Source of the DNA: a virus | Lineage: Duplodnaviria > Heunggongvirae > Uroviricota > Caudoviricetes | Virus record (IMG/VR): IMGVR_UViG_2711768006_000011 | Reading direction: 5' to 3' (one strand) | Length of the DNA stretch: 6,502 nt | Shown: one piece after another, positions 1 to 6,502 of the stretch | Numbering within the stretch: the first letter of the stretch is position 1 | Layout: each line of letters begins with the position of its first letter | Program-made: the position numbers and the translations under genes | The notes under the pieces: model-generated | Told to the model about the DNA's origin: nothing | Database searches by the model: none | What the model saw: the letters and a program-made list of their open reading frames with translations, nothing else

Positions 1-84
1 TACAATCGTCAGCGTCGTCACTCTCGTCTGGGGAATATCTCCCCGGCAGCCTTCAGGGAAAAATATCATCAGATGGCTGCTTAA
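1..84 (+). CDS. IS3-family transposase (OrfB-like), C-terminal fragment; 5' part lies outside the window
   Basis: Open frame from the window edge to TAA at 82-84; conserved integrase-core C-terminal motif as above. Confidence 0.6.
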   Translation, partial: YNRQRRHSRLGNISPAAFREKYHQMAA

Positions 85-127
85 AAAAAGAACAAATGGT
101 AGTGTCCGCTATTGCCAGTACACCTCA
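1..127 (+). mobile_element. IS3-family insertion sequence, right end (partial; element continues beyond the window)
   Basis: Positions 1-127 are the exact reverse complement of 6376-6502. Frame 1 encodes a transposase C-terminus ending YNRQRRHSRLGNISPAAFREKYHQMAA with stop at 82-84, matching the YN..R.HS.LG..SP..F tail typical of rve/DDE integrase-core transposases. The terminus ends in CA at 126-127, and read inward the terminal sequence TGAGGTGTACTGGCAATAGCGGACAC resembles IS3-group inverted repeats. Exact IS identity not assigned. Confidence 0.65.
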
Positions 128-525
128 GGATAGCGGTCATGTGATGCCGGTTTCCCGGTAACTCAGCACCGGTATCTGAGTCAACGTTTTCTCTACTGGG
201 TCATTTCCGATACGCCCTGCCTGCTGACAGGCTTTCATCACATCTGAAAATATAGCACCCTGACTGATACTGTAGTACCTAAGGTTCCAGAAACTGTGAT
301 GTATCCGGCACAGAAAAGCCCCTCCGGAGAGGGCTGGAGAGTGGCGCTATGTGCCATTGCATGATGCCGGGTGCCTCCCGGTGAATTCAGTACCAGCACC
401 TGAATCCGCGATTATCCCATATACCTACTCGCTGATTGCCCCTCCGCACAGGGGGATTCACCATGCCAGTTTCTTTTAACAAACTCCCCGCAAAACAGAC
501 AACTGTCAACCGTCTGAATTGTGAG

Positions 526-651
526 NNNNNNNNNNNNNNNNNNNNNNNNNNNNNNNNNNNNNNNNNNNNNNNNNNNNNNNNNNNNNNNNNNNNNNNNNNN
601 NNNNNNNNNNNNNNNNNNNNNNNNNNNNNNNNNNNNNNNNNNNNNNNNNNN
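526..651. other. Run of 126 N (assembly gap or masked sequence)
   Basis: Uninterrupted n characters at 526-651; truncates the tRNA at 652-704 and any ORF entering from either side. Confidence 1.
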
Positions 652-704
652 CCAGCGACCTGGCGATTATGAGTCGCTCGCTCTCACCACTGAGCTAAAG
701 GGCC
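652..704 (-). tRNA. tRNA with CAU anticodon, ileX-like (tRNA-Ile2 or Met); 3' part (T arm and acceptor 3' strand) lost in the N run
   Basis: Minus strand reads GGCCCTT-TA-GCTC-AGTGGTGA-GAGC-G-AGCGA-CTCATAA-TCGCC-AGGTC-GCTGG: acceptor 5' strand, D arm, anticodon arm with CAT at 34-36, variable loop and T-stem 5' strand. Closely resembles E. coli ileX as I recall it. The 5' end is 40 nt downstream of the methyltransferase stop. Confidence 0.8.
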
Positions 705-744
705 GGGAGCCGCATAATAACGACGCGTAATTAATTCTTCAATA

Positions 745-1803
745 TCATCCGTTCTGGCTGACTAAATCCTGTACTTCCCGAACCGTCTGCTCAAAACGTT
801 CAGTCTCCAGCTCAACGCCAATTGCACGACGCCCGAGCGCCAGTGCCGCTTTCACTGTCGAACCCAACCCCATGAAAAAATCTGCAATCAGGTCACCCGG
901 ACGACTGCTAGCGCTGATTATCTGCTGCAGCATTTCTGCCGGTTTTTCGCACGGATGTTTCCCGGGATAGAACTGCACCGGTTTATGCGTCCACACATCG
1001 GTATACGGCACCTGCACCGTCACGCCAAAATACCGCCGCAGATGTTTATATTCACTCAGCAGCTCCGCATACTGCCGGTTCAGTGAGGTATACGTATCCA
1101 CCAGCTGGTGGTGGAGCTTTTCCAGTTCACCACGCCGATGCTTCTCTTCTGCCACCCGGGCAAACAGCGCCTGTAATTTCAGATAATCGCTTTCATTCGG
1201 CAACTGCCACTGACCGGCACTGAACCAGTGCGACACCATGTTTTTCTTTCCTGTGGCATCTGCAATCTGTTTTGCCGTTATCCCCAGGGCAGCTCGCGCA
1301 TCACGAAAGTAAGAAATCAGCGGGGCCATCACATGCTGTTTCAGTGCACTGCCCTTCGCCGCATACCCGGCATCTTTCGGACGATACGGCCCCTGATAAT
1401 GTTCCGCGAACAGAATGCGCTCTGTGGCGGGGAAATACGCCCGCAGGCTTTCCTTGTTGCATCCGTTCCAGCGTCCGGACGGCTTCGCCCAGATAATATG
1501 GTTCAGCACACTGAAGCGTTCACGCATCATGATTTCGATATCAGATGCCAGGCGATGACCACAGAACAGGTAAAGACTTCCGGCAGGTTTCAGCACCCGC
1601 CAGAACTGCGCCAGACACTGGTCCAGCCACTTCAGGTAATCATCGTCGCCCTTCCACTGGTTATCCCAGCCCTCAGGCTTCACTTTAAAGTACGGCGGGT
1701 CCGTGACTATCAGGTCAACAGAATTTTCGGGTAACGACCGGATAAATTCCAGGCAGTCGGCGTTGATTAACTCACAACTGGATATTTTTACAGTATTAAG
1801 CAT
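745..1803 (-). CDS. Orphan DNA N6-adenine methyltransferase, beta-class (motif IV DPPY near the N-terminus, motif I FxGxG-like FFMGLGST near the C-terminus)
   Basis: 352-aa ORF. LIVTDPPY at residues 31-38, a central insert with a helix-turn-helix-like stretch (ITAKQIADATGKKNMVSHWF), and PGDLIADFFMGLGST near the C-terminus. No restriction endonuclease gene is adjacent. Weak Shine-Dalgarno, so the start is probable rather than certain. N4-cytosine specificity cannot be excluded from sequence alone. Confidence 0.85.
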   Translation of the reverse strand: MLNTVKISSCELINADCLEFIRSLPENSVDLIVTDPPYFKVKPEGWDNQWKGDDDYLKWLDQCLAQFWRVLKPAGSLYLFCGHRLASDIEIMMRERFSVLNHIIWAKPSGRWNGCNKESLRAYFPATERILFAEHYQGPYRPKDAGYAAKGSALKQHVMAPLISYFRDARAALGITAKQIADATGKKNMVSHWFSAGQWQLPNESDYLKLQALFARVAEEKHRRGELEKLHHQLVDTYTSLNRQYAELLSEYKHLRRYFGVTVQVPYTDVWTHKPVQFYPGKHPCEKPAEMLQQIISASSRPGDLIADFFMGLGSTVKAALALGRRAIGVELETERFEQTVREVQDLVSQNG

Positions 1804-1835
1804 GGATCATTAAGCCTGTCTCTGATAGGCTCATT

Positions 1836-1854
1836 CTGCTTTTGCGCAAAGCAG
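1836..1854. promoter_or_regulatory. 19-bp near-perfect palindrome CTGCTTT-TGCGC-AAAGCAG in the methyltransferase leader; candidate operator or RNA hairpin
   Basis: 7-bp arms at 1836-1842 and 1848-1854 are exact reverse complements; about 30 bp upstream of the methyltransferase start. Confidence 0.35.
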
Positions 1855-1895
1855 TGGGCCTGAGGTTTGCTTGTGAACCCAACGCATGAGCAGAT

Positions 1896-1926
1896 GGCTG
1901 GTGGGTGCCCCTAACACCCACCAGCC
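1896..1926. repeat. Perfect 12-bp inverted repeat with 7-nt loop (GGCTGGTGGGTG / CACCCACCAGCC); each arm contains a Chi octamer, giving a convergent Chi pair
   Basis: Arms at 1896-1907 and 1915-1926 are exact reverse complements. GCTGGTGG at 1897-1904 on the plus strand and at 1918-1925 on the minus strand. Confidence 0.8.
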
Positions 1927-1940
1927 GCCCATTTACCACA

Positions 1941-1967
1941 AATAAAAAAGCCTTCACTGCGGAAGGC
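1941..1967 (-). terminator. Rho-independent terminator overlapping the stop codon of the 65-aa ORF
   Basis: Minus-strand RNA GCCUUC-CGCAGU-GAAGGC followed by UUUUUUAUU; 6-bp GC-rich stem plus U tract. Confidence 0.75.
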
Positions 1968-2151
1968 GTCTGTAACAACCGAACTGATAGTCTGCCAGAC
2001 CCGCCATAACCAGCTGGGTCAGTATTAACTGGCAGCGTTCGCGTGAAAGGTAAGTATTCTGCGCTATCTCCCCGACTGTCGCCGGTTCGGTAACGCTTAA
2101 TTCATTAAACACCACTCTGGCGGTTTCTGTCATATCCTGCTGTTTTAGCAT
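1954..2151 (-). CDS. Small putative winged-helix DNA-binding protein (PapI/FaeA-like pattern), 65 aa
   Basis: ATG at 2151 preceded by AAGGA. The segment TVGEIAQNTYLSRERCQLILTQLVMAGLAD resembles the recognition helix and wing region of PapI/FaeA-type regulators. Lies between two terminators downstream of the pR'-like promoter. The family call is a by-eye inference. Confidence 0.55.
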   Translation of the reverse strand: MLKQQDMTETARVVFNELSVTEPATVGEIAQNTYLSRERCQLILTQLVMAGLADYQFGCYRRLPQ

Positions 2152-2270
2152 GTCTTTTCCTTTTCCGGTTAACGTGACACACCAATAACTCTTGTCGAAA
2201 AAGCCAGCAAGCTGAAAGACAGGTATTCACCGCCACCAGCGCGTTTACTGTACTGACGCGATTTCAGTCA

Positions 2271-2295
2271 TAAAAAACCCGCTCGGCGGCGGGTT
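2271..2295 (-). terminator. tR'-like rho-independent terminator downstream of the late promoter
   Basis: Minus-strand RNA CCCGC-CGCCGA-GCGGG followed by UUUUUUAU, about 40-60 nt downstream of the predicted start site. Confidence 0.7.
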
Positions 2296-2342
2296 GTAGA
2301 AACTCTTCTAACGTCAGGCATAAAACGCCCATCGTTATAACG

Positions 2343-2370
2343 AATTTACCACAGATTCCGGAAAAATCAA
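2343..2370 (-). promoter_or_regulatory. pR'-like late promoter immediately after the Q-like gene (-35 TTGATT, 16-bp spacer, -10 TAAATT), followed by a second -10-like element TATAAC
   Basis: Minus strand TTGATT (2365-2370), 16 bp, TAAATT (2343-2348), starting 5 nt after the stop codon of the Q-like gene. The downstream TATAAC could be a sigma70 pause-inducing element of the kind Q proteins engage. Confidence 0.5.
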
Positions 2371-2375
2371 CCTTG

Positions 2376-3197
2376 TTACCTAGTTACCTTTTTTAACTGC
2401 CGCTCAGCCCATGCTTCTTCAATATCAAACCGGGTCACCAGCGCATCATAAAATTTCTTAACTGTTTTTTCCCATGACGCGCGTGTTATCTGGTTTGTCA
2501 CCTCGCATATAGCATTAAATGCCTCCGTTGATGGTAGTCTTTCATAGCCACGACCACCACAACGCTGGCAGTCTCTGATAACAGGCATACCACGTTTTAC
2601 CGACTCTTCACGATGAATGGCGACACCACGCCCACGGCAATCCTTACAGGCGGTGGAAACCTCACCCTTTCCGCCACACTCCGGACAGGCAACTTTTACC
2701 ACCTCCCTGACTTTTTTCCATTCTTCCCAGTAAGACGGATACACACCTTTCGTACACTTTGCCCATACCGGCGGCTTACCATCCGGATACTGGATCTTGT
2801 TTGTAAAAACCTCGCTTTCAATAAATTTTTTTCCGTGACAGCAGGGGCACTGTTTTTTGCTCGCCGCGCTACGGGCATAATCTTCAAACGCATACGAAGC
2901 CATAATACGCATCACTGCCGGTTTTATTTCTGCCGGGAGTTTTCTTAACGCCGCCACGCGATCACACCGACTGAGTGCATATTCTGTCAGCAATTCTGTT
3001 GCCCGCTCTCTGTCATTCATACTAATGCCCATTTTCCCAAGGAACGCAGAAACCCCCATCTCAGCCCGATTCTGTGTCATGCCCTGCGCGGCCATCACAT
3101 CAGTGATACTCAGCGCATCTTTCGACGTTGAGGCCGATGCATCAGTCAGGCCGGGGGATTTTGGGGAGTAGTATTTCGGTAAATCTTCCAGTTTCAT
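2376..3197 (-). CDS. Q-like late-gene antitermination protein with four CxxC zinc-knuckle motifs
   Basis: 273-aa ORF. Motifs CPCCHGKK, CPECGGKG, CKDCRGRG and CQRCGGRG. Start ATG overlaps the rusA stop (ATGA). Sits immediately upstream of the promoter and terminator cassette and downstream of rusA, the canonical lambdoid position for Q. Family assignment from memory of quuQ-type proteins. Confidence 0.7.
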   Translation of the reverse strand: MKLEDLPKYYSPKSPGLTDASASTSKDALSITDVMAAQGMTQNRAEMGVSAFLGKMGISMNDRERATELLTEYALSRCDRVAALRKLPAEIKPAVMRIMASYAFEDYARSAASKKQCPCCHGKKFIESEVFTNKIQYPDGKPPVWAKCTKGVYPSYWEEWKKVREVVKVACPECGGKGEVSTACKDCRGRGVAIHREESVKRGMPVIRDCQRCGGRGYERLPSTEAFNAICEVTNQITRASWEKTVKKFYDALVTRFDIEEAWAERQLKKVTR

Positions 3198-3574
3198 TTT
3201 TTGACCTGCCCTTCAAGCATTATGGGATAAATCTTCACCCCCAGACGTCCACCAGATACTGGCTGAGCACGAACGATATTGATTTCATCAAACTGCTCAT
3301 CGTCCATTAGCAACCCCGCATGCGTCAGCGCATCCAGCGGCGCTTTCAGAATATTGTCCAGGTCACGGCGGCGCTTATCCGGTGGTTCTGCAATAATTTT
3401 TATTGCCAACCTTCCGGACAGGCTTAATTTCAGCCGCTGCTGGCGAACAATAAGCGCCACTGCCCGGCGATAACGCTCCCCGGCTTTTGATACAAAATAT
3501 GTGCTGCCACGACGACGCCAGTAAGTGTTCACCGTCGGCGGGTAAGGTAAAACAAATTCTATGCGCTCGGTCAT
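3194..3574 (-). CDS. rusA: RusA-family Holliday junction resolvase (crossover junction endodeoxyribonuclease)
   Basis: 126 aa with the conserved RRRDLDN motif (KRRRDLDNILKAPLDAL) and RusA-like N-terminus (LPYPPTVNTYW). ATG directly follows the upstream stop (TAAATG). Confidence 0.9.
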   Translation of the reverse strand: MTERIEFVLPYPPTVNTYWRRRGSTYFVSKAGERYRRAVALIVRQQRLKLSLSGRLAIKIIAEPPDKRRRDLDNILKAPLDALTHAGLLMDDEQFDEINIVRAQPVSGGRLGVKIYPIMLEGQVKK

Positions 3575-4633
3575 TTATGCTTTCCACTTCAGAACACCCG
3601 AATTTCTCGCGTGCATTAAAAAACGAATCAGCAACAACAGCTGACTGCCGTGTTTCTCTTCAAAATCTTTTACTCCGGCATGTAGTTCGTTACGGCATTT
3701 ACGGCATAACGGAATAACAAACAAATCATCAGCCTTTGTTCCCATCCCTCCCAGTCCATGACCAATGATGTGATGCGGATCATCTGCCTGATTGCCACAC
3801 GTCATGCATTTCTGCGTTTTTACCCAGCGCGTGTATACAGGCATCTCTTCCCGTTGTGATTTCTGGCGCTGGAGATACTGAGCCGGTGACTCCGGATCAA
3901 CGGCAATGCTGACCACCGTCTTTTCCTGTGGTGGGTTCTGTTGCTGGTGGACGTGAGGCAGTAACGCAATATTTTTTGTGCGCTGCTTCAGTATGCTGGT
4001 GGCTGTCTGCTCTCCCGGTATGATGTCGCTTTCACTGTACACAGAGCGAATTTTTTCCGCACGCAACCCCAGCGAACGACGTAATACCGCTTCCGGTAGC
4101 GCGTCCGCCACCTGATTGCGGACCGCCCACCAGGATAATTCAGCCAGAGATAATTCACGCTCCTGCGTACCGCTTATTGCGTGACCGATGACGTCAATCA
4201 TCCATGCTGACAGGTTTTGATGAGCAAGTTGCTCGAGTGATTCGGATGTCTGGTCACGCAGCTGGTTGTCGCAGTGCCAGCACAACACCATTGCGCCGGT
4301 ACCATAACGGTGAATGACGGTTTCGCTGTGATGATAATCGCCGTGTGGCCACTGGCAGGATTTAATATGGCGCAACAGCCAGTCAGACAATGCACCAGCA
4401 CCACCAGCAGCACGAATCACCCGTGCGTTACTGAAAAACGGCAGCAATGTTTTGTCTTCCACCAGCGGCTGGCGAGCGGCAGGAACGACCCCGGACGGCA
4501 GATTACGCATGCTTTTTGGTTCCGGCTCCACCAGTATTCTGCCGTTATGGAATGCTGACATTGATTCACGGCCTGGCTTAACGATAACCAGACCGAGTTC
4601 CGGTACCAGAACAGGTCGAAGTAATACCCGCAC
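3575..4633 (-). CDS. DUF968 / YdfU-like prophage protein with C-terminal HNH-type nuclease motif
   Basis: 352-aa frame. C-terminal CMTCG...DPHHIIGHG...PLCRKCRNELH resembles an HNH zinc-finger nuclease signature. Start is probably GTG at 4633 (GGAGG 4 nt upstream); an alternative ATG at 4561 would give 328 aa. Confidence 0.65.
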   Translation of the reverse strand: MRVLLRPVLVPELGLVIVKPGRESMSAFHNGRILVEPEPKSMRNLPSGVVPAARQPLVEDKTLLPFFSNARVIRAAGGAGALSDWLLRHIKSCQWPHGDYHHSETVIHRYGTGAMVLCWHCDNQLRDQTSESLEQLAHQNLSAWMIDVIGHAISGTQERELSLAELSWWAVRNQVADALPEAVLRRSLGLRAEKIRSVYSESDIIPGEQTATSILKQRTKNIALLPHVHQQQNPPQEKTVVSIAVDPESPAQYLQRQKSQREEMPVYTRWVKTQKCMTCGNQADDPHHIIGHGLGGMGTKADDLFVIPLCRKCRNELHAGVKDFEEKHGSQLLLLIRFLMHARNSGVLKWKA

Positions 4634-4708
4634 ATTACCTCCAGATCCGTTGCTGGAATGTGCGGGACGGACGCGTTGGCCGTTCGGAGTAAGGGAGCCT
4701 GACGGAGA

Positions 4709-4990
4709 TTATCCAGTGACGGTAGTCGAGGCTAAGGGCTTTTTTAACCTCGCATCCGCGCCTGCGGTAACACTGAATGAGCCATTCGGCCTGTTCTTCA
4801 GTGCATGGGGGATGCTGGTACCAATCAGATTTAAATGCGTGAGAGCGCCGCCCGTGCCTGCTGGCAAAGACGGCTGAATTATCAGAATTGTGTAGTCTGG
4901 AAGGCAGTGGCTGACAATAGCGCCATTCTCAACGCGCACAGTATAGAGGCCATCTTCACTAAAAATTTCACGTAATTCTTCGATTTTCAT
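4709..4990 (-). CDS. Hypothetical small prophage protein (93 aa from the ATG)
   Basis: ATG at 4990 preceded by GGAAGGA; the ORF tool starts one codon earlier at TTG 4993. N-terminal half (MKIEELREIFSEDGLYTVRVENGAIVSHC) looks protein-like; the C-terminal half is low complexity, so the 3' boundary is uncertain. Confidence 0.5.
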   Translation of the reverse strand: MKIEELREIFSEDGLYTVRVENGAIVSHCLPDYTILIIQPSLPAGTGGALTHLNLIGTSIPHALKNRPNGSFSVTAGADARLKKPLASTTVTG

Positions 4991-5072
4991 CAACAGAATC
5001 CTTCCAGATAAATAGCACTCCCCTGTTCGGGGTCCATCCCTCTTCTCCCTGCGCGCTACTTAAGTATTTTTG

Positions 5073-5102
5073 ATTCTATTCCGGCACCATCTAAAACTTC
5101 AA
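5073..5102 (-). promoter_or_regulatory. Candidate sigma70 promoter for the 93-aa / DUF968 / rusA / Q gene string
   Basis: Minus strand TTGAAG (5097-5102), 18-bp spacer, TAGAAT (5073-5078), located between the hok terminator and the 93-aa ORF. By-eye match only. Confidence 0.3.
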
Positions 5103-5110
5103 ACGCGTTG

Positions 5111-5142
5111 AAAATAAAAACAAAAACCCGCCGAAGCGGGTT
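5111..5142 (-). terminator. Rho-independent terminator with UUCG tetraloop, 3' of hok
   Basis: Minus-strand RNA AACCCGC-UUCG-GCGGGUU followed by UUUGUUUUUAUUUUC. Confidence 0.85.
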
Positions 5143-5210
5143 AAGTGTGGGTGCATTGAGGATGCCTGCCCCATCAGAGGTGGCGAGGGATTTCTCCCCC
5201 GCCTGGTCTC

Positions 5211-5366
5211 TTACTCCTCAGGTTCGTAAGCTGTGAAGACAGCGACCTCCGTCTGGCCGGTTCGAATTCGTACCTCGCAGAGGTCTTTCCTCGTTACCAG
5301 TGCCGTCACTATGACGGTTAAACAGATGACGATCAGGGCGATTAACATCGCCTTTTGCTGCTTCAT
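5211..5366 (-). CDS. hokD: Hok/Gef-family type I toxin (HokD/RelF-like), 51 aa
   Basis: MKQQKAMLIALIVICLTVIVTALVTRKDLCEVRIRTGQTEVAVFTAYEPEE has the hydrophobic helix plus conserved RKDLCEV..R.G..EVA.F.AYE core. ATG at 5366 is preceded by AAGGAG at 9 nt. The tool frame extends in frame to ATG 5423 (70 aa), which I treat as an upstream in-frame extension, not the toxin start. Confidence 0.9.
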   Translation of the reverse strand: MKQQKAMLIALIVICLTVIVTALVTRKDLCEVRIRTGQTEVAVFTAYEPEE

Positions 5367-5542
5367 AGCCTGCTTCTCCTTGCCTTTCGGCACGTAAGAG
5401 GCTAACCTAGATTTGCCGTTCATAGATTGAGCCTCAGATTAATGTTAAGCGTCTTGCCGGACGCGTAATGTTAACTGGGGCTTTTCTCTATCTGCCTTTT
5501 GGTGTTCATGCCTGAGACAGATAGCCTCAAGCACCCGCTGCA

Positions 5543-5570
5543 ATTCTACTTAACTCTCCTTTTCCCGCAA
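5543..5570 (-). promoter_or_regulatory. Candidate promoter for the hok mRNA (-35 TTGCGG, 16-bp spacer, -10 TAGAAT)
   Basis: Minus strand TTGCGG (5565-5570), 16 bp, TAGAAT (5543-5548); would give a leader of about 170 nt before the hok start. By-eye match only. Confidence 0.3.
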
Positions 5571-5657
5571 ACCGTTTTTATCCCCAGCGGCAAATCGAAT
5601 ACACCACCAGCGCCACCGCCATCGCAATTCCTACCGTTGTTAATGCTTCAGGCCAGG

Positions 5658-6002
5658 TCATCGTAAAATATCCTCCACGCTTATCAGTCCGTTCCGCTCC
5701 AGATAACTCATCGCCTTATCCGGTAATTTGCAGTCTGGCTTCGCTTTCCTCAGTTGCCAGGTTAACTGCTTTACCAGCATGGTTAACTCATCGACCAGAC
5801 GCTGATATCCCACTGGTTTGTATTCATGCAATTTACCGGCTGGCTCTGCTGCCAGCGATACCAGTGCGATTTCCAGAACAGCAATATCCATCTTATATGT
5901 GCGGATGATGTCATGGTCGATTGTGCCCGGTATGCACAGTCTCTGTGCTTCAATAGTCTCCTCTGCGTGAGCTATTAACTGCTCTCTGGTAAAAGTCGTC
6001 AT
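5658..6002 (-). CDS. Hypothetical prophage protein, 114 aa; paralogous in its N-terminal half to the upstream 55-aa gene
   Basis: ATG at 6002 overlaps the upstream stop (ATGA). Begins MTTFTRE and contains [16 protein letters not shown], paralleling MTTITKE and [16 protein letters not shown] in the neighbour. Confidence 0.6.
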
Positions 6003-6166
6003 GCCGTAGCCCCTTCTTGATATTTTTCAAACCAGAACACAACCGGCTCTGCTTCCAGCGATGCCAGCGCAATCCGTGCCAGTTCCATTTGTTCACCACG
6101 GGTAAGCCCGTTTTCAAGCGGGTTTTTAATGAACAATTCAATACGTTCTTTGGTAATAGTGGTCAT
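5999..6166 (-). CDS. Hypothetical small prophage protein, 55 aa (below the ORF-track cutoff; found by manual translation)
   Basis: Minus strand TTAAGGAGTAACAC-ATG gives a strong Shine-Dalgarno; translation [55 protein letters not shown]; stop overlaps the start of the 114-aa gene. Confidence 0.6.
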
Positions 6167-6176
6167 GTGTTACTCC

Positions 6177-6375
6177 TTAACCCGCAGTGCTTTCAACTGA
6201 TGAGGGGAACAAAATCTTTTCATCAAACCCTGCATTCATATCATGAACAGCAACACACCAATCCATCGACGAACGATTATCAAGAGCCTCCATGATTTCA
6301 TCCATGCGGCGTAGGTCATACAGGTAAATGCTTTTATCGCCAATGGTGTAAAAGCCAATTTTTTTCGGTGATGGA
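6177..6375 (-). pseudogene. 3' remnant of a prophage gene truncated by the IS insertion (chimeric ORF with an IS-supplied start codon)
   Basis: The tool ORF 6177-6407 starts inside the IS end; the first 10 codons (MVVSAIASTP) are IS-derived. The frame stays open across the 6375/6376 junction and stops at 6177, just before the Shine-Dalgarno of the 55-aa gene. Confidence 0.45.
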
Positions 6376-6502
6376 TGAGGTGTACTGGCAATAGCGGACA
6401 CTACCATTTGTTCTTTTTTTAAGCAGCCATCTGATGATATTTTTCCCTGAAGGCTGCCGGGGAGATATTCCCCAGACGAGAGTGACGACGCTGACGATTG
6501 TA
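6376..6502 (-). mobile_element. IS3-family insertion sequence, right end (partial), inverted relative to the copy at 1-127
   Basis: Exact reverse complement of 1-127; transposase C-terminal fragment at 6419-6502 on the minus strand. Confidence 0.65.

Follow-up and report, generated by a model that had tools for sequence, protein, structure and literature searches.

The question raised by this locus is why a stretch of prophage DNA begins and ends with the same sequence in opposite orientation, and whether this layout marks a unit that moves. The window, by which we mean the whole stretch of 6,502 nucleotides (nt) analysed here, has terminal arms (positions 1-127 and 6376-6502) that are perfect reverse complements as determined by repeat search: each is 127 nt in length and the two are 100% complementary, with a spacer of 6248 nt and no palindrome in the window interior. 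A perfect 127-nt repeat cannot arise by chance. The arm sequence is identical at 127/127 positions to DNA that thousands of E. coli records annotate as "IS3-like element IS600 family transposase". Frame 1 of positions 1-84 encodes YNRQRRHSRLGNISPAAFREKYHQMAA followed by a stop codon, the same as the C-terminus of the IS600 transposase of Shigella sonnei Ss046, and the left arm closes with CCTCA at base 127. A preliminary description, which recognized the inverted arms as the 3' ends of an IS3-family transposase gene with a CA terminus and proposed a comparison of the terminal 127 bp with annotated insertion sequences (IS), is confirmed by this match.

The window is 99.97% identical to S. sonnei Ss046 (CP000038.1). 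In finished S. sonnei chromosomes, which were located using the DUF968 (YdfU-like) protein as a probe, the segment is flanked by two complete copies of IS600 (1264 bp each), which are inverted with respect to each other and have their right ends inward; the arrangement of two opposed copies around a prophage module that had been deduced from the arms is therefore real. Three copies, IS-B at the left end of the window, IS-A at its right end and a further one, IS-C, lie within 21 kb; all have a length of 1264 bp and are 1-2 SNPs apart (two between IS-A and IS-B), with no SNP in the last 127 bp. These elements have the characteristics of IS600 and the IS3 family: sequence identity, TG...CA termini with imperfect terminal repeats identical at 23/40 positions (IRL TGAGGTAGCC..., IRR TGAGGTGTAC...), a 3-bp target duplication, and two frameshift-joined ORFs, orfA and orfB, with HTH and rve (DDE) domains and an A7G slippery run at IS position 316. 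Gene calls on full copies are either 100 aa and 272 aa or a fused 385 aa (PF01527, PF13276, PF00665), and a related record carries the annotation "programmed frameshift". The window is very probably the unique DNA between two oppositely oriented full-length IS600 copies in a decayed prophage of S. sonnei or a near-identical strain. The locus is already known, having been present in public S. sonnei genomes since CP000038.1.

The host structure is a decayed lambdoid prophage integrated beside ompW. Its features are listed in Table 1, in which the Pfam assignments bear out the gene content first proposed (Q-like antiterminator, methyltransferase, hok and rusA). No tRNA is predicted by ARAGORN in the window itself, but three are predicted at L012 (Ss046) 13930-14179: a run of N hides the 3' 23 nt of tRNA-Met(CAT), both tRNA-Arg(TCG) and tRNA-Arg(TCT), and 46 nt downstream. 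Relatives carry tRNA-Ile/Arg/Arg at the same position, with tRNA-Met(CAT) there annotated as tRNA-Ile. The N run is shorter than the DNA that it replaces, and a run that changes length in this way hints at scaffolding or masking. Because 126 N stand for 243 bp, the distance between the two IS copies is 6365 bp in Ss046; the spacing of 6.2 kb given previously holds for the window but not for the chromosome.

Table 1. Features of the window (coordinates are window positions unless a locus is named)
Feature	Position	Strand	Basis or remark
IS600 last 127 bp, copy IS-B	1..127	+	final 27 transposase codons and stop (1-84), then right terminal inverted repeat
IS-B arm in finished chromosome	L012 (Ss046) 14624-14750		window mapping; within full copy 14624-15887
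GGA, inner copy of IS-B 3-bp target-site duplication (TCC on other strand)	128..130		L012 junction compared with L009 empty site
STnc100-family small RNA, prophage late region	306..495	-	Rfam RF02076, 123.6 bits (gathering score 47)
Run of 126 N in place of 243 bp	526..651		L012 (Ss046) 13983-14225 uncovered by window BLAST
Phage tRNA-Met(CAT) gene, visible 5' 53 nt	652..704	-	L012 (Ss046) 13930-13982
DNA methyltransferase gene, 352 aa	745..1803	-	ORF; PF01555 N6_N4_Mtase on identical gene in L003-L012
Q-type late antiterminator gene, 273 aa	2376..3197	-	ORF; PF03589 Antiterm; "antitermination protein" in relatives
rusA Holliday-junction resolvase gene, 126 aa	3194..3574	-	PF05866 RusA
DUF968 (YdfU-like) gene, 352 aa	3575..4633	-	PF06147
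hok/mok toxin ORF (5211-5423) and sok antisense RNA region (5361-5536)	5211..5536	-	PF01848 HOK_GEF; Rfam RF01794 sok, 112.4 bits
264-nt phage gene, 3' part; 5' end removed by IS-A junction	6177..6375	-	intact in L001 and L015
GGA, one copy of IS-A 3-bp target (TCC on other strand)	6373..6375		other copy inverted, at truncated integrase gene
IS600 last 127 bp, copy IS-A, reverse-complemented	6376..6502	-	L012 (Ss046) 8132-8258, within full copy 6995-8258

IS-A and IS-B arose independently in the genome, and the base-level reconstruction of IS-A is the sole point of this locus with some scientific value. In Ss046, IS-A has no direct target duplication at its flanks. Its TCC instead occurs twice, inverted and 3.07 kb apart, at the L012 (Ss046) junctions ...gctgTCC/tgtggtg (5186-5191 region, inverted) and cctca/TCCatcacc (8259). 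The missing half-site is found inverted at 5189-5260 of the same locus, where it abuts intE truncated at PPompW position 573. The intact 264-nt gene has a single TCC (...gctgTCCatcacc), and the junction rebuilt with one TCC is matched in a single piece, at 99.7%, in 23 finished E. coli genomes; the apparent 76-aa ORF at window positions 6177-6407 begins within IS600. The intact relative L015 has the collinear ancestral layout and supplies the bounds of a lost 8.6-kb block. At its tip, the integrase breakpoint resembles the IS600 right end at 7/8 bases, a likeness limited to the first 8 bases, and the frequency of such sites in the intact prophage is 4.0e-4 per position.

From this pattern we infer one intramolecular IS600 event in which 1.8 kb was inverted and the early region of the prophage lost about 8.6 kb. 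Before this event, IS-A would most likely have occupied the DUF977 gene, pointing the other way; the TCC of the 264-nt nin-region gene would then have been attacked by the right end of IS-A together with a look-alike end in the integrase gene (TGTGGTGT). The same event would have inverted IS-A together with the 1.8 kb and deleted the early region (the 5' part of int, xis, exo, the repressor, cro and replication genes), with a 3-bp duplication in inverted orientation left behind. The simulated product of this one-step event is the observed Ss046 sequence, base for base. Judged on sequence, there is about an even chance that the 6375/6376 junction records a natural one-step surrogate-end event by which the IS and 1.8 kb were inverted, the whole integration, immunity and replication region was removed, and the remnant was permanently locked in the S. 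sonnei chromosome. No genome was found with the proposed intermediate, in which IS600 lies in DUF977 while int and the 264-nt gene are intact; the IRL/DUF977 junction does not occur in any of 5426 finished E. coli genomes, and the literature searched contains no use of a surrogate end by IS600 itself. Active IR-IR junctions of copy-out-paste-in IS give rise to intramolecular deletions and inversions (PMC9333248). The rearrangements described for IS30 and IS911 (PMC9333248) resemble the present case in combining an inversion, loss between the joined ends and a small target duplication, but here one end would be a non-IS look-alike and the event is read for IS600 from its sequence traces.

In a less probable history, IS-A entered the 264-nt gene by ordinary insertion; later, unrelated events inverted block Y and removed the early region, and the tip match is coincidental. 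A simple IS600 insertion would leave just such a TCC duplication, and Shigella genomes are heavily rearranged (PMC7373316). Such a history needs at least two extra breaks, however, placed exactly at the IS left terminus and right after TCC; it leaves an int junction with no remaining IS, and both the excess of the 7/8 tip match over its background and the base-for-base agreement of the one-step model argue against it. If the one-step surrogate-end reading is true, this would be a documented instance, within a genome, of an IS3-family element using a surrogate end and driving the domestication of a prophage. The reconstruction suggests that a prophage can be disabled in one IS600 reaction through loss of int, xis, the repressor and replication genes, with the late regulatory genes, tRNAs and toxin-antitoxin being kept. 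Before an IS is named a "recombinant" copy, target duplications that are inverted and at a distance should be sought.

IS-B entered by simple insertion, with a 3-bp duplication, and separates the phage tRNA cluster from the esterase and lysis genes that lie downstream. Its junction in L012 (Ss046) reads ...gctaTCC/<IS-B/TCCttcc, and the empty site in the otherwise identical CP064376.1 (L009) reads ...gctatccttccagg, with a single TCC. On this side the segment runs on in native phage order (tRNAs, esterase, holin), as in IS-free relatives.

These observations bear on the suggestion that the layout is composite-transposon-like, with target-site duplications to be looked for on the outer sides of the two copies. 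A composite transposon, in which two inverted IS600 copies and a 6.4-kb prophage module moved, or can move, as a unit, would explain why near-identical inverted IS copies bracket the segment, the textbook Tn10-/Tn5-type layout, and two flanking copies of the same IS are indeed present. We consider it very unlikely and have rejected it for want of a common duplication, on the IS-B empty-site allele and on the native context of the passenger. Because the outer flanks in Ss046 are ...aatttt/ and /tccttcc (ttt versus tcc), no duplication is shared and none brackets the whole unit; IS-B has a duplication of its own, and IS-A derives from a separate rearrangement. The right flank is always the native continuation of the phage, the flank on the IS-A side is the same prophage, inverted, and variants of the left flank reflect inversion through IS600 or IS1. 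IS-free relatives hold the same genes in place, and the finished-chromosome contexts do not place the block in unrelated surroundings. The outer ends are, moreover, two left ends, whereas transposition in the IS3 family, as established for IS911 and IS3, usually pairs a left end with a right one. Such left-to-right joining in the IS3 family is supported in part (PMC9333248). The locus thus shares with Tn10/Tn5-type composites two inverted copies of one IS around a passenger, and differs in having no common target duplication, one arm with its own duplication, and IS3-family left ends as outer ends.

IS-mediated inversion or deletion had also been anticipated, and the inversion is observed: one finished genome (L006) is inverted between IS-A and IS-C relative to Ss046, across the segment. 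Homologous inversion does take place between IS600 copies here. Deletion by the inverted pair does not follow, since inverted copies that recombine homologously invert the DNA between them and do not delete it; for a homologous deletion, the direct repeats IS-B and IS-C would be required.

It could be argued that only one IS600 is present at the locus and that the junctions come from a mixed population or an assembly chimera (e.g. a flipping segment), since a short-read contig by itself gives no phase for the two junctions. This is highly improbable: at least 10 distinct finished-chromosome contexts, including Ss046, hold both junctions and two complete copies 6365 bp apart, with one IS3-type transposase gene on each side and the 3' ends inward, and one right end is unable to join two different flanks.

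The length of the arms is not biological and is very probably a product of the assembler (k = 127), as the preliminary description had cautioned. The largest k used by SPAdes is 127, and this assembler leaves overlapping sequence at contig ends; the window length equals 6248 + 2 x 127, and both arms stop exactly at the IS600 terminus and at the window end. From its length and end geometry, we infer that the window represents a complete contig from a short-read de Bruijn assembly with k = 127. All IS600 copies would collapse into one node of the assembly graph, and because of this collapse the unique edge would end in the first k bases of the node on both sides. Two perfect 127-bp arms stopping at the IS termini would result, reverse-complementary because each is attached to one and the same end of the collapsed IS, and only the last 127 bp of IS600 are visible because of the assembly. 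Contigs with the DUF968 probe protein are mostly 2-10 kb (3132 collection blocks), with contigs >1 Mb in 88 blocks. True terminal inverted repeats of a 6.5-kb element, or a library fold-back or palindrome artefact, would also place a perfect repeat at the extreme ends, but can be dismissed, as the arms are the IS600 coding 3' end plus terminus, the identity extends over 1264 bp in finished genomes and the interior is not palindromic.

The arms agree with known de Bruijn contig-end overlaps (SPAdes, maximum k = 127) in that the repeat has length k, lies at the extreme ends and is bounded by the edge of a multi-copy repeat, which runs on past the ends in finished chromosomes. They differ in orientation: such overlaps are usually spotted as direct repeats on circular contigs, whereas these ends are reverse-complementary. 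Perfect inverted or direct contig-end repeats of 127 bp (or 55, 77 or 99) should be read with caution, as marks of where a repeat starts and not of its length; here they still correctly signal an IS on both sides of the segment. Because the exact 127-bp length comes from the assembler, the finding is an ordinary one. IS600 belongs to a set of five IS that have expanded in all Shigella, and reference chromosomes carry 229-348 IS each, so that this locus is one of hundreds of IS-disrupted sites (PMC7373316). The element itself does not differ from IS600 of Shigella and E. coli, with which it shares the terminal 127 bp (100% identity), 1264-bp copies and a 3-bp target duplication.

The closest relatives of the prophage are other lambdoid prophages integrated at ompW (PPompW of EHEC and the intact prophage of E. 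coli WP5-S17-ESBL-10), with which it shares the site, an integrase 95.8% identical over the retained part, and the gene order DUF977, DUF4014, 264-nt gene, hok, DUF968, rusA, Q. The S. sonnei copy differs in lacking the 8.6-kb early region, in the inverted 1.8-kb block, and in carrying IS1 and three IS600 copies, with a split between the tRNAs and the lysis genes. Following the IS-A and IS-B events, the remnant (hok/sok, DUF968, rusA, Q, methyltransferase and tRNAs) would thus be fixed in place and severed from its lysis genes. In the Stx prophage remnant of Shigella dysenteriae type 1, IS600 lies beside the late region, upstream of stx (PMC7819885). Both are defective lambdoid Shigella prophages with IS600 near the late region, and the position of IS-B downstream of the Q-tRNA block is that of stx in Stx phages such as LC567834.1; the S. 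sonnei segment, however, has no stx and belongs to another prophage, in another species, with another IS arrangement.

Bases 1-127 and 6376-6502, the two ends of the window, match each other perfectly as reverse complements, and a repeat search of all 6502 bases finds no other long repeats. Window 1-84 translates in frame 1 to YNRQRRHSRLGNISPAAFREKYHQMAA*, the left arm terminates ...CCTCA at base 127, and the 127-mer matches IS600-family (IS3-like) transposase annotations at 100% identity in thousands of E. coli records. The preliminary description was therefore right both about the inverted 127-bp ends and in assigning them to the IS3 family. Its caveat that 127 bp may reflect an assembler k-mer is also borne out. 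When a unique edge of a de Bruijn graph enters a collapsed repeat, it terminates with that repeat's first k bases. Each arm has a length of exactly k and occupies one extremity of the source, with its inner boundary exactly at the IS600 terminus; identity to IS600 in finished genomes extends beyond 127 bp, to 1264 bp, and 6502 = 6248 + 2 x 127, a length consistent with a whole contig. SPAdes has a maximum k-mer of 127, and its contigs retain overlaps at their ends (PMC5481147). Arm geometry and window length thus argue strongly that the length of the arms is an assembly artefact.

Finished genomes were located by an exact match to the DUF968 protein (window 3575-4633, minus strand), which hit 3132 blocks of public assemblies, mostly in contigs of 2-10 kb (88 blocks had contigs >1 Mb). 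In reverse complement, the window matches CP000038.1 (L012 8132-14750), the genome of Shigella sonnei Ss046 (PMC6562246); 5851 bp of the alignment contain 2 mismatches and the other 525 bp contain none. Beyond these mismatches, the sole discrepancy is a run of 126 N that replaces 243 bp of Ss046, so that the true spacing between the flanking IS600 copies, IS-A and IS-B, is 6365 bp. Because this run hides most of a tRNA cluster, ARAGORN predicts no tRNA in the window; the tRNAs are recovered from Ss046. Since length is not preserved and its edges do not fall on gene borders, the run resembles a scaffold gap or external masking more than the masking of features. The IS-B junction has 0 exact matches in the species-representative genome collection.

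Features of the segment, its flanks and related finished contexts (L012, Ss046 locus in CP000038.1; L015, intact relative NZ_AP022105.1)
Feature	Location	Strand	Details
IS-A (IS600 behind right end of window)	L012 6995-8258	+	1264 bp
IS-B (IS600 behind left end of window)	L012 14624-15887	-	1264 bp
IS-C (third IS600 copy)	L012 19351-20614	-	1264 bp
Candidate look-alike end	integrase gene		TGTGGTGTCATCC; contains TG and GGTGT
128-aa fusion ORF	L012 4870-5256	-	~22 first codons of 264-nt gene, ~106 last integrase codons; also called in L004
IS1	L012 5763-6532		L015 20001-20007 on both sides
250 bp extra	CP064376.1 locus (L009) 9482-9731		rem region, ~window 4902
Extra IS3-family element	CP022672.1 locus (L010) 7095-8343		1.25 kb, 389-aa transposase; window ~6288-6290, 3-bp overlap
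Extra DNA	CP022672.1 locus (L010) 13983-15574		~1.35 kb, within stretch hidden by N run
STnc100 sRNA	window 306-495	-	Rfam, 123.6 bits; between phage tRNA cluster and IS-B
hok/mok ORF (complete) and sok antisense RNA	window 5211-5536	-	Rfam sok, 112.4 bits
243 bp behind N run	window 526-651		part of tRNA-Met(CAT), tRNA-Arg(TCG), tRNA-Arg(TCT), 46 nt

Ten distinct finished contexts, Ss046 among them, have a complete IS3-type transposase gene on either side of the segment, with both 3' ends toward it. The proposed pair of opposed IS copies with inward right ends is therefore real, and consists of full IS600 copies in finished S. sonnei chromosomes. IS-A, IS-B and IS-C each have the termini TGAGG...CCTCA, with only one or two differences between any pair (at positions 715 and 980), far from the last 127 bp. 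IS-C lies 3.5 kb past IS-B in the same orientation, without a target duplication (aac / att).

The layout had been read as composite-transposon-like, and this interpretation is not supported for the IS-A/IS-B pair. IS-B has its own target duplication (...gctaTCC/IS-B/TCCttcc), and CP064376.1 lacks IS-B and carries a single TCC at the site. The gene order on this side (methyltransferase, tRNAs, [IS-B], SASA-family esterase, holin) follows the native one of IS-free relatives, and the outer flanks of the pair are mismatched (ttt vs tcc). The GGA found beside both arms on the + strand is not the mark of a single event: relative to the IS, one copy has GGA and the other TCC, and the partner TCC of IS-B lies on its far side.

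IS-A has no direct target duplication, and the DUF977 gene to its left is in the wrong orientation for a lambdoid prophage. Comparison with the intact relative shows that the 72 bp expected before the insertion point are found inverted at L012 5189-5260. This displaced block ends ...gctgTCC, and the same TCC follows IS-A; when block and window segment are rejoined via a single TCC, they give a one-piece match at 99.7% in 23 finished E. coli genomes. One of these, NZ_AP022105.1, displays the collinear ancestral arrangement: ompW, int, xis, exo, early region, repressor, cro, replication gene, DUF977, 213-nt gene, DUF4014, 264-nt gene, hok, DUF968, rusA, Q. The displaced TCC of Ss046 is joined to an integrase gene truncated at position 573 of intE of PPompW, the ompW-integrated EHEC prophage (...acaccaca/tcatcc in the intact gene vs ...acaccaca/GGAcagcg in Ss046), and 8.6 kb (L015 10922-19545) are absent from the locus. 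The rearrangement junction created the 128-aa fusion ORF. Reading away from the junction, the sequence on the integrase side begins TGTGGTGT, identical at 7/8 positions to the IS600 right-end tip TGAGGTGT; in the intact prophage, sites matching the tip this well have a frequency of 4.0e-4 per position.

These features suggest the following event. IS600, in the opposite orientation, would at first have occupied the 5' end of DUF977. The look-alike end in int would have faced the right end of this copy across the early region; the two ends would have been joined together and would then have attacked the TCC in the 264-nt gene, on the same chromosome. Resolved as an inversion, such a reaction would give ompW-int'/GGA-(264' to DUF977, inverted)-IS600-TCC-'264, and the DNA that lay between the joined ends would be lost. 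Built from Ss046 pieces, this product equals the Ss046 sequence exactly, which tests geometry, not history. Active IR-IR junctions of copy-out-paste-in IS cause such intramolecular deletion and inversion (PMC9333248). We lean slightly towards this surrogate-end mechanism of IS600 as the origin of IS-A. Our literature search on transposition of IS911 and IS600 from a single end or with a surrogate end yielded no directly usable paper; one-ended insertion of IS911 has reportedly been described in a classic study. The proposed ancestral junction between the IS600 left end and DUF977 is covered by no finished E. coli record. If IS-A had instead entered the 264-nt gene first and its left end had driven the rearrangement, the observed joints would not result, because the integrase-side DNA joins the old target, not an IS end. 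Nor are IS-A and IS-C reciprocal recombinants of two simple insertions, as the flank pairs ttt/gtt and tcc/aat share no 3-bp match.

The left flank of IS-A varies between finished S. sonnei genomes. In JBEAAF010000002.1 it is the reverse complement of the Ss046 DNA to the right of IS-C, and vice versa: the DNA between IS-A and IS-C, which are inverted copies, has flipped and carried the window segment along. Inversion by the IS copies, as had been anticipated, has thus occurred; deletion, also envisaged for the inward pair, would need a direct pair such as IS-B/IS-C, which could delete the intervening esterase-holin block. No flip of the segment alone (IS-A x IS-B) is seen in 10 distinct finished contexts (30 contigs read). 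The left flank is unrelated in LR213449.1 and CP045932.1, and CP179977.1 diverges at the nearby IS1. This IS1 is a simple insertion within the inverted block and, because CP179977.1 differs beyond it, is also a rearrangement point. The strain without IS-B carries 250 bp extra in the rem region, and therefore the window and most S. sonnei have a 250-bp deletion. CP022672.1 has two further stretches of extra DNA (Table). The locus is already present in published genomes, it is well documented that IS fragment and rearrange Shigella genomes (PMC7373316), and the reconstruction of IS-A is a modest side result.

The segment is a late-regulatory remnant of an ompW-integrated lambdoid prophage, comprising three small nin-region ORFs, hok/mok with sok RNA, a Rem-family ORF, DUF968, rusA, Q, a DNA methyltransferase, three tRNAs and the STnc100 sRNA. 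On one side, int (5' part), xis, repressor, cro and replication functions are lost; on the other, IS-B separates the segment from the esterase and lysis genes. Judged by gene content, the remnant should be neither inducible nor excisable owing to these losses and to the separation from the lysis genes by IS-B. Its hok/sok locus, a predicted type I toxin-antitoxin system, appears intact. No stx sequence is present at window 128-525. In related Stx-converting phages (LC567834.1), stx2 lies downstream of the Q-methyltransferase-tRNA block, at the same position as IS-B here.

Follow-up and report, generated by a model that had tools for sequence, protein, structure and literature searches.

Why a short piece of phage DNA should be crowded with copies of Chi (GCTGGTGG) is the question raised by this locus. 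The window (the whole stretch of DNA analysed, 6,502 nucleotides) is the nin-Q segment of a lambdoid prophage containing DUF968/ydfU, rusA, Q, a DNA methylase gene, tRNAs and hok/sok. The gene order is lambdoid (hok/sok, DUF968, rusA, Q, methylase and tRNAs, followed by lysis genes and terminase in relatives). The preliminary description had taken the DNA for a phage region encoding its own RusA, and both points were borne out, the Holliday-junction resolvase gene (3194..3574, minus strand) being recognized by Pfam as PF05866. On the same strand lie a Q-type late antiterminator gene (2376..3197, PF03589), an N6/N4 DNA methyltransferase gene (745..1803, PF01555) and the DUF968/YdfU gene (3575..4633), in which Pfam identifies a His-Me/HNH finger and whose N-terminal part is described as Orf-like in the literature (PMC4118853, PMC5714182). 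The Chi-rich segment is bounded by the end of an IS3-family insertion sequence (1..128) and the end of a second, inverted copy (6378..6502).

By exact matching of the octamer on both strands, ten Chi sites were found in the window, four on the plus and six on the minus strand. Eight had been listed previously, and all eight coordinates are exact, but the total was too low, with two minus-strand sites missed (1098-1105 and 4459-4466). The first of these, in the methylase codons His-Gln-Leu-Val, is on the late-gene strand, which is the orientation active when entry is from cos-right, and is variable among methylase homologues; it overlaps by 2 bp an oppositely oriented site (1104..1111, plus), and together they make a 14-bp palindrome, CCACCAGCTGGTGG (1098-1111, both strands). 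A second pair occupies the arms (1897-1904, plus; 1918-1925, minus) of a hairpin with a perfect 12-bp stem, GGCTGGTGGGTG-N7-CACCCACCAGCC (1896..1926), located between the orf65 terminator and the methylase start. Another site in the active orientation (2233..2240, minus) is intergenic, just downstream of a terminator-like hairpin (2276-2295, minus strand) that follows the Q gene. Four sites fall within the 1.06 kb of DUF968: two on the plus strand, antisense to the gene, at codons Val-His-Gln-Gln (3943..3950, CDS position 684) and Ala-Thr-Ser (GCC ACC AGC; 3995..4002, CDS position 632), and two on the minus strand, in the sense orientation, at codons Ala-Gly-Gly (4401..4408, CDS position 226) and Pro-Leu-Val-Glu (4459..4466, CDS position 168). 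The last site (5604..5611, minus), also in the active orientation, lies at codons Ala-Leu-Val-Val of an unannotated hydrophobic ORF of 27 codons (5578-5661, minus). Since the sites at 1098 and 1104 overlap in one palindrome and those at 1897 and 1918 are arms of one hairpin, not all ten are independent, and a conservative tally gives eight Chi events.

The number of Chi sites exceeds the expectation of every control. Dinucleotide-preserving shuffles of the window gave 0.23 Chi by chance (sd 0.45, largest 2), none of the 200 shuffles reaching ten, and Chi is the top octamer of the window, the runner-up having five copies. The density is about one Chi per 0.63 kb, versus one per 3.7-4.6 kb in host DNA, the baseline for which is 89 kb of sampled DNA and a published figure. 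The sample contained 24 Chi, with a maximum of five per 6.25-kb window, and PMC12315714 quotes a published count of 1008 per 4.6 Mb for the E. coli chromosome. A several-fold enrichment over the host, as proposed earlier, is thus confirmed at 6-7 times. Under a Poisson model at host density, the probability of at least ten sites is 2e-6 to 1e-5, and that of at least eight is 9e-5 to 4e-4. A maximal-order Markov expectation calculated from the 7-mers of the window itself (12 x 13 / 15 = 10.4) was discarded as circular at such a sample size.

The controls most relevant to the coding sites are those that preserve the encoded proteins. The 11 ORFs contain seven Chi, versus 1.40 expected from synonymous codon shuffles (1.23 sense and 0.17 antisense); seven was reached in 0 of 10,000 shuffles, which had a maximum of six. 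Across runs the expectation for the genes was 1.2-1.4, and codons drawn from pooled usage gave 0.87 (maximum 5). A similar count in shuffled-codon controls had been named beforehand as a possible refutation of the enrichment, and these controls gave no such count. They also bear on the explanation that the sites arose where the codons preferred by E. coli spell out Chi-prone peptides (Leu-Val, Ala-Gly-Gly, Trp-Trp, His-Gln, Thr-Ser), the DNA motif itself being unselected. Each coding Chi does fall on such a peptide in common codons, and the amino-acid sequence alone lifts the expectation to approximately 1.3, six times the random value, which is still far from the seven observed. Antisense Chi number three versus 0.17 expected (P ~1e-4), and non-coding DNA, only 1.3 kb in length, holds three further sites. 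Moreover, one-mismatch neighbours of Chi are not enriched (10 copies summed over all 24), and lambda and LLS share codon usage yet have 0 and 23 Chi, respectively (Zheng et al., PMC12315714). On the other hand, close homologues differ in which sense Chi they have, the conservation of Chi octamers does not significantly exceed that of other 8-mers, and the methylase palindrome changes along with the peptide, all of which would be expected if codon bias were responsible. Considering both sides, an origin of the cluster in codon bias appears unlikely.

A different explanation applies to the two palindromic pairs only. The Chi octamers in them might be incidental, the hairpin having a structural role, as RNA or DNA, in the leader of the methylase gene and the CAGCTG-containing palindrome being a protein-binding or modification site. 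The hairpin does have a perfect 12-bp stem (DNA fold of -18.3 kcal/mol, z -5.8) and lies in an intergenic stretch with other hairpins, and any motif in one arm is automatically mirrored in the other. In an alignment of relatives, 88% of the cells are paired and in five pairs just one side changes (G.U), the variable arm showing mostly transitions that preserve G.U pairing in the sense transcript. However, no compensatory changes were found in this alignment, covariation being nowhere above shuffles, and the hairpin matches no Rfam family. The arm that is nearly invariant, on the sense strand, is exactly the one with the active-orientation Chi, and the chance of a Chi within a 12-bp stem is small. 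Incidental Chi in these pairs are therefore regarded as quite improbable. The possibility of an intrinsic terminator was rejected because there is no T-run on either strand, and the terminator scan passed over the hairpin while picking up its neighbours at 1950-1967 and 2276-2295. Among the matches listed, other Chi-rich viral contigs also have hairpins with Chi in the arms, including some that resemble terminators.

Chi richness is conserved as a regional trait in relatives of the element. The equivalent 6.25-kb segment in 43 distinct relatives, which share ancestry and hence do not provide independent replicates, contains 3-12 Chi (mean 6.6, 1.05 per kb), versus 0.25 per kb in the rest of the same contigs, where 115 sites are sense and 16 antisense. 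In these relatives Chi gather in the DUF968-Q-methylase segment, on the side of the right end and within the ori-cos interval. The closest fuller relative (L001), a prophage at ompW in E. coli TUM10008, is 96.7% identical and retains all ten sites; ten of its 14 Chi lie within this 7 kb and only four in the remaining ~20 kb. Whole-genome numbers are modest in the other relatives, with 12 Chi in 33 kb of vB_EcoS-813R8 and nine in 46 kb of mEp460_ev081, and EHEC PPompW has only four in 44 kb despite a ydfU that is ~90% identical.

The genes of the TUM10008 prophage also provide information about its recombination functions. A Pfam scan of the annotated genes in its early-left operon revealed neither a strand-annealing protein nor any of Gam, Abc2 and MuGam; the operon encodes DUF1482, DicB, DUF1391 and an 823-aa protein whose C-terminal domain is a DnaQ-like 3'-5' exonuclease. 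The induced or isolated phages vB_EcoS-813R8 and mEp460_ev081 are annotated with the same order of genes. Thus, the lack of a Gam-like inhibitor, previously suggested as a possibility, holds for the annotated early-left genes of the relative, whereas the early region of the window element itself is gone.

These features resemble what has been reported for lambdoid phages. Inhibitor-less lambdoids are enriched in Chi, mostly between ori and cos (Bobay, Touchon, Rocha 2013, PMC3784561), and the LLS class has Chi as its top octamer, clustered at the right end and with the top strand as the active one (Zheng, Casjens, Davidson, Amundsen, Smith 2025, PMC12315714). Lambdoids without a Rec module and inhibitor accumulate Chi in this interval and use the host RecBCD-RecA pathway (PMC3784561, PMC12315714). 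The match to both studies indicates that the Chi cluster is real and represents an already known phenomenon. The ten Chi are probably the local trace of this strategy in an ancestral lambdoid phage that lacked a Rec module or RecBCD inhibitor, with selection presumably acting through RecBCD. The similarities include the lambdoid organisation, Chi as the top octamer, its position near the right end in the ori-cos interval, the lack of a canonical Rec module or anti-RecBCD gene among the annotated early-left genes of the TUM10008 relative, and a strong top-strand bias outside DUF968 in the relatives. Several points weigh against it or set the material apart from that class. The orientation in the window, a dead IS-bounded fragment, is only 6:4 versus roughly 7:1 in LLS-class phages, fuller relatives have 9-15 Chi per genome versus about 20-25 and a modest whole-genome density, and individual DUF968 Chi are not specially conserved. 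In addition, the relatives have a DnaQ-like exonuclease next to int that Zheng et al. (PMC12315714) do not count as a Rec module. The LLS-class orientation criterion is at least eight active (top-strand) Chi per genome and at most six in the other orientation, and the active/other counts are 10/4 in the TUM10008 prophage, 8/4 in vB_EcoS-813R8, 7/2 in mEp460_ev081 and 3/1 in EHEC PPompW, compared with 6/4 in the window fragment alone.

Other systems that use Chi show both parallels and differences. In lambda, whose Chi orientation is defined relative to cos, the chi+ mutants (chiA-D) of red gam phage, also cited in PMC12315714, demonstrate that a single Chi in the correct orientation is enough to bring back RecBCD-dependent growth and recombination. 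Those sites are laboratory point mutations in a naturally Chi-free phage, whereas the window has many natural sites in both orientations. Chi sites of the E. coli chromosome are the same octamer acting on the same enzyme, with coding sites mostly on Leu-Val and similar codons, but they show a leading-strand bias and, at about 1 per 4-4.6 kb, are 6-7 times less dense. Phage P1, with Chi clusters near pac, is also temperate, has no RecBCD inhibitor and has Chi as its top octamer, and the sites are placed where RecBCD entering a packaging-generated end meets them (Subramaniam and Smith, 10.1101/2021.07.08.451572). P1 differs in being non-lambdoid, in using Chi to circularise terminally redundant DNA, and in having approximately one Chi per 1.9 kb genome-wide, in contrast to the local spike in the window.

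How such sites would benefit a phage had been described as protection of linear ends from RecBCD, which is too simple. The literature credits Chi-stimulated, RecA-dependent recombination that yields end-less or concatemeric DNA rather than a switch-off of the nuclease (preprint 10.1101/2021.07.08.451572; PMC12315714). In the proposed mechanism, RecBCD would encounter, within a few kb, a Chi in the correct orientation, nick the DNA there and load RecA, and the following recombination would generate concatemers or end-less molecules, as packaging requires. RusA and the Orf-like/HNH protein encoded by DUF968, both from the nin-region of the phage itself, could help to process joint molecules. The minus strand of the window is the phage top (late-gene) strand, and by analogy with lambda the four plus-strand Chi would face RecBCD arriving from the ori side. 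Coding sites lie at peptides able to spell Chi in common codons (Leu-Val, Ala-Gly-Gly, His-Gln, Thr-Ser), and their gain and loss occur through mostly synonymous changes.

The element itself is no longer a phage. In genomes encoding an identical DUF968 protein, the segment is a 6.2-kb piece between inverted IS3-family copies (with transposase genes in L024-L029), the rest of the prophage is mostly gone and the early region is missing. No integrase, replication or terminase genes were found in the DNA examined around this piece, so that there is no live phage for Chi to serve and the sites are a legacy. The Chi cluster thus survives as a relic of a dead prophage, on a fragment with IS copies at both ends. 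Host-driven amelioration, by which a long-resident cryptic prophage gains Chi like the rest of the chromosome, would suit such a decayed, IS-riddled remnant, corresponds to a caveat raised by Zheng et al. for prophage data sets (PMC12315714) and agrees with the main Chi orientation in the ompW-integrated relative, which is that of the host leading strand as judged from flanking host Chi, but it is highly implausible because its ceiling is host density and the segment sits 6-7 times above it, induced or isolated phage genomes and viral contigs carry the same sites, and ~5 kb of adjacent lysis genes in the same remnant have 0 Chi. On this reading, the window offers a clear local case of phages that have neither a recombination system nor a RecBCD inhibitor writing the Chi signals of the host into their own DNA, and of a Chi signature that outlives the phage in a decayed prophage. 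Such a spike could also be used in annotation to mark the ori-to-cos segment of lambdoid elements that lack Rec functions and inhibitors.

Within the region, the spike of Chi is the DUF968 gene. A profile of 78 loci showed both orientations in this gene (~1.7 sense and 1.9 antisense per kb) and almost no antisense Chi upstream of it. DUF968 homologues down to 42% identity have 3-5 Chi versus 0.4-1.2 expected, partly at non-homologous positions, and positions have turned over with the number maintained. Among 74 distinct close homologues, the antisense site at 3943 is kept in nearly all, the sense sites are polymorphic, and individual Chi octamers at synonymous sites are indistinguishable in conservation from many other 8-mers; site-specific purifying selection is therefore not claimed. 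At the antisense site at 3995, the same codons are retained in homologues with 47-49% identity. The two-strand profile, the antisense excess of 3 versus 0.17, the homologues with 3-5 sites and the Chi-arm hairpins elsewhere have led us to consider, as a doubtful possibility, that DUF968/ydfU, together with the pair of palindromic double-Chi elements next to Q, is a two-way island under selection, converting RecBCD from either side. No description of this island or of the two-orientation spike in DUF968 was found in the cited literature on Chi, and DUF968 as a spike together with palindromic double sites adds detail to the published phenomenon. If true, such an island could rescue rolling-circle tails from ori as well as cos ends, or alternatively direct RecA-mediated exchange to the border of the Q/late-regulation module. 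In the chromosome, relic clusters would be strong two-way RecBCD hotspots in a repeated prophage module beside IS copies, which could favour rearrangements between prophages.

The Chi cluster of the window is a genuine feature that withstands statistical testing and carries biological meaning, and it is an instance of an already published phenomenon. A direct search of both strands located ten copies of GCTGGTGG, at 1104, 1897, 3943 and 3995 on the plus strand and at 1098, 1918, 2233, 4401, 4459 and 5604 on the minus strand. The preliminary description had listed eight, all at exact coordinates, and overlooked 1098(-) and 4459(-); its random expectation of about 0.2 agrees with the 0.23 obtained from dinucleotide-preserving shuffles, in which the largest count was two and none of 200 reached ten. 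Chi ranks first among the octamers of the window (10 copies, runner-up 5), where its 24 one-mismatch neighbours have a summed count of 10. The sites at 1098 and 1104 overlap as a 14-bp palindrome, CCACCAGCTGGTGG, and those at 1897 and 1918 lie one in each arm of a hairpin with a perfect 12-bp stem, GGCTGGTGGGTG-N7-CACCCACCAGCC (1896-1926). Because the members of these pairs are not independent, the conservative count is eight events.

All genes of the window lie on the minus strand, including those for a DNA methyltransferase (745-1803), a 65-codon ORF (orf65, 1954-2151), a Q-type antiterminator (2376-3197), RusA (rusA, 3194-3574, as originally proposed) and DUF968/YdfU (3575-4633), a 94-codon ORF, hok with sok RNA (5211-5536), an unannotated hydrophobic 27-codon ORF (5578-5661) and three further small ORFs. 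The first 128 and last 125 bases (1-128 and 6378-6502) are inverted copies of an IS3-family end. IS-rich chromosomes about 4.8 Mb long encode the identical DUF968 protein, in a segment that adjoins ompW between two inverted IS3-family copies; this segment has all ten Chi, and the adjacent 5 kb of lysis genes hold none. No integrase, replication or terminase genes occur in the DNA examined around the segment on these chromosomes. The window is therefore the nin-Q piece of a decayed lambdoid prophage.

Several additional features of this segment were observed. In one such chromosomal locus (L024), the bounding IS3-family copies occupy 7060-8215 and 14667-15822 (orfA about 100 aa, orfB about 272 aa). 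In another (L027), one side has other neighbours (trpA/B and tail-fibre genes) than the ompW side of L024-L026, which suggests IS-mediated inversion or rearrangement between genomes. ARAGORN reported no tRNA in the window, since the N-run at 526-651 masks part of a cluster that is unmasked in L024 (13930-14179: tRNA-Met(CAT), tRNA-Arg(TCG) and tRNA-Arg(TCT)). This cluster resembles ileZ-argN-argO, located downstream of Q in Stx-type lambdoid phages. Directly downstream of it lies a full-length Rfam match to the sRNA STnc100 (306-495, minus strand; 123.6 bits, E 1e-27). The hok-family toxin gene (5211-5423, minus strand) and the sok antisense RNA (5361-5536; Rfam, 112 bits) form a type I toxin-antitoxin system in the nin region. 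The ATG of the 27-codon ORF, which contains one Chi, overlaps the stop of an upstream 114-codon ORF (ATGA), and its product is possibly a small membrane protein.

The cluster was also found in relatives. The best E. coli match, the TUM10008 prophage at ompW (L001, 96.7% identity), keeps all ten Chi and has only four more in its remaining 20 kb or so. Among 78 viral contigs whose DUF968 protein is 90-100% identical, the flanks have about 0.1-0.4 Chi per kb, almost all upstream sites being on the gene-sense strand; the density spikes in DUF968 itself (1.7 sense and 1.9 antisense per kb) and is still raised downstream (0.6-1.5 per kb over 2-6 kb). The equivalent 6.25 kb of 43 distinct relatives holds 3-12 Chi (mean 6.6), compared with 0.25 per kb outside the segment in the same contigs (115 sense vs 16 antisense). 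Thus, the cluster is a regional lineage trait, and the window sits at the upper end of its range. It is not universal: in the 44 kb of the EHEC prophage PPompW_132418 there are only 4 Chi, one of them in ydfU. This prophage shares rusA, a ydfU about 90% identical and the ompW site, and its gene for a large exonuclease is a pseudogene. Close lineages therefore carry very different numbers of Chi.

Lambda convention names as top the strand that codes for Q and the lysis proteins, and top-strand Chi are active towards RecBCD that has entered through the right cos end (PMC12315714). This strand corresponds to the minus strand of the window, and L001 has its lysis genes, an HNH gene and the gene for the small terminase subunit on the low-coordinate side. 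On this basis, the six minus-strand Chi would be in active orientation, beginning some 7 kb from cos in L001, and the four plus-strand Chi (two mirror halves of palindromic elements and the DUF968 antisense pair) would face RecBCD arriving from the ori side.

The element's own early region is gone, and recombination and inhibitor status was read from the annotated early-left genes of L001. These encode an 823-aa protein with a C-terminal DnaQ-like 3'-5' exonuclease domain, DUF1482, DicB and DUF1391, and include no Gam, Abc2, MuGam, Bet, RecT or Erf, so that the suspected absence of a Gam-like inhibitor agrees with the annotated genes of this relative. The same early-left gene order is annotated in the phages vB_EcoS-813R8 and mEp460_ev081. 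Isolated DnaQ-type nucleases near int do not count as a Rec module for Zheng et al. 2025 (PMC12315714). The nin region of the window encodes both RusA and DUF968, a His-Me/HNH superfamily protein with an Orf-like N-terminal part (PMC4118853, PMC5714182).

Bobay et al. 2013 reported that Chi is over-represented, and concentrated from ori to cos, in lambdoids without recombinases and RecBCD inhibitors (PMC3784561). Zheng et al. 2025 isolated one such phage, LLS, which grows better when RecBCD is present; Chi is its top octamer, with 23 copies, 20 of them active-oriented, clustered at the right end, and 62 of 68 Enterobacteriales lambdoids lacking a Rec module have at least 8 active Chi (PMC12315714). 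The window resembles this class in organisation, location, octamer rank and its relative's inhibitor status; it differs in its local orientation of 6:4 and in being a dead fragment, and its fuller relatives differ in their moderate genome-wide Chi counts. The cluster is probably a legacy of past selection for Chi in a lambdoid ancestor that would have had neither Rec module nor inhibitor. A benefit from Chi had been suggested as protection of DNA ends; in the literature it is attributed instead to RecA-dependent, Chi-stimulated recombination yielding concatemers or end-less molecules (PMC12315714; 10.1101/2021.07.08.451572).

Distant DUF968 prophages (Enterobacter-type, Phytobacter and similar; L010-L013, L017) have 12-20 Chi over 15-21 kb, with very few of them off the late-gene strand, and give the appearance of typical LLS-class elements in other Enterobacterales. 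L010 and another contig, L008, are assigned to Geobacteraceae and Veillonella MAGs, apparently through mis-binning of contigs from enterobacterial prophages.

Within DUF968, Chi is confined to the few peptides able to spell it: Gly-Leu-Val (CDS 42), Leu-Val-Glu (99 and 168), Ala-Gly-Gly (226), Cys-Trp-Trp (500) and, antisense, Ala-Thr-Ser (632) and His-Gln (684). Nearly all of 74 distinct close homologues have the antisense pair, and the sense sites are a varying subset. Homologues at 42-52% identity (Kosakonia, Phytobacter, Symbiopectobacterium and others) have 3-4 Chi vs 0.4-1.2 expected, partly at other positions; in one Enterobacter-type clade the excess is not significant (2 vs 0.85). Single Chi octamers are conserved no better than many other 8-mers of the gene. 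This pattern is one of turnover with number maintained rather than of fixed sites. The methylase palindrome behaves likewise, HHQLVD codons giving both Chi orientations and HHQLVS or HYQLVS homologues one or none. A selected two-way Chi island made up of DUF968 and the palindromic double sites is unlikely, and no description of such an island was found in the literature on Chi in phages examined for comparison.

The dependence on particular peptides could also make the cluster a pure by-product of coding, a distinctly unlikely explanation. When synonymous codons were shuffled within each of 11 ORFs (10,000 shuffles), 1.23 sense and 0.17 antisense Chi were expected, compared with 4 and 3 observed; the maximum was 6, and no shuffle reached the observed 7. 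Codons drawn from pooled usage gave 0.87, DUF968 alone has 4 vs 0.54-0.56 expected, and the non-coding DNA of the window holds 3 Chi in 1.3 kb. Codon usage was likewise argued not to explain Chi load by Zheng et al. 2025 (PMC12315714).

Host amelioration is highly improbable: a host sample of 89 kb from the closest E. coli genome contains 24 Chi and at most 5 per 6.25-kb window, in agreement with the published 1008 per 4.6 Mb (quoted in PMC12315714), and the window is 6-7 times denser (Poisson P(>=10) 2e-6 to 1e-5; P(>=8) 9e-5 to 4e-4). The enrichment first noted over the E. coli chromosome is thus upheld, since both codon shuffles (7 vs 1.40) and host sample stay below the observed count.

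A different main role for the sites, considered for the two palindromic pairs alone, is improbable. In relatives, the sense-strand Chi arm of the hairpin at 1896-1926 is nearly invariant, and the opposite arm varies, chiefly through transitions after which a transcript would still form G.U pairs. Their alignment revealed no compensatory changes and nothing above shuffle controls, and the hairpin has no Rfam family match and no T-run. The 150-bp leader between orf65 and the methylase gene (1810-1970) is dense with hairpins, including a terminator (1950-1967, minus strand), a 7-bp-stem hairpin, CTGCTTT-TGCGC-AAAGCAG (1836-1854), and AGCCTGTCTCTGATAGGCT beside the methylase start (1813-1831), and may be regulatory. 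Short hairpins with Chi and its complement as arms were also observed in other Chi-rich viral contigs among the matches listed (L130 at 2834; L131 at 5839 and 11833; L132 at 8080 and 14076; also L137 and L141), where there are two per contig, with a spacing of about 6 kb. Some are flanked by A- and T-runs, like two-way intrinsic terminators (e.g., AATGCTGGTGGAGTGCGCCCACCAGCATTTTTTT), and such hairpins may be a recurrent way of putting both Chi orientations into non-coding DNA.

Follow-up and report, generated by a model that had tools for sequence, protein, structure and literature searches.

The interval from position 745 to position 2151 of the window (the whole 6,502-nucleotide stretch of viral DNA that we analyzed) is best explained, in a reading that we hold with some confidence as a whole, as the start of a Q-dependent late operon in a lambdoid, Stx-phage-like prophage. 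The operon begins with a mobile cassette of three parts, namely a small winged-helix gene, a structured leader RNA, and an M.EcoGII-type methyltransferase gene. It is very likely that this cassette serves late, methylase-based anti-restriction, and likely that its leader is a cis-regulatory RNA switch. The analysis established which family the methylase belongs to, how the small protein folds and that selection acts on it, that the two genes are syntenic, and that the RNA shows covariation and alternative pairings.

Layout of the interval

The features on which the argument depends all lie on the minus strand and are as follows, in the direction of transcription.

Positions 2376 to 3197, minus strand: Q-type antiterminator gene (273 aa; Pfam Antiterm, PF03589, E 1.6e-53), with a DnaJ-type CxxCxGxG zinc motif
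Positions 2326 to 2370, minus strand: pR'-like late promoter, read by eye (-35 TTGATT at 2370..2365, 16-nt spacer, extended -10 TGgTAAATT at 2351..2343)
Positions 2266 to 2295, minus strand: first intrinsic terminator (tR'-equivalent), AACCCGCCGCCGAGCGGGTT plus TTTTATGACT, with a 7-bp hairpin at 2295..2276 (5 GC) and a T-run
Positions 2152 to 2213, minus strand: conserved 5' region of the small gene in a 21-locus alignment, with CTTGCTG (2211..2205), GAGTTAT..GT.TGTCAC, and a Shine-Dalgarno AAGGA 7 nt before the ATG
Positions 1954 to 2151, minus strand: 65-aa stand-alone winged-helix gene (PHROG 331, function unknown, E 1.4e-37)
Positions 1940 to 1967, minus strand: second hairpin/terminator, GCCTTCCGCAGTGAAGGC plus TTTTTTATTT, with a 6-bp hairpin at 1967..1950
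Positions 1801 to 1949, minus strand: structured leader RNA of about 150 nt, from a covariance model, helix covariation, and single-sequence folds
Positions 745 to 1803, minus strand: M.EcoGII-family beta-class N6-adenine DNA methyltransferase gene (352 aa; Pfam N6_N4_Mtase, PF01555, E 7.9e-42, residues 29-340)
Positions 526 to 715, minus strand: tRNA gene(s) 3' of the methylase, of which about 712..652 reads as the 5' portion of a tRNA-Ile-like gene and the remainder is masked by an N run (526-651)

The first-pass annotation had described a unit of two ORFs and two terminators behind Q, and we find all of these features on the minus strand, with the 65-aa ORF at 2151..1954 and the methyltransferase at 1803..745, spaced by 150 nt. 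The Q gene lies directly upstream of the unit, and its counterpart in a homologous E. coli locus is labeled "antitermination protein." In the window and its relatives the order is Q, terminator, small gene, methylase, tRNAs, and lysis genes. In relatives the tRNAs and then the lysis genes follow downstream of the methylase, and the slot directly after it holds tRNA-Ile/Arg/Arg or tRNA-Ile/Arg in homologous loci. ARAGORN called no tRNA in the window owing to the N run at 526-651. We detected no terminator directly after the methylase, where the tRNA genes lie instead.

We take the promoter to resemble lambda pR' (-10 TAAATT, AACGAT pause), and the sequence AACGATGGGCG (2336..2326, minus strand) that follows the -10 element resembles the lambda sigma70-dependent pause element. 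The promoter scores 8 of 12 against the consensus, which is below the threshold of a generic promoter scan, and loci that share this Q family (L010 and L022) have related motifs, AATGATGGGAG and AACGATGGGC. Of the lambdoid Q/pR'/tR' arrangement, the logic of which has been described for Stx phages (PMC7547250), the Q gene (PF03589) and an intrinsic terminator were thus found, and inspection by eye supplied the promoter and the pause motif, at a sub-threshold score. The first terminator follows the Q stop codon (2376) and precedes the small ORF, and a hairpin plus T-run is present at this position in 20 related loci with differing stem sequences. The second hairpin is placed such that the stop codon of the small ORF forms the 3' end of its loop, against the 3' arm. 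It is preserved in relatives by compensatory changes (for example GCCTCC/GGGGGC, CTGCC/GGCAG, and CTCCGC/GCGGAG), and its T-run is weaker in most of them. Across the whole window there are 16 terminator-like sites, versus 6.4 +/- 2.7 in shuffles. Late, Q-dependent expression with an anti-restriction role, as had been suggested earlier, is the natural reading of the Q gene (PF03589), the lambda-pR'-like promoter, and the two terminators, and it agrees with published work (PMC5778455, PMC7547250); the unit would thereby depend on Q.

The cassette is very common. DNA matching the 1.7-kb interval is present in 3177 of 5426 complete E. coli genomes, with at least 80% of the interval in 2010 of them, and many Shiga-toxin phages carry the cassette between Q and stx. 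Phage 1720a-02, for which a near-identical enzyme has been reported (PMC5778455), matches the window, small ORF included.

The methyltransferase is of the M.EcoGII type

In the methylase, DPPY at residues 35-38 and FxGxG (FFMGLG) at residues 309-314 occur in the beta-class order, as described for M.EcoGII (PMC5778455). The enzyme is identical to M.EcoGII at 324 of 349 residues (93%), where the reference is the sequence in the supplement of PMC11551740, machine-read and with a few reading errors. The description of the gene as an orphan beta-class N6-adenine methyltransferase holds, given the PF01555 match and the finding of no restriction gene adjoining the methylase. The target, which had been called unknown, can be stated more closely, since M.EcoGII is non-specific and methylates adenine in any context (PMC5778455). 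Judged from its sequence, the window enzyme is of this non-specific type. M.EcoGII is fully active alone both in vitro and in vivo, is unexpressed in the lysogen, and is deleterious when expressed (PMC5778455). The copy in the window carries S313L in motif I (FFMGLGST), a change that, among 104 homologs, only the identical L027 shares, and this copy may be impaired through that substitution in the AdoMet-binding motif.

A role for the methylase in a defense system was considered and set aside; PADLOC assigned it to MTase_II (E 4.6e-163) and gave generic type II methylase models only. M.EcoGII itself is a widely used reagent in footprinting and long-read chromatin methods.

The small ORF encodes a winged-helix protein under selection

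The 65-aa ORF is a real gene under strong purifying selection and not a chance ORF. Non-synonymous differences range from 0.08 to 0.39, and synonymous sites are saturated (0.62-0.88). The product matches PHROG 331, and the suggestion that it is a winged-helix protein is borne out by structure prediction, with an AlphaFold2 model at a pLDDT of 91.7. The model and a structure search together give a confident winged-helix fold, closest to the DNA-binding domains of MarR, ArsR, TrmB, and IclR, and winged helices bind DNA far more often than RNA. The N-terminus MLKQQDMT and helix 3, RCQLILTQLVMAGL, are kept in nearly all loci compared. Within helix 3, C40, Q41, T45, and Q46 are invariant across a 30-protein alignment and are kept in 19-21 of 21 loci while their codons vary freely. 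The N-terminal tail has lower model confidence than the rest yet is conserved, and this conservation is partly at the nucleotide level, as seen from restricted codon use. By count from the sequence the protein has a slight overall excess of acidic residues, a property uncommon among nucleic-acid binders.

Several other assignments were tried and rejected. The NCBI annotation name TrmB reflects generic winged-helix similarity only; PF01978 reaches 18.0 bits (E 0.0026), below its cut-off of 25.6, and there is no NCBIfam match. A defense role drew from PADLOC only a weak SWIM_XIII match (E 0.0035, 14 bits), and the Com zinc-ribbon family (Pfam PF10122) does not match the 65-aa protein. Upstream of the gene, CTTGCTG (2211..2205) is complementary over 7 nt to codons 4-6 of the ORF, and despite this RNAalifold gave no consensus RNA structure at the start of the small gene. 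A search for repeated operator-like motifs in the cassette gave short two-copy matches only, likely by chance.

The small gene is linked to the methylase gene

The small gene is immediately upstream of the methylase gene in 23 of 24 species-level loci and in 78 of 78 IMG/VR loci, which differ in Q type. This linkage persists down to about 53% identity, across several host genera and different Q modules, and Stx2c phages carry a divergent allele in the same slot. Four enterobacterial virus contigs have a high-scoring leader and the methylase without the small gene. Since the leader occurs in phages that lack the small gene, the small protein cannot be essential for leader function. Three IMG/VR pattern matches without a methylase (L161, L177, and L183) fall within long ORFs, and the covariance model does not confirm them; we therefore regard them as chance matches. 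An 82-aa upstream ORF of the Vibrio type was considered as a homolog of the small protein and did not reach a level that would establish this (E about 0.015).

A structured leader RNA precedes the methylase

The leader is the most unusual element of the interval and had been overlooked in the first-pass annotation. Its elements are as follows.

Positions 1932..1927 with 1891..1886, minus strand: P1 outer helix, AUGGGC with GCUCAU
Positions 1926..1915 with 1907..1896, minus strand: P1 inner hairpin
Positions 1859..1855, minus strand: GCCCA, alternative partner of the leader 5' strand, mutually exclusive with the P1 pairing
Positions 1878..1869 with 1815..1805, minus strand: P3, GUUCACAAGC with GCUU..UGAUC, ending about 1-3 nt before the methylase AUG
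Within the leader, minus strand: P5 hairpin, CUGCUUU/AAAGCAG

The spacer is far more conserved than neighboring synonymous sites. Covariation statistics were taken from an alignment fitted to the model and were set beside slid and shuffled controls, independent single-sequence folds, and a per-sequence helix table. In this model-fitted alignment paired cells make up 93%, versus 28-41% in the slid controls, and 28 of 37 pairs vary on both sides. In P3, 8 of 9 pairs change on both sides, and the window's copy has a U-U mismatch. When distant leaders were aligned by sequence only with MAFFT and folded with RNAalifold, only the outer P1 helix was recovered, owing to misalignment of the variable hairpin. 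Leaders folded independently, as single sequences, arrive at the same two-domain architecture. The 5' strand co-varies with each of its two partners: in Aeromonas, CGUGGC matches GCCACG at one partner and GCCACG at the other, and in Mixta, UGAGC matches a distal GCUCA. G-U pairs are abundant, and therefore the structure is on the sense strand. Most loci also have a near-perfect 16-bp palindrome in the spacer, and a conserved Shine-Dalgarno before the methylase AUG is absent.

Matches to the covariance model occur only upstream of methylase genes, and the leader also precedes distant relatives of the methylase in N15, PY54, phiKO2, VHML, and Aeromonas and Vibrio phages. Scanned over its whole length against Rfam with cmscan (E<=1), the window has no minus-strand match at 1801-1949; a P26 match on the opposite strand is at chance level (E 0.097). 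A 60-aa ORF (1978..1796) that overlaps the spacer was rejected as a gene, with no Pfam or PHROGs family and with one-base indels among species that break any spacer frame. A search for literature on the leader of N15, phiKO2, and PY54 found none. We thus put the leader forward as a candidate new family of regulatory RNA in phages of Enterobacterales, Vibrio, and Aeromonas.

Proposed mechanism

In a lysogen, transcripts from pR' would halt at the first terminator (2295..2276), and RNA that read through it would then meet the second hairpin, where the small gene ends. Methylase mRNA, if made, would be poorly translatable, with no conserved Shine-Dalgarno and with P3 pairing the bases just 5' of the AUG. 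On induction, Q-modified RNA polymerase would pass both terminators, and the leader, with its two exclusive 5'-strand pairings, would shift to a translatable form. The methylase would then hypermethylate progeny phage DNA shortly before lysis, and the outcome would be broad protection from restriction in the next host. Translational repression by P3 and what flips the switch are both inferred.

The 65-aa protein would act in this scheme as a dedicated nucleic-acid-binding regulator of the cassette on the conserved leader, either as RNA or as the DNA that encodes it. It would time or tune methylase production, and in function it would correspond to Com of Mu com-mom and to the products of the Com-like zinc-ribbon genes that neighbor related methylases in Aeromonas and Vibrio phages. 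Any activity of the protein is likewise a proposal, and that it regulates methylase expression is a reading we find plausible though not quite probable. The winged-helix protein and the leader together probably keep a toxic methylase silent until the phage kills the cell. In a stronger form that we hold only tentatively and think rather unlikely, the leader would be a new class of cis-regulatory RNA switch that gates translation of promiscuous phage adenine methyltransferases, either as a riboswitch that senses, say, a metabolite of the methyl cycle or as a switch operated by a protein. The 65-aa protein would then be an RNA-binding winged helix that flips the switch, a non-homologous replacement for the Mu Com zinc-ribbon activator.

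Other roles for the small protein

The fold of the 65-aa protein would also suit an ordinary DNA-binding transcription factor, akin to the controller proteins of restriction-modification systems or to small phage repressors and activators, with the leader acting independently of it. Such a factor would govern transcription and not translation, from an operator that might be the near-palindrome GCTTTAGCGCTAAAGC or the conserved block 5' of the small gene. We regard this as possible and on the unlikely side. The nearest folds are all DNA-binding domains, the recognition helix keeps its polar residues without change in close homologs and nearly so across loci, most spacers contain the 16-bp palindrome, and some phages have the leader without the small gene. 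Moreover, gp51 of N15, a weak possible homolog, is encoded just upstream of the annotated late promoter. The palindrome, however, co-varies as an RNA hairpin and differs in distant members, which makes it a better RNA stem than a fixed operator. The window also has no evident promoter between the small gene and the methylase, and beyond the 65-aa winged helix there is no obvious dimerization element.

The strict co-inheritance of the two genes (23/24 and 78/78 loci) can be read at the level of protein or substrate as well, with the 65-aa protein as a partner that targets or restrains the methylase, in the manner of an antitoxin or a specificity factor, or as a small reader of adenine-methylated DNA, and this we consider improbable. 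M.EcoGII is toxic but active alone (PMC5778455), and the methylase occurs in some phages that lack the small gene. The conserved tail MLKQQDMT could be a protein-contact motif, but its conservation is partly at the nucleotide level. Prokaryotic winged-helix domains are documented as N6-methyladenine sensors (PMC11037411; bioRxiv 10.1101/2023.06.07.544091), but no similarity to DpnI-type methyl-reading winged helices stood out among the fold matches.

Lambdoid late-region heads commonly collect morons, and the small gene, in a PHROG of unknown function and dispensable in some phages, might be such an unrelated passenger, linked to the methylase by a shared recombination module. This is quite improbable in our view. 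The linkage holds down to about 53% identity in several genera with different Q modules, selection on the recognition helix is strong, and unrelated, Com-like small regulators fill the equivalent slot beside related methylases.

PapI is a small winged-helix protein too, and the earlier proposal was that the 65-aa protein, with a PapI/FaeA-like recognition-helix pattern, is a co-regulator of that type in a heritable, phase-variable switch governed by GATC methylation. This model, already disfavored, is most improbable: an invariant GATC does lie 3 nt before the methylase AUG in 19 of 19 aligned loci, but no profile or structure search supports the pattern, with FaeA (PF04703) absent from the Pfam matches of the protein at E<=1 and PDB sequence searches at E<=10, run from the one sequence and from the 30-sequence profile, returning no PapI chain. 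The likeness is one of small size and winged-helix fold class; PapI and FaeA belong to a fimbrial switch with Lrp/GATC sites and Dam, whereas here the context is a phage late operon with a non-specific methylase. Heritable control through Dam and GATC sites does not make sense in an operon that runs into lysis genes, where no lineage would survive to inherit a methylation state.

Significance

The discoverers of M.EcoGII found it silent in its host and harmful when expressed, and they left its control open (PMC5778455). For such control we propose a concrete and testable circuit in which an RNA switch and a dedicated small protein act along with two terminators, and it is possible that the winged helix here has taken the place of a Com zinc ribbon. 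If the circuit is true, it would govern how such phages, toxin-converting ones included, escape restriction when they move between strains.

Comparison with known systems

M.EcoGII and M.EcoGI are prophage methyltransferases of E. coli O104:H4 C227-11 (PMC5778455) and share with the window enzyme the beta-class order, the orphan state, and the prophage location. M.EcoGII is silent in the lysogen, and we propose the same for the window enzyme, which differs in having 352 aa, a different C-terminal tail, and S313L in FxGxG.

The cassette recalls restriction-modification systems in which the gene for a small DNA-binding C protein directly precedes one whose premature expression does harm; in both, the small protein would serve to control timing. 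C proteins, however, are Xre-type helix-turn-helix dimers that act on C-box operators, whereas here there is a winged helix and no restriction gene, and we found no C-box-like repeat in the cassette.

N15, phiKO2, and PY54 carry the same methylase family (56-60% identity) with the same leader directly before it (E 1.7e-7 to 2.4e-10), and there the leader comes directly after the late terminator. As in the window, the late genes start with the methylase and the lysis genes come after it, and a small protein with weak winged-helix signals is encoded just upstream. In these phages, however, gp51 precedes the annotated late promoter and terminator and so lies outside the late transcript, and hhalign gives it weak homology to the 65-aa protein (probability 43%, E 2.5e-4).

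In Mu com-mom, Com is a translational activator and Mom is a toxic adenine modifier. The com-mom and non-specific-methyltransferase literature gave a precedent, and no description of the 65-aa protein or the leader. The precedent is that Mu-like prophages have non-specific adenine methyltransferases in the mom position behind com genes, under the control of Com (PMC3299994). In some of the phages with distant relatives of the window methylase, the small gene is replaced by one for a Mu Com-like zinc ribbon, and Com-family genes adjoin homologs of the window methylase in Aeromonas and Vibrio phages. For example, p55 of Aeromonas phage phiARM81ld matches Pfam Com with 27.9 bits, above the 22.9 cut-off, and lies between the leader and the methylase.

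The window cassette is like com-mom in having a small regulator gene directly upstream of, and putatively co-transcribed with, a late, host-toxic, anti-restriction adenine-modification gene, and an RNA structure that would occlude the start region of that gene, for which P3 is the candidate here. It differs in that the Mu regulator is a zinc ribbon and the one here a winged helix, and in that the small gene lies 5' of the leader and does not overlap the modification gene. The Mu leader is a single stem-loop, whereas that in the window is a 150-nt multi-helix RNA with alternative pairings. By this analogy, the best reading of the cassette is one that is com-mom-like, late-expressed, and anti-restriction.

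Organization of the locus

Every gene of interest in the window lies on the minus strand in the ORF listing, and the 65-aa ORF, the methylase, and the two terminators described in the first-pass annotation were all located there.

4633..3575 (-), DUF968/HNH gene, an ORF and the most upstream of those listed
3574..3194 (-), RusA, an ORF between the DUF968/HNH gene and Q
3197..2376 (-), Q-type antiterminator (Pfam PF03589, E 1.6e-53)
2295..2276 (-), terminator 1, from the terminator scan, between Q and the small ORF
2151..1954 (-), 65-aa ORF, between Q and the methylase
1967..1950 (-), terminator 2, from the terminator scan, overlapping the small ORF stop codon
1803..745 (-), 352-aa ORF with an N6_N4 DNA methylase domain match (E 7.9e-42)

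As read from the sequence, the stop codon of the small ORF occupies the 3′-most part of the second hairpin's loop, directly against the 3′ arm. The Q stop codon is followed at once, on the sense strand, by TTGATT, 16 nt, TGgTAAATT, CGTTAT, and AACGATGGGCG, a stretch that we take to resemble lambda pR′ and its promoter-proximal pause element. This putative pR′-like promoter is missing from the generic scan list because it scores 8/12 against the consensus. On the other side of the cassette, 3′ of the methylase, a tRNA gene begins and enters a masked stretch of N. The masked run (526-651, 126 N) hides most of a tRNA cluster, which is why ARAGORN reports no tRNA in the window; the readable 5′ part, at about 712..652, is tRNA-Ile-like. 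Relatives carry tRNA-Ile/Arg/Arg at this position, and in homologous loci tRNA-Ile and tRNA-Arg genes precede cargo, either Shiga toxin or something else, with lysis genes beyond it.

In Stx-type phages this locus is the stretch from Q to stx, and it is common. Matches to its 1.7-kb interval come from 254 phage records, chiefly those of Stx2-converting phages, phiP27, and 1720a-02, and from 3177 of 5426 complete E. coli genomes, with at least 80% of the length matched in 2010. The late promoter of Stx phages is constitutively active, and, until Q acts, its transcripts are terminated a short way downstream (PMC7547250).

A structured RNA between the two genes

The 150-nt spacer between the small gene and the methylase, which we call the leader, is much more conserved than adjoining synonymous sites, and it is a structured RNA. 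RNAalifold predicts a long hairpin domain, P1, and a second domain closed by the helix P3 (GGUCA-CAAGC with GCUUA-CUGAUC), which ends just 5′ of the methylase AUG; there is no conserved Shine-Dalgarno sequence 5′ of this AUG. Trained on 19 sequences, a covariance model finds one leader copy per locus, always directly 5′ of the methylase, and extends to phages with distant methylase homologs.

Leader copies located before distant methylase homologs by the covariance model
PY54, E 5e-10
phiKO2, E 2.4e-10
N15, E 1.7e-7
VHML, E 2.9e-9
Aeromonas phiARM81ld, E 1.8e-5
Vibrio phages, E 1e-4 to 1e-7

In an alignment of 27 leaders fitted to the covariance model, 93% of cells are paired versus 28-41% in controls with the partners displaced one to three columns, both sides have changed in 28 of 37 pairs, and the covariation score is 0.416 versus 0.108 or less after such displacement. 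As an independent check, the distant leaders folded as single sequences gave the same architecture, with hairpin arms that are visibly complementary despite completely different sequences. G-U pairs are frequent, and this places the structure on the sense strand. The leader has no match in Rfam, and no description of it was found in the literature searched.

The leader also contains two mutually exclusive pairings. Its 5′ strand (A)UGGGC can pair with a proximal GCUCAU to form outer P1, or alternatively with GCCCA, a distal segment that is also part of an overlapping helix. Both partners track changes in the 5′ strand, as in Aeromonas, where it reads CGUGGC and GCCACG is found at both sites; in Mixta, the 5′ strand is UGAGC and the distal partner GCUCA. 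Such co-change of both partners with the 5′ strand is the signature of an RNA switch.

In L121 (Vibrio phage MAR), the annotated ORF MAR_56A sits on the leader RNA (1287-1445) and is therefore probably no gene. In L109 (phage N15), homology implies a start for gene 52 that is 234 nt upstream of the annotated one (1501-1735). Both look like annotation problems in the public records.

The 65-aa protein

The 65-aa ORF is a real gene with a winged-helix product. It matches PHROG 331 (E 1.4e-37), and in a comparison of 21 loci, drawn from roughly a dozen genera, its non-synonymous differences are 0.08-0.39 while synonymous ones are saturated at 0.62-0.88. The AlphaFold2 model (pLDDT 91.7) has three helices and a beta hairpin, and the Pfam winged-helix hits are all sub-threshold (TrmB, 18 bits against a cut-off of 25.6). 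The winged-helix part of the earlier description thus stands with the model and these hits, and its PapI/FaeA-like assignment does not: Pfam gave no FaeA match at E<=1, and PDB sequence and profile searches gave no PapI match. The family is narrow, with 61 representative clusters, essentially all from Enterobacterales. Two allelic types differ in helix 2 and the wing and share MLKQQDMT and the helix-3 segment RCQLILTQLVMAGL, whose codons vary freely, so that constraint acts on the protein. We conclude that it adds a new protein to the winged-helix class, one tied to a specific genomic partner.

The second allelic type (L107, an Stx2c phage, 3729-3929; L022; L024-L026) is about 50% identical to that of the window, with the N-terminus and helix 3 identical and the same leader and methylase always present. 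Separately, CTTGCTG at 2205-2211 (-), about 55 nt 5′ of the small gene ATG, is complementary to codons 4-6 (CAGCAGG, 2136-2142 (-)); two loci have CTTGATG, and there the codons read AATCAA. Codon use is restricted across the first six codons. These complementary segments may form a structure around the start site, one that RNAalifold does not support.

The methylase

The methylase itself is already known. It is identical to M.EcoGII at 324 of 349 residues in a pairwise alignment with a reference sequence from the PMC11551740 supplement that carries a few machine-reading errors. M.EcoGII methylates adenine in any sequence context, and it is prophage-encoded, unexpressed in the lysogen, and deleterious on expression; a very similar enzyme was noted in phage 1720a-02 (PMC5778455). 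Homologs 92-93% similar were predicted to be "nonspecific," and for these the lysogen methylomes yielded no methylation motif (PMC6602927). As an M.EcoGII orthologue, the window enzyme has a specificity known by homology, predicted to be that of M.EcoGII, and the earlier statement that its target is unknown is outdated.

AdoMet-binding motif I of this copy reads FFMGLGST (residues 309-316), with G-L-G versus G-S-G in 103 other homologs; the change is common only to the window and L027, a contig identical to it. It falls at 865-870, the codons for residues 312-313, and may alter AdoMet binding or activity.

Small gene and methylase form one mobile cassette

With the small protein as the starting point, the methylase lies about 150-190 nt downstream in 23 of 24 species-representative loci, the exception being a remnant, L020. 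Starting from the methylase, the small gene is present in each of the 78 IMG/VR loci that extend far enough upstream, among which the Q type varies, and in Stx2c phages the divergent allele occupies the same slot. The two genes are one mobile cassette, with a linkage that is not absolute: four enterobacterial virus contigs carry the leader and methylase without the small gene.

Two decayed cassettes were seen. In L141 (2129-2458), an internal deletion joins the leader to the C-terminal quarter of the methylase, and in L020 (4001-4302) the leader and a truncated small gene are left, with no methylase.

Other elements in the window

The Rfam sRNA STnc100 is matched over its full length 3′ of the tRNA region (306-495 (-), 123.6 bits, E 1.3e-27), with a second, weak and partial match at 79-267. 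A hok/sok-type toxin-antitoxin locus occupies 5211-5536 (-), where the Rfam sok match (5361-5536, 112 bits, E 9.5e-26) overlaps an ORF with a Hok-like peptide at its end (5423..5211). Below threshold, the prophage sRNA isrK is also matched (5121-5207 (-), 25.8 bits, E 0.017, Rfam); this match ends at a strong terminator (5142..5125) and may mark an sRNA of the isrK type, located upstream of the nin-region genes. An ORF entering from the left edge (1-84 (+)) ends in ...YNRQRRHSRLGNISPAAFREKYHQMAA*. Judged by eye, it resembles an IS3-family transposase C-terminus, and this would point to an insertion sequence 3′ of the late-region cargo.

Proposed control and comparison with known systems

The PapI/Dam phase-variable switch of the first-pass annotation fails the family tests, and it is rejected biologically because the operon leads into lysis. 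We propose instead that Q-dependent read-through would carry transcription past both terminators, that P3 would mask methylase translation, and that the winged-helix protein would regulate via the leader, as RNA or DNA; progeny DNA would be hypermethylated late, for anti-restriction. Since the stop codon abuts the 3′ arm of the second hairpin, translation to the stop could suppress terminator 2. The main weakness of this mechanism is the leader without the small gene: several phages carry it, so the 65-aa protein would be only an accessory regulator.

In N15, phiKO2, and PY54, the order is late promoter, terminator, leader, methylase, and lysis genes, with a small gene, gp51, just upstream of the late promoter; gp51 may be homologous to the 65-aa protein, with a weak match (hhalign probability 43%, E 2.5e-4). 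The Aeromonas phage phiARM81ld has, between its leader and methylase, a small ORF whose match to Pfam Zn_ribbon_Com exceeds the curated cut-off, and Vibrio phages have similar CxxC...CxxC ORFs there. In Mu, Com is a translational activator of mom, a toxic, late, anti-restriction function, and Mu-like prophages carry non-specific adenine methyltransferases at the mom position behind com (PMC3299994). The window cassette appears to follow the same logic as com-mom with different parts, a winged helix replacing the zinc ribbon and the RNA being larger, and by this analogy the whole arrangement would be a com-mom kind of control in a new variant.

Follow-up and report, generated by a model that had tools for sequence, protein, structure and literature searches.

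The DNA immediately upstream of a prophage methyltransferase gene appears to encode a conserved and structured leader of the methyltransferase mRNA. The stretch we analyzed, called the window below, is 6,502 nucleotides long and comes from a tailed phage (Caudoviricetes; IMG/VR record IMGVR_UViG_2711768006_000011). On balance, we consider it probable that the region is the composite leader of a toxic late enzyme, made up of a hairpin stem (P1), a two-fold switch, a palindromic DNA dyad (P3), a second hairpin (P4) and a UGAUC start, together with a plus-strand Chi octamer that would be incidental. The best explanation of the sequence comparisons is that the leader and the methyltransferase gene form one module in the Q-dependent late operon of lambdoid phages and prophages.

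All genes in the window lie on the minus strand, which is the arrangement of the late-control region of a lambdoid prophage. Because every gene here is on the minus strand, the 12-bp hairpin and the 19-bp palindrome highlighted in the original prediction belong to the untranslated stretch that leads into the methyltransferase gene. The order on the minus strand is hok/sok, a DUF968 gene, rusA, the Q antiterminator gene, a tR'-like terminator, a 65-aa open reading frame (ORF), a second terminator, the leader, the methyltransferase gene, a masked run of N and the STnc100 small RNA (sRNA). The features around the leader are as follows.

Positions 2376-3197, minus strand: Q antiterminator gene.
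Positions 2295-2276, minus strand: tR'-like terminator, from the terminator scan.
Positions 1954-2151, minus strand: 65-aa ORF.
Positions 1941-1967, minus strand: intrinsic terminator-like hairpin after the 65-aa ORF, from the terminator scan, with its stem at 1967-1950, a T run extending to 1941 and the tail TTTTTTATTT.
Positions 745-1803, minus strand: DNA methyltransferase gene (352 aa; start codon 1803-1801), putatively of the M.EcoGII-family beta-class N6-adenine type, with a Pfam N6_N4_Mtase match.

The hairpin and the palindrome had been placed between the terminator at 1941-1967 and the methyltransferase start, and our analysis agrees, with a real terminator on the minus strand followed by an untranslated leader of ~140 nt. 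The same terminator forms the upstream border of the conserved leader, as identity falls beyond ~1950. Phages SfV, mEp460 and phiP27 and the Stx2 phages share the order Q, tR'-like terminator, 65-aa ORF, terminator, leader, methyltransferase and tRNAs, and the same order is found in Klebsiella and Morganella phages and, with the 65-aa ORF replaced, in phage LLS. A tRNA search found no tRNA genes in the window; the ileZ/argN/argO tRNA genes of relatives map to the masked N run. The sok RNA identified by the Rfam search is also encoded within the window, away from the leader. We considered the sRNAs AgvB, AsxR, STnc100 and Pas as possible identities of the leader and ruled them out, as they sit downstream of the tRNAs. 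The methyltransferase is 95% identical to the enzyme of phage 1720a-02, which has been named as very similar to M.EcoGII (PMC5778455). M.EcoGII methylates adenine non-specifically; the lysogen keeps it silent, and its constitutive expression is deleterious (PMC5778455). The enzyme in the window thus appears to belong to the M.EcoGII family through an indirect link, by way of the 1720a-02 enzyme and the Pfam N6_N4_Mtase match.

We sampled the regions upstream of methyltransferase homologues blind to the leader, using 80 species-level genomes and two sets of 80 viral contigs each, one of close E. coli contigs and the other Providencia-like. A covariance model aligned 85 leaders, 79 of them distinct; the sampled sequences group in a few clades, and the counts given below overstate the number of independent events. 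The leader is non-coding, is ~140 nt long (about 1804-1945) and would be transcribed as the minus strand. Its pairwise identity is 0.66-0.78 (0.62-0.78 where set against the upstream region), against 0.64-0.85 for the methyltransferase coding sequence and only 0.26-0.48 upstream of ~1950. Since the leader is conserved like the gene and the region upstream is not, we regard the leader as part of the methyltransferase module. The suggestion that methyltransferase expression is regulated from this leader was supported; its regulatory role and mechanism we infer from the sequence features. The long leader was found in Escherichia, Salmonella, Klebsiella, Enterobacter, Citrobacter, Buttiauxella, Mixta, Erwinia, Morganella and Providencia, and a shorter form in Xenorhabdus and Photorhabdus.

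Searches of the window and of a consensus-type leader against Rfam 15 with permissive thresholds returned no family at its gathering score. The sole overlap in the window was P26 on the plus strand (24 bits against a threshold of 36), and the best match to the consensus-type leader scored 19 bits against 44. When viral contigs were searched with a gapped DNA pattern, only chance matches came back, and the covariance model, run on the same contigs as a specificity control, gave 0 hits in 666 kb. The protein-alignment search of viral contigs yielded near-identical E. coli relatives only, a set fit for allele frequencies and not for diversity. Two E. coli prophages lack the methyltransferase and tRNA genes, and their homology stops exactly past the Chi-bearing arm GGCTGGTGGGTG. 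In another prophage the methyltransferase is replaced by a different gene; the junction falls inside the P2 loop and the remnant is decaying by C>T changes.

On the transcript strand we defined five helices, P0, P1, P2, P3 (the palindrome) and P4. These helices, the S1 and S2 pairings discussed below and the start region are located as follows.

Positions 1936-1941, minus strand: 5' strand of S1, with the conserved GUGR(A)AA motif (UUGUGG in the window), pairing with CACAA at 1871-1875.
Positions 1927-1932, minus strand: AUGGGC, of which UGGGC is the 5' strand of P0 and which is also the 5' strand of S2.
Positions 1915-1926, minus strand: 5' arm of P1 (GGCUGGUGGGUG in transcript sense), carrying the conserved Chi, which is co-oriented with late transcription.
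Positions 1908-1914, minus strand: 7-nt loop of P1, variable among relatives and without self-complementarity.
Positions 1896-1907, minus strand: 3' arm of P1 (CACCCACCAGCC in transcript sense), the complement of which yields the plus-strand Chi at 1897-1904.
Positions 1866-1895, minus strand: P2 helix, with arms at 1885-1895 and 1866-1875 and a loop at 1876-1884 containing a conserved GRUCAC.
Positions 1855-1859, minus strand: 3' strand of P0, GCCCA.
Positions 1836-1854, both strands: P3 palindrome CTGCTTT-N5-AAAGCAG, a candidate DNA dyad or operator.
Positions 1811-1833, minus strand: P4 hairpin UGAGCCU...AGGCUUA, adjoining the translation start, with 96 G·U versus 23 A·C on the transcript strand.
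Positions 1801-1809, minus strand: UGAUCC-AUG, an atypical Shine-Dalgarno-like UGAUC and the methyltransferase start codon.

P1 had been described as a perfect 12-bp inverted repeat, and we confirmed that its arms (1896-1907, GGCTGGTGGGTG, and 1915-1926, CACCCACCAGCC) are 100% complementary and enclose a 7-nt loop. The view that it is not a simple terminator was likewise upheld: it is a conserved stem-loop with no U tract after the stem on the transcript strand. On the minus strand the stem runs into AUCUGCUC, on the plus strand into GCCCAUUUAC, and the terminator scan reported 2295-2276 and 1967-1950 and nothing for the hairpin at 1896-1926. The hairpin is also conserved across homologues, with at least 10 of 11 P1 pairs kept in all 79 distinct leaders; P1 is 98% paired and has 6 covarying pairs in this set. 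In most leaders P1 is interrupted by a central internal loop, and the uninterrupted 12-bp stem of the window is a minority form. Replacement stems free of Chi occur in relatives (GACUGUAA/UUACAGUC, GACAGUG/CACUGUC, GACCGAUG/CAUCGGUC and GACCGUUGACAG/CUGCCAACAGUC), and Providencia-type stems retain one A·C mismatch. Both Chi octamers and the perfect stem were present in 39 of the 78 close E. coli relatives, and a further 36 carry CACTCACCAGC or CACCTGCCAGC, C>T alleles in which the plus-strand Chi is destroyed and the minus-strand transcript keeps G·U pairs. A natural P1 allele in the 1890-1930 fragment reads CACTCACCAGCC. The pattern of substitution indicates that P1 is kept by base-pairing selection and not by Chi.

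Both strands of the leader (145 nt) fold more stably than shuffled sequence, with -60.6 kcal/mol for the minus strand (z = -3.96) and -61.3 kcal/mol for the plus strand (z = -5.04). Over all helices in the 79 leaders, 87% of cells pair compared to 83% in shuffled alignments (0 of 500 reached the observed value) and 35-41% in slid controls. Double changes occur at 18 pairs over all helices, and most of the signal comes from P1 and P2. P2 shows real compensatory changes (CG/UA/AU, GC/AU and UA/CG) with double changes at 5 pairs, and just 75% of its cells pair on the transcript strand. P0 (UGGGC/GCCCA) closes a three-way junction and is 99.7% paired; it has a compensatory change in leader L017, and its change in leader L232 is A·C on the transcript strand. 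Taken over the alignment, the leader appears to be a conserved structured RNA, with helices kept by compensatory and wobble changes beyond the controls. We rejected a helix between the 5' arms of P2 and P4 (GCUCAU/GUGAGC), which showed no compensation and is not kept in Morganellaceae in alignments inspected by eye. An all-against-all column scan was uninformative, as the split into two main clades produces spurious covariation between many columns.

The transcript is predicted to adopt two mutually exclusive folds, a long hairpin (S1, S2 and P1) and a three-way junction (P0, P1 and P2). S1 pairs GUGRAAA with UCACAG and is 98.9% paired in the 79 leaders; S2 pairs AUGGGC with GCUCAU or GCCCGU, is 97.0% paired and has a compensatory change in L232. 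The P2 arms double as the 3' strands of S2 (1886-1891) and S1 (1871-1875). Together, S1 and S2 are 97.9% paired versus 26-52% in slid controls, and clade differences are absorbed by G·U pairs on the transcript strand. Apart from 2 compensatory double changes, S1 and S2 vary on one side and P0 is nearly invariant, so the support for the switch is mostly conserved complementarity. The mean predicted stabilities of the two folds on the transcript strand are nearly equal (-32.6 versus -30.8 kcal/mol), and the long hairpin is better in 29 of 79 leaders. The short Xenorhabdus and Photorhabdus leaders have only the long-hairpin theme, which covaries and has 36 G·U versus 10 A·C on the transcript strand; an S1-like hairpin, GGUGAAAG/CUUUUCACC, occurs in Xenorhabdus leaders.

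Neither fold takes in UGAUC-AUG, and the predictions do not clearly hide the start region. The P2 loop (GRUCA) might pair with UGAUC; this pairing is possible in 96-99% of leaders at four core pairs (72-75 with 151-154) and in 77-82% at two outer pairs, with zero double changes across the aligned leaders. GATC and ATG at the methyltransferase start are invariant or nearly so in the alignment, and UGAUC is presumably complementary to the 3' end of 16S rRNA. The P4 loop contains a conserved CUAUCAGAG, and its plus-strand reading, TGATAGGCT, is an extended -10-like motif.

We scored Chi as the exact octamer 5'-GCTGGTGG-3'. As the original prediction stated, there is a Chi octamer on each strand of the hairpin, with exact copies at 1897-1904 (plus) and 1918-1925 (minus). 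The window contains 10 Chi; dinucleotide shuffling predicts 0.23, and none of 200 shuffles reached 10. The minus-strand Chi is present in 60 of 79 distinct leaders. Of the 79 distinct leaders, 10 carry the plus-strand Chi, as do 3 of the 42 species-level loci and 39 of the 78 close relatives, and the two octamers occur together with exactly the same frequencies; the hairpin is free of any Chi in 19 of 79 distinct leaders. Of the 225 Chi counted over the 80 species-level loci, 186 are on the late-sense strand and 39 on the opposite one, with an average of 7.5 for octamers of the same base composition. Given this imbalance, selection for Chi is one-directional. Chi-rich lambdoid phages have been reported to carry many exact Chi near the right (late, cos-proximal) end, nearly all of them late-sense (Zheng, Casjens, Davidson, Amundsen and Smith 2025, PMC12315714). 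In those lacking a Rec module (the LLS class), late-sense Chi are in the active orientation and opposite Chi are inactive (PMC12315714).

The window resembles the LLS-class phages in its Chi-dense, co-oriented late region (10 Chi in the window; 186 sense and 39 antisense in the related loci). It differs in scope from that paper, which covers Chi density and orientation only and describes no hairpin, inverted Chi pair or leader, and the absence of a Rec module is a trait of the LLS class in a prophage region that the window does not span. Phage LLS, the type phage of the paper (PMC12315714), is one of our loci (L007) and has the same leader with the transcript-strand Chi. In the window, the Chi at 1918-1925 (minus) is in the orientation that meets RecBCD from the right, cos-proximal end, and the Chi at 1897-1904 (plus) is in the opposite orientation. 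Because it is co-oriented with the late-operon Chi in the orientation reported as active (PMC12315714), the conserved minus-strand Chi plausibly is a working Chi besides being a stem arm. The plus-strand Chi, judged from its distribution, is a by-product of perfect stem complementarity.

The palindrome has the 7+5+7 form originally noted, with arms at 1836-1842 (CTGCTTT) and 1848-1854 (AAAGCAG) that are 100% complementary around a 5-nt loop. Its likeness to an operator also withstood comparison: the GCTTT/AAAGC half-sites are constant and the centre is self-complementary in every lineage, though its sequence differs (GCGC, TGCA, CGCG, TCGA or GTAC). As an RNA hairpin P3 is weak (-3 to -7 kcal/mol). 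An RNA loop needs no palindromic centre and a site for a dimer does, which supports reading P3 as a DNA dyad for a dimeric protein. To our knowledge, LexA, CRP and other host operator consensus sequences do not fit P3. Scans of both strands of the leader for sigma-70 promoters found none in the window, L016 or L083, so any operator role of P3 would be one without a partner promoter.

The two Chi octamers might have been selected as a pair, acting as a bidirectional recombination or RecBCD-attenuation signal, and the original prediction held that Chi would be presented to RecBCD from both sides. Several observations seem to favor such a signal: both octamers are exact, Chi is 40-fold over-represented in the window, a second back-to-back pair (CCACCAGCTGGTGG, 1098-1111) is kept in many relatives, and deletion variants terminate exactly at the Chi arm. 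We nevertheless give it next to no credence. The pair is limited to the 10 of 79 leaders with a plus-strand Chi, half of the close relatives having lost that Chi by a single C>T change, and the hairpin survives in the 19 leaders that have no Chi. The strand bias of 186 to 39 shows selection in one direction, as published for Chi-rich lambdoid phages (PMC12315714). Conservation has thus already largely refuted the Chi-pair model, and the case cautions that a striking 'Chi pair' can come merely from the perfect complement of a Chi-bearing RNA stem arm. Control mainly at the DNA level is a better candidate and still an unlikely one; here P3, and perhaps other dyads, would be operators from which a dimeric protein represses or activates a promoter of the methyltransferase gene. 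Candidates for this protein are the winged-helix-like product of the upstream 65-aa ORF, which is the obvious one, the methyltransferase itself and a host factor. The perfect central dyad symmetry, preserved through five different centres between constant half-sites, argues for this reading, and so does a weak match of the 65-aa ORF to a TrmB-type winged helix (E = 0.0026, short of the cut-off), an annotation that one RefSeq genome also carries. Against it, the scans found no promoter-like site nearby, and phage LLS keeps P3 though its 65-aa ORF has been swapped for other sequence. The non-palindromic loops, wobble pairs and internal loops of P1 and P2 fit RNA and not sites in duplex DNA.

The strand that carries the functional RNA is a further point, for which the evidence is mixed. 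A cis-antisense RNA of ~135 nt might be made from the plus strand, fold as a three-way junction (P0', P2' and P1') and silence leaky methyltransferase mRNA in lysogens, in a manner that we liken to type I toxin-antitoxin control and to the phage antisense RNAs OOP and sar. The non-Watson-Crick cells of P2 are 162 A·C versus 5 G·U on the transcript strand, which would be G·U on the plus strand; the A·C mismatch of the Providencia-type P1 stems and the A·C change of P0 in L232 are of the same kind. In 71 of 79 leaders the P0-P1-P2 core is more stable as plus strand than as transcript (-38.9 versus -35.0 kcal/mol); for the plus strand RNAalifold gives a clean three-way junction, and this junction always beats the alternative fold (-38.0 versus -27.8 kcal/mol). 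The plus strand also has a conserved TGNTARGCT motif. In Providencia phages (L175), a TTGACA-16-TATTTT site on the antisense strand, a good candidate promoter, overlaps the methyltransferase start, and about half of the leaders have weaker versions of it at the same place. However, this site is missing from the window and from Morganella leaders and the other scans were empty, leaving no consistent promoter; the search for a terminator found just GCCCA followed by 2-5 U, variable in length. Transcript-strand G·U pairs in the E. coli-clade P1, in S1/S2, in P4 and in the short Xenorhabdus and Photorhabdus leaders also speak against the antisense RNA. Pairing with S1/S2 confines the P2 arms to C/U and A/G, and the A·C mismatches of P2 are possible without an antisense function because its arms also pair with the G/U-rich S1/S2 partners. 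An antisense RNA, or function on both strands, is a live rival in our models, though we think it rather unlikely. A leader peptide is very unlikely; it would start at the AUG of AUGGGC (MGGWWV..., with two Trp codons inside Chi), and its translation would pick the fold in an attenuation-like manner. The AUG occurs in 78 of 79 long leaders after a GUGA complementary to the 16S rRNA 3' end, AUG and GUGA sit in the partner-switching strands, and one genome (L253) has a tiny NCBI-annotated ORF here. The aligned leaders, however, do not conserve a short ORF over the switching strands as an attenuator would: the ORF has 7, 16, 18, 31 or 33 codons, loop indels shift its frame, and the AUG is gone in L232 (AUA) and in many Xenorhabdus leaders. 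The invariant synonymous positions of GGC GGC UGG UGG point to constraint at the nucleotide level.

Returning to the composite leader of a late mRNA, we propose that it would keep a cell-damaging methyltransferase low and time it to late lytic growth. The main route would be RNA structure acting on translation or on the fate of the mRNA, perhaps through the two-fold switch. A protein bound at P3 might add control at the DNA level, and the transcript-strand Chi may serve as a signal to RecBCD that enters at the cos-proximal end. A more elaborate arrangement, which we put forward as a speculation with little chance of being correct, is a two-strand riboregulator. In this case, a constitutive plus-strand antisense RNA with a three-way junction would counter a bistable leader on the late mRNA; together with a P3-bound protein, this arrangement would hold the methyltransferase completely silent in lysogens, with release only once Q-driven late transcription floods the cell. 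A variant builds on the fact that M.EcoGII also methylates RNA, in that the enzyme might act back on the leader of its own gene. If true, the two-strand riboregulator would be a circuit like that of a type I toxin-antitoxin, guarding a DNA-modifying enzyme.

By sequence, the leader does not appear to belong to the Mu mom/com, cIII, controller-operator or antisense systems. The mom gene of phage Mu encodes a toxic DNA adenine modification function at the end of a late operon, and its translation is gated by an mRNA stem-loop and Com. Both systems have a cell-damaging DNA-modifying enzyme encoded late, a small ORF before it and a structured leader at the start codon. Unlike mom, the leader has no sequence or structural similarity to that system, the 65-aa ORF is not zinc-finger Com-like and not always present, and the Dam/OxyR-type promoter control of Mu was not seen. 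Like the lambda cIII mRNA and other bistable leaders or riboswitches, it has two conserved pairings that exclude each other and are about equally stable, here in the leader of a phage mRNA; it differs from cIII and riboswitches in having no Rfam match (Lambda_thermo and the SAM/SAH families were searched) and a start not obviously in either fold. As with the operators of restriction-modification controller (C) proteins and with self-repressing methyltransferases, a palindrome precedes the methyltransferase gene and a small helix-turn-helix-like ORF lies ahead. Here, however, the methyltransferase is an orphan, putatively non-specific enzyme in a late operon, with no C-box sequence and no promoter found, and the small ORF is not always linked. 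The likeness to cis-antisense RNAs (hok/sok, lambda OOP and P22 sar) is a stable multi-stem fold predicted opposite the leader of a toxic gene; the difference is that no conserved promoter or terminator was found here for the predicted RNA.

M.EcoGII-type enzymes methylate almost every adenine, and the means by which prophages keep them off have not been described so far. A leader conserved like its gene across Enterobacterales prophages, and outside Rfam, would offer a concrete control element for M.EcoGII-type genes. It could serve for controlled expression of the widely used M.EcoGII enzyme. The leader may also aid in reading the late regions of Stx phages, as many relatives have their stx genes a short way downstream of it.

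Conservation across the whole region peaked, at a pairwise identity of 0.85, in the first 30 nt of the coding sequence of the M.EcoGII-family methyltransferase (within 1774-1809, minus strand). Upstream of the start codon, UGAUC, which contains GATC, stands in place of a canonical Shine-Dalgarno sequence. On the strand opposite the methyltransferase gene, Providencia phages have a promoter-like site, TTGACA-16-TATTTT, that spans codons 2-11. We located two further reading frames at the 5' side of the gene:

From 1930-1932, minus strand: mini-ORF AUG GGC GGC UGG UGG ..., starting within a switching strand, one of the leader segments with two mutually exclusive pairings.
1954-2151, minus strand: 65-aa ORF between the leader and tR', a terminator-like element.

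Both Trp codons of the mini-ORF fall within Chi, the RecBCD octamer. The mini-ORF has 33 codons in the window versus 7 (MGGWWVL) in most relatives, and neither its length nor its frame was conserved. The 65-aa ORF gave a sub-threshold match to a TrmB-type winged helix and is annotated as TrmB-type in one RefSeq genome; its conservation is poor, and phage LLS carries another gene in its place.

Some prophage variants are devoid of the methyltransferase and the tRNA genes, and their homology to the window ends exactly after GGCTGGTGGGTG. Variant regions were located in three loci:

L251, 2500-2512: variant region.
L253, 2452-2512: variant region, with an NCBI-annotated 15-aa ORF where the homology ends.
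L252, 2380-2570: variant region with a helix-turn-helix gene in place of the methyltransferase, the junction falling within the loop of P2, a leader helix.

The remainder of the window yielded the following features:

1-127 and 6376-6502, both window ends: perfect inverted repeats of 127 nt.
79-267, minus strand: second STnc100 copy, weak match (21.8 bits).
306-495, minus strand: STnc100 sRNA, strong match (123.6 bits).
526-651: masked N run, the site of tRNA-Ile/Arg/Arg genes in relatives.
5211-5536, minus strand: hok-family toxin ORF (a 70-aa ORF containing a Hok-like peptide) and adjoining match to sok antisense RNA (112 bits).

The end repeats resemble the 3' terminus of a transposase gene of the IS3 family together with its terminal repeat, so the prophage segment is flanked by two inverted insertion-sequence copies. 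Directly past the N run, 652-700 resembles the terminal part of a minus-strand tRNA gene; ARAGORN found no tRNA in the window. Both STnc100 matches lie downstream of the masked tRNA region, at the location that has been described in EHEC prophages as the 'moron-site' position of sRNAs. At 5121-5202, a terminator-like element shows a weak resemblance to isrK.

Besides the Chi pair of the leader hairpin, we identified a second one within the methyltransferase gene:

1098-1111: back-to-back Chi pair, palindrome CCACCAGCTGGTGG, in the codons for HHQLV.

Many relatives share this position, about +600 from the methyltransferase start, where Chi was found in the sense orientation 37 times and in the antisense orientation 15 times across 70 loci. 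The whole window contains 10 Chi against 0.23 expected, an approximately 40-fold excess. Orientation was strongly biased in the related late regions (among loci L011-L250): 186 Chi on the late-sense strand versus 39 on the opposite strand, and 93 versus 18 in the Providencia-like contigs. The Chi excess and the late-sense bias are consistent with the published class of Chi-rich lambdoid phages (PMC12315714).

What the first reader, a model, noticed from the sequence alone, without database searches (positions are those of the whole stretch)
5111..5570. hok-type type I toxin locus whose antisense partner is unresolved
A full-length Hok/Gef-like toxin with strong Shine-Dalgarno, an in-frame upstream extension, a leader of about 170 nt after a candidate promoter, and a UUCG-loop terminator is present. 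Hok loci normally need a cis-encoded Sok antisense RNA (plus-strand here, around 5370-5480). I could not identify a convincing plus-strand promoter and terminator for it by eye, so the toxin may be unregulated, decayed, or controlled differently.
Basis: partly seen in the sequence, partly recalled or inferred. Interest (0 to 1): 0.5.

Follow-up and report, generated by a model that had tools for sequence, protein, structure and literature searches.

The report
Intact prophage hok/mok/sok toxin–antitoxin locus
This is an ordinary, complete copy of the well-known hok/sok toxin–antisense RNA module carried by lambda-like prophages of E. coli; the "missing" Sok antisense gene is present on the opposite strand with weak-looking signals that match an experimentally tested relative.

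Summary
They are a 51-aa Hok toxin (5211-5366, minus strand; Pfam HOK_GEF E=1.2e-23; 100% identical to E. coli K-12 HokD), an in-frame 70-aa mok extension, a 170-nt leader, a TTGCGG-16-TAGAAT promoter and a UUCG-loop terminator.

The Sok gene sits on the plus strand:
- -35 TTGCCT (5380-5385), a 17-nt spacer, -10 TAACCT (5403-5408).
- Start at about G5415.
- A long hairpin (5429-5483) followed by UUUUCUCUAU, ending at 5485-5491.

The promoter stretch is base-for-base identical to sokW of phages 933W and Sp5. There, mutating exactly this -10 hexamer abolished antitoxin activity, and the RNA was seen on northern blots (PMC8621323). The hairpin shows compensatory changes across relatives.

All other hallmarks of hok mRNA are present: tac, ucb, the mok Shine-Dalgarno sequence, dcb, and fbi pairing between the 5' and 3' ends.

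Rfam's "sok" model actually matches the hok mRNA strand, so it cannot locate Sok.

This exact Sok allele occurs in about 30% of complete E. coli genomes, so the locus is already known.

One side observation may be worth following. Among near-identical loci, variation is concentrated in the Sok 5' tail and its target loop.

The parts
5565..5570 (-). hok/mok promoter -35 (TTGCGG)
   Evidence: Read. It lies 16 nt upstream of the -10. It matches only 3 of 6 consensus positions, so the generic scan missed it. This stretch varies among relatives.
5543..5548 (-). hok/mok promoter -10 (TAGAAT)
   Evidence: Read. It lies 7 nt upstream of G5536. It is nearly invariant in 63 distinct relatives (entropy 0-0.3 bits).
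5121..5536 (-). Full-length mok-hok mRNA, about 416 nt
   Evidence: The 5' end is set by the start of the full-length RF01794 match (5536..5361, 112.4 bits). The 3' end is set by the intrinsic terminator. The fold is -168.8 kcal/mol, z=-7.3, with the 5' and 3' ends paired.
5525..5536 (-). tac, the 5' translational activator element (GGGUGCUUGAGG)
   Evidence: It pairs with fbi in the full-length fold. It pairs with ucb (AAGCCCC, 5483-5477) in the Rfam consensus structure. It refolds locally when the 3' end is removed.
5477..5483 (-). ucb, the anti-Shine-Dalgarno box (AAGCCCC)
   Evidence: It is paired with tac in the RF01794 consensus structure. GCCCCAG is complementary to the mok Shine-Dalgarno region CUGAGGC (read). 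The role is taken from the R1 model described in PMC9841398.
5432..5435 (-). mok Shine-Dalgarno sequence (GAGG)
   Evidence: It lies 8 nt upstream of the mok ATG. It lies inside the region complementary to Sok.
5211..5423 (-). mok ORF, 70 aa, in frame with hok and sharing its stop codon
   Evidence: It has the same layout as the annotated mokW of 933W and mokC of K-12. It matches PHROG 251 'MokW-like host killing' at 7.7e-33. The 57-nt in-frame offset is shared by most relatives.
5397..5436 (-). Sok-target hairpin (mok Shine-Dalgarno/dcb stem, with the mok AUG and an apical loop ACGGCAAA)
   Evidence: It folds at -14.7 kcal/mol. It has the same shape in the Rfam consensus and in all 15 allelic variants.
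5211..5366 (-). hok toxin ORF, 51 aa (equals HokD)
   Evidence: Pfam HOK_GEF E=1.2e-23. It is 51/51 identical to K-12 HokD.
5149..5161 (-). fbi, the fold-back inhibitory element (CCUCAAUGCACCC)
   Evidence: It forms 12 bp plus a 1-nt bulge with tac. It lies at a fixed distance of about 49 nt after the stop codon in relatives. Compensatory changes are seen in Kluyvera, Photorhabdus and Pantoea.
5115..5142 (-). hok mRNA intrinsic terminator (7-bp stem, UUCG loop, U-run)
   Evidence: It is identical in K-12 Qin hokD.
5380..5385 (+). sok promoter -35 (TTGCCT); overlaps the hok Shine-Dalgarno sequence on the other strand
   Evidence: It is homologous to 933W and K-12. TTGCCT or TTGACC is found at about 17 nt from the -10 across roughly 130 loci (17 or 18 nt depending on register). 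It lies within the 30 nt identical to Sp5.
5403..5408 (+). sok promoter -10 (TAACCT)
   Evidence: It is identical to Sp5/933W. Exactly this hexamer was mutated in the 'pro-less' construct of PMC8621323, which lost antitoxin activity.
5415..5491 (+). Sok antisense RNA, about 71-77 nt: a 14-nt single-stranded 5' tail, a long hairpin (5429-5483) and a U-rich 3' end
   Evidence: The start is homologous to the annotated starts of sokW and sokC. The 3' end follows the sokW annotation (5485) or the sokC annotation (5491). The fold is -32.9 kcal/mol, z=-5.5, against -22.9 for the complementary strand. Across 39 distinct relatives, 92% of cells are paired, 9 pairs show double changes, and 0 of 500 shuffles reach the observed value.

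Best explanation
This is a complete, canonical hok/mok/sok type I toxin-antitoxin module of the hokD/hokW (Gef-like) subgroup. It lies in the nin-to-Q region of a lambdoid prophage.

Proposed mechanism, step by step:
1. The minus strand gives a stable mok-hok mRNA of about 416 nt. Its 5' end (tac) pairs with its 3' end (fbi). This keeps the mok ribosome-binding site sequestered, so the full-length RNA is neither translated nor bound by Sok.
2. Slow 3' trimming removes fbi. tac then pairs with ucb. The mok Shine-Dalgarno sequence and AUG are displayed on a hairpin, and mok translation would carry ribosomes into hok.
3. The plus strand constitutively makes a short, unstable Sok RNA from TTGCCT-17-TAACCT, starting near G5415. 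Its 14-nt single-stranded 5' tail pairs with the loop and AUG region of that hairpin. It then forms a full duplex over the mok translation start. This blocks mok translation, and therefore hok translation, and marks the RNA for RNase III.
4. When sok transcription stops, Sok decays first and Hok, an inner-membrane toxin, is made. Transcription could stop through loss of the element, a transcription shut-off, or prophage induction.

What is shown here: all the sequence elements, their complementarity, their conservation and covariation, and identity of the sok promoter to a tested one.

What is inferred from the R1 and Sp5 work: RNA half-lives, 3' processing, RNase III cleavage, toxicity in this host, and the trigger.
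For: - Hok family membership and identity to HokD.
- A full-length hok-leader covariance match of 112 bits.
- 5'/3' closure of the mRNA, local refolding once the 3' end is removed, and tac/fbi covariation across genera.
- mok has the same layout as the annotated mokW and mokC.
- Sok maps onto the annotated sokW and sokC.
- The promoter hexamers and their roughly 17-nt spacing are conserved in about 130 loci.
- 30 nt of the promoter are identical to Sp5, where the -10 mutation abolished antitoxin activity, trans sokW partly rescued, and northern blots showed sokW (PMC8621323).
- The Sok hairpin is 10 kcal/mol more stable on the Sok strand, and its near-invariant G-U pairs would be A-C mismatches on the hok strand.
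- The same 48-nt sok allele is present at 99% identity or more in 1,619 of 5,426 complete E. coli genomes, so it is maintained.
- The R1 mechanism is as summarised in PMC9841398.
Against: - There are no expression data for this particular locus.
- Both sok promoter hexamers are weak by consensus (7 of 12 positions), and the Sok hairpin is followed by only four U's, so generic scans do not call them.
- Conservation of the hexamers cannot be credited to promoter function alone. The same bases also encode Mok, the hok Shine-Dalgarno sequence and dcb.
- The -10 mutation in Sp5 also changes the hok mRNA.
- According to the introduction of bioRxiv 10.1101/2025.08.07.668861, chromosomal hokA, hokB and hokC loci did not mediate post-segregational killing. 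Presence of all parts therefore does not prove killing activity.
- The minimum-free-energy fold of the truncated RNA shows a local tac hairpin rather than the tac/ucb stem.
Confidence: 0.9

Rival explanations
1. One reading: the toxin has lost its antisense partner, so it is unregulated, decayed, or controlled by something else. K-12 Qin hokD is an example of this state.
For: The generic consensus scan finds no plus-strand promoter or terminator. A genuinely decayed relative exists: K-12 hokD shares only the part from the hok Shine-Dalgarno sequence onward.
Against: The window keeps the whole leader and the sok region. It is identical to tested sokW from -35 through -10 and onward through the Sok hairpin from 5421; only the start region and the first 9 nt of the Sok 5' tail differ. 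It has a full-length hok-leader structure match and an intact mok. The Sok hairpin is intact and covaries.
Confidence: 0.03
2. The module is intact, but its role is not classical post-segregational killing. On prophage induction Sok disappears and Hok helps lyse the cell and release phage, as reported for hokW-sokW of Sp5.

A possible route here is my own inference. hok is co-oriented with the flanking early-right genes, so induced read-through from the early promoter would run head-on into sok transcription and also produce excess complementary RNA.
For: PMC8621323 reports that sokW RNA vanishes after mitomycin C in a RecA-dependent way, that HokW appears, and that phage release halves without the locus. 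All flanking genes in the window (a 114-aa ORF, a Rem-like ORF, DUF968/HNH, RusA, Q) are on the same strand as hok.
Against: In Sp5/933W the locus sits in a different part of the phage genome, near the right end, so the context is not the same. The interference mechanism is untested. This rival concerns the biological role and is compatible with the molecular mechanism given as the best explanation.
Confidence: 0.35
3. The module is intact and acts mainly as an addiction or abortive-infection device. It kills cells that lose the prophage region, or cells whose transcription is shut off by an infecting lytic phage, as reported for R1 hok/sok against T4.
For: The unstable-antitoxin/stable-mRNA logic is established for R1. 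[quoted passage not shown]
Against: That same preprint found no enrichment of hok near defence systems, and it relays that chromosomal hok loci failed to give post-segregational killing. Nothing in the window tests this.
Confidence: 0.3

Closest known systems
hokW/mokW/sokW of Stx2 phages 933W (AF125520) and Sp5/VT2-Sakai (AP000363)
   Same: - 92.7% DNA identity over 462 nt.
- Same mok in-frame layout.
- The sok promoter from -35 to -10 and the Sok hairpin are identical.
- tac and fbi are the same apart from one bulged base.
[quoted passage not shown]
   Different: - The Sok 5' tail and target loop differ: GCCGUUCAUAG against GUUCAGCAUGG. The predicted tail-target pairing across alleles is -4.1 kcal/mol, against -21.0 for the cognate pair.
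- Mok residues 2-5 differ: NGKS against LNTC.
- The toxin C-terminus differs...FTAYEPEE against ...FVDYESEK.
- The sequence after fbi, including the terminator, differs.
- The position in the phage genome differs: nin-Q region here, near the right end in 933W.
hokD (relF) of the E. coli K-12 cryptic prophage Qin
   Same: - The toxin is 100% identical.
- The coding region, 3' UTR, fbi and UUCG terminator are nearly identical.
- The downstream neighbours are the same: rem, ydfU/DUF968, then a Q-like antiterminator. The window additionally has RusA between DUF968 and Q.
   Different: In K-12, similarity ends at the hok Shine-Dalgarno sequence. tac, ucb, the mok start, the Sok-coding region and the sok -10 are absent, and relBE lies upstream instead. 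The window is the intact form of that locus.
hokC (gef)/mokC/sokC of the E. coli chromosome
   Same: Same architecture, with mok in frame with hok and a curated sokC on the opposite strand. The Rfam leader match is 118 bits. tac is the same and the Sok terminator base and tail (GGGGCUUUUCUCUAU) are conserved.
   Different: The Sok hairpin is shorter: the RNA is 59 nt, against about 77 nt. The promoter hexamers differ (TTGACC and ACTCTA-type). The toxin is 82% identical.
hok/mok/sok (parB) of plasmid R1, the family archetype
   Same: It shares the Hok fold family, an overlapping mok, the antisense placed over the mok start, tac/fbi end pairing, and a leader of about 170 nt.
   Different: DNA similarity is low outside short motifs. 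HokW is reported as 44% identical to R1 Hok (PMC8621323). It is plasmid-borne, and the Rfam score is lower at 87 bits.

Membership tests
hok/mok/sok type I toxin-antitoxin family | A small (about 50 aa) hydrophobic toxin of the Hok/Gef family | tested here: met
   PF01848 at 82.9 bits, E=1.2e-23, full profile coverage. It is 100% identical to K-12 HokD.
hok/mok/sok type I toxin-antitoxin family | A mok reading frame that starts upstream, overlaps hok, and whose start region is the antisense target | tested here: met
   A 70-aa ORF at 5211-5423 with the Shine-Dalgarno sequence GAGG 8 nt upstream. The layout matches the annotated mokW and mokC. PHROG 251 matches at 7.7e-33. The mok AUG and Shine-Dalgarno sequence lie within the Sok-complementary stretch 5415-5491.
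hok/mok/sok type I toxin-antitoxin family | A cis-encoded antisense Sok gene with its own promoter and terminator on the opposite strand | tested here: met
   Shown by homology to the annotated sokW and sokC, promoter conservation, identity to the mutated and tested Sp5 promoter, and a stable, covarying hairpin with a U-rich tail. Actual transcription was not observed here.
hok/mok/sok type I toxin-antitoxin family | The conserved hok mRNA leader structure (tac/ucb stem, long hairpin, mok Shine-Dalgarno/dcb target hairpin) | tested here: met
   RF01794 matches at 112.4 bits (gathering score 59) over model positions 1-157 of 157, on the hok strand.
hok/mok/sok type I toxin-antitoxin family | Long-range 5'-3' pairing (tac/fbi) that locks the full-length mRNA | tested here: met
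   12 bp plus one bulge between 5536-5525 and 5161-5149, present in the minimum-free-energy and centroid folds. Compensatory changes are seen in other genera at the same distance from the stop codon.
hok/mok/sok type I toxin-antitoxin family | 3' exonucleolytic processing, refolding to a translatable form, and RNase III cleavage of the Sok duplex | not testable with these tools
   These are known for R1 (PMC9841398) and partly for Sp5 (PMC8621323). Removing the 3' end in silico frees tac, but the predicted fold is not the published tac/ucb stem.
hok/mok/sok type I toxin-antitoxin family | Toxicity of the peptide and its neutralisation by Sok | not testable with these tools
   HokD, which has the identical sequence, is listed among the toxic controls in bioRxiv 10.1101/2025.08.07.668861. 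Neutralisation by SokW is shown for the Sp5 relative.
Decayed hokD (relF) type as in K-12 Qin | A toxin gene retained but the leader, the mok start and sok lost | tested here: not met
   The alignment with K-12 shows the window keeps about 160 nt of leader and the sok region that K-12 lacks.
Rfam RF01794 'sok antitoxin' taken as an antisense RNA family | The match lies on the strand of the antisense RNA | tested here: not met
   The match lies on the hok strand in the window. The same is true in K-12, where the curated sokC is on the other strand, and in 933W and an R1-type plasmid. The model runs from hok mRNA +1 to the hok AUG.

The most novel reading that the evidence does not exclude
Among otherwise almost identical prophage hokD/hokW loci, variation is concentrated in about 20 nt (5409-5430). 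That stretch forms the single-stranded 5' tail of Sok, the apical loop of its target hairpin, and Mok codons 2-5. At least 11 tail alleles exist, and the hairpin shape is kept in all of them. Predicted cognate pairing is about -20 kcal/mol, against about -8 on average for non-cognate pairs. Copies in the same genome usually carry different alleles.

The reading that the evidence does not exclude is diversifying selection for mutually insulated Sok specificities. Under that reading, each of several co-resident prophages keeps its own private antidote, and the window carries one such allele that would not be served by SokW.
Probability: 0.4. Interest if true: 0.45.

Novelty: already known. Interest (0 to 1): 0.15.

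Why it matters
For the finding as posed, it matters little. The locus is a textbook hok/mok/sok module, and its Sok gene is simply hard to see by consensus. Three practical points follow.

1. Sok and mok are not annotated under this locus in RefSeq E. coli genomes (one search lists no features), so readers and pipelines will keep reporting "orphan" Hok toxins.
2. The Rfam family named "sok" marks the sense strand, so using it to place the antitoxin gives the wrong strand.
3. The window shows what K-12's truncated hokD looked like before relBE replaced its control region.

If the allele diversity of the Sok tail reflects selected orthogonality, it would be a natural example of insulated RNA antidotes among competing prophages, and a source of orthogonal antisense pairs.

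Tried and rejected
- The generic sigma-70 and terminator scan of 5000-5700 found only the hok terminator and an unrelated minus-strand site at 5102-5073. It found nothing for sok. I rejected this as evidence of absence once homology was established.
- I considered using the Rfam 'sok' hit as direct detection of the antisense RNA. I rejected this because the hit lies on the hok strand in every reference locus.
- I first recalled R1 mok as being out of frame with hok. The R1-type locus fetched here has mok in frame, so I dropped that supposed difference.
- I looked for published statements on Sok-tail allele diversity or cross-talk among prophage hok loci and found none in the papers I could read. 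Pedersen & Gerdes 1999 and Steif & Meyer 2012 are not in the library, so priority cannot be excluded.
- The outermost 5-bp helix in the Sok fold (AUAGA/UCUAU) was left out of the structure test, because it would lie beyond the annotated 3' end of sokW.
- Searches (a search with a model that did not exist; a faulty pattern; input errors) produced nothing.
- The large protein-database, structure-prediction and metagenome searches were not used, because the identity of the locus was settled without them.

Full report
**Observation.**
- A 51-aa ORF at 5211-5366 is a full-length Hok/Gef family member (PF01848, 82.9 bits, E=1.2e-23). It is 51/51 identical to HokD of E. coli K-12.
- AGGAG lies 9 nt upstream of its ATG.
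- An in-frame ATG at 5423-5421 extends the frame to 70 aa.
- A 7-bp stem with a UUCG loop followed by a U-run lies at 5142-5115.
- TTGCGG-16-TAGAAT lies at 5570-5543, 7 nt before G5536. The leader is therefore 170 nt, the same length as in relatives.
- A covariance-model scan gives a full-length match of 112.4 bits, E=9.5e-26, at 5536..5361.

**What the Rfam hit means.** The matching family is called 'sok antitoxin' (RF01794), but the match is on the hok strand. Its consensus starts with the hok mRNA 5' end (GGGUGCUUGAGG) and ends at the hok AUG. The same orientation is found in three reference loci. One is K-12 hokC, where the curated sokC (L003 553-611, plus strand) lies opposite the Rfam match (502-654, minus strand). 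The others are phage 933W and an R1-type IncFII plasmid. The model is therefore a model of the hok mRNA leader. It shows that the leader is intact, but it does not locate Sok.

**Finding Sok.**
- Phage 933W carries annotated mokW, hokW and sokW, and K-12 carries annotated mokC, hokC and sokC.
- The annotated sokW aligns to window 5421-5485 with one mismatch, and the sequence upstream of it is shared. It reads CCTTGCCTTTCGGCACGTAAGAGGCTAACCTA in both. This gives -35 TTGCCT (5380-5385), a 17-nt spacer and -10 TAACCT (5403-5408). The annotated start corresponds to G5415.
- Sp5 (VT2-Sakai) is identical to 933W over the whole 461-nt match. Takada et al. [quoted passage not shown]
- Their hokW probe YO-597 is a 30-mer that matches window 5378-5407 exactly.
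- Their 'pro-less' mutagenic primer YO-421 changes the hok-strand TAGGTTAG to CCGGCTCG. On the sok strand that turns TAACCT into GAGCCG.
- That construct lost protection against HokW and was partly rescued by sokW in trans. Northern blots detected sokW RNA.
- The window therefore has the same promoter that was tested experimentally.

**Why it was missed.** The promoter matches only 7 of 12 consensus positions. The hairpin is long and imperfect and is followed by only four U's.

**Sok structure.**
- The 77-nt plus-strand RNA 5415-5491 folds into a 14-nt free 5' tail and a long hairpin (5429-5483), followed by UUUCUCUAU. The energy is -32.9 kcal/mol, z=-5.5.
- The complementary hok-strand segment reaches only -22.9 kcal/mol.
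- In an alignment of 39 distinct Sok regions from Escherichia, Shigella, Kluyvera, Photorhabdus, Pantoea, Erwinia and others, 92.3% of cells pair. With slid partners the figure is 33-50%.
- Nine pairs show changes on both sides, and 0 of 500 shuffles reach the observed values.
- Several pairs are invariant or nearly invariant U-G or G-U on the Sok strand, for example columns 22-66, which are U-G in 39 of 39 sequences. These would be mismatches on the hok strand. At least part of the constraint therefore acts on Sok itself (inference).
- Across about 130 fetched loci, the -35 is TTGCCT or TTGACC and the -10 is TAACCT or TAATCT in most, with a spacer of about 17 nt (17 or 18 nt depending on register).
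- Caveat: these bases also encode Mok, the hok Shine-Dalgarno sequence and dcb, so their conservation has several causes.

**The rest of the hok machinery.**
- The full-length mRNA (5536-5121) folds with its 5' GGGUGCUUGAGG paired to CCUCAAUGCACCC at 5161-5149. The energy is -168.8 kcal/mol, z=-7.3.
- Relatives have this complement at a fixed distance of about 49 nt after the stop codon, with compensatory changes. Examples are GGGTGCTTGAGA/TCTCAACGCACCC in Kluyvera, GGGCGCTTGAGA/TCTCAAGCGCCC in Photorhabdus, and GGGCGCTTGAGG/CCTTAAGCGCCC in Pantoea.
- Deleting the 3' end frees the 5' end, which refolds locally.
- In the Rfam consensus structure, tac pairs with AAGCCCC (5483-5477). The mok Shine-Dalgarno sequence GAGGC pairs with AGCCUC (5403-5398) to form the target hairpin.
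- This matches the tac/ucb and Shine-Dalgarno/dcb stems of the translatable R1 form described in PMC9841398.

**Context.**
- The flanking minus-strand genes are a Q-like antiterminator, RusA, a DUF968/HNH protein and a Rem-like ORF downstream of hok, with nin-region ORFs upstream.
- This is the arrangement of K-12 Qin (hokD, rem, ydfU, ydfT), except that the window also has RusA.
- The window aligns almost perfectly with Qin from the hok Shine-Dalgarno sequence through the terminator. Upstream there is no similarity, and K-12 has relBE there.
- The window is therefore the intact counterpart of the truncated K-12 hokD locus.
- The locus is common. 3,824 of 5,426 complete E. coli genomes have a match covering at least 80% of a 521-nt query, with a median of 2 and up to 10 matching places per genome that has any match.
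- The window's exact 48-nt sok allele is present at 99% identity or more in 1,619 genomes.
- An IMG/VR contig (L131) is 100% identical over 490 nt.

**Mechanism.** The best-supported mechanism is the classical one:
1. A stable mRNA is locked by pairing of its two ends.
2. Slow 3' trimming unlocks it.
3. hok translation is coupled to mok translation.
4. A short-lived Sok uses its 5' tail to seize the target loop and then covers the mok start.
5. RNase III cleaves the duplex.
6. The toxin is produced once sok transcription ceases.

Shown here are the parts and their pairing potential. RNA lifetimes, processing, cleavage and the trigger are inferred from R1 and Sp5. The biological role remains open. 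It could be lysis help on induction as in Sp5, addiction, or abortive infection.

**Side observation.**
- Among 63 distinct relatives at 90% identity or more, per-site entropy is near zero through most of the transcript. Scattered single sites reach about 1 bit, and one site in the 3' UTR (5204) reaches 1.8 bits. Only at 5409-5430 does entropy stay high over a run of bases, reaching 1.5-1.8 bits at 5417-5420.
- This patch is the Sok 5' tail, the target loop and Mok codons 2-5. The mok AUG within it is invariant.
- Fifteen distinct target hairpins all fold into the same shape, at -11.5 to -15.5 kcal/mol.
- For the 11 tail alleles, predicted tail-target duplexes are about -20 kcal/mol for cognate pairs and -8 on average for non-cognate pairs. 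One near-identical pair reaches -19.2.
- The window's tail scores -21.0 with its own target, -4.1 with the SokW-type target, and no better than -9.1 with any other allele.
- Co-resident copies usually carry different alleles. Three different alleles occur in Shigella flexneri SFBU1023, and three to four in several Photorhabdus genomes. There is one exception.
- This is compatible with selection for private Sok specificities. Relaxed constraint on a loop and recombination between old alleles are not excluded.
- I found no discussion of this in the papers I could read.

**Verdict.** The locus is an already known kind and an already known sequence.

Noticed in passing
window 5361-5536 (-); L003 502-654; L002 1723-1897; L004 232-403: Rfam RF01794, named 'sok antitoxin (CssrC)', matches the hok mRNA strand from +1 to the hok AUG. 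In K-12 the match lies opposite the curated sokC. An annotation pipeline that trusts the name would put the antitoxin on the wrong strand.
   Followed up: yes
window 5409-5430: This is a hot spot of variation among otherwise near-identical loci. It covers the Sok 5' tail, the target loop and Mok codons 2-5. There are at least 11 tail alleles with a conserved hairpin shape. Predicted cross-pairing is weak, and co-resident copies usually differ.
   Followed up: partly
window 306-495 (-): A full-length match to Rfam RF02076 (sRNA STnc100), 123.6 bits, E=1.3e-27. It lies downstream of a DNA methyltransferase gene (745-1803) and a Q-like antiterminator (2376-3197) on the same strand.
   Followed up: no
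window 5225-5228 (-), Hok codon Tyr47: The Tyr47 codon UAC sits in GCUUACGAA. The introduction of bioRxiv 10.1101/2025.08.07.668861 says that hokC, hokD and hokE mRNAs undergo A-to-I editing that recodes this tyrosine to cysteine, as TadA does in hokB. The motif is invariant in relatives.
   Followed up: no
window 5578-5661 (-): A 27-aa hydrophobic ORF ([27 protein letters not shown]). Its ATG overlaps the stop codon of the upstream 114-aa ORF (ATGA), and it ends just before the hok promoter. It has no Pfam or PHROG match. A forward cloning primer of PMC8621323 (YO-432) begins at the homologous ATG in Sp5.
   Followed up: no
window 4709-4993 (-): A Rem-like ORF downstream of hok matches PHROG 340 only over its first 30 residues. 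The corresponding gene in E. coli Ch1 and K-12 is an 83-aa rem. It may be diverged or frameshifted here.
   Followed up: no
K-12 L139 4120-4450 compared with window 5380: The breakpoint of the K-12 Qin hokD truncation falls exactly at the hok Shine-Dalgarno sequence, which overlaps the sok -35. K-12 reads ACAGGAGAAG where the window reads CAAGGAGAAG.
   Followed up: yes
E. coli genome hits H64-H68 and 1,627 more: RefSeq lists no annotated feature under the sok/mok-start segment in the records shown. Only the toxin is annotated, as hokD.
   Followed up: partly
L019 (Acinetobacter idrijaensis, 275-nt contig), L024 (Xanthomonas pisi, 431-nt contig), L057 (a MAG), H23 (Actinobacillus phage vB_Apl-pPE4): Near-identical E. 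coli-type hokD sequences appear in records of unrelated taxa, mostly on tiny contigs. This looks like contamination or misassignment.
   Followed up: no
L078/L059/L114-type loci (Sok tail GUCGCAUAGAUA): One common allele is 2 nt shorter in the target loop, so no in-frame mok of 50 aa or more was found. If these loci are active, mok translation would need to reach only the hok start region, as PMC9841398 argues for R1.
   Followed up: no

Follow-up and report, generated by a model that had tools for sequence, protein, structure and literature searches.

Tandem EaA-type genes upstream of hokD in a lambdoid prophage remnant

Two small genes encoding proteins of 55 and 114 residues lie directly upstream of hokD in a viral DNA segment assigned to the Caudoviricetes (IMG/VR record IMGVR_UViG_2711768006_000011; 6,502 nucleotides, hereafter the window). 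An earlier note on this DNA, made from the letters of the sequence, had pointed out that relBE occupies this position in the Qin prophage of Escherichia coli K-12, and had read the small overlapping genes as a possible toxin–antitoxin or anti-defence pair. The locus therefore raises the question of whether the two genes form a dedicated pair and, if they do not, what kind of genes they are. Our analysis indicates that both ORFs are very probably EaA-type mosaic genes in a non-essential early accessory array of a lambdoid prophage remnant, located between the replication genes and the hok/sok–nin segment. The coordinates of the features are given in Table 1.

Table 1. Features of the window that are relevant to the two genes. 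(−), minus strand.
Feature	Position	Strand	Basis or remarks
IS600 (IS3 family) 3' ends	1–127 and 6376–6502	inverted	Perfect 127-nt copies bracketing the window
STnc100 sRNA	306–495	(−)	Full-length match, 123.6 bits; beside the Ile-Arg-Arg tRNA cluster
Terminator-like site by hok	5125–5142		Computed scan
hok/sok locus	5211–5536	(−)	hokD CDS 5211–5366 (PF01848, E = 3e-23); leader/sok 5361–5536
27-aa hydrophobic ORF	5578–5661	(−)	Start overlaps the stop codon of the 114-aa ORF in ATGA; translation
114-aa ORF	5658–6002	(−)	Diverged N-terminal hairpin, linker, C-terminal helical module
C-terminal module of the 114-aa protein (~residues 66–114)	5661–5807	(−)	Homologue comparison
Second motif copy (codons 45–54 of the 114-aa ORF)	5841–5870	(−)	Direct repeat
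55-aa ORF	5999–6166	(−)	EaA-type N-terminal hairpin module (codons 1–41) and 14-codon tail of HNH-gene origin
Tail plus stop of the 55-aa ORF	5999–6043	(−)	HNH gene tail; travels with the 114-aa gene
Motif and crossover point (codons 32–41 of the 55-aa ORF)	6044–6073	(−)	Direct repeat; overlap of the P22-like and ArgO145-like blocks
Shine–Dalgarno sequence AAGGAG of the 55-aa ORF	6173–6178	(−)	Read from the sequence; inside the block common to P22 eaa
87-aa accessory gene, 3' part	6177–6375	(−)	phrog_1714, E = 5e-37, profile positions 21–87; 5' end cut by IS600

The gene pair and its surroundings

The window is an early-right/nin segment of a Rac/Qin/Stx-like lambdoid prophage that has been reduced to 6.25 kb between inverted copies of IS600. 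On the minus strand, the IS600 end is followed by the 5'-cut 87-aa gene, the 55-aa gene, the 114-aa gene, the 27-aa ORF and hok/sok, then by a rem-like gene, a DUF968 gene, RusA, antiterminator Q and a 65-aa winged-helix-like gene, and lastly by an N6/N4 DNA methylase, an Ile-Arg-Arg tRNA cluster with STnc100 and the inverted IS600 end. A tRNA cluster of this kind is typical of Stx-type prophages; here (526–651) it contains 126 bases masked as N, and because of this partial masking ARAGORN reported no tRNAs in the window. In two intact relatives, E. coli E7476 and phage vB_EcoS-689R5, the small genes lie behind the replication genes, on the right, where small ORFs are tightly arrayed, and the 87-aa gene is present in full. 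Between its lysis genes and the terminase, the E7476 prophage also has two paired genes, for a 'beta family protein' and an 'sce7726 family protein' (region L001, 3104–4733). In phage ArgO145 the cassette is found a few kilobases from int and shares its strand with the early-left genes; ArgO145 and Stx2a phages both carry it in the early-left accessory region near int. Of 5,426 complete E. coli genomes, 241 covered at least 80% of the 1.4-kb stretch 5100–6502.

The two ORFs share an ATGA at 5999–6002, which holds the stop codon of the 55-aa ORF and the start codon of the 114-aa ORF, and AAGGAG is placed 6 nt ahead of the ATG of the 55-aa ORF. The two ORFs, their 4-bp overlap, the strong Shine–Dalgarno sequence and the peptide strings quoted in the earlier note all agree with the sequence. 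Its proposal that the N-termini are paralogous is likewise borne out: in one single BLASTP comparison the two proteins were 33% identical over 54 residues (E = 1e-5), and both N-termini match the profiles phrog_60 (positions 116–165), phrog_660, phrog_3323 and phrog_5117. The similarity of the two proteins is beyond chance. Their shared motif is encoded by a 29-nt direct repeat (5842–5870 and 6045–6073) with 86% identity and a spacing of 203 nt. A description of the two genes as tandem paralogues over their N-terminal ~40–50 residues, translationally coupled and located upstream of hokD, is supported by these data. The 55-aa gene had a pN/pS of 0.27, the 114-aa gene one of 0.42 and the 27-aa ORF one of 0.50, with few polymorphisms behind each value. 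Given the first two ratios, both genes behave as coding sequence, and all three values would fit coding sequence under moderate constraint.

The right IS600 copy truncates the phrog_1714 gene and separates the small-gene array from its native early promoter, and the transposase of this copy has the same orientation as the small genes. Expression of the array in the window, where it is cut off from that promoter, is uncertain. A consensus scan of the minus strand from 5537 to 6502 gave no sigma-70-like site, and no convincing terminator-like site was found between the 87-aa gene and hok; the spacer between the preceding gene and the 55-aa ORF is 10 nt. Lacking a promoter-like site of their own and tightly packed through 4-nt ATGA overlaps, the two genes would, we propose, depend on a polycistronic early transcript and on translational coupling.

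The 27-aa hydrophobic ORF that overlaps the end of the 114-aa gene is intact in ~72 of 80 loci. Its homologues (63–78% identical) are found behind unrelated genes, namely VT2-Sakai orf75, VT1-Sakai H0068 (DUF551) and the 'EaA' gene of Avunavirus 24-2-1, with the same overlap every time, and mosaic blocks terminate exactly at its stop codon. Matches to the ORF were obtained in 91 phage records, and its annotation is sporadic. N15 gp45.1 (18 aa) was considered as a homologue and rejected as unrelated. The ORF is probably a real gene for a small membrane protein, and it is flagged here as a conserved, rarely annotated membrane-peptide ORF of Stx and related phages.

The neighbouring locus combines a Hok/Gef peptide with a sok antisense/leader, the two components of a hok/sok type I toxin–antitoxin system; its sok region matches Rfam RF01794 at 112 bits (gathering score 59). 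A sub-threshold match to IsrK, a Salmonella prophage sRNA, was also recorded on the minus strand at 5121–5202, scoring 25.8 bits where the gathering score is 50 (E = 0.017). It overlaps the hok terminator region and is probably due to chance or to a shared terminator.

The EaA-type family and the origin of the 55-aa ORF

Searches of Pfam, NCBIfam and PADLOC with both proteins gave zero matches, and hence no family of toxins, antitoxins or defence proteins; sequence matches in the PDB were at chance level only (E ~0.4). PF13935 (Ead_Ea22), which P22 Ead matches at E = 9e-20, is matched by neither. Both proteins, however, carry the EaA-type module (MTTxTKE ... motif) at their extreme N-terminus. 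This hairpin family corresponds to PHROGs 60, 660, 3323 and 5117 and has no Pfam model. The 55-aa protein matches phrog_3323 (E = 1e-19) and phrog_60 (E = 4e-18), and the 114-aa protein matches phrog_660 (E = 8e-43), phrog_5117 (E = 3e-9) and phrog_60 (E = 1.5e-7). In tblastn searches, the N-termini of P22 EaA, HK620 HkaE and many 'DUF551 domain' or 'EaA' proteins were 86–93% identical to residues 1–44 of the 55-aa protein, the UniRef name of which is 'Eaa protein'. The earlier note could put a family name to neither protein; the 55-aa protein begins with the N-terminus of EaA, and both proteins are catalogued members of the EaA-type family.

A two-helix hairpin was confidently predicted by AF2 in both proteins (pLDDT 82–95). 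In the 55-aa protein the helices comprise residues 6–14 and 23–38 (pLDDT 82–94) and the tail has a pLDDT of 50–56. In the 114-aa protein, helices at residues 6–26 and 30–51 (pLDDT 86–95) are followed by disorder at 53–64 and by helices at 65–87, 95–103 and 109–113. Generic helical hairpins were the sole matches in fold searches. A family profile consisting of the hairpin plus the C-module matched 1,827 clusters at 50% identity, with proteins of 55–457 residues, and the general layout is a hairpin of ~40–50 residues followed by exchangeable parts (DUF550/MazG-like, DUF551, a KPDCKLPD module and others). With at least 1,800 clusters at 50% identity, the EaA-type family is a very large, never characterised group of accessory proteins of lambdoid phages, and literature searches on EaA, DUF551 and ea-region functions gave no functional data on it. 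The hairpin may serve as a handle for oligomerisation or target binding, and the modules behind it may be variable effector parts; the hairpin's function, if determined, would annotate thousands of phage genes in one go. By analogy with the lambda exo-xis and P22 ea proteins, EaA-type proteins may be dispensable modulators of host or phage rather than a toxin or an antidote; like other early accessory genes, theirs might conceivably contribute to counter-defence or host modulation.

The 114-aa protein is composed of a diverged hairpin (residues 1–54), a disordered linker and the C-module (~66–114). The C-module is almost unchanged across 42 homologues that differ in their N-terminal and middle parts, and is also present in N15 gp45, H19J, ST64B and the Rac phage; its coding sequence always ends in CGATGA, regardless of the next gene. 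The exact 114-aa sequence (named 'Prophage protein') and the exact 55-aa sequence were each found on at least 1000 contigs, and in Shigella sonnei the exact 55-aa and 114-aa proteins are listed under adjacent locus tags. In rare assemblies, frameshift variants among the homologues have the 55-aa and 114-aa ORFs fused into one protein (P0001, P0002 and P0024; 137–168 aa), and in P0011 and P0029 the 114-aa ORF is fused to the 27-aa ORF. These fused variants could be true mutations or assembly errors.

The 55-aa ORF falls into two blocks. From position −15 to codon 40 its DNA is 92% identical to P22 eaa and then diverges completely, and from codon 37 to its end it is 98.5% identical to the tail of the HNH gene of phage ArgO145. 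In ArgO145 this HNH gene precedes the 114-aa gene, and the C-terminus of the endonuclease consists of the same 15 residues as the tail of the 55-aa protein. In 18 of 80 loci this tail likewise closes an HNH endonuclease, and in the 55-aa protein it also matches the HNH profile phrog_2118 (positions 252–275). The P22-like and ArgO145-like blocks overlap at the motif. A P22-type front block and an ArgO145 HNH-type end block mark the 55-aa ORF, judged by its DNA, as a recombination chimera that was joined inside the motif and has two nameable parents.

Recombination at the motif and the readings of the pair

The hairpin identical to that of the 55-aa protein was found fused to many unrelated continuations straight after SLEAEP. 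The 177 loci gathered contain ten hairpin classes and 15 downstream classes in 27 different combinations, and one of the downstream classes is shared by six hairpin classes. The DNA core of the motif, CTGGCATCGCTGGAAGCAGA, is almost invariant, including its synonymous sites, whereas the flanking Ala/Pro codons vary freely; the Chi site GCTGGTGG was not seen in the motif DNA when this was checked by eye. A protein of 101 residues from S. sonnei and E. coli (P0031) consists of residues 1–37 of the 55-aa protein and residues 51–114 of the 114-aa protein. Loss of 203 nt between the repeats at 6045–6073 and 5842–5870 accounts for this protein, which is a natural fusion of both window genes. As read from these joints, crossovers between members of the EaA-type family cluster at the hairpin-terminal motif, the 20–29-nt coding DNA of which is near-invariant. 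Gene ends show similar behaviour, with the constant CGATGA of the C-module and the mosaic blocks that close at the stop of the 27-aa ORF. The locus is a clean small example of how accessory genes are built, with a crossover motif, a two-parent chimera and a natural deletion between tandem copies.

The mosaic joints would have been formed at the short shared motif by relaxed homologous recombination involving phage Rad52-like recombinases. In experiments, such recombinases generated mosaics between lambdoid phages and the defective Rac, Qin and DLP12 prophages on short, diverged homology (PMC3945230). The nucleotide conservation of the motif could result from protein constraint plus frequent recent exchange, without a selected role in recombination. 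A further-reaching proposal is that the DNA core (20–29 nt) for A-L-A-S-L-E-A-E-P is kept partly as a recombination linker for swapping hairpins and effector modules among lambdoid accessory genes, and that products reduced to the hairpin, the 55-aa protein among them, act on paralogues via hairpin–hairpin binding; we consider this improbable.

What the two genes do together can be weighed against their neighbourhoods. In a dedicated toxin–antitoxin or anti-defence pair, one protein would neutralise or assist the other, and the small sizes, the strong Shine–Dalgarno sequence, the ATGA coupling and the adjoining hok/sok addiction module would all suit such a pair, as would the location, early accessory regions of temperate phages being known sites of counter-defence genes. 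The partners, however, are interchangeable. Of 80 viral contigs with a 114-aa gene of at least 99% identity, 58 have a gene of the 55-aa type upstream of it, 18 an HNH endonuclease gene and three a 61-aa hairpin variant, so that the neighbourhood analysis called for by the earlier note identifies the 55-aa gene as a frequent rather than an obligate partner. Other close relatives of the 114-aa gene lie behind an HNH gene (92% identical) or, without an overlap, behind a DUF7167 gene (89% identical), and the hairpin of the 55-aa ORF is borne by dozens of other proteins. ATGA overlaps occur at every gene boundary of the array, whichever the neighbour; the 55-aa ORF is a chimera with an HNH-gene tail; and the natural deletion merges both genes with the loss of one copy. 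Of the properties of a type II toxin–antitoxin system, conserved co-inheritance is lacking in these 80 contigs (58, 18 and three upstream genes of the types above), a promoter or operator belonging to the pair was not found in the consensus scan, and no known toxin or antitoxin fold or family was matched in Pfam, NCBIfam, PADLOC or the PDB. The toxin–antitoxin architecture suggested in the earlier note is thus not supported, because the partners are swapped, the 55-aa ORF is chimeric, the spacer ahead of it is short, promoter-like sites and toxin, antitoxin or defence matches are lacking, and the same cassette occurs in both early-left and early-right regions. We regard a dedicated pair as very unlikely, which removes a false lead: the pair is no new toxin–antitoxin or defence system.

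The chimeric origin of the 55-aa ORF also bears on whether its product does anything at all. The ORF may be a non-functional recombination scar, leaving the 114-aa gene, perhaps with the 27-aa peptide, as the only working gene, and the constraint on the 55-aa ORF would then be borrowed from full-length EaA genes through repeated exchange. The low AF2 confidence of its tail agrees with this, as do a hairpin-only gene of phage g341c annotated as 'Truncated P22 EaA protein' and numerous short ORFs (46–97 aa) made of a hairpin plus a random tail. On the other hand, the 55-aa ORF is intact, with its strong Shine–Dalgarno sequence, in 58 of 80 loci and on the many contigs noted above, and its pN/pS is low. 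Moreover, P0230 and P0240 are hairpin-only ORFs of two other hairpin classes with the same tail, which suggests that the hairpin-only format is tolerated or kept. A scar is therefore a possibility that we hold to be doubtful, and recombination may have left the 55-aa protein as a by-product that is tolerated. Alternatively, the hairpin could mediate hetero-oligomerisation, with the hairpin-only 55-aa protein regulating the 114-aa protein and paralogues from the same operon as a dominant-negative form or an adaptor. Operons with several hairpin genes, such as that of vB_EcoS-689R5 (146-aa, 55-aa and 114-aa genes), and the confident hairpin predictions for both proteins are in line with this, but the hairpin interiors are just ~33% identical and the co-occurrence of the two genes is not conserved, and such a regulatory role seems to us quite improbable.

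Comparison with known systems

As EaA-type mosaic genes, the two ORFs are best compared with P22 EaA (eaa, 317 aa), a gene of the early-left ea region, and with its HK620 HkaE and 'DUF551 domain-containing' relatives. The first ~41 residues of the 55-aa ORF, its Shine–Dalgarno sequence and the 15 nt upstream belong to the same block as P22 eaa, and like it the window genes are non-essential early accessory genes. In P22 EaA, the hairpin is followed by a dATP/dGTP pyrophosphohydrolase domain (PF04447) and DUF551 (PF04448), the domains that characterise the full-length protein; in Pfam searches both are missing from the two window proteins. The 55-aa ORF instead terminates 14 codons past the motif, and the 114-aa ORF has another C-module. 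The locations also differ, with the window genes in the early-right operon upstream of hok and P22 eaa beside int–xis.

N15 gp45 (139 aa) has the same two-part layout as the 114-aa protein. Its hairpin starts with MITITKEWL and ends in KLASLAVD, and its C-module, ELTMLVKRL..AKPDSKLPDDAMSYL..GLIRIEDILR, has the same CGATGA end as that of the 114-aa gene. Other members of this C-module family are found in the ST64B Sb31/32 region, in H19J and in HP4 of the Rac phage. In contrast to the 114-aa protein, the middle segment of gp45 is longer, and the overlapping gene downstream, gp45.1, bears no relation to the 27-aa peptide.

The lambda exo-xis proteins (Ea22, Ea8.5 and Orf60a/61/63) resemble the window proteins in being products of small, early, dispensable and highly mosaic lambdoid accessory genes. 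Lambda Ea22 is a modular protein, built from a short N-terminal domain, a coiled coil and a C-terminal domain that varies, and it influences the lysis–lysogeny decision (PMC10834534, PMC7093339). The likeness of Ea22 to the window proteins is one of kind; in the Pfam search they did not match its family PF13935.

Finally, the assignment of the pair to the relBE slot of K-12 Qin in the earlier note is confirmed by gene order: Qin has rem–hokD–relE–relB, and the window has the rem-like gene, hokD, the 114-aa gene and the 55-aa gene. In both cases two small overlapping genes lie directly upstream of hokD, but the window genes have no homology to relBE. relBE forms an operon that is autonomous and autoregulated, whereas no promoter-like site was found for the window genes themselves. 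What follows the cassette also varies. In ArgO145 the 114-aa gene and the 27-aa ORF are followed by an annotated toxin–antitoxin pair on the opposite strand (L003, 4550–5061) instead of hok/sok, so the slot downstream of the same cassette takes different addiction modules. Homology to K-12 begins just 14 nt upstream of the hokD ATG, where relE abuts hokD, and because it stops there the K-12 hokD is a truncated form. In K-12, relBE replaces the hok leader and sok, while the window keeps both intact. Since the full leader and sok are present in the window and absent from K-12, the relBE arrangement of K-12 is probably the derived state.
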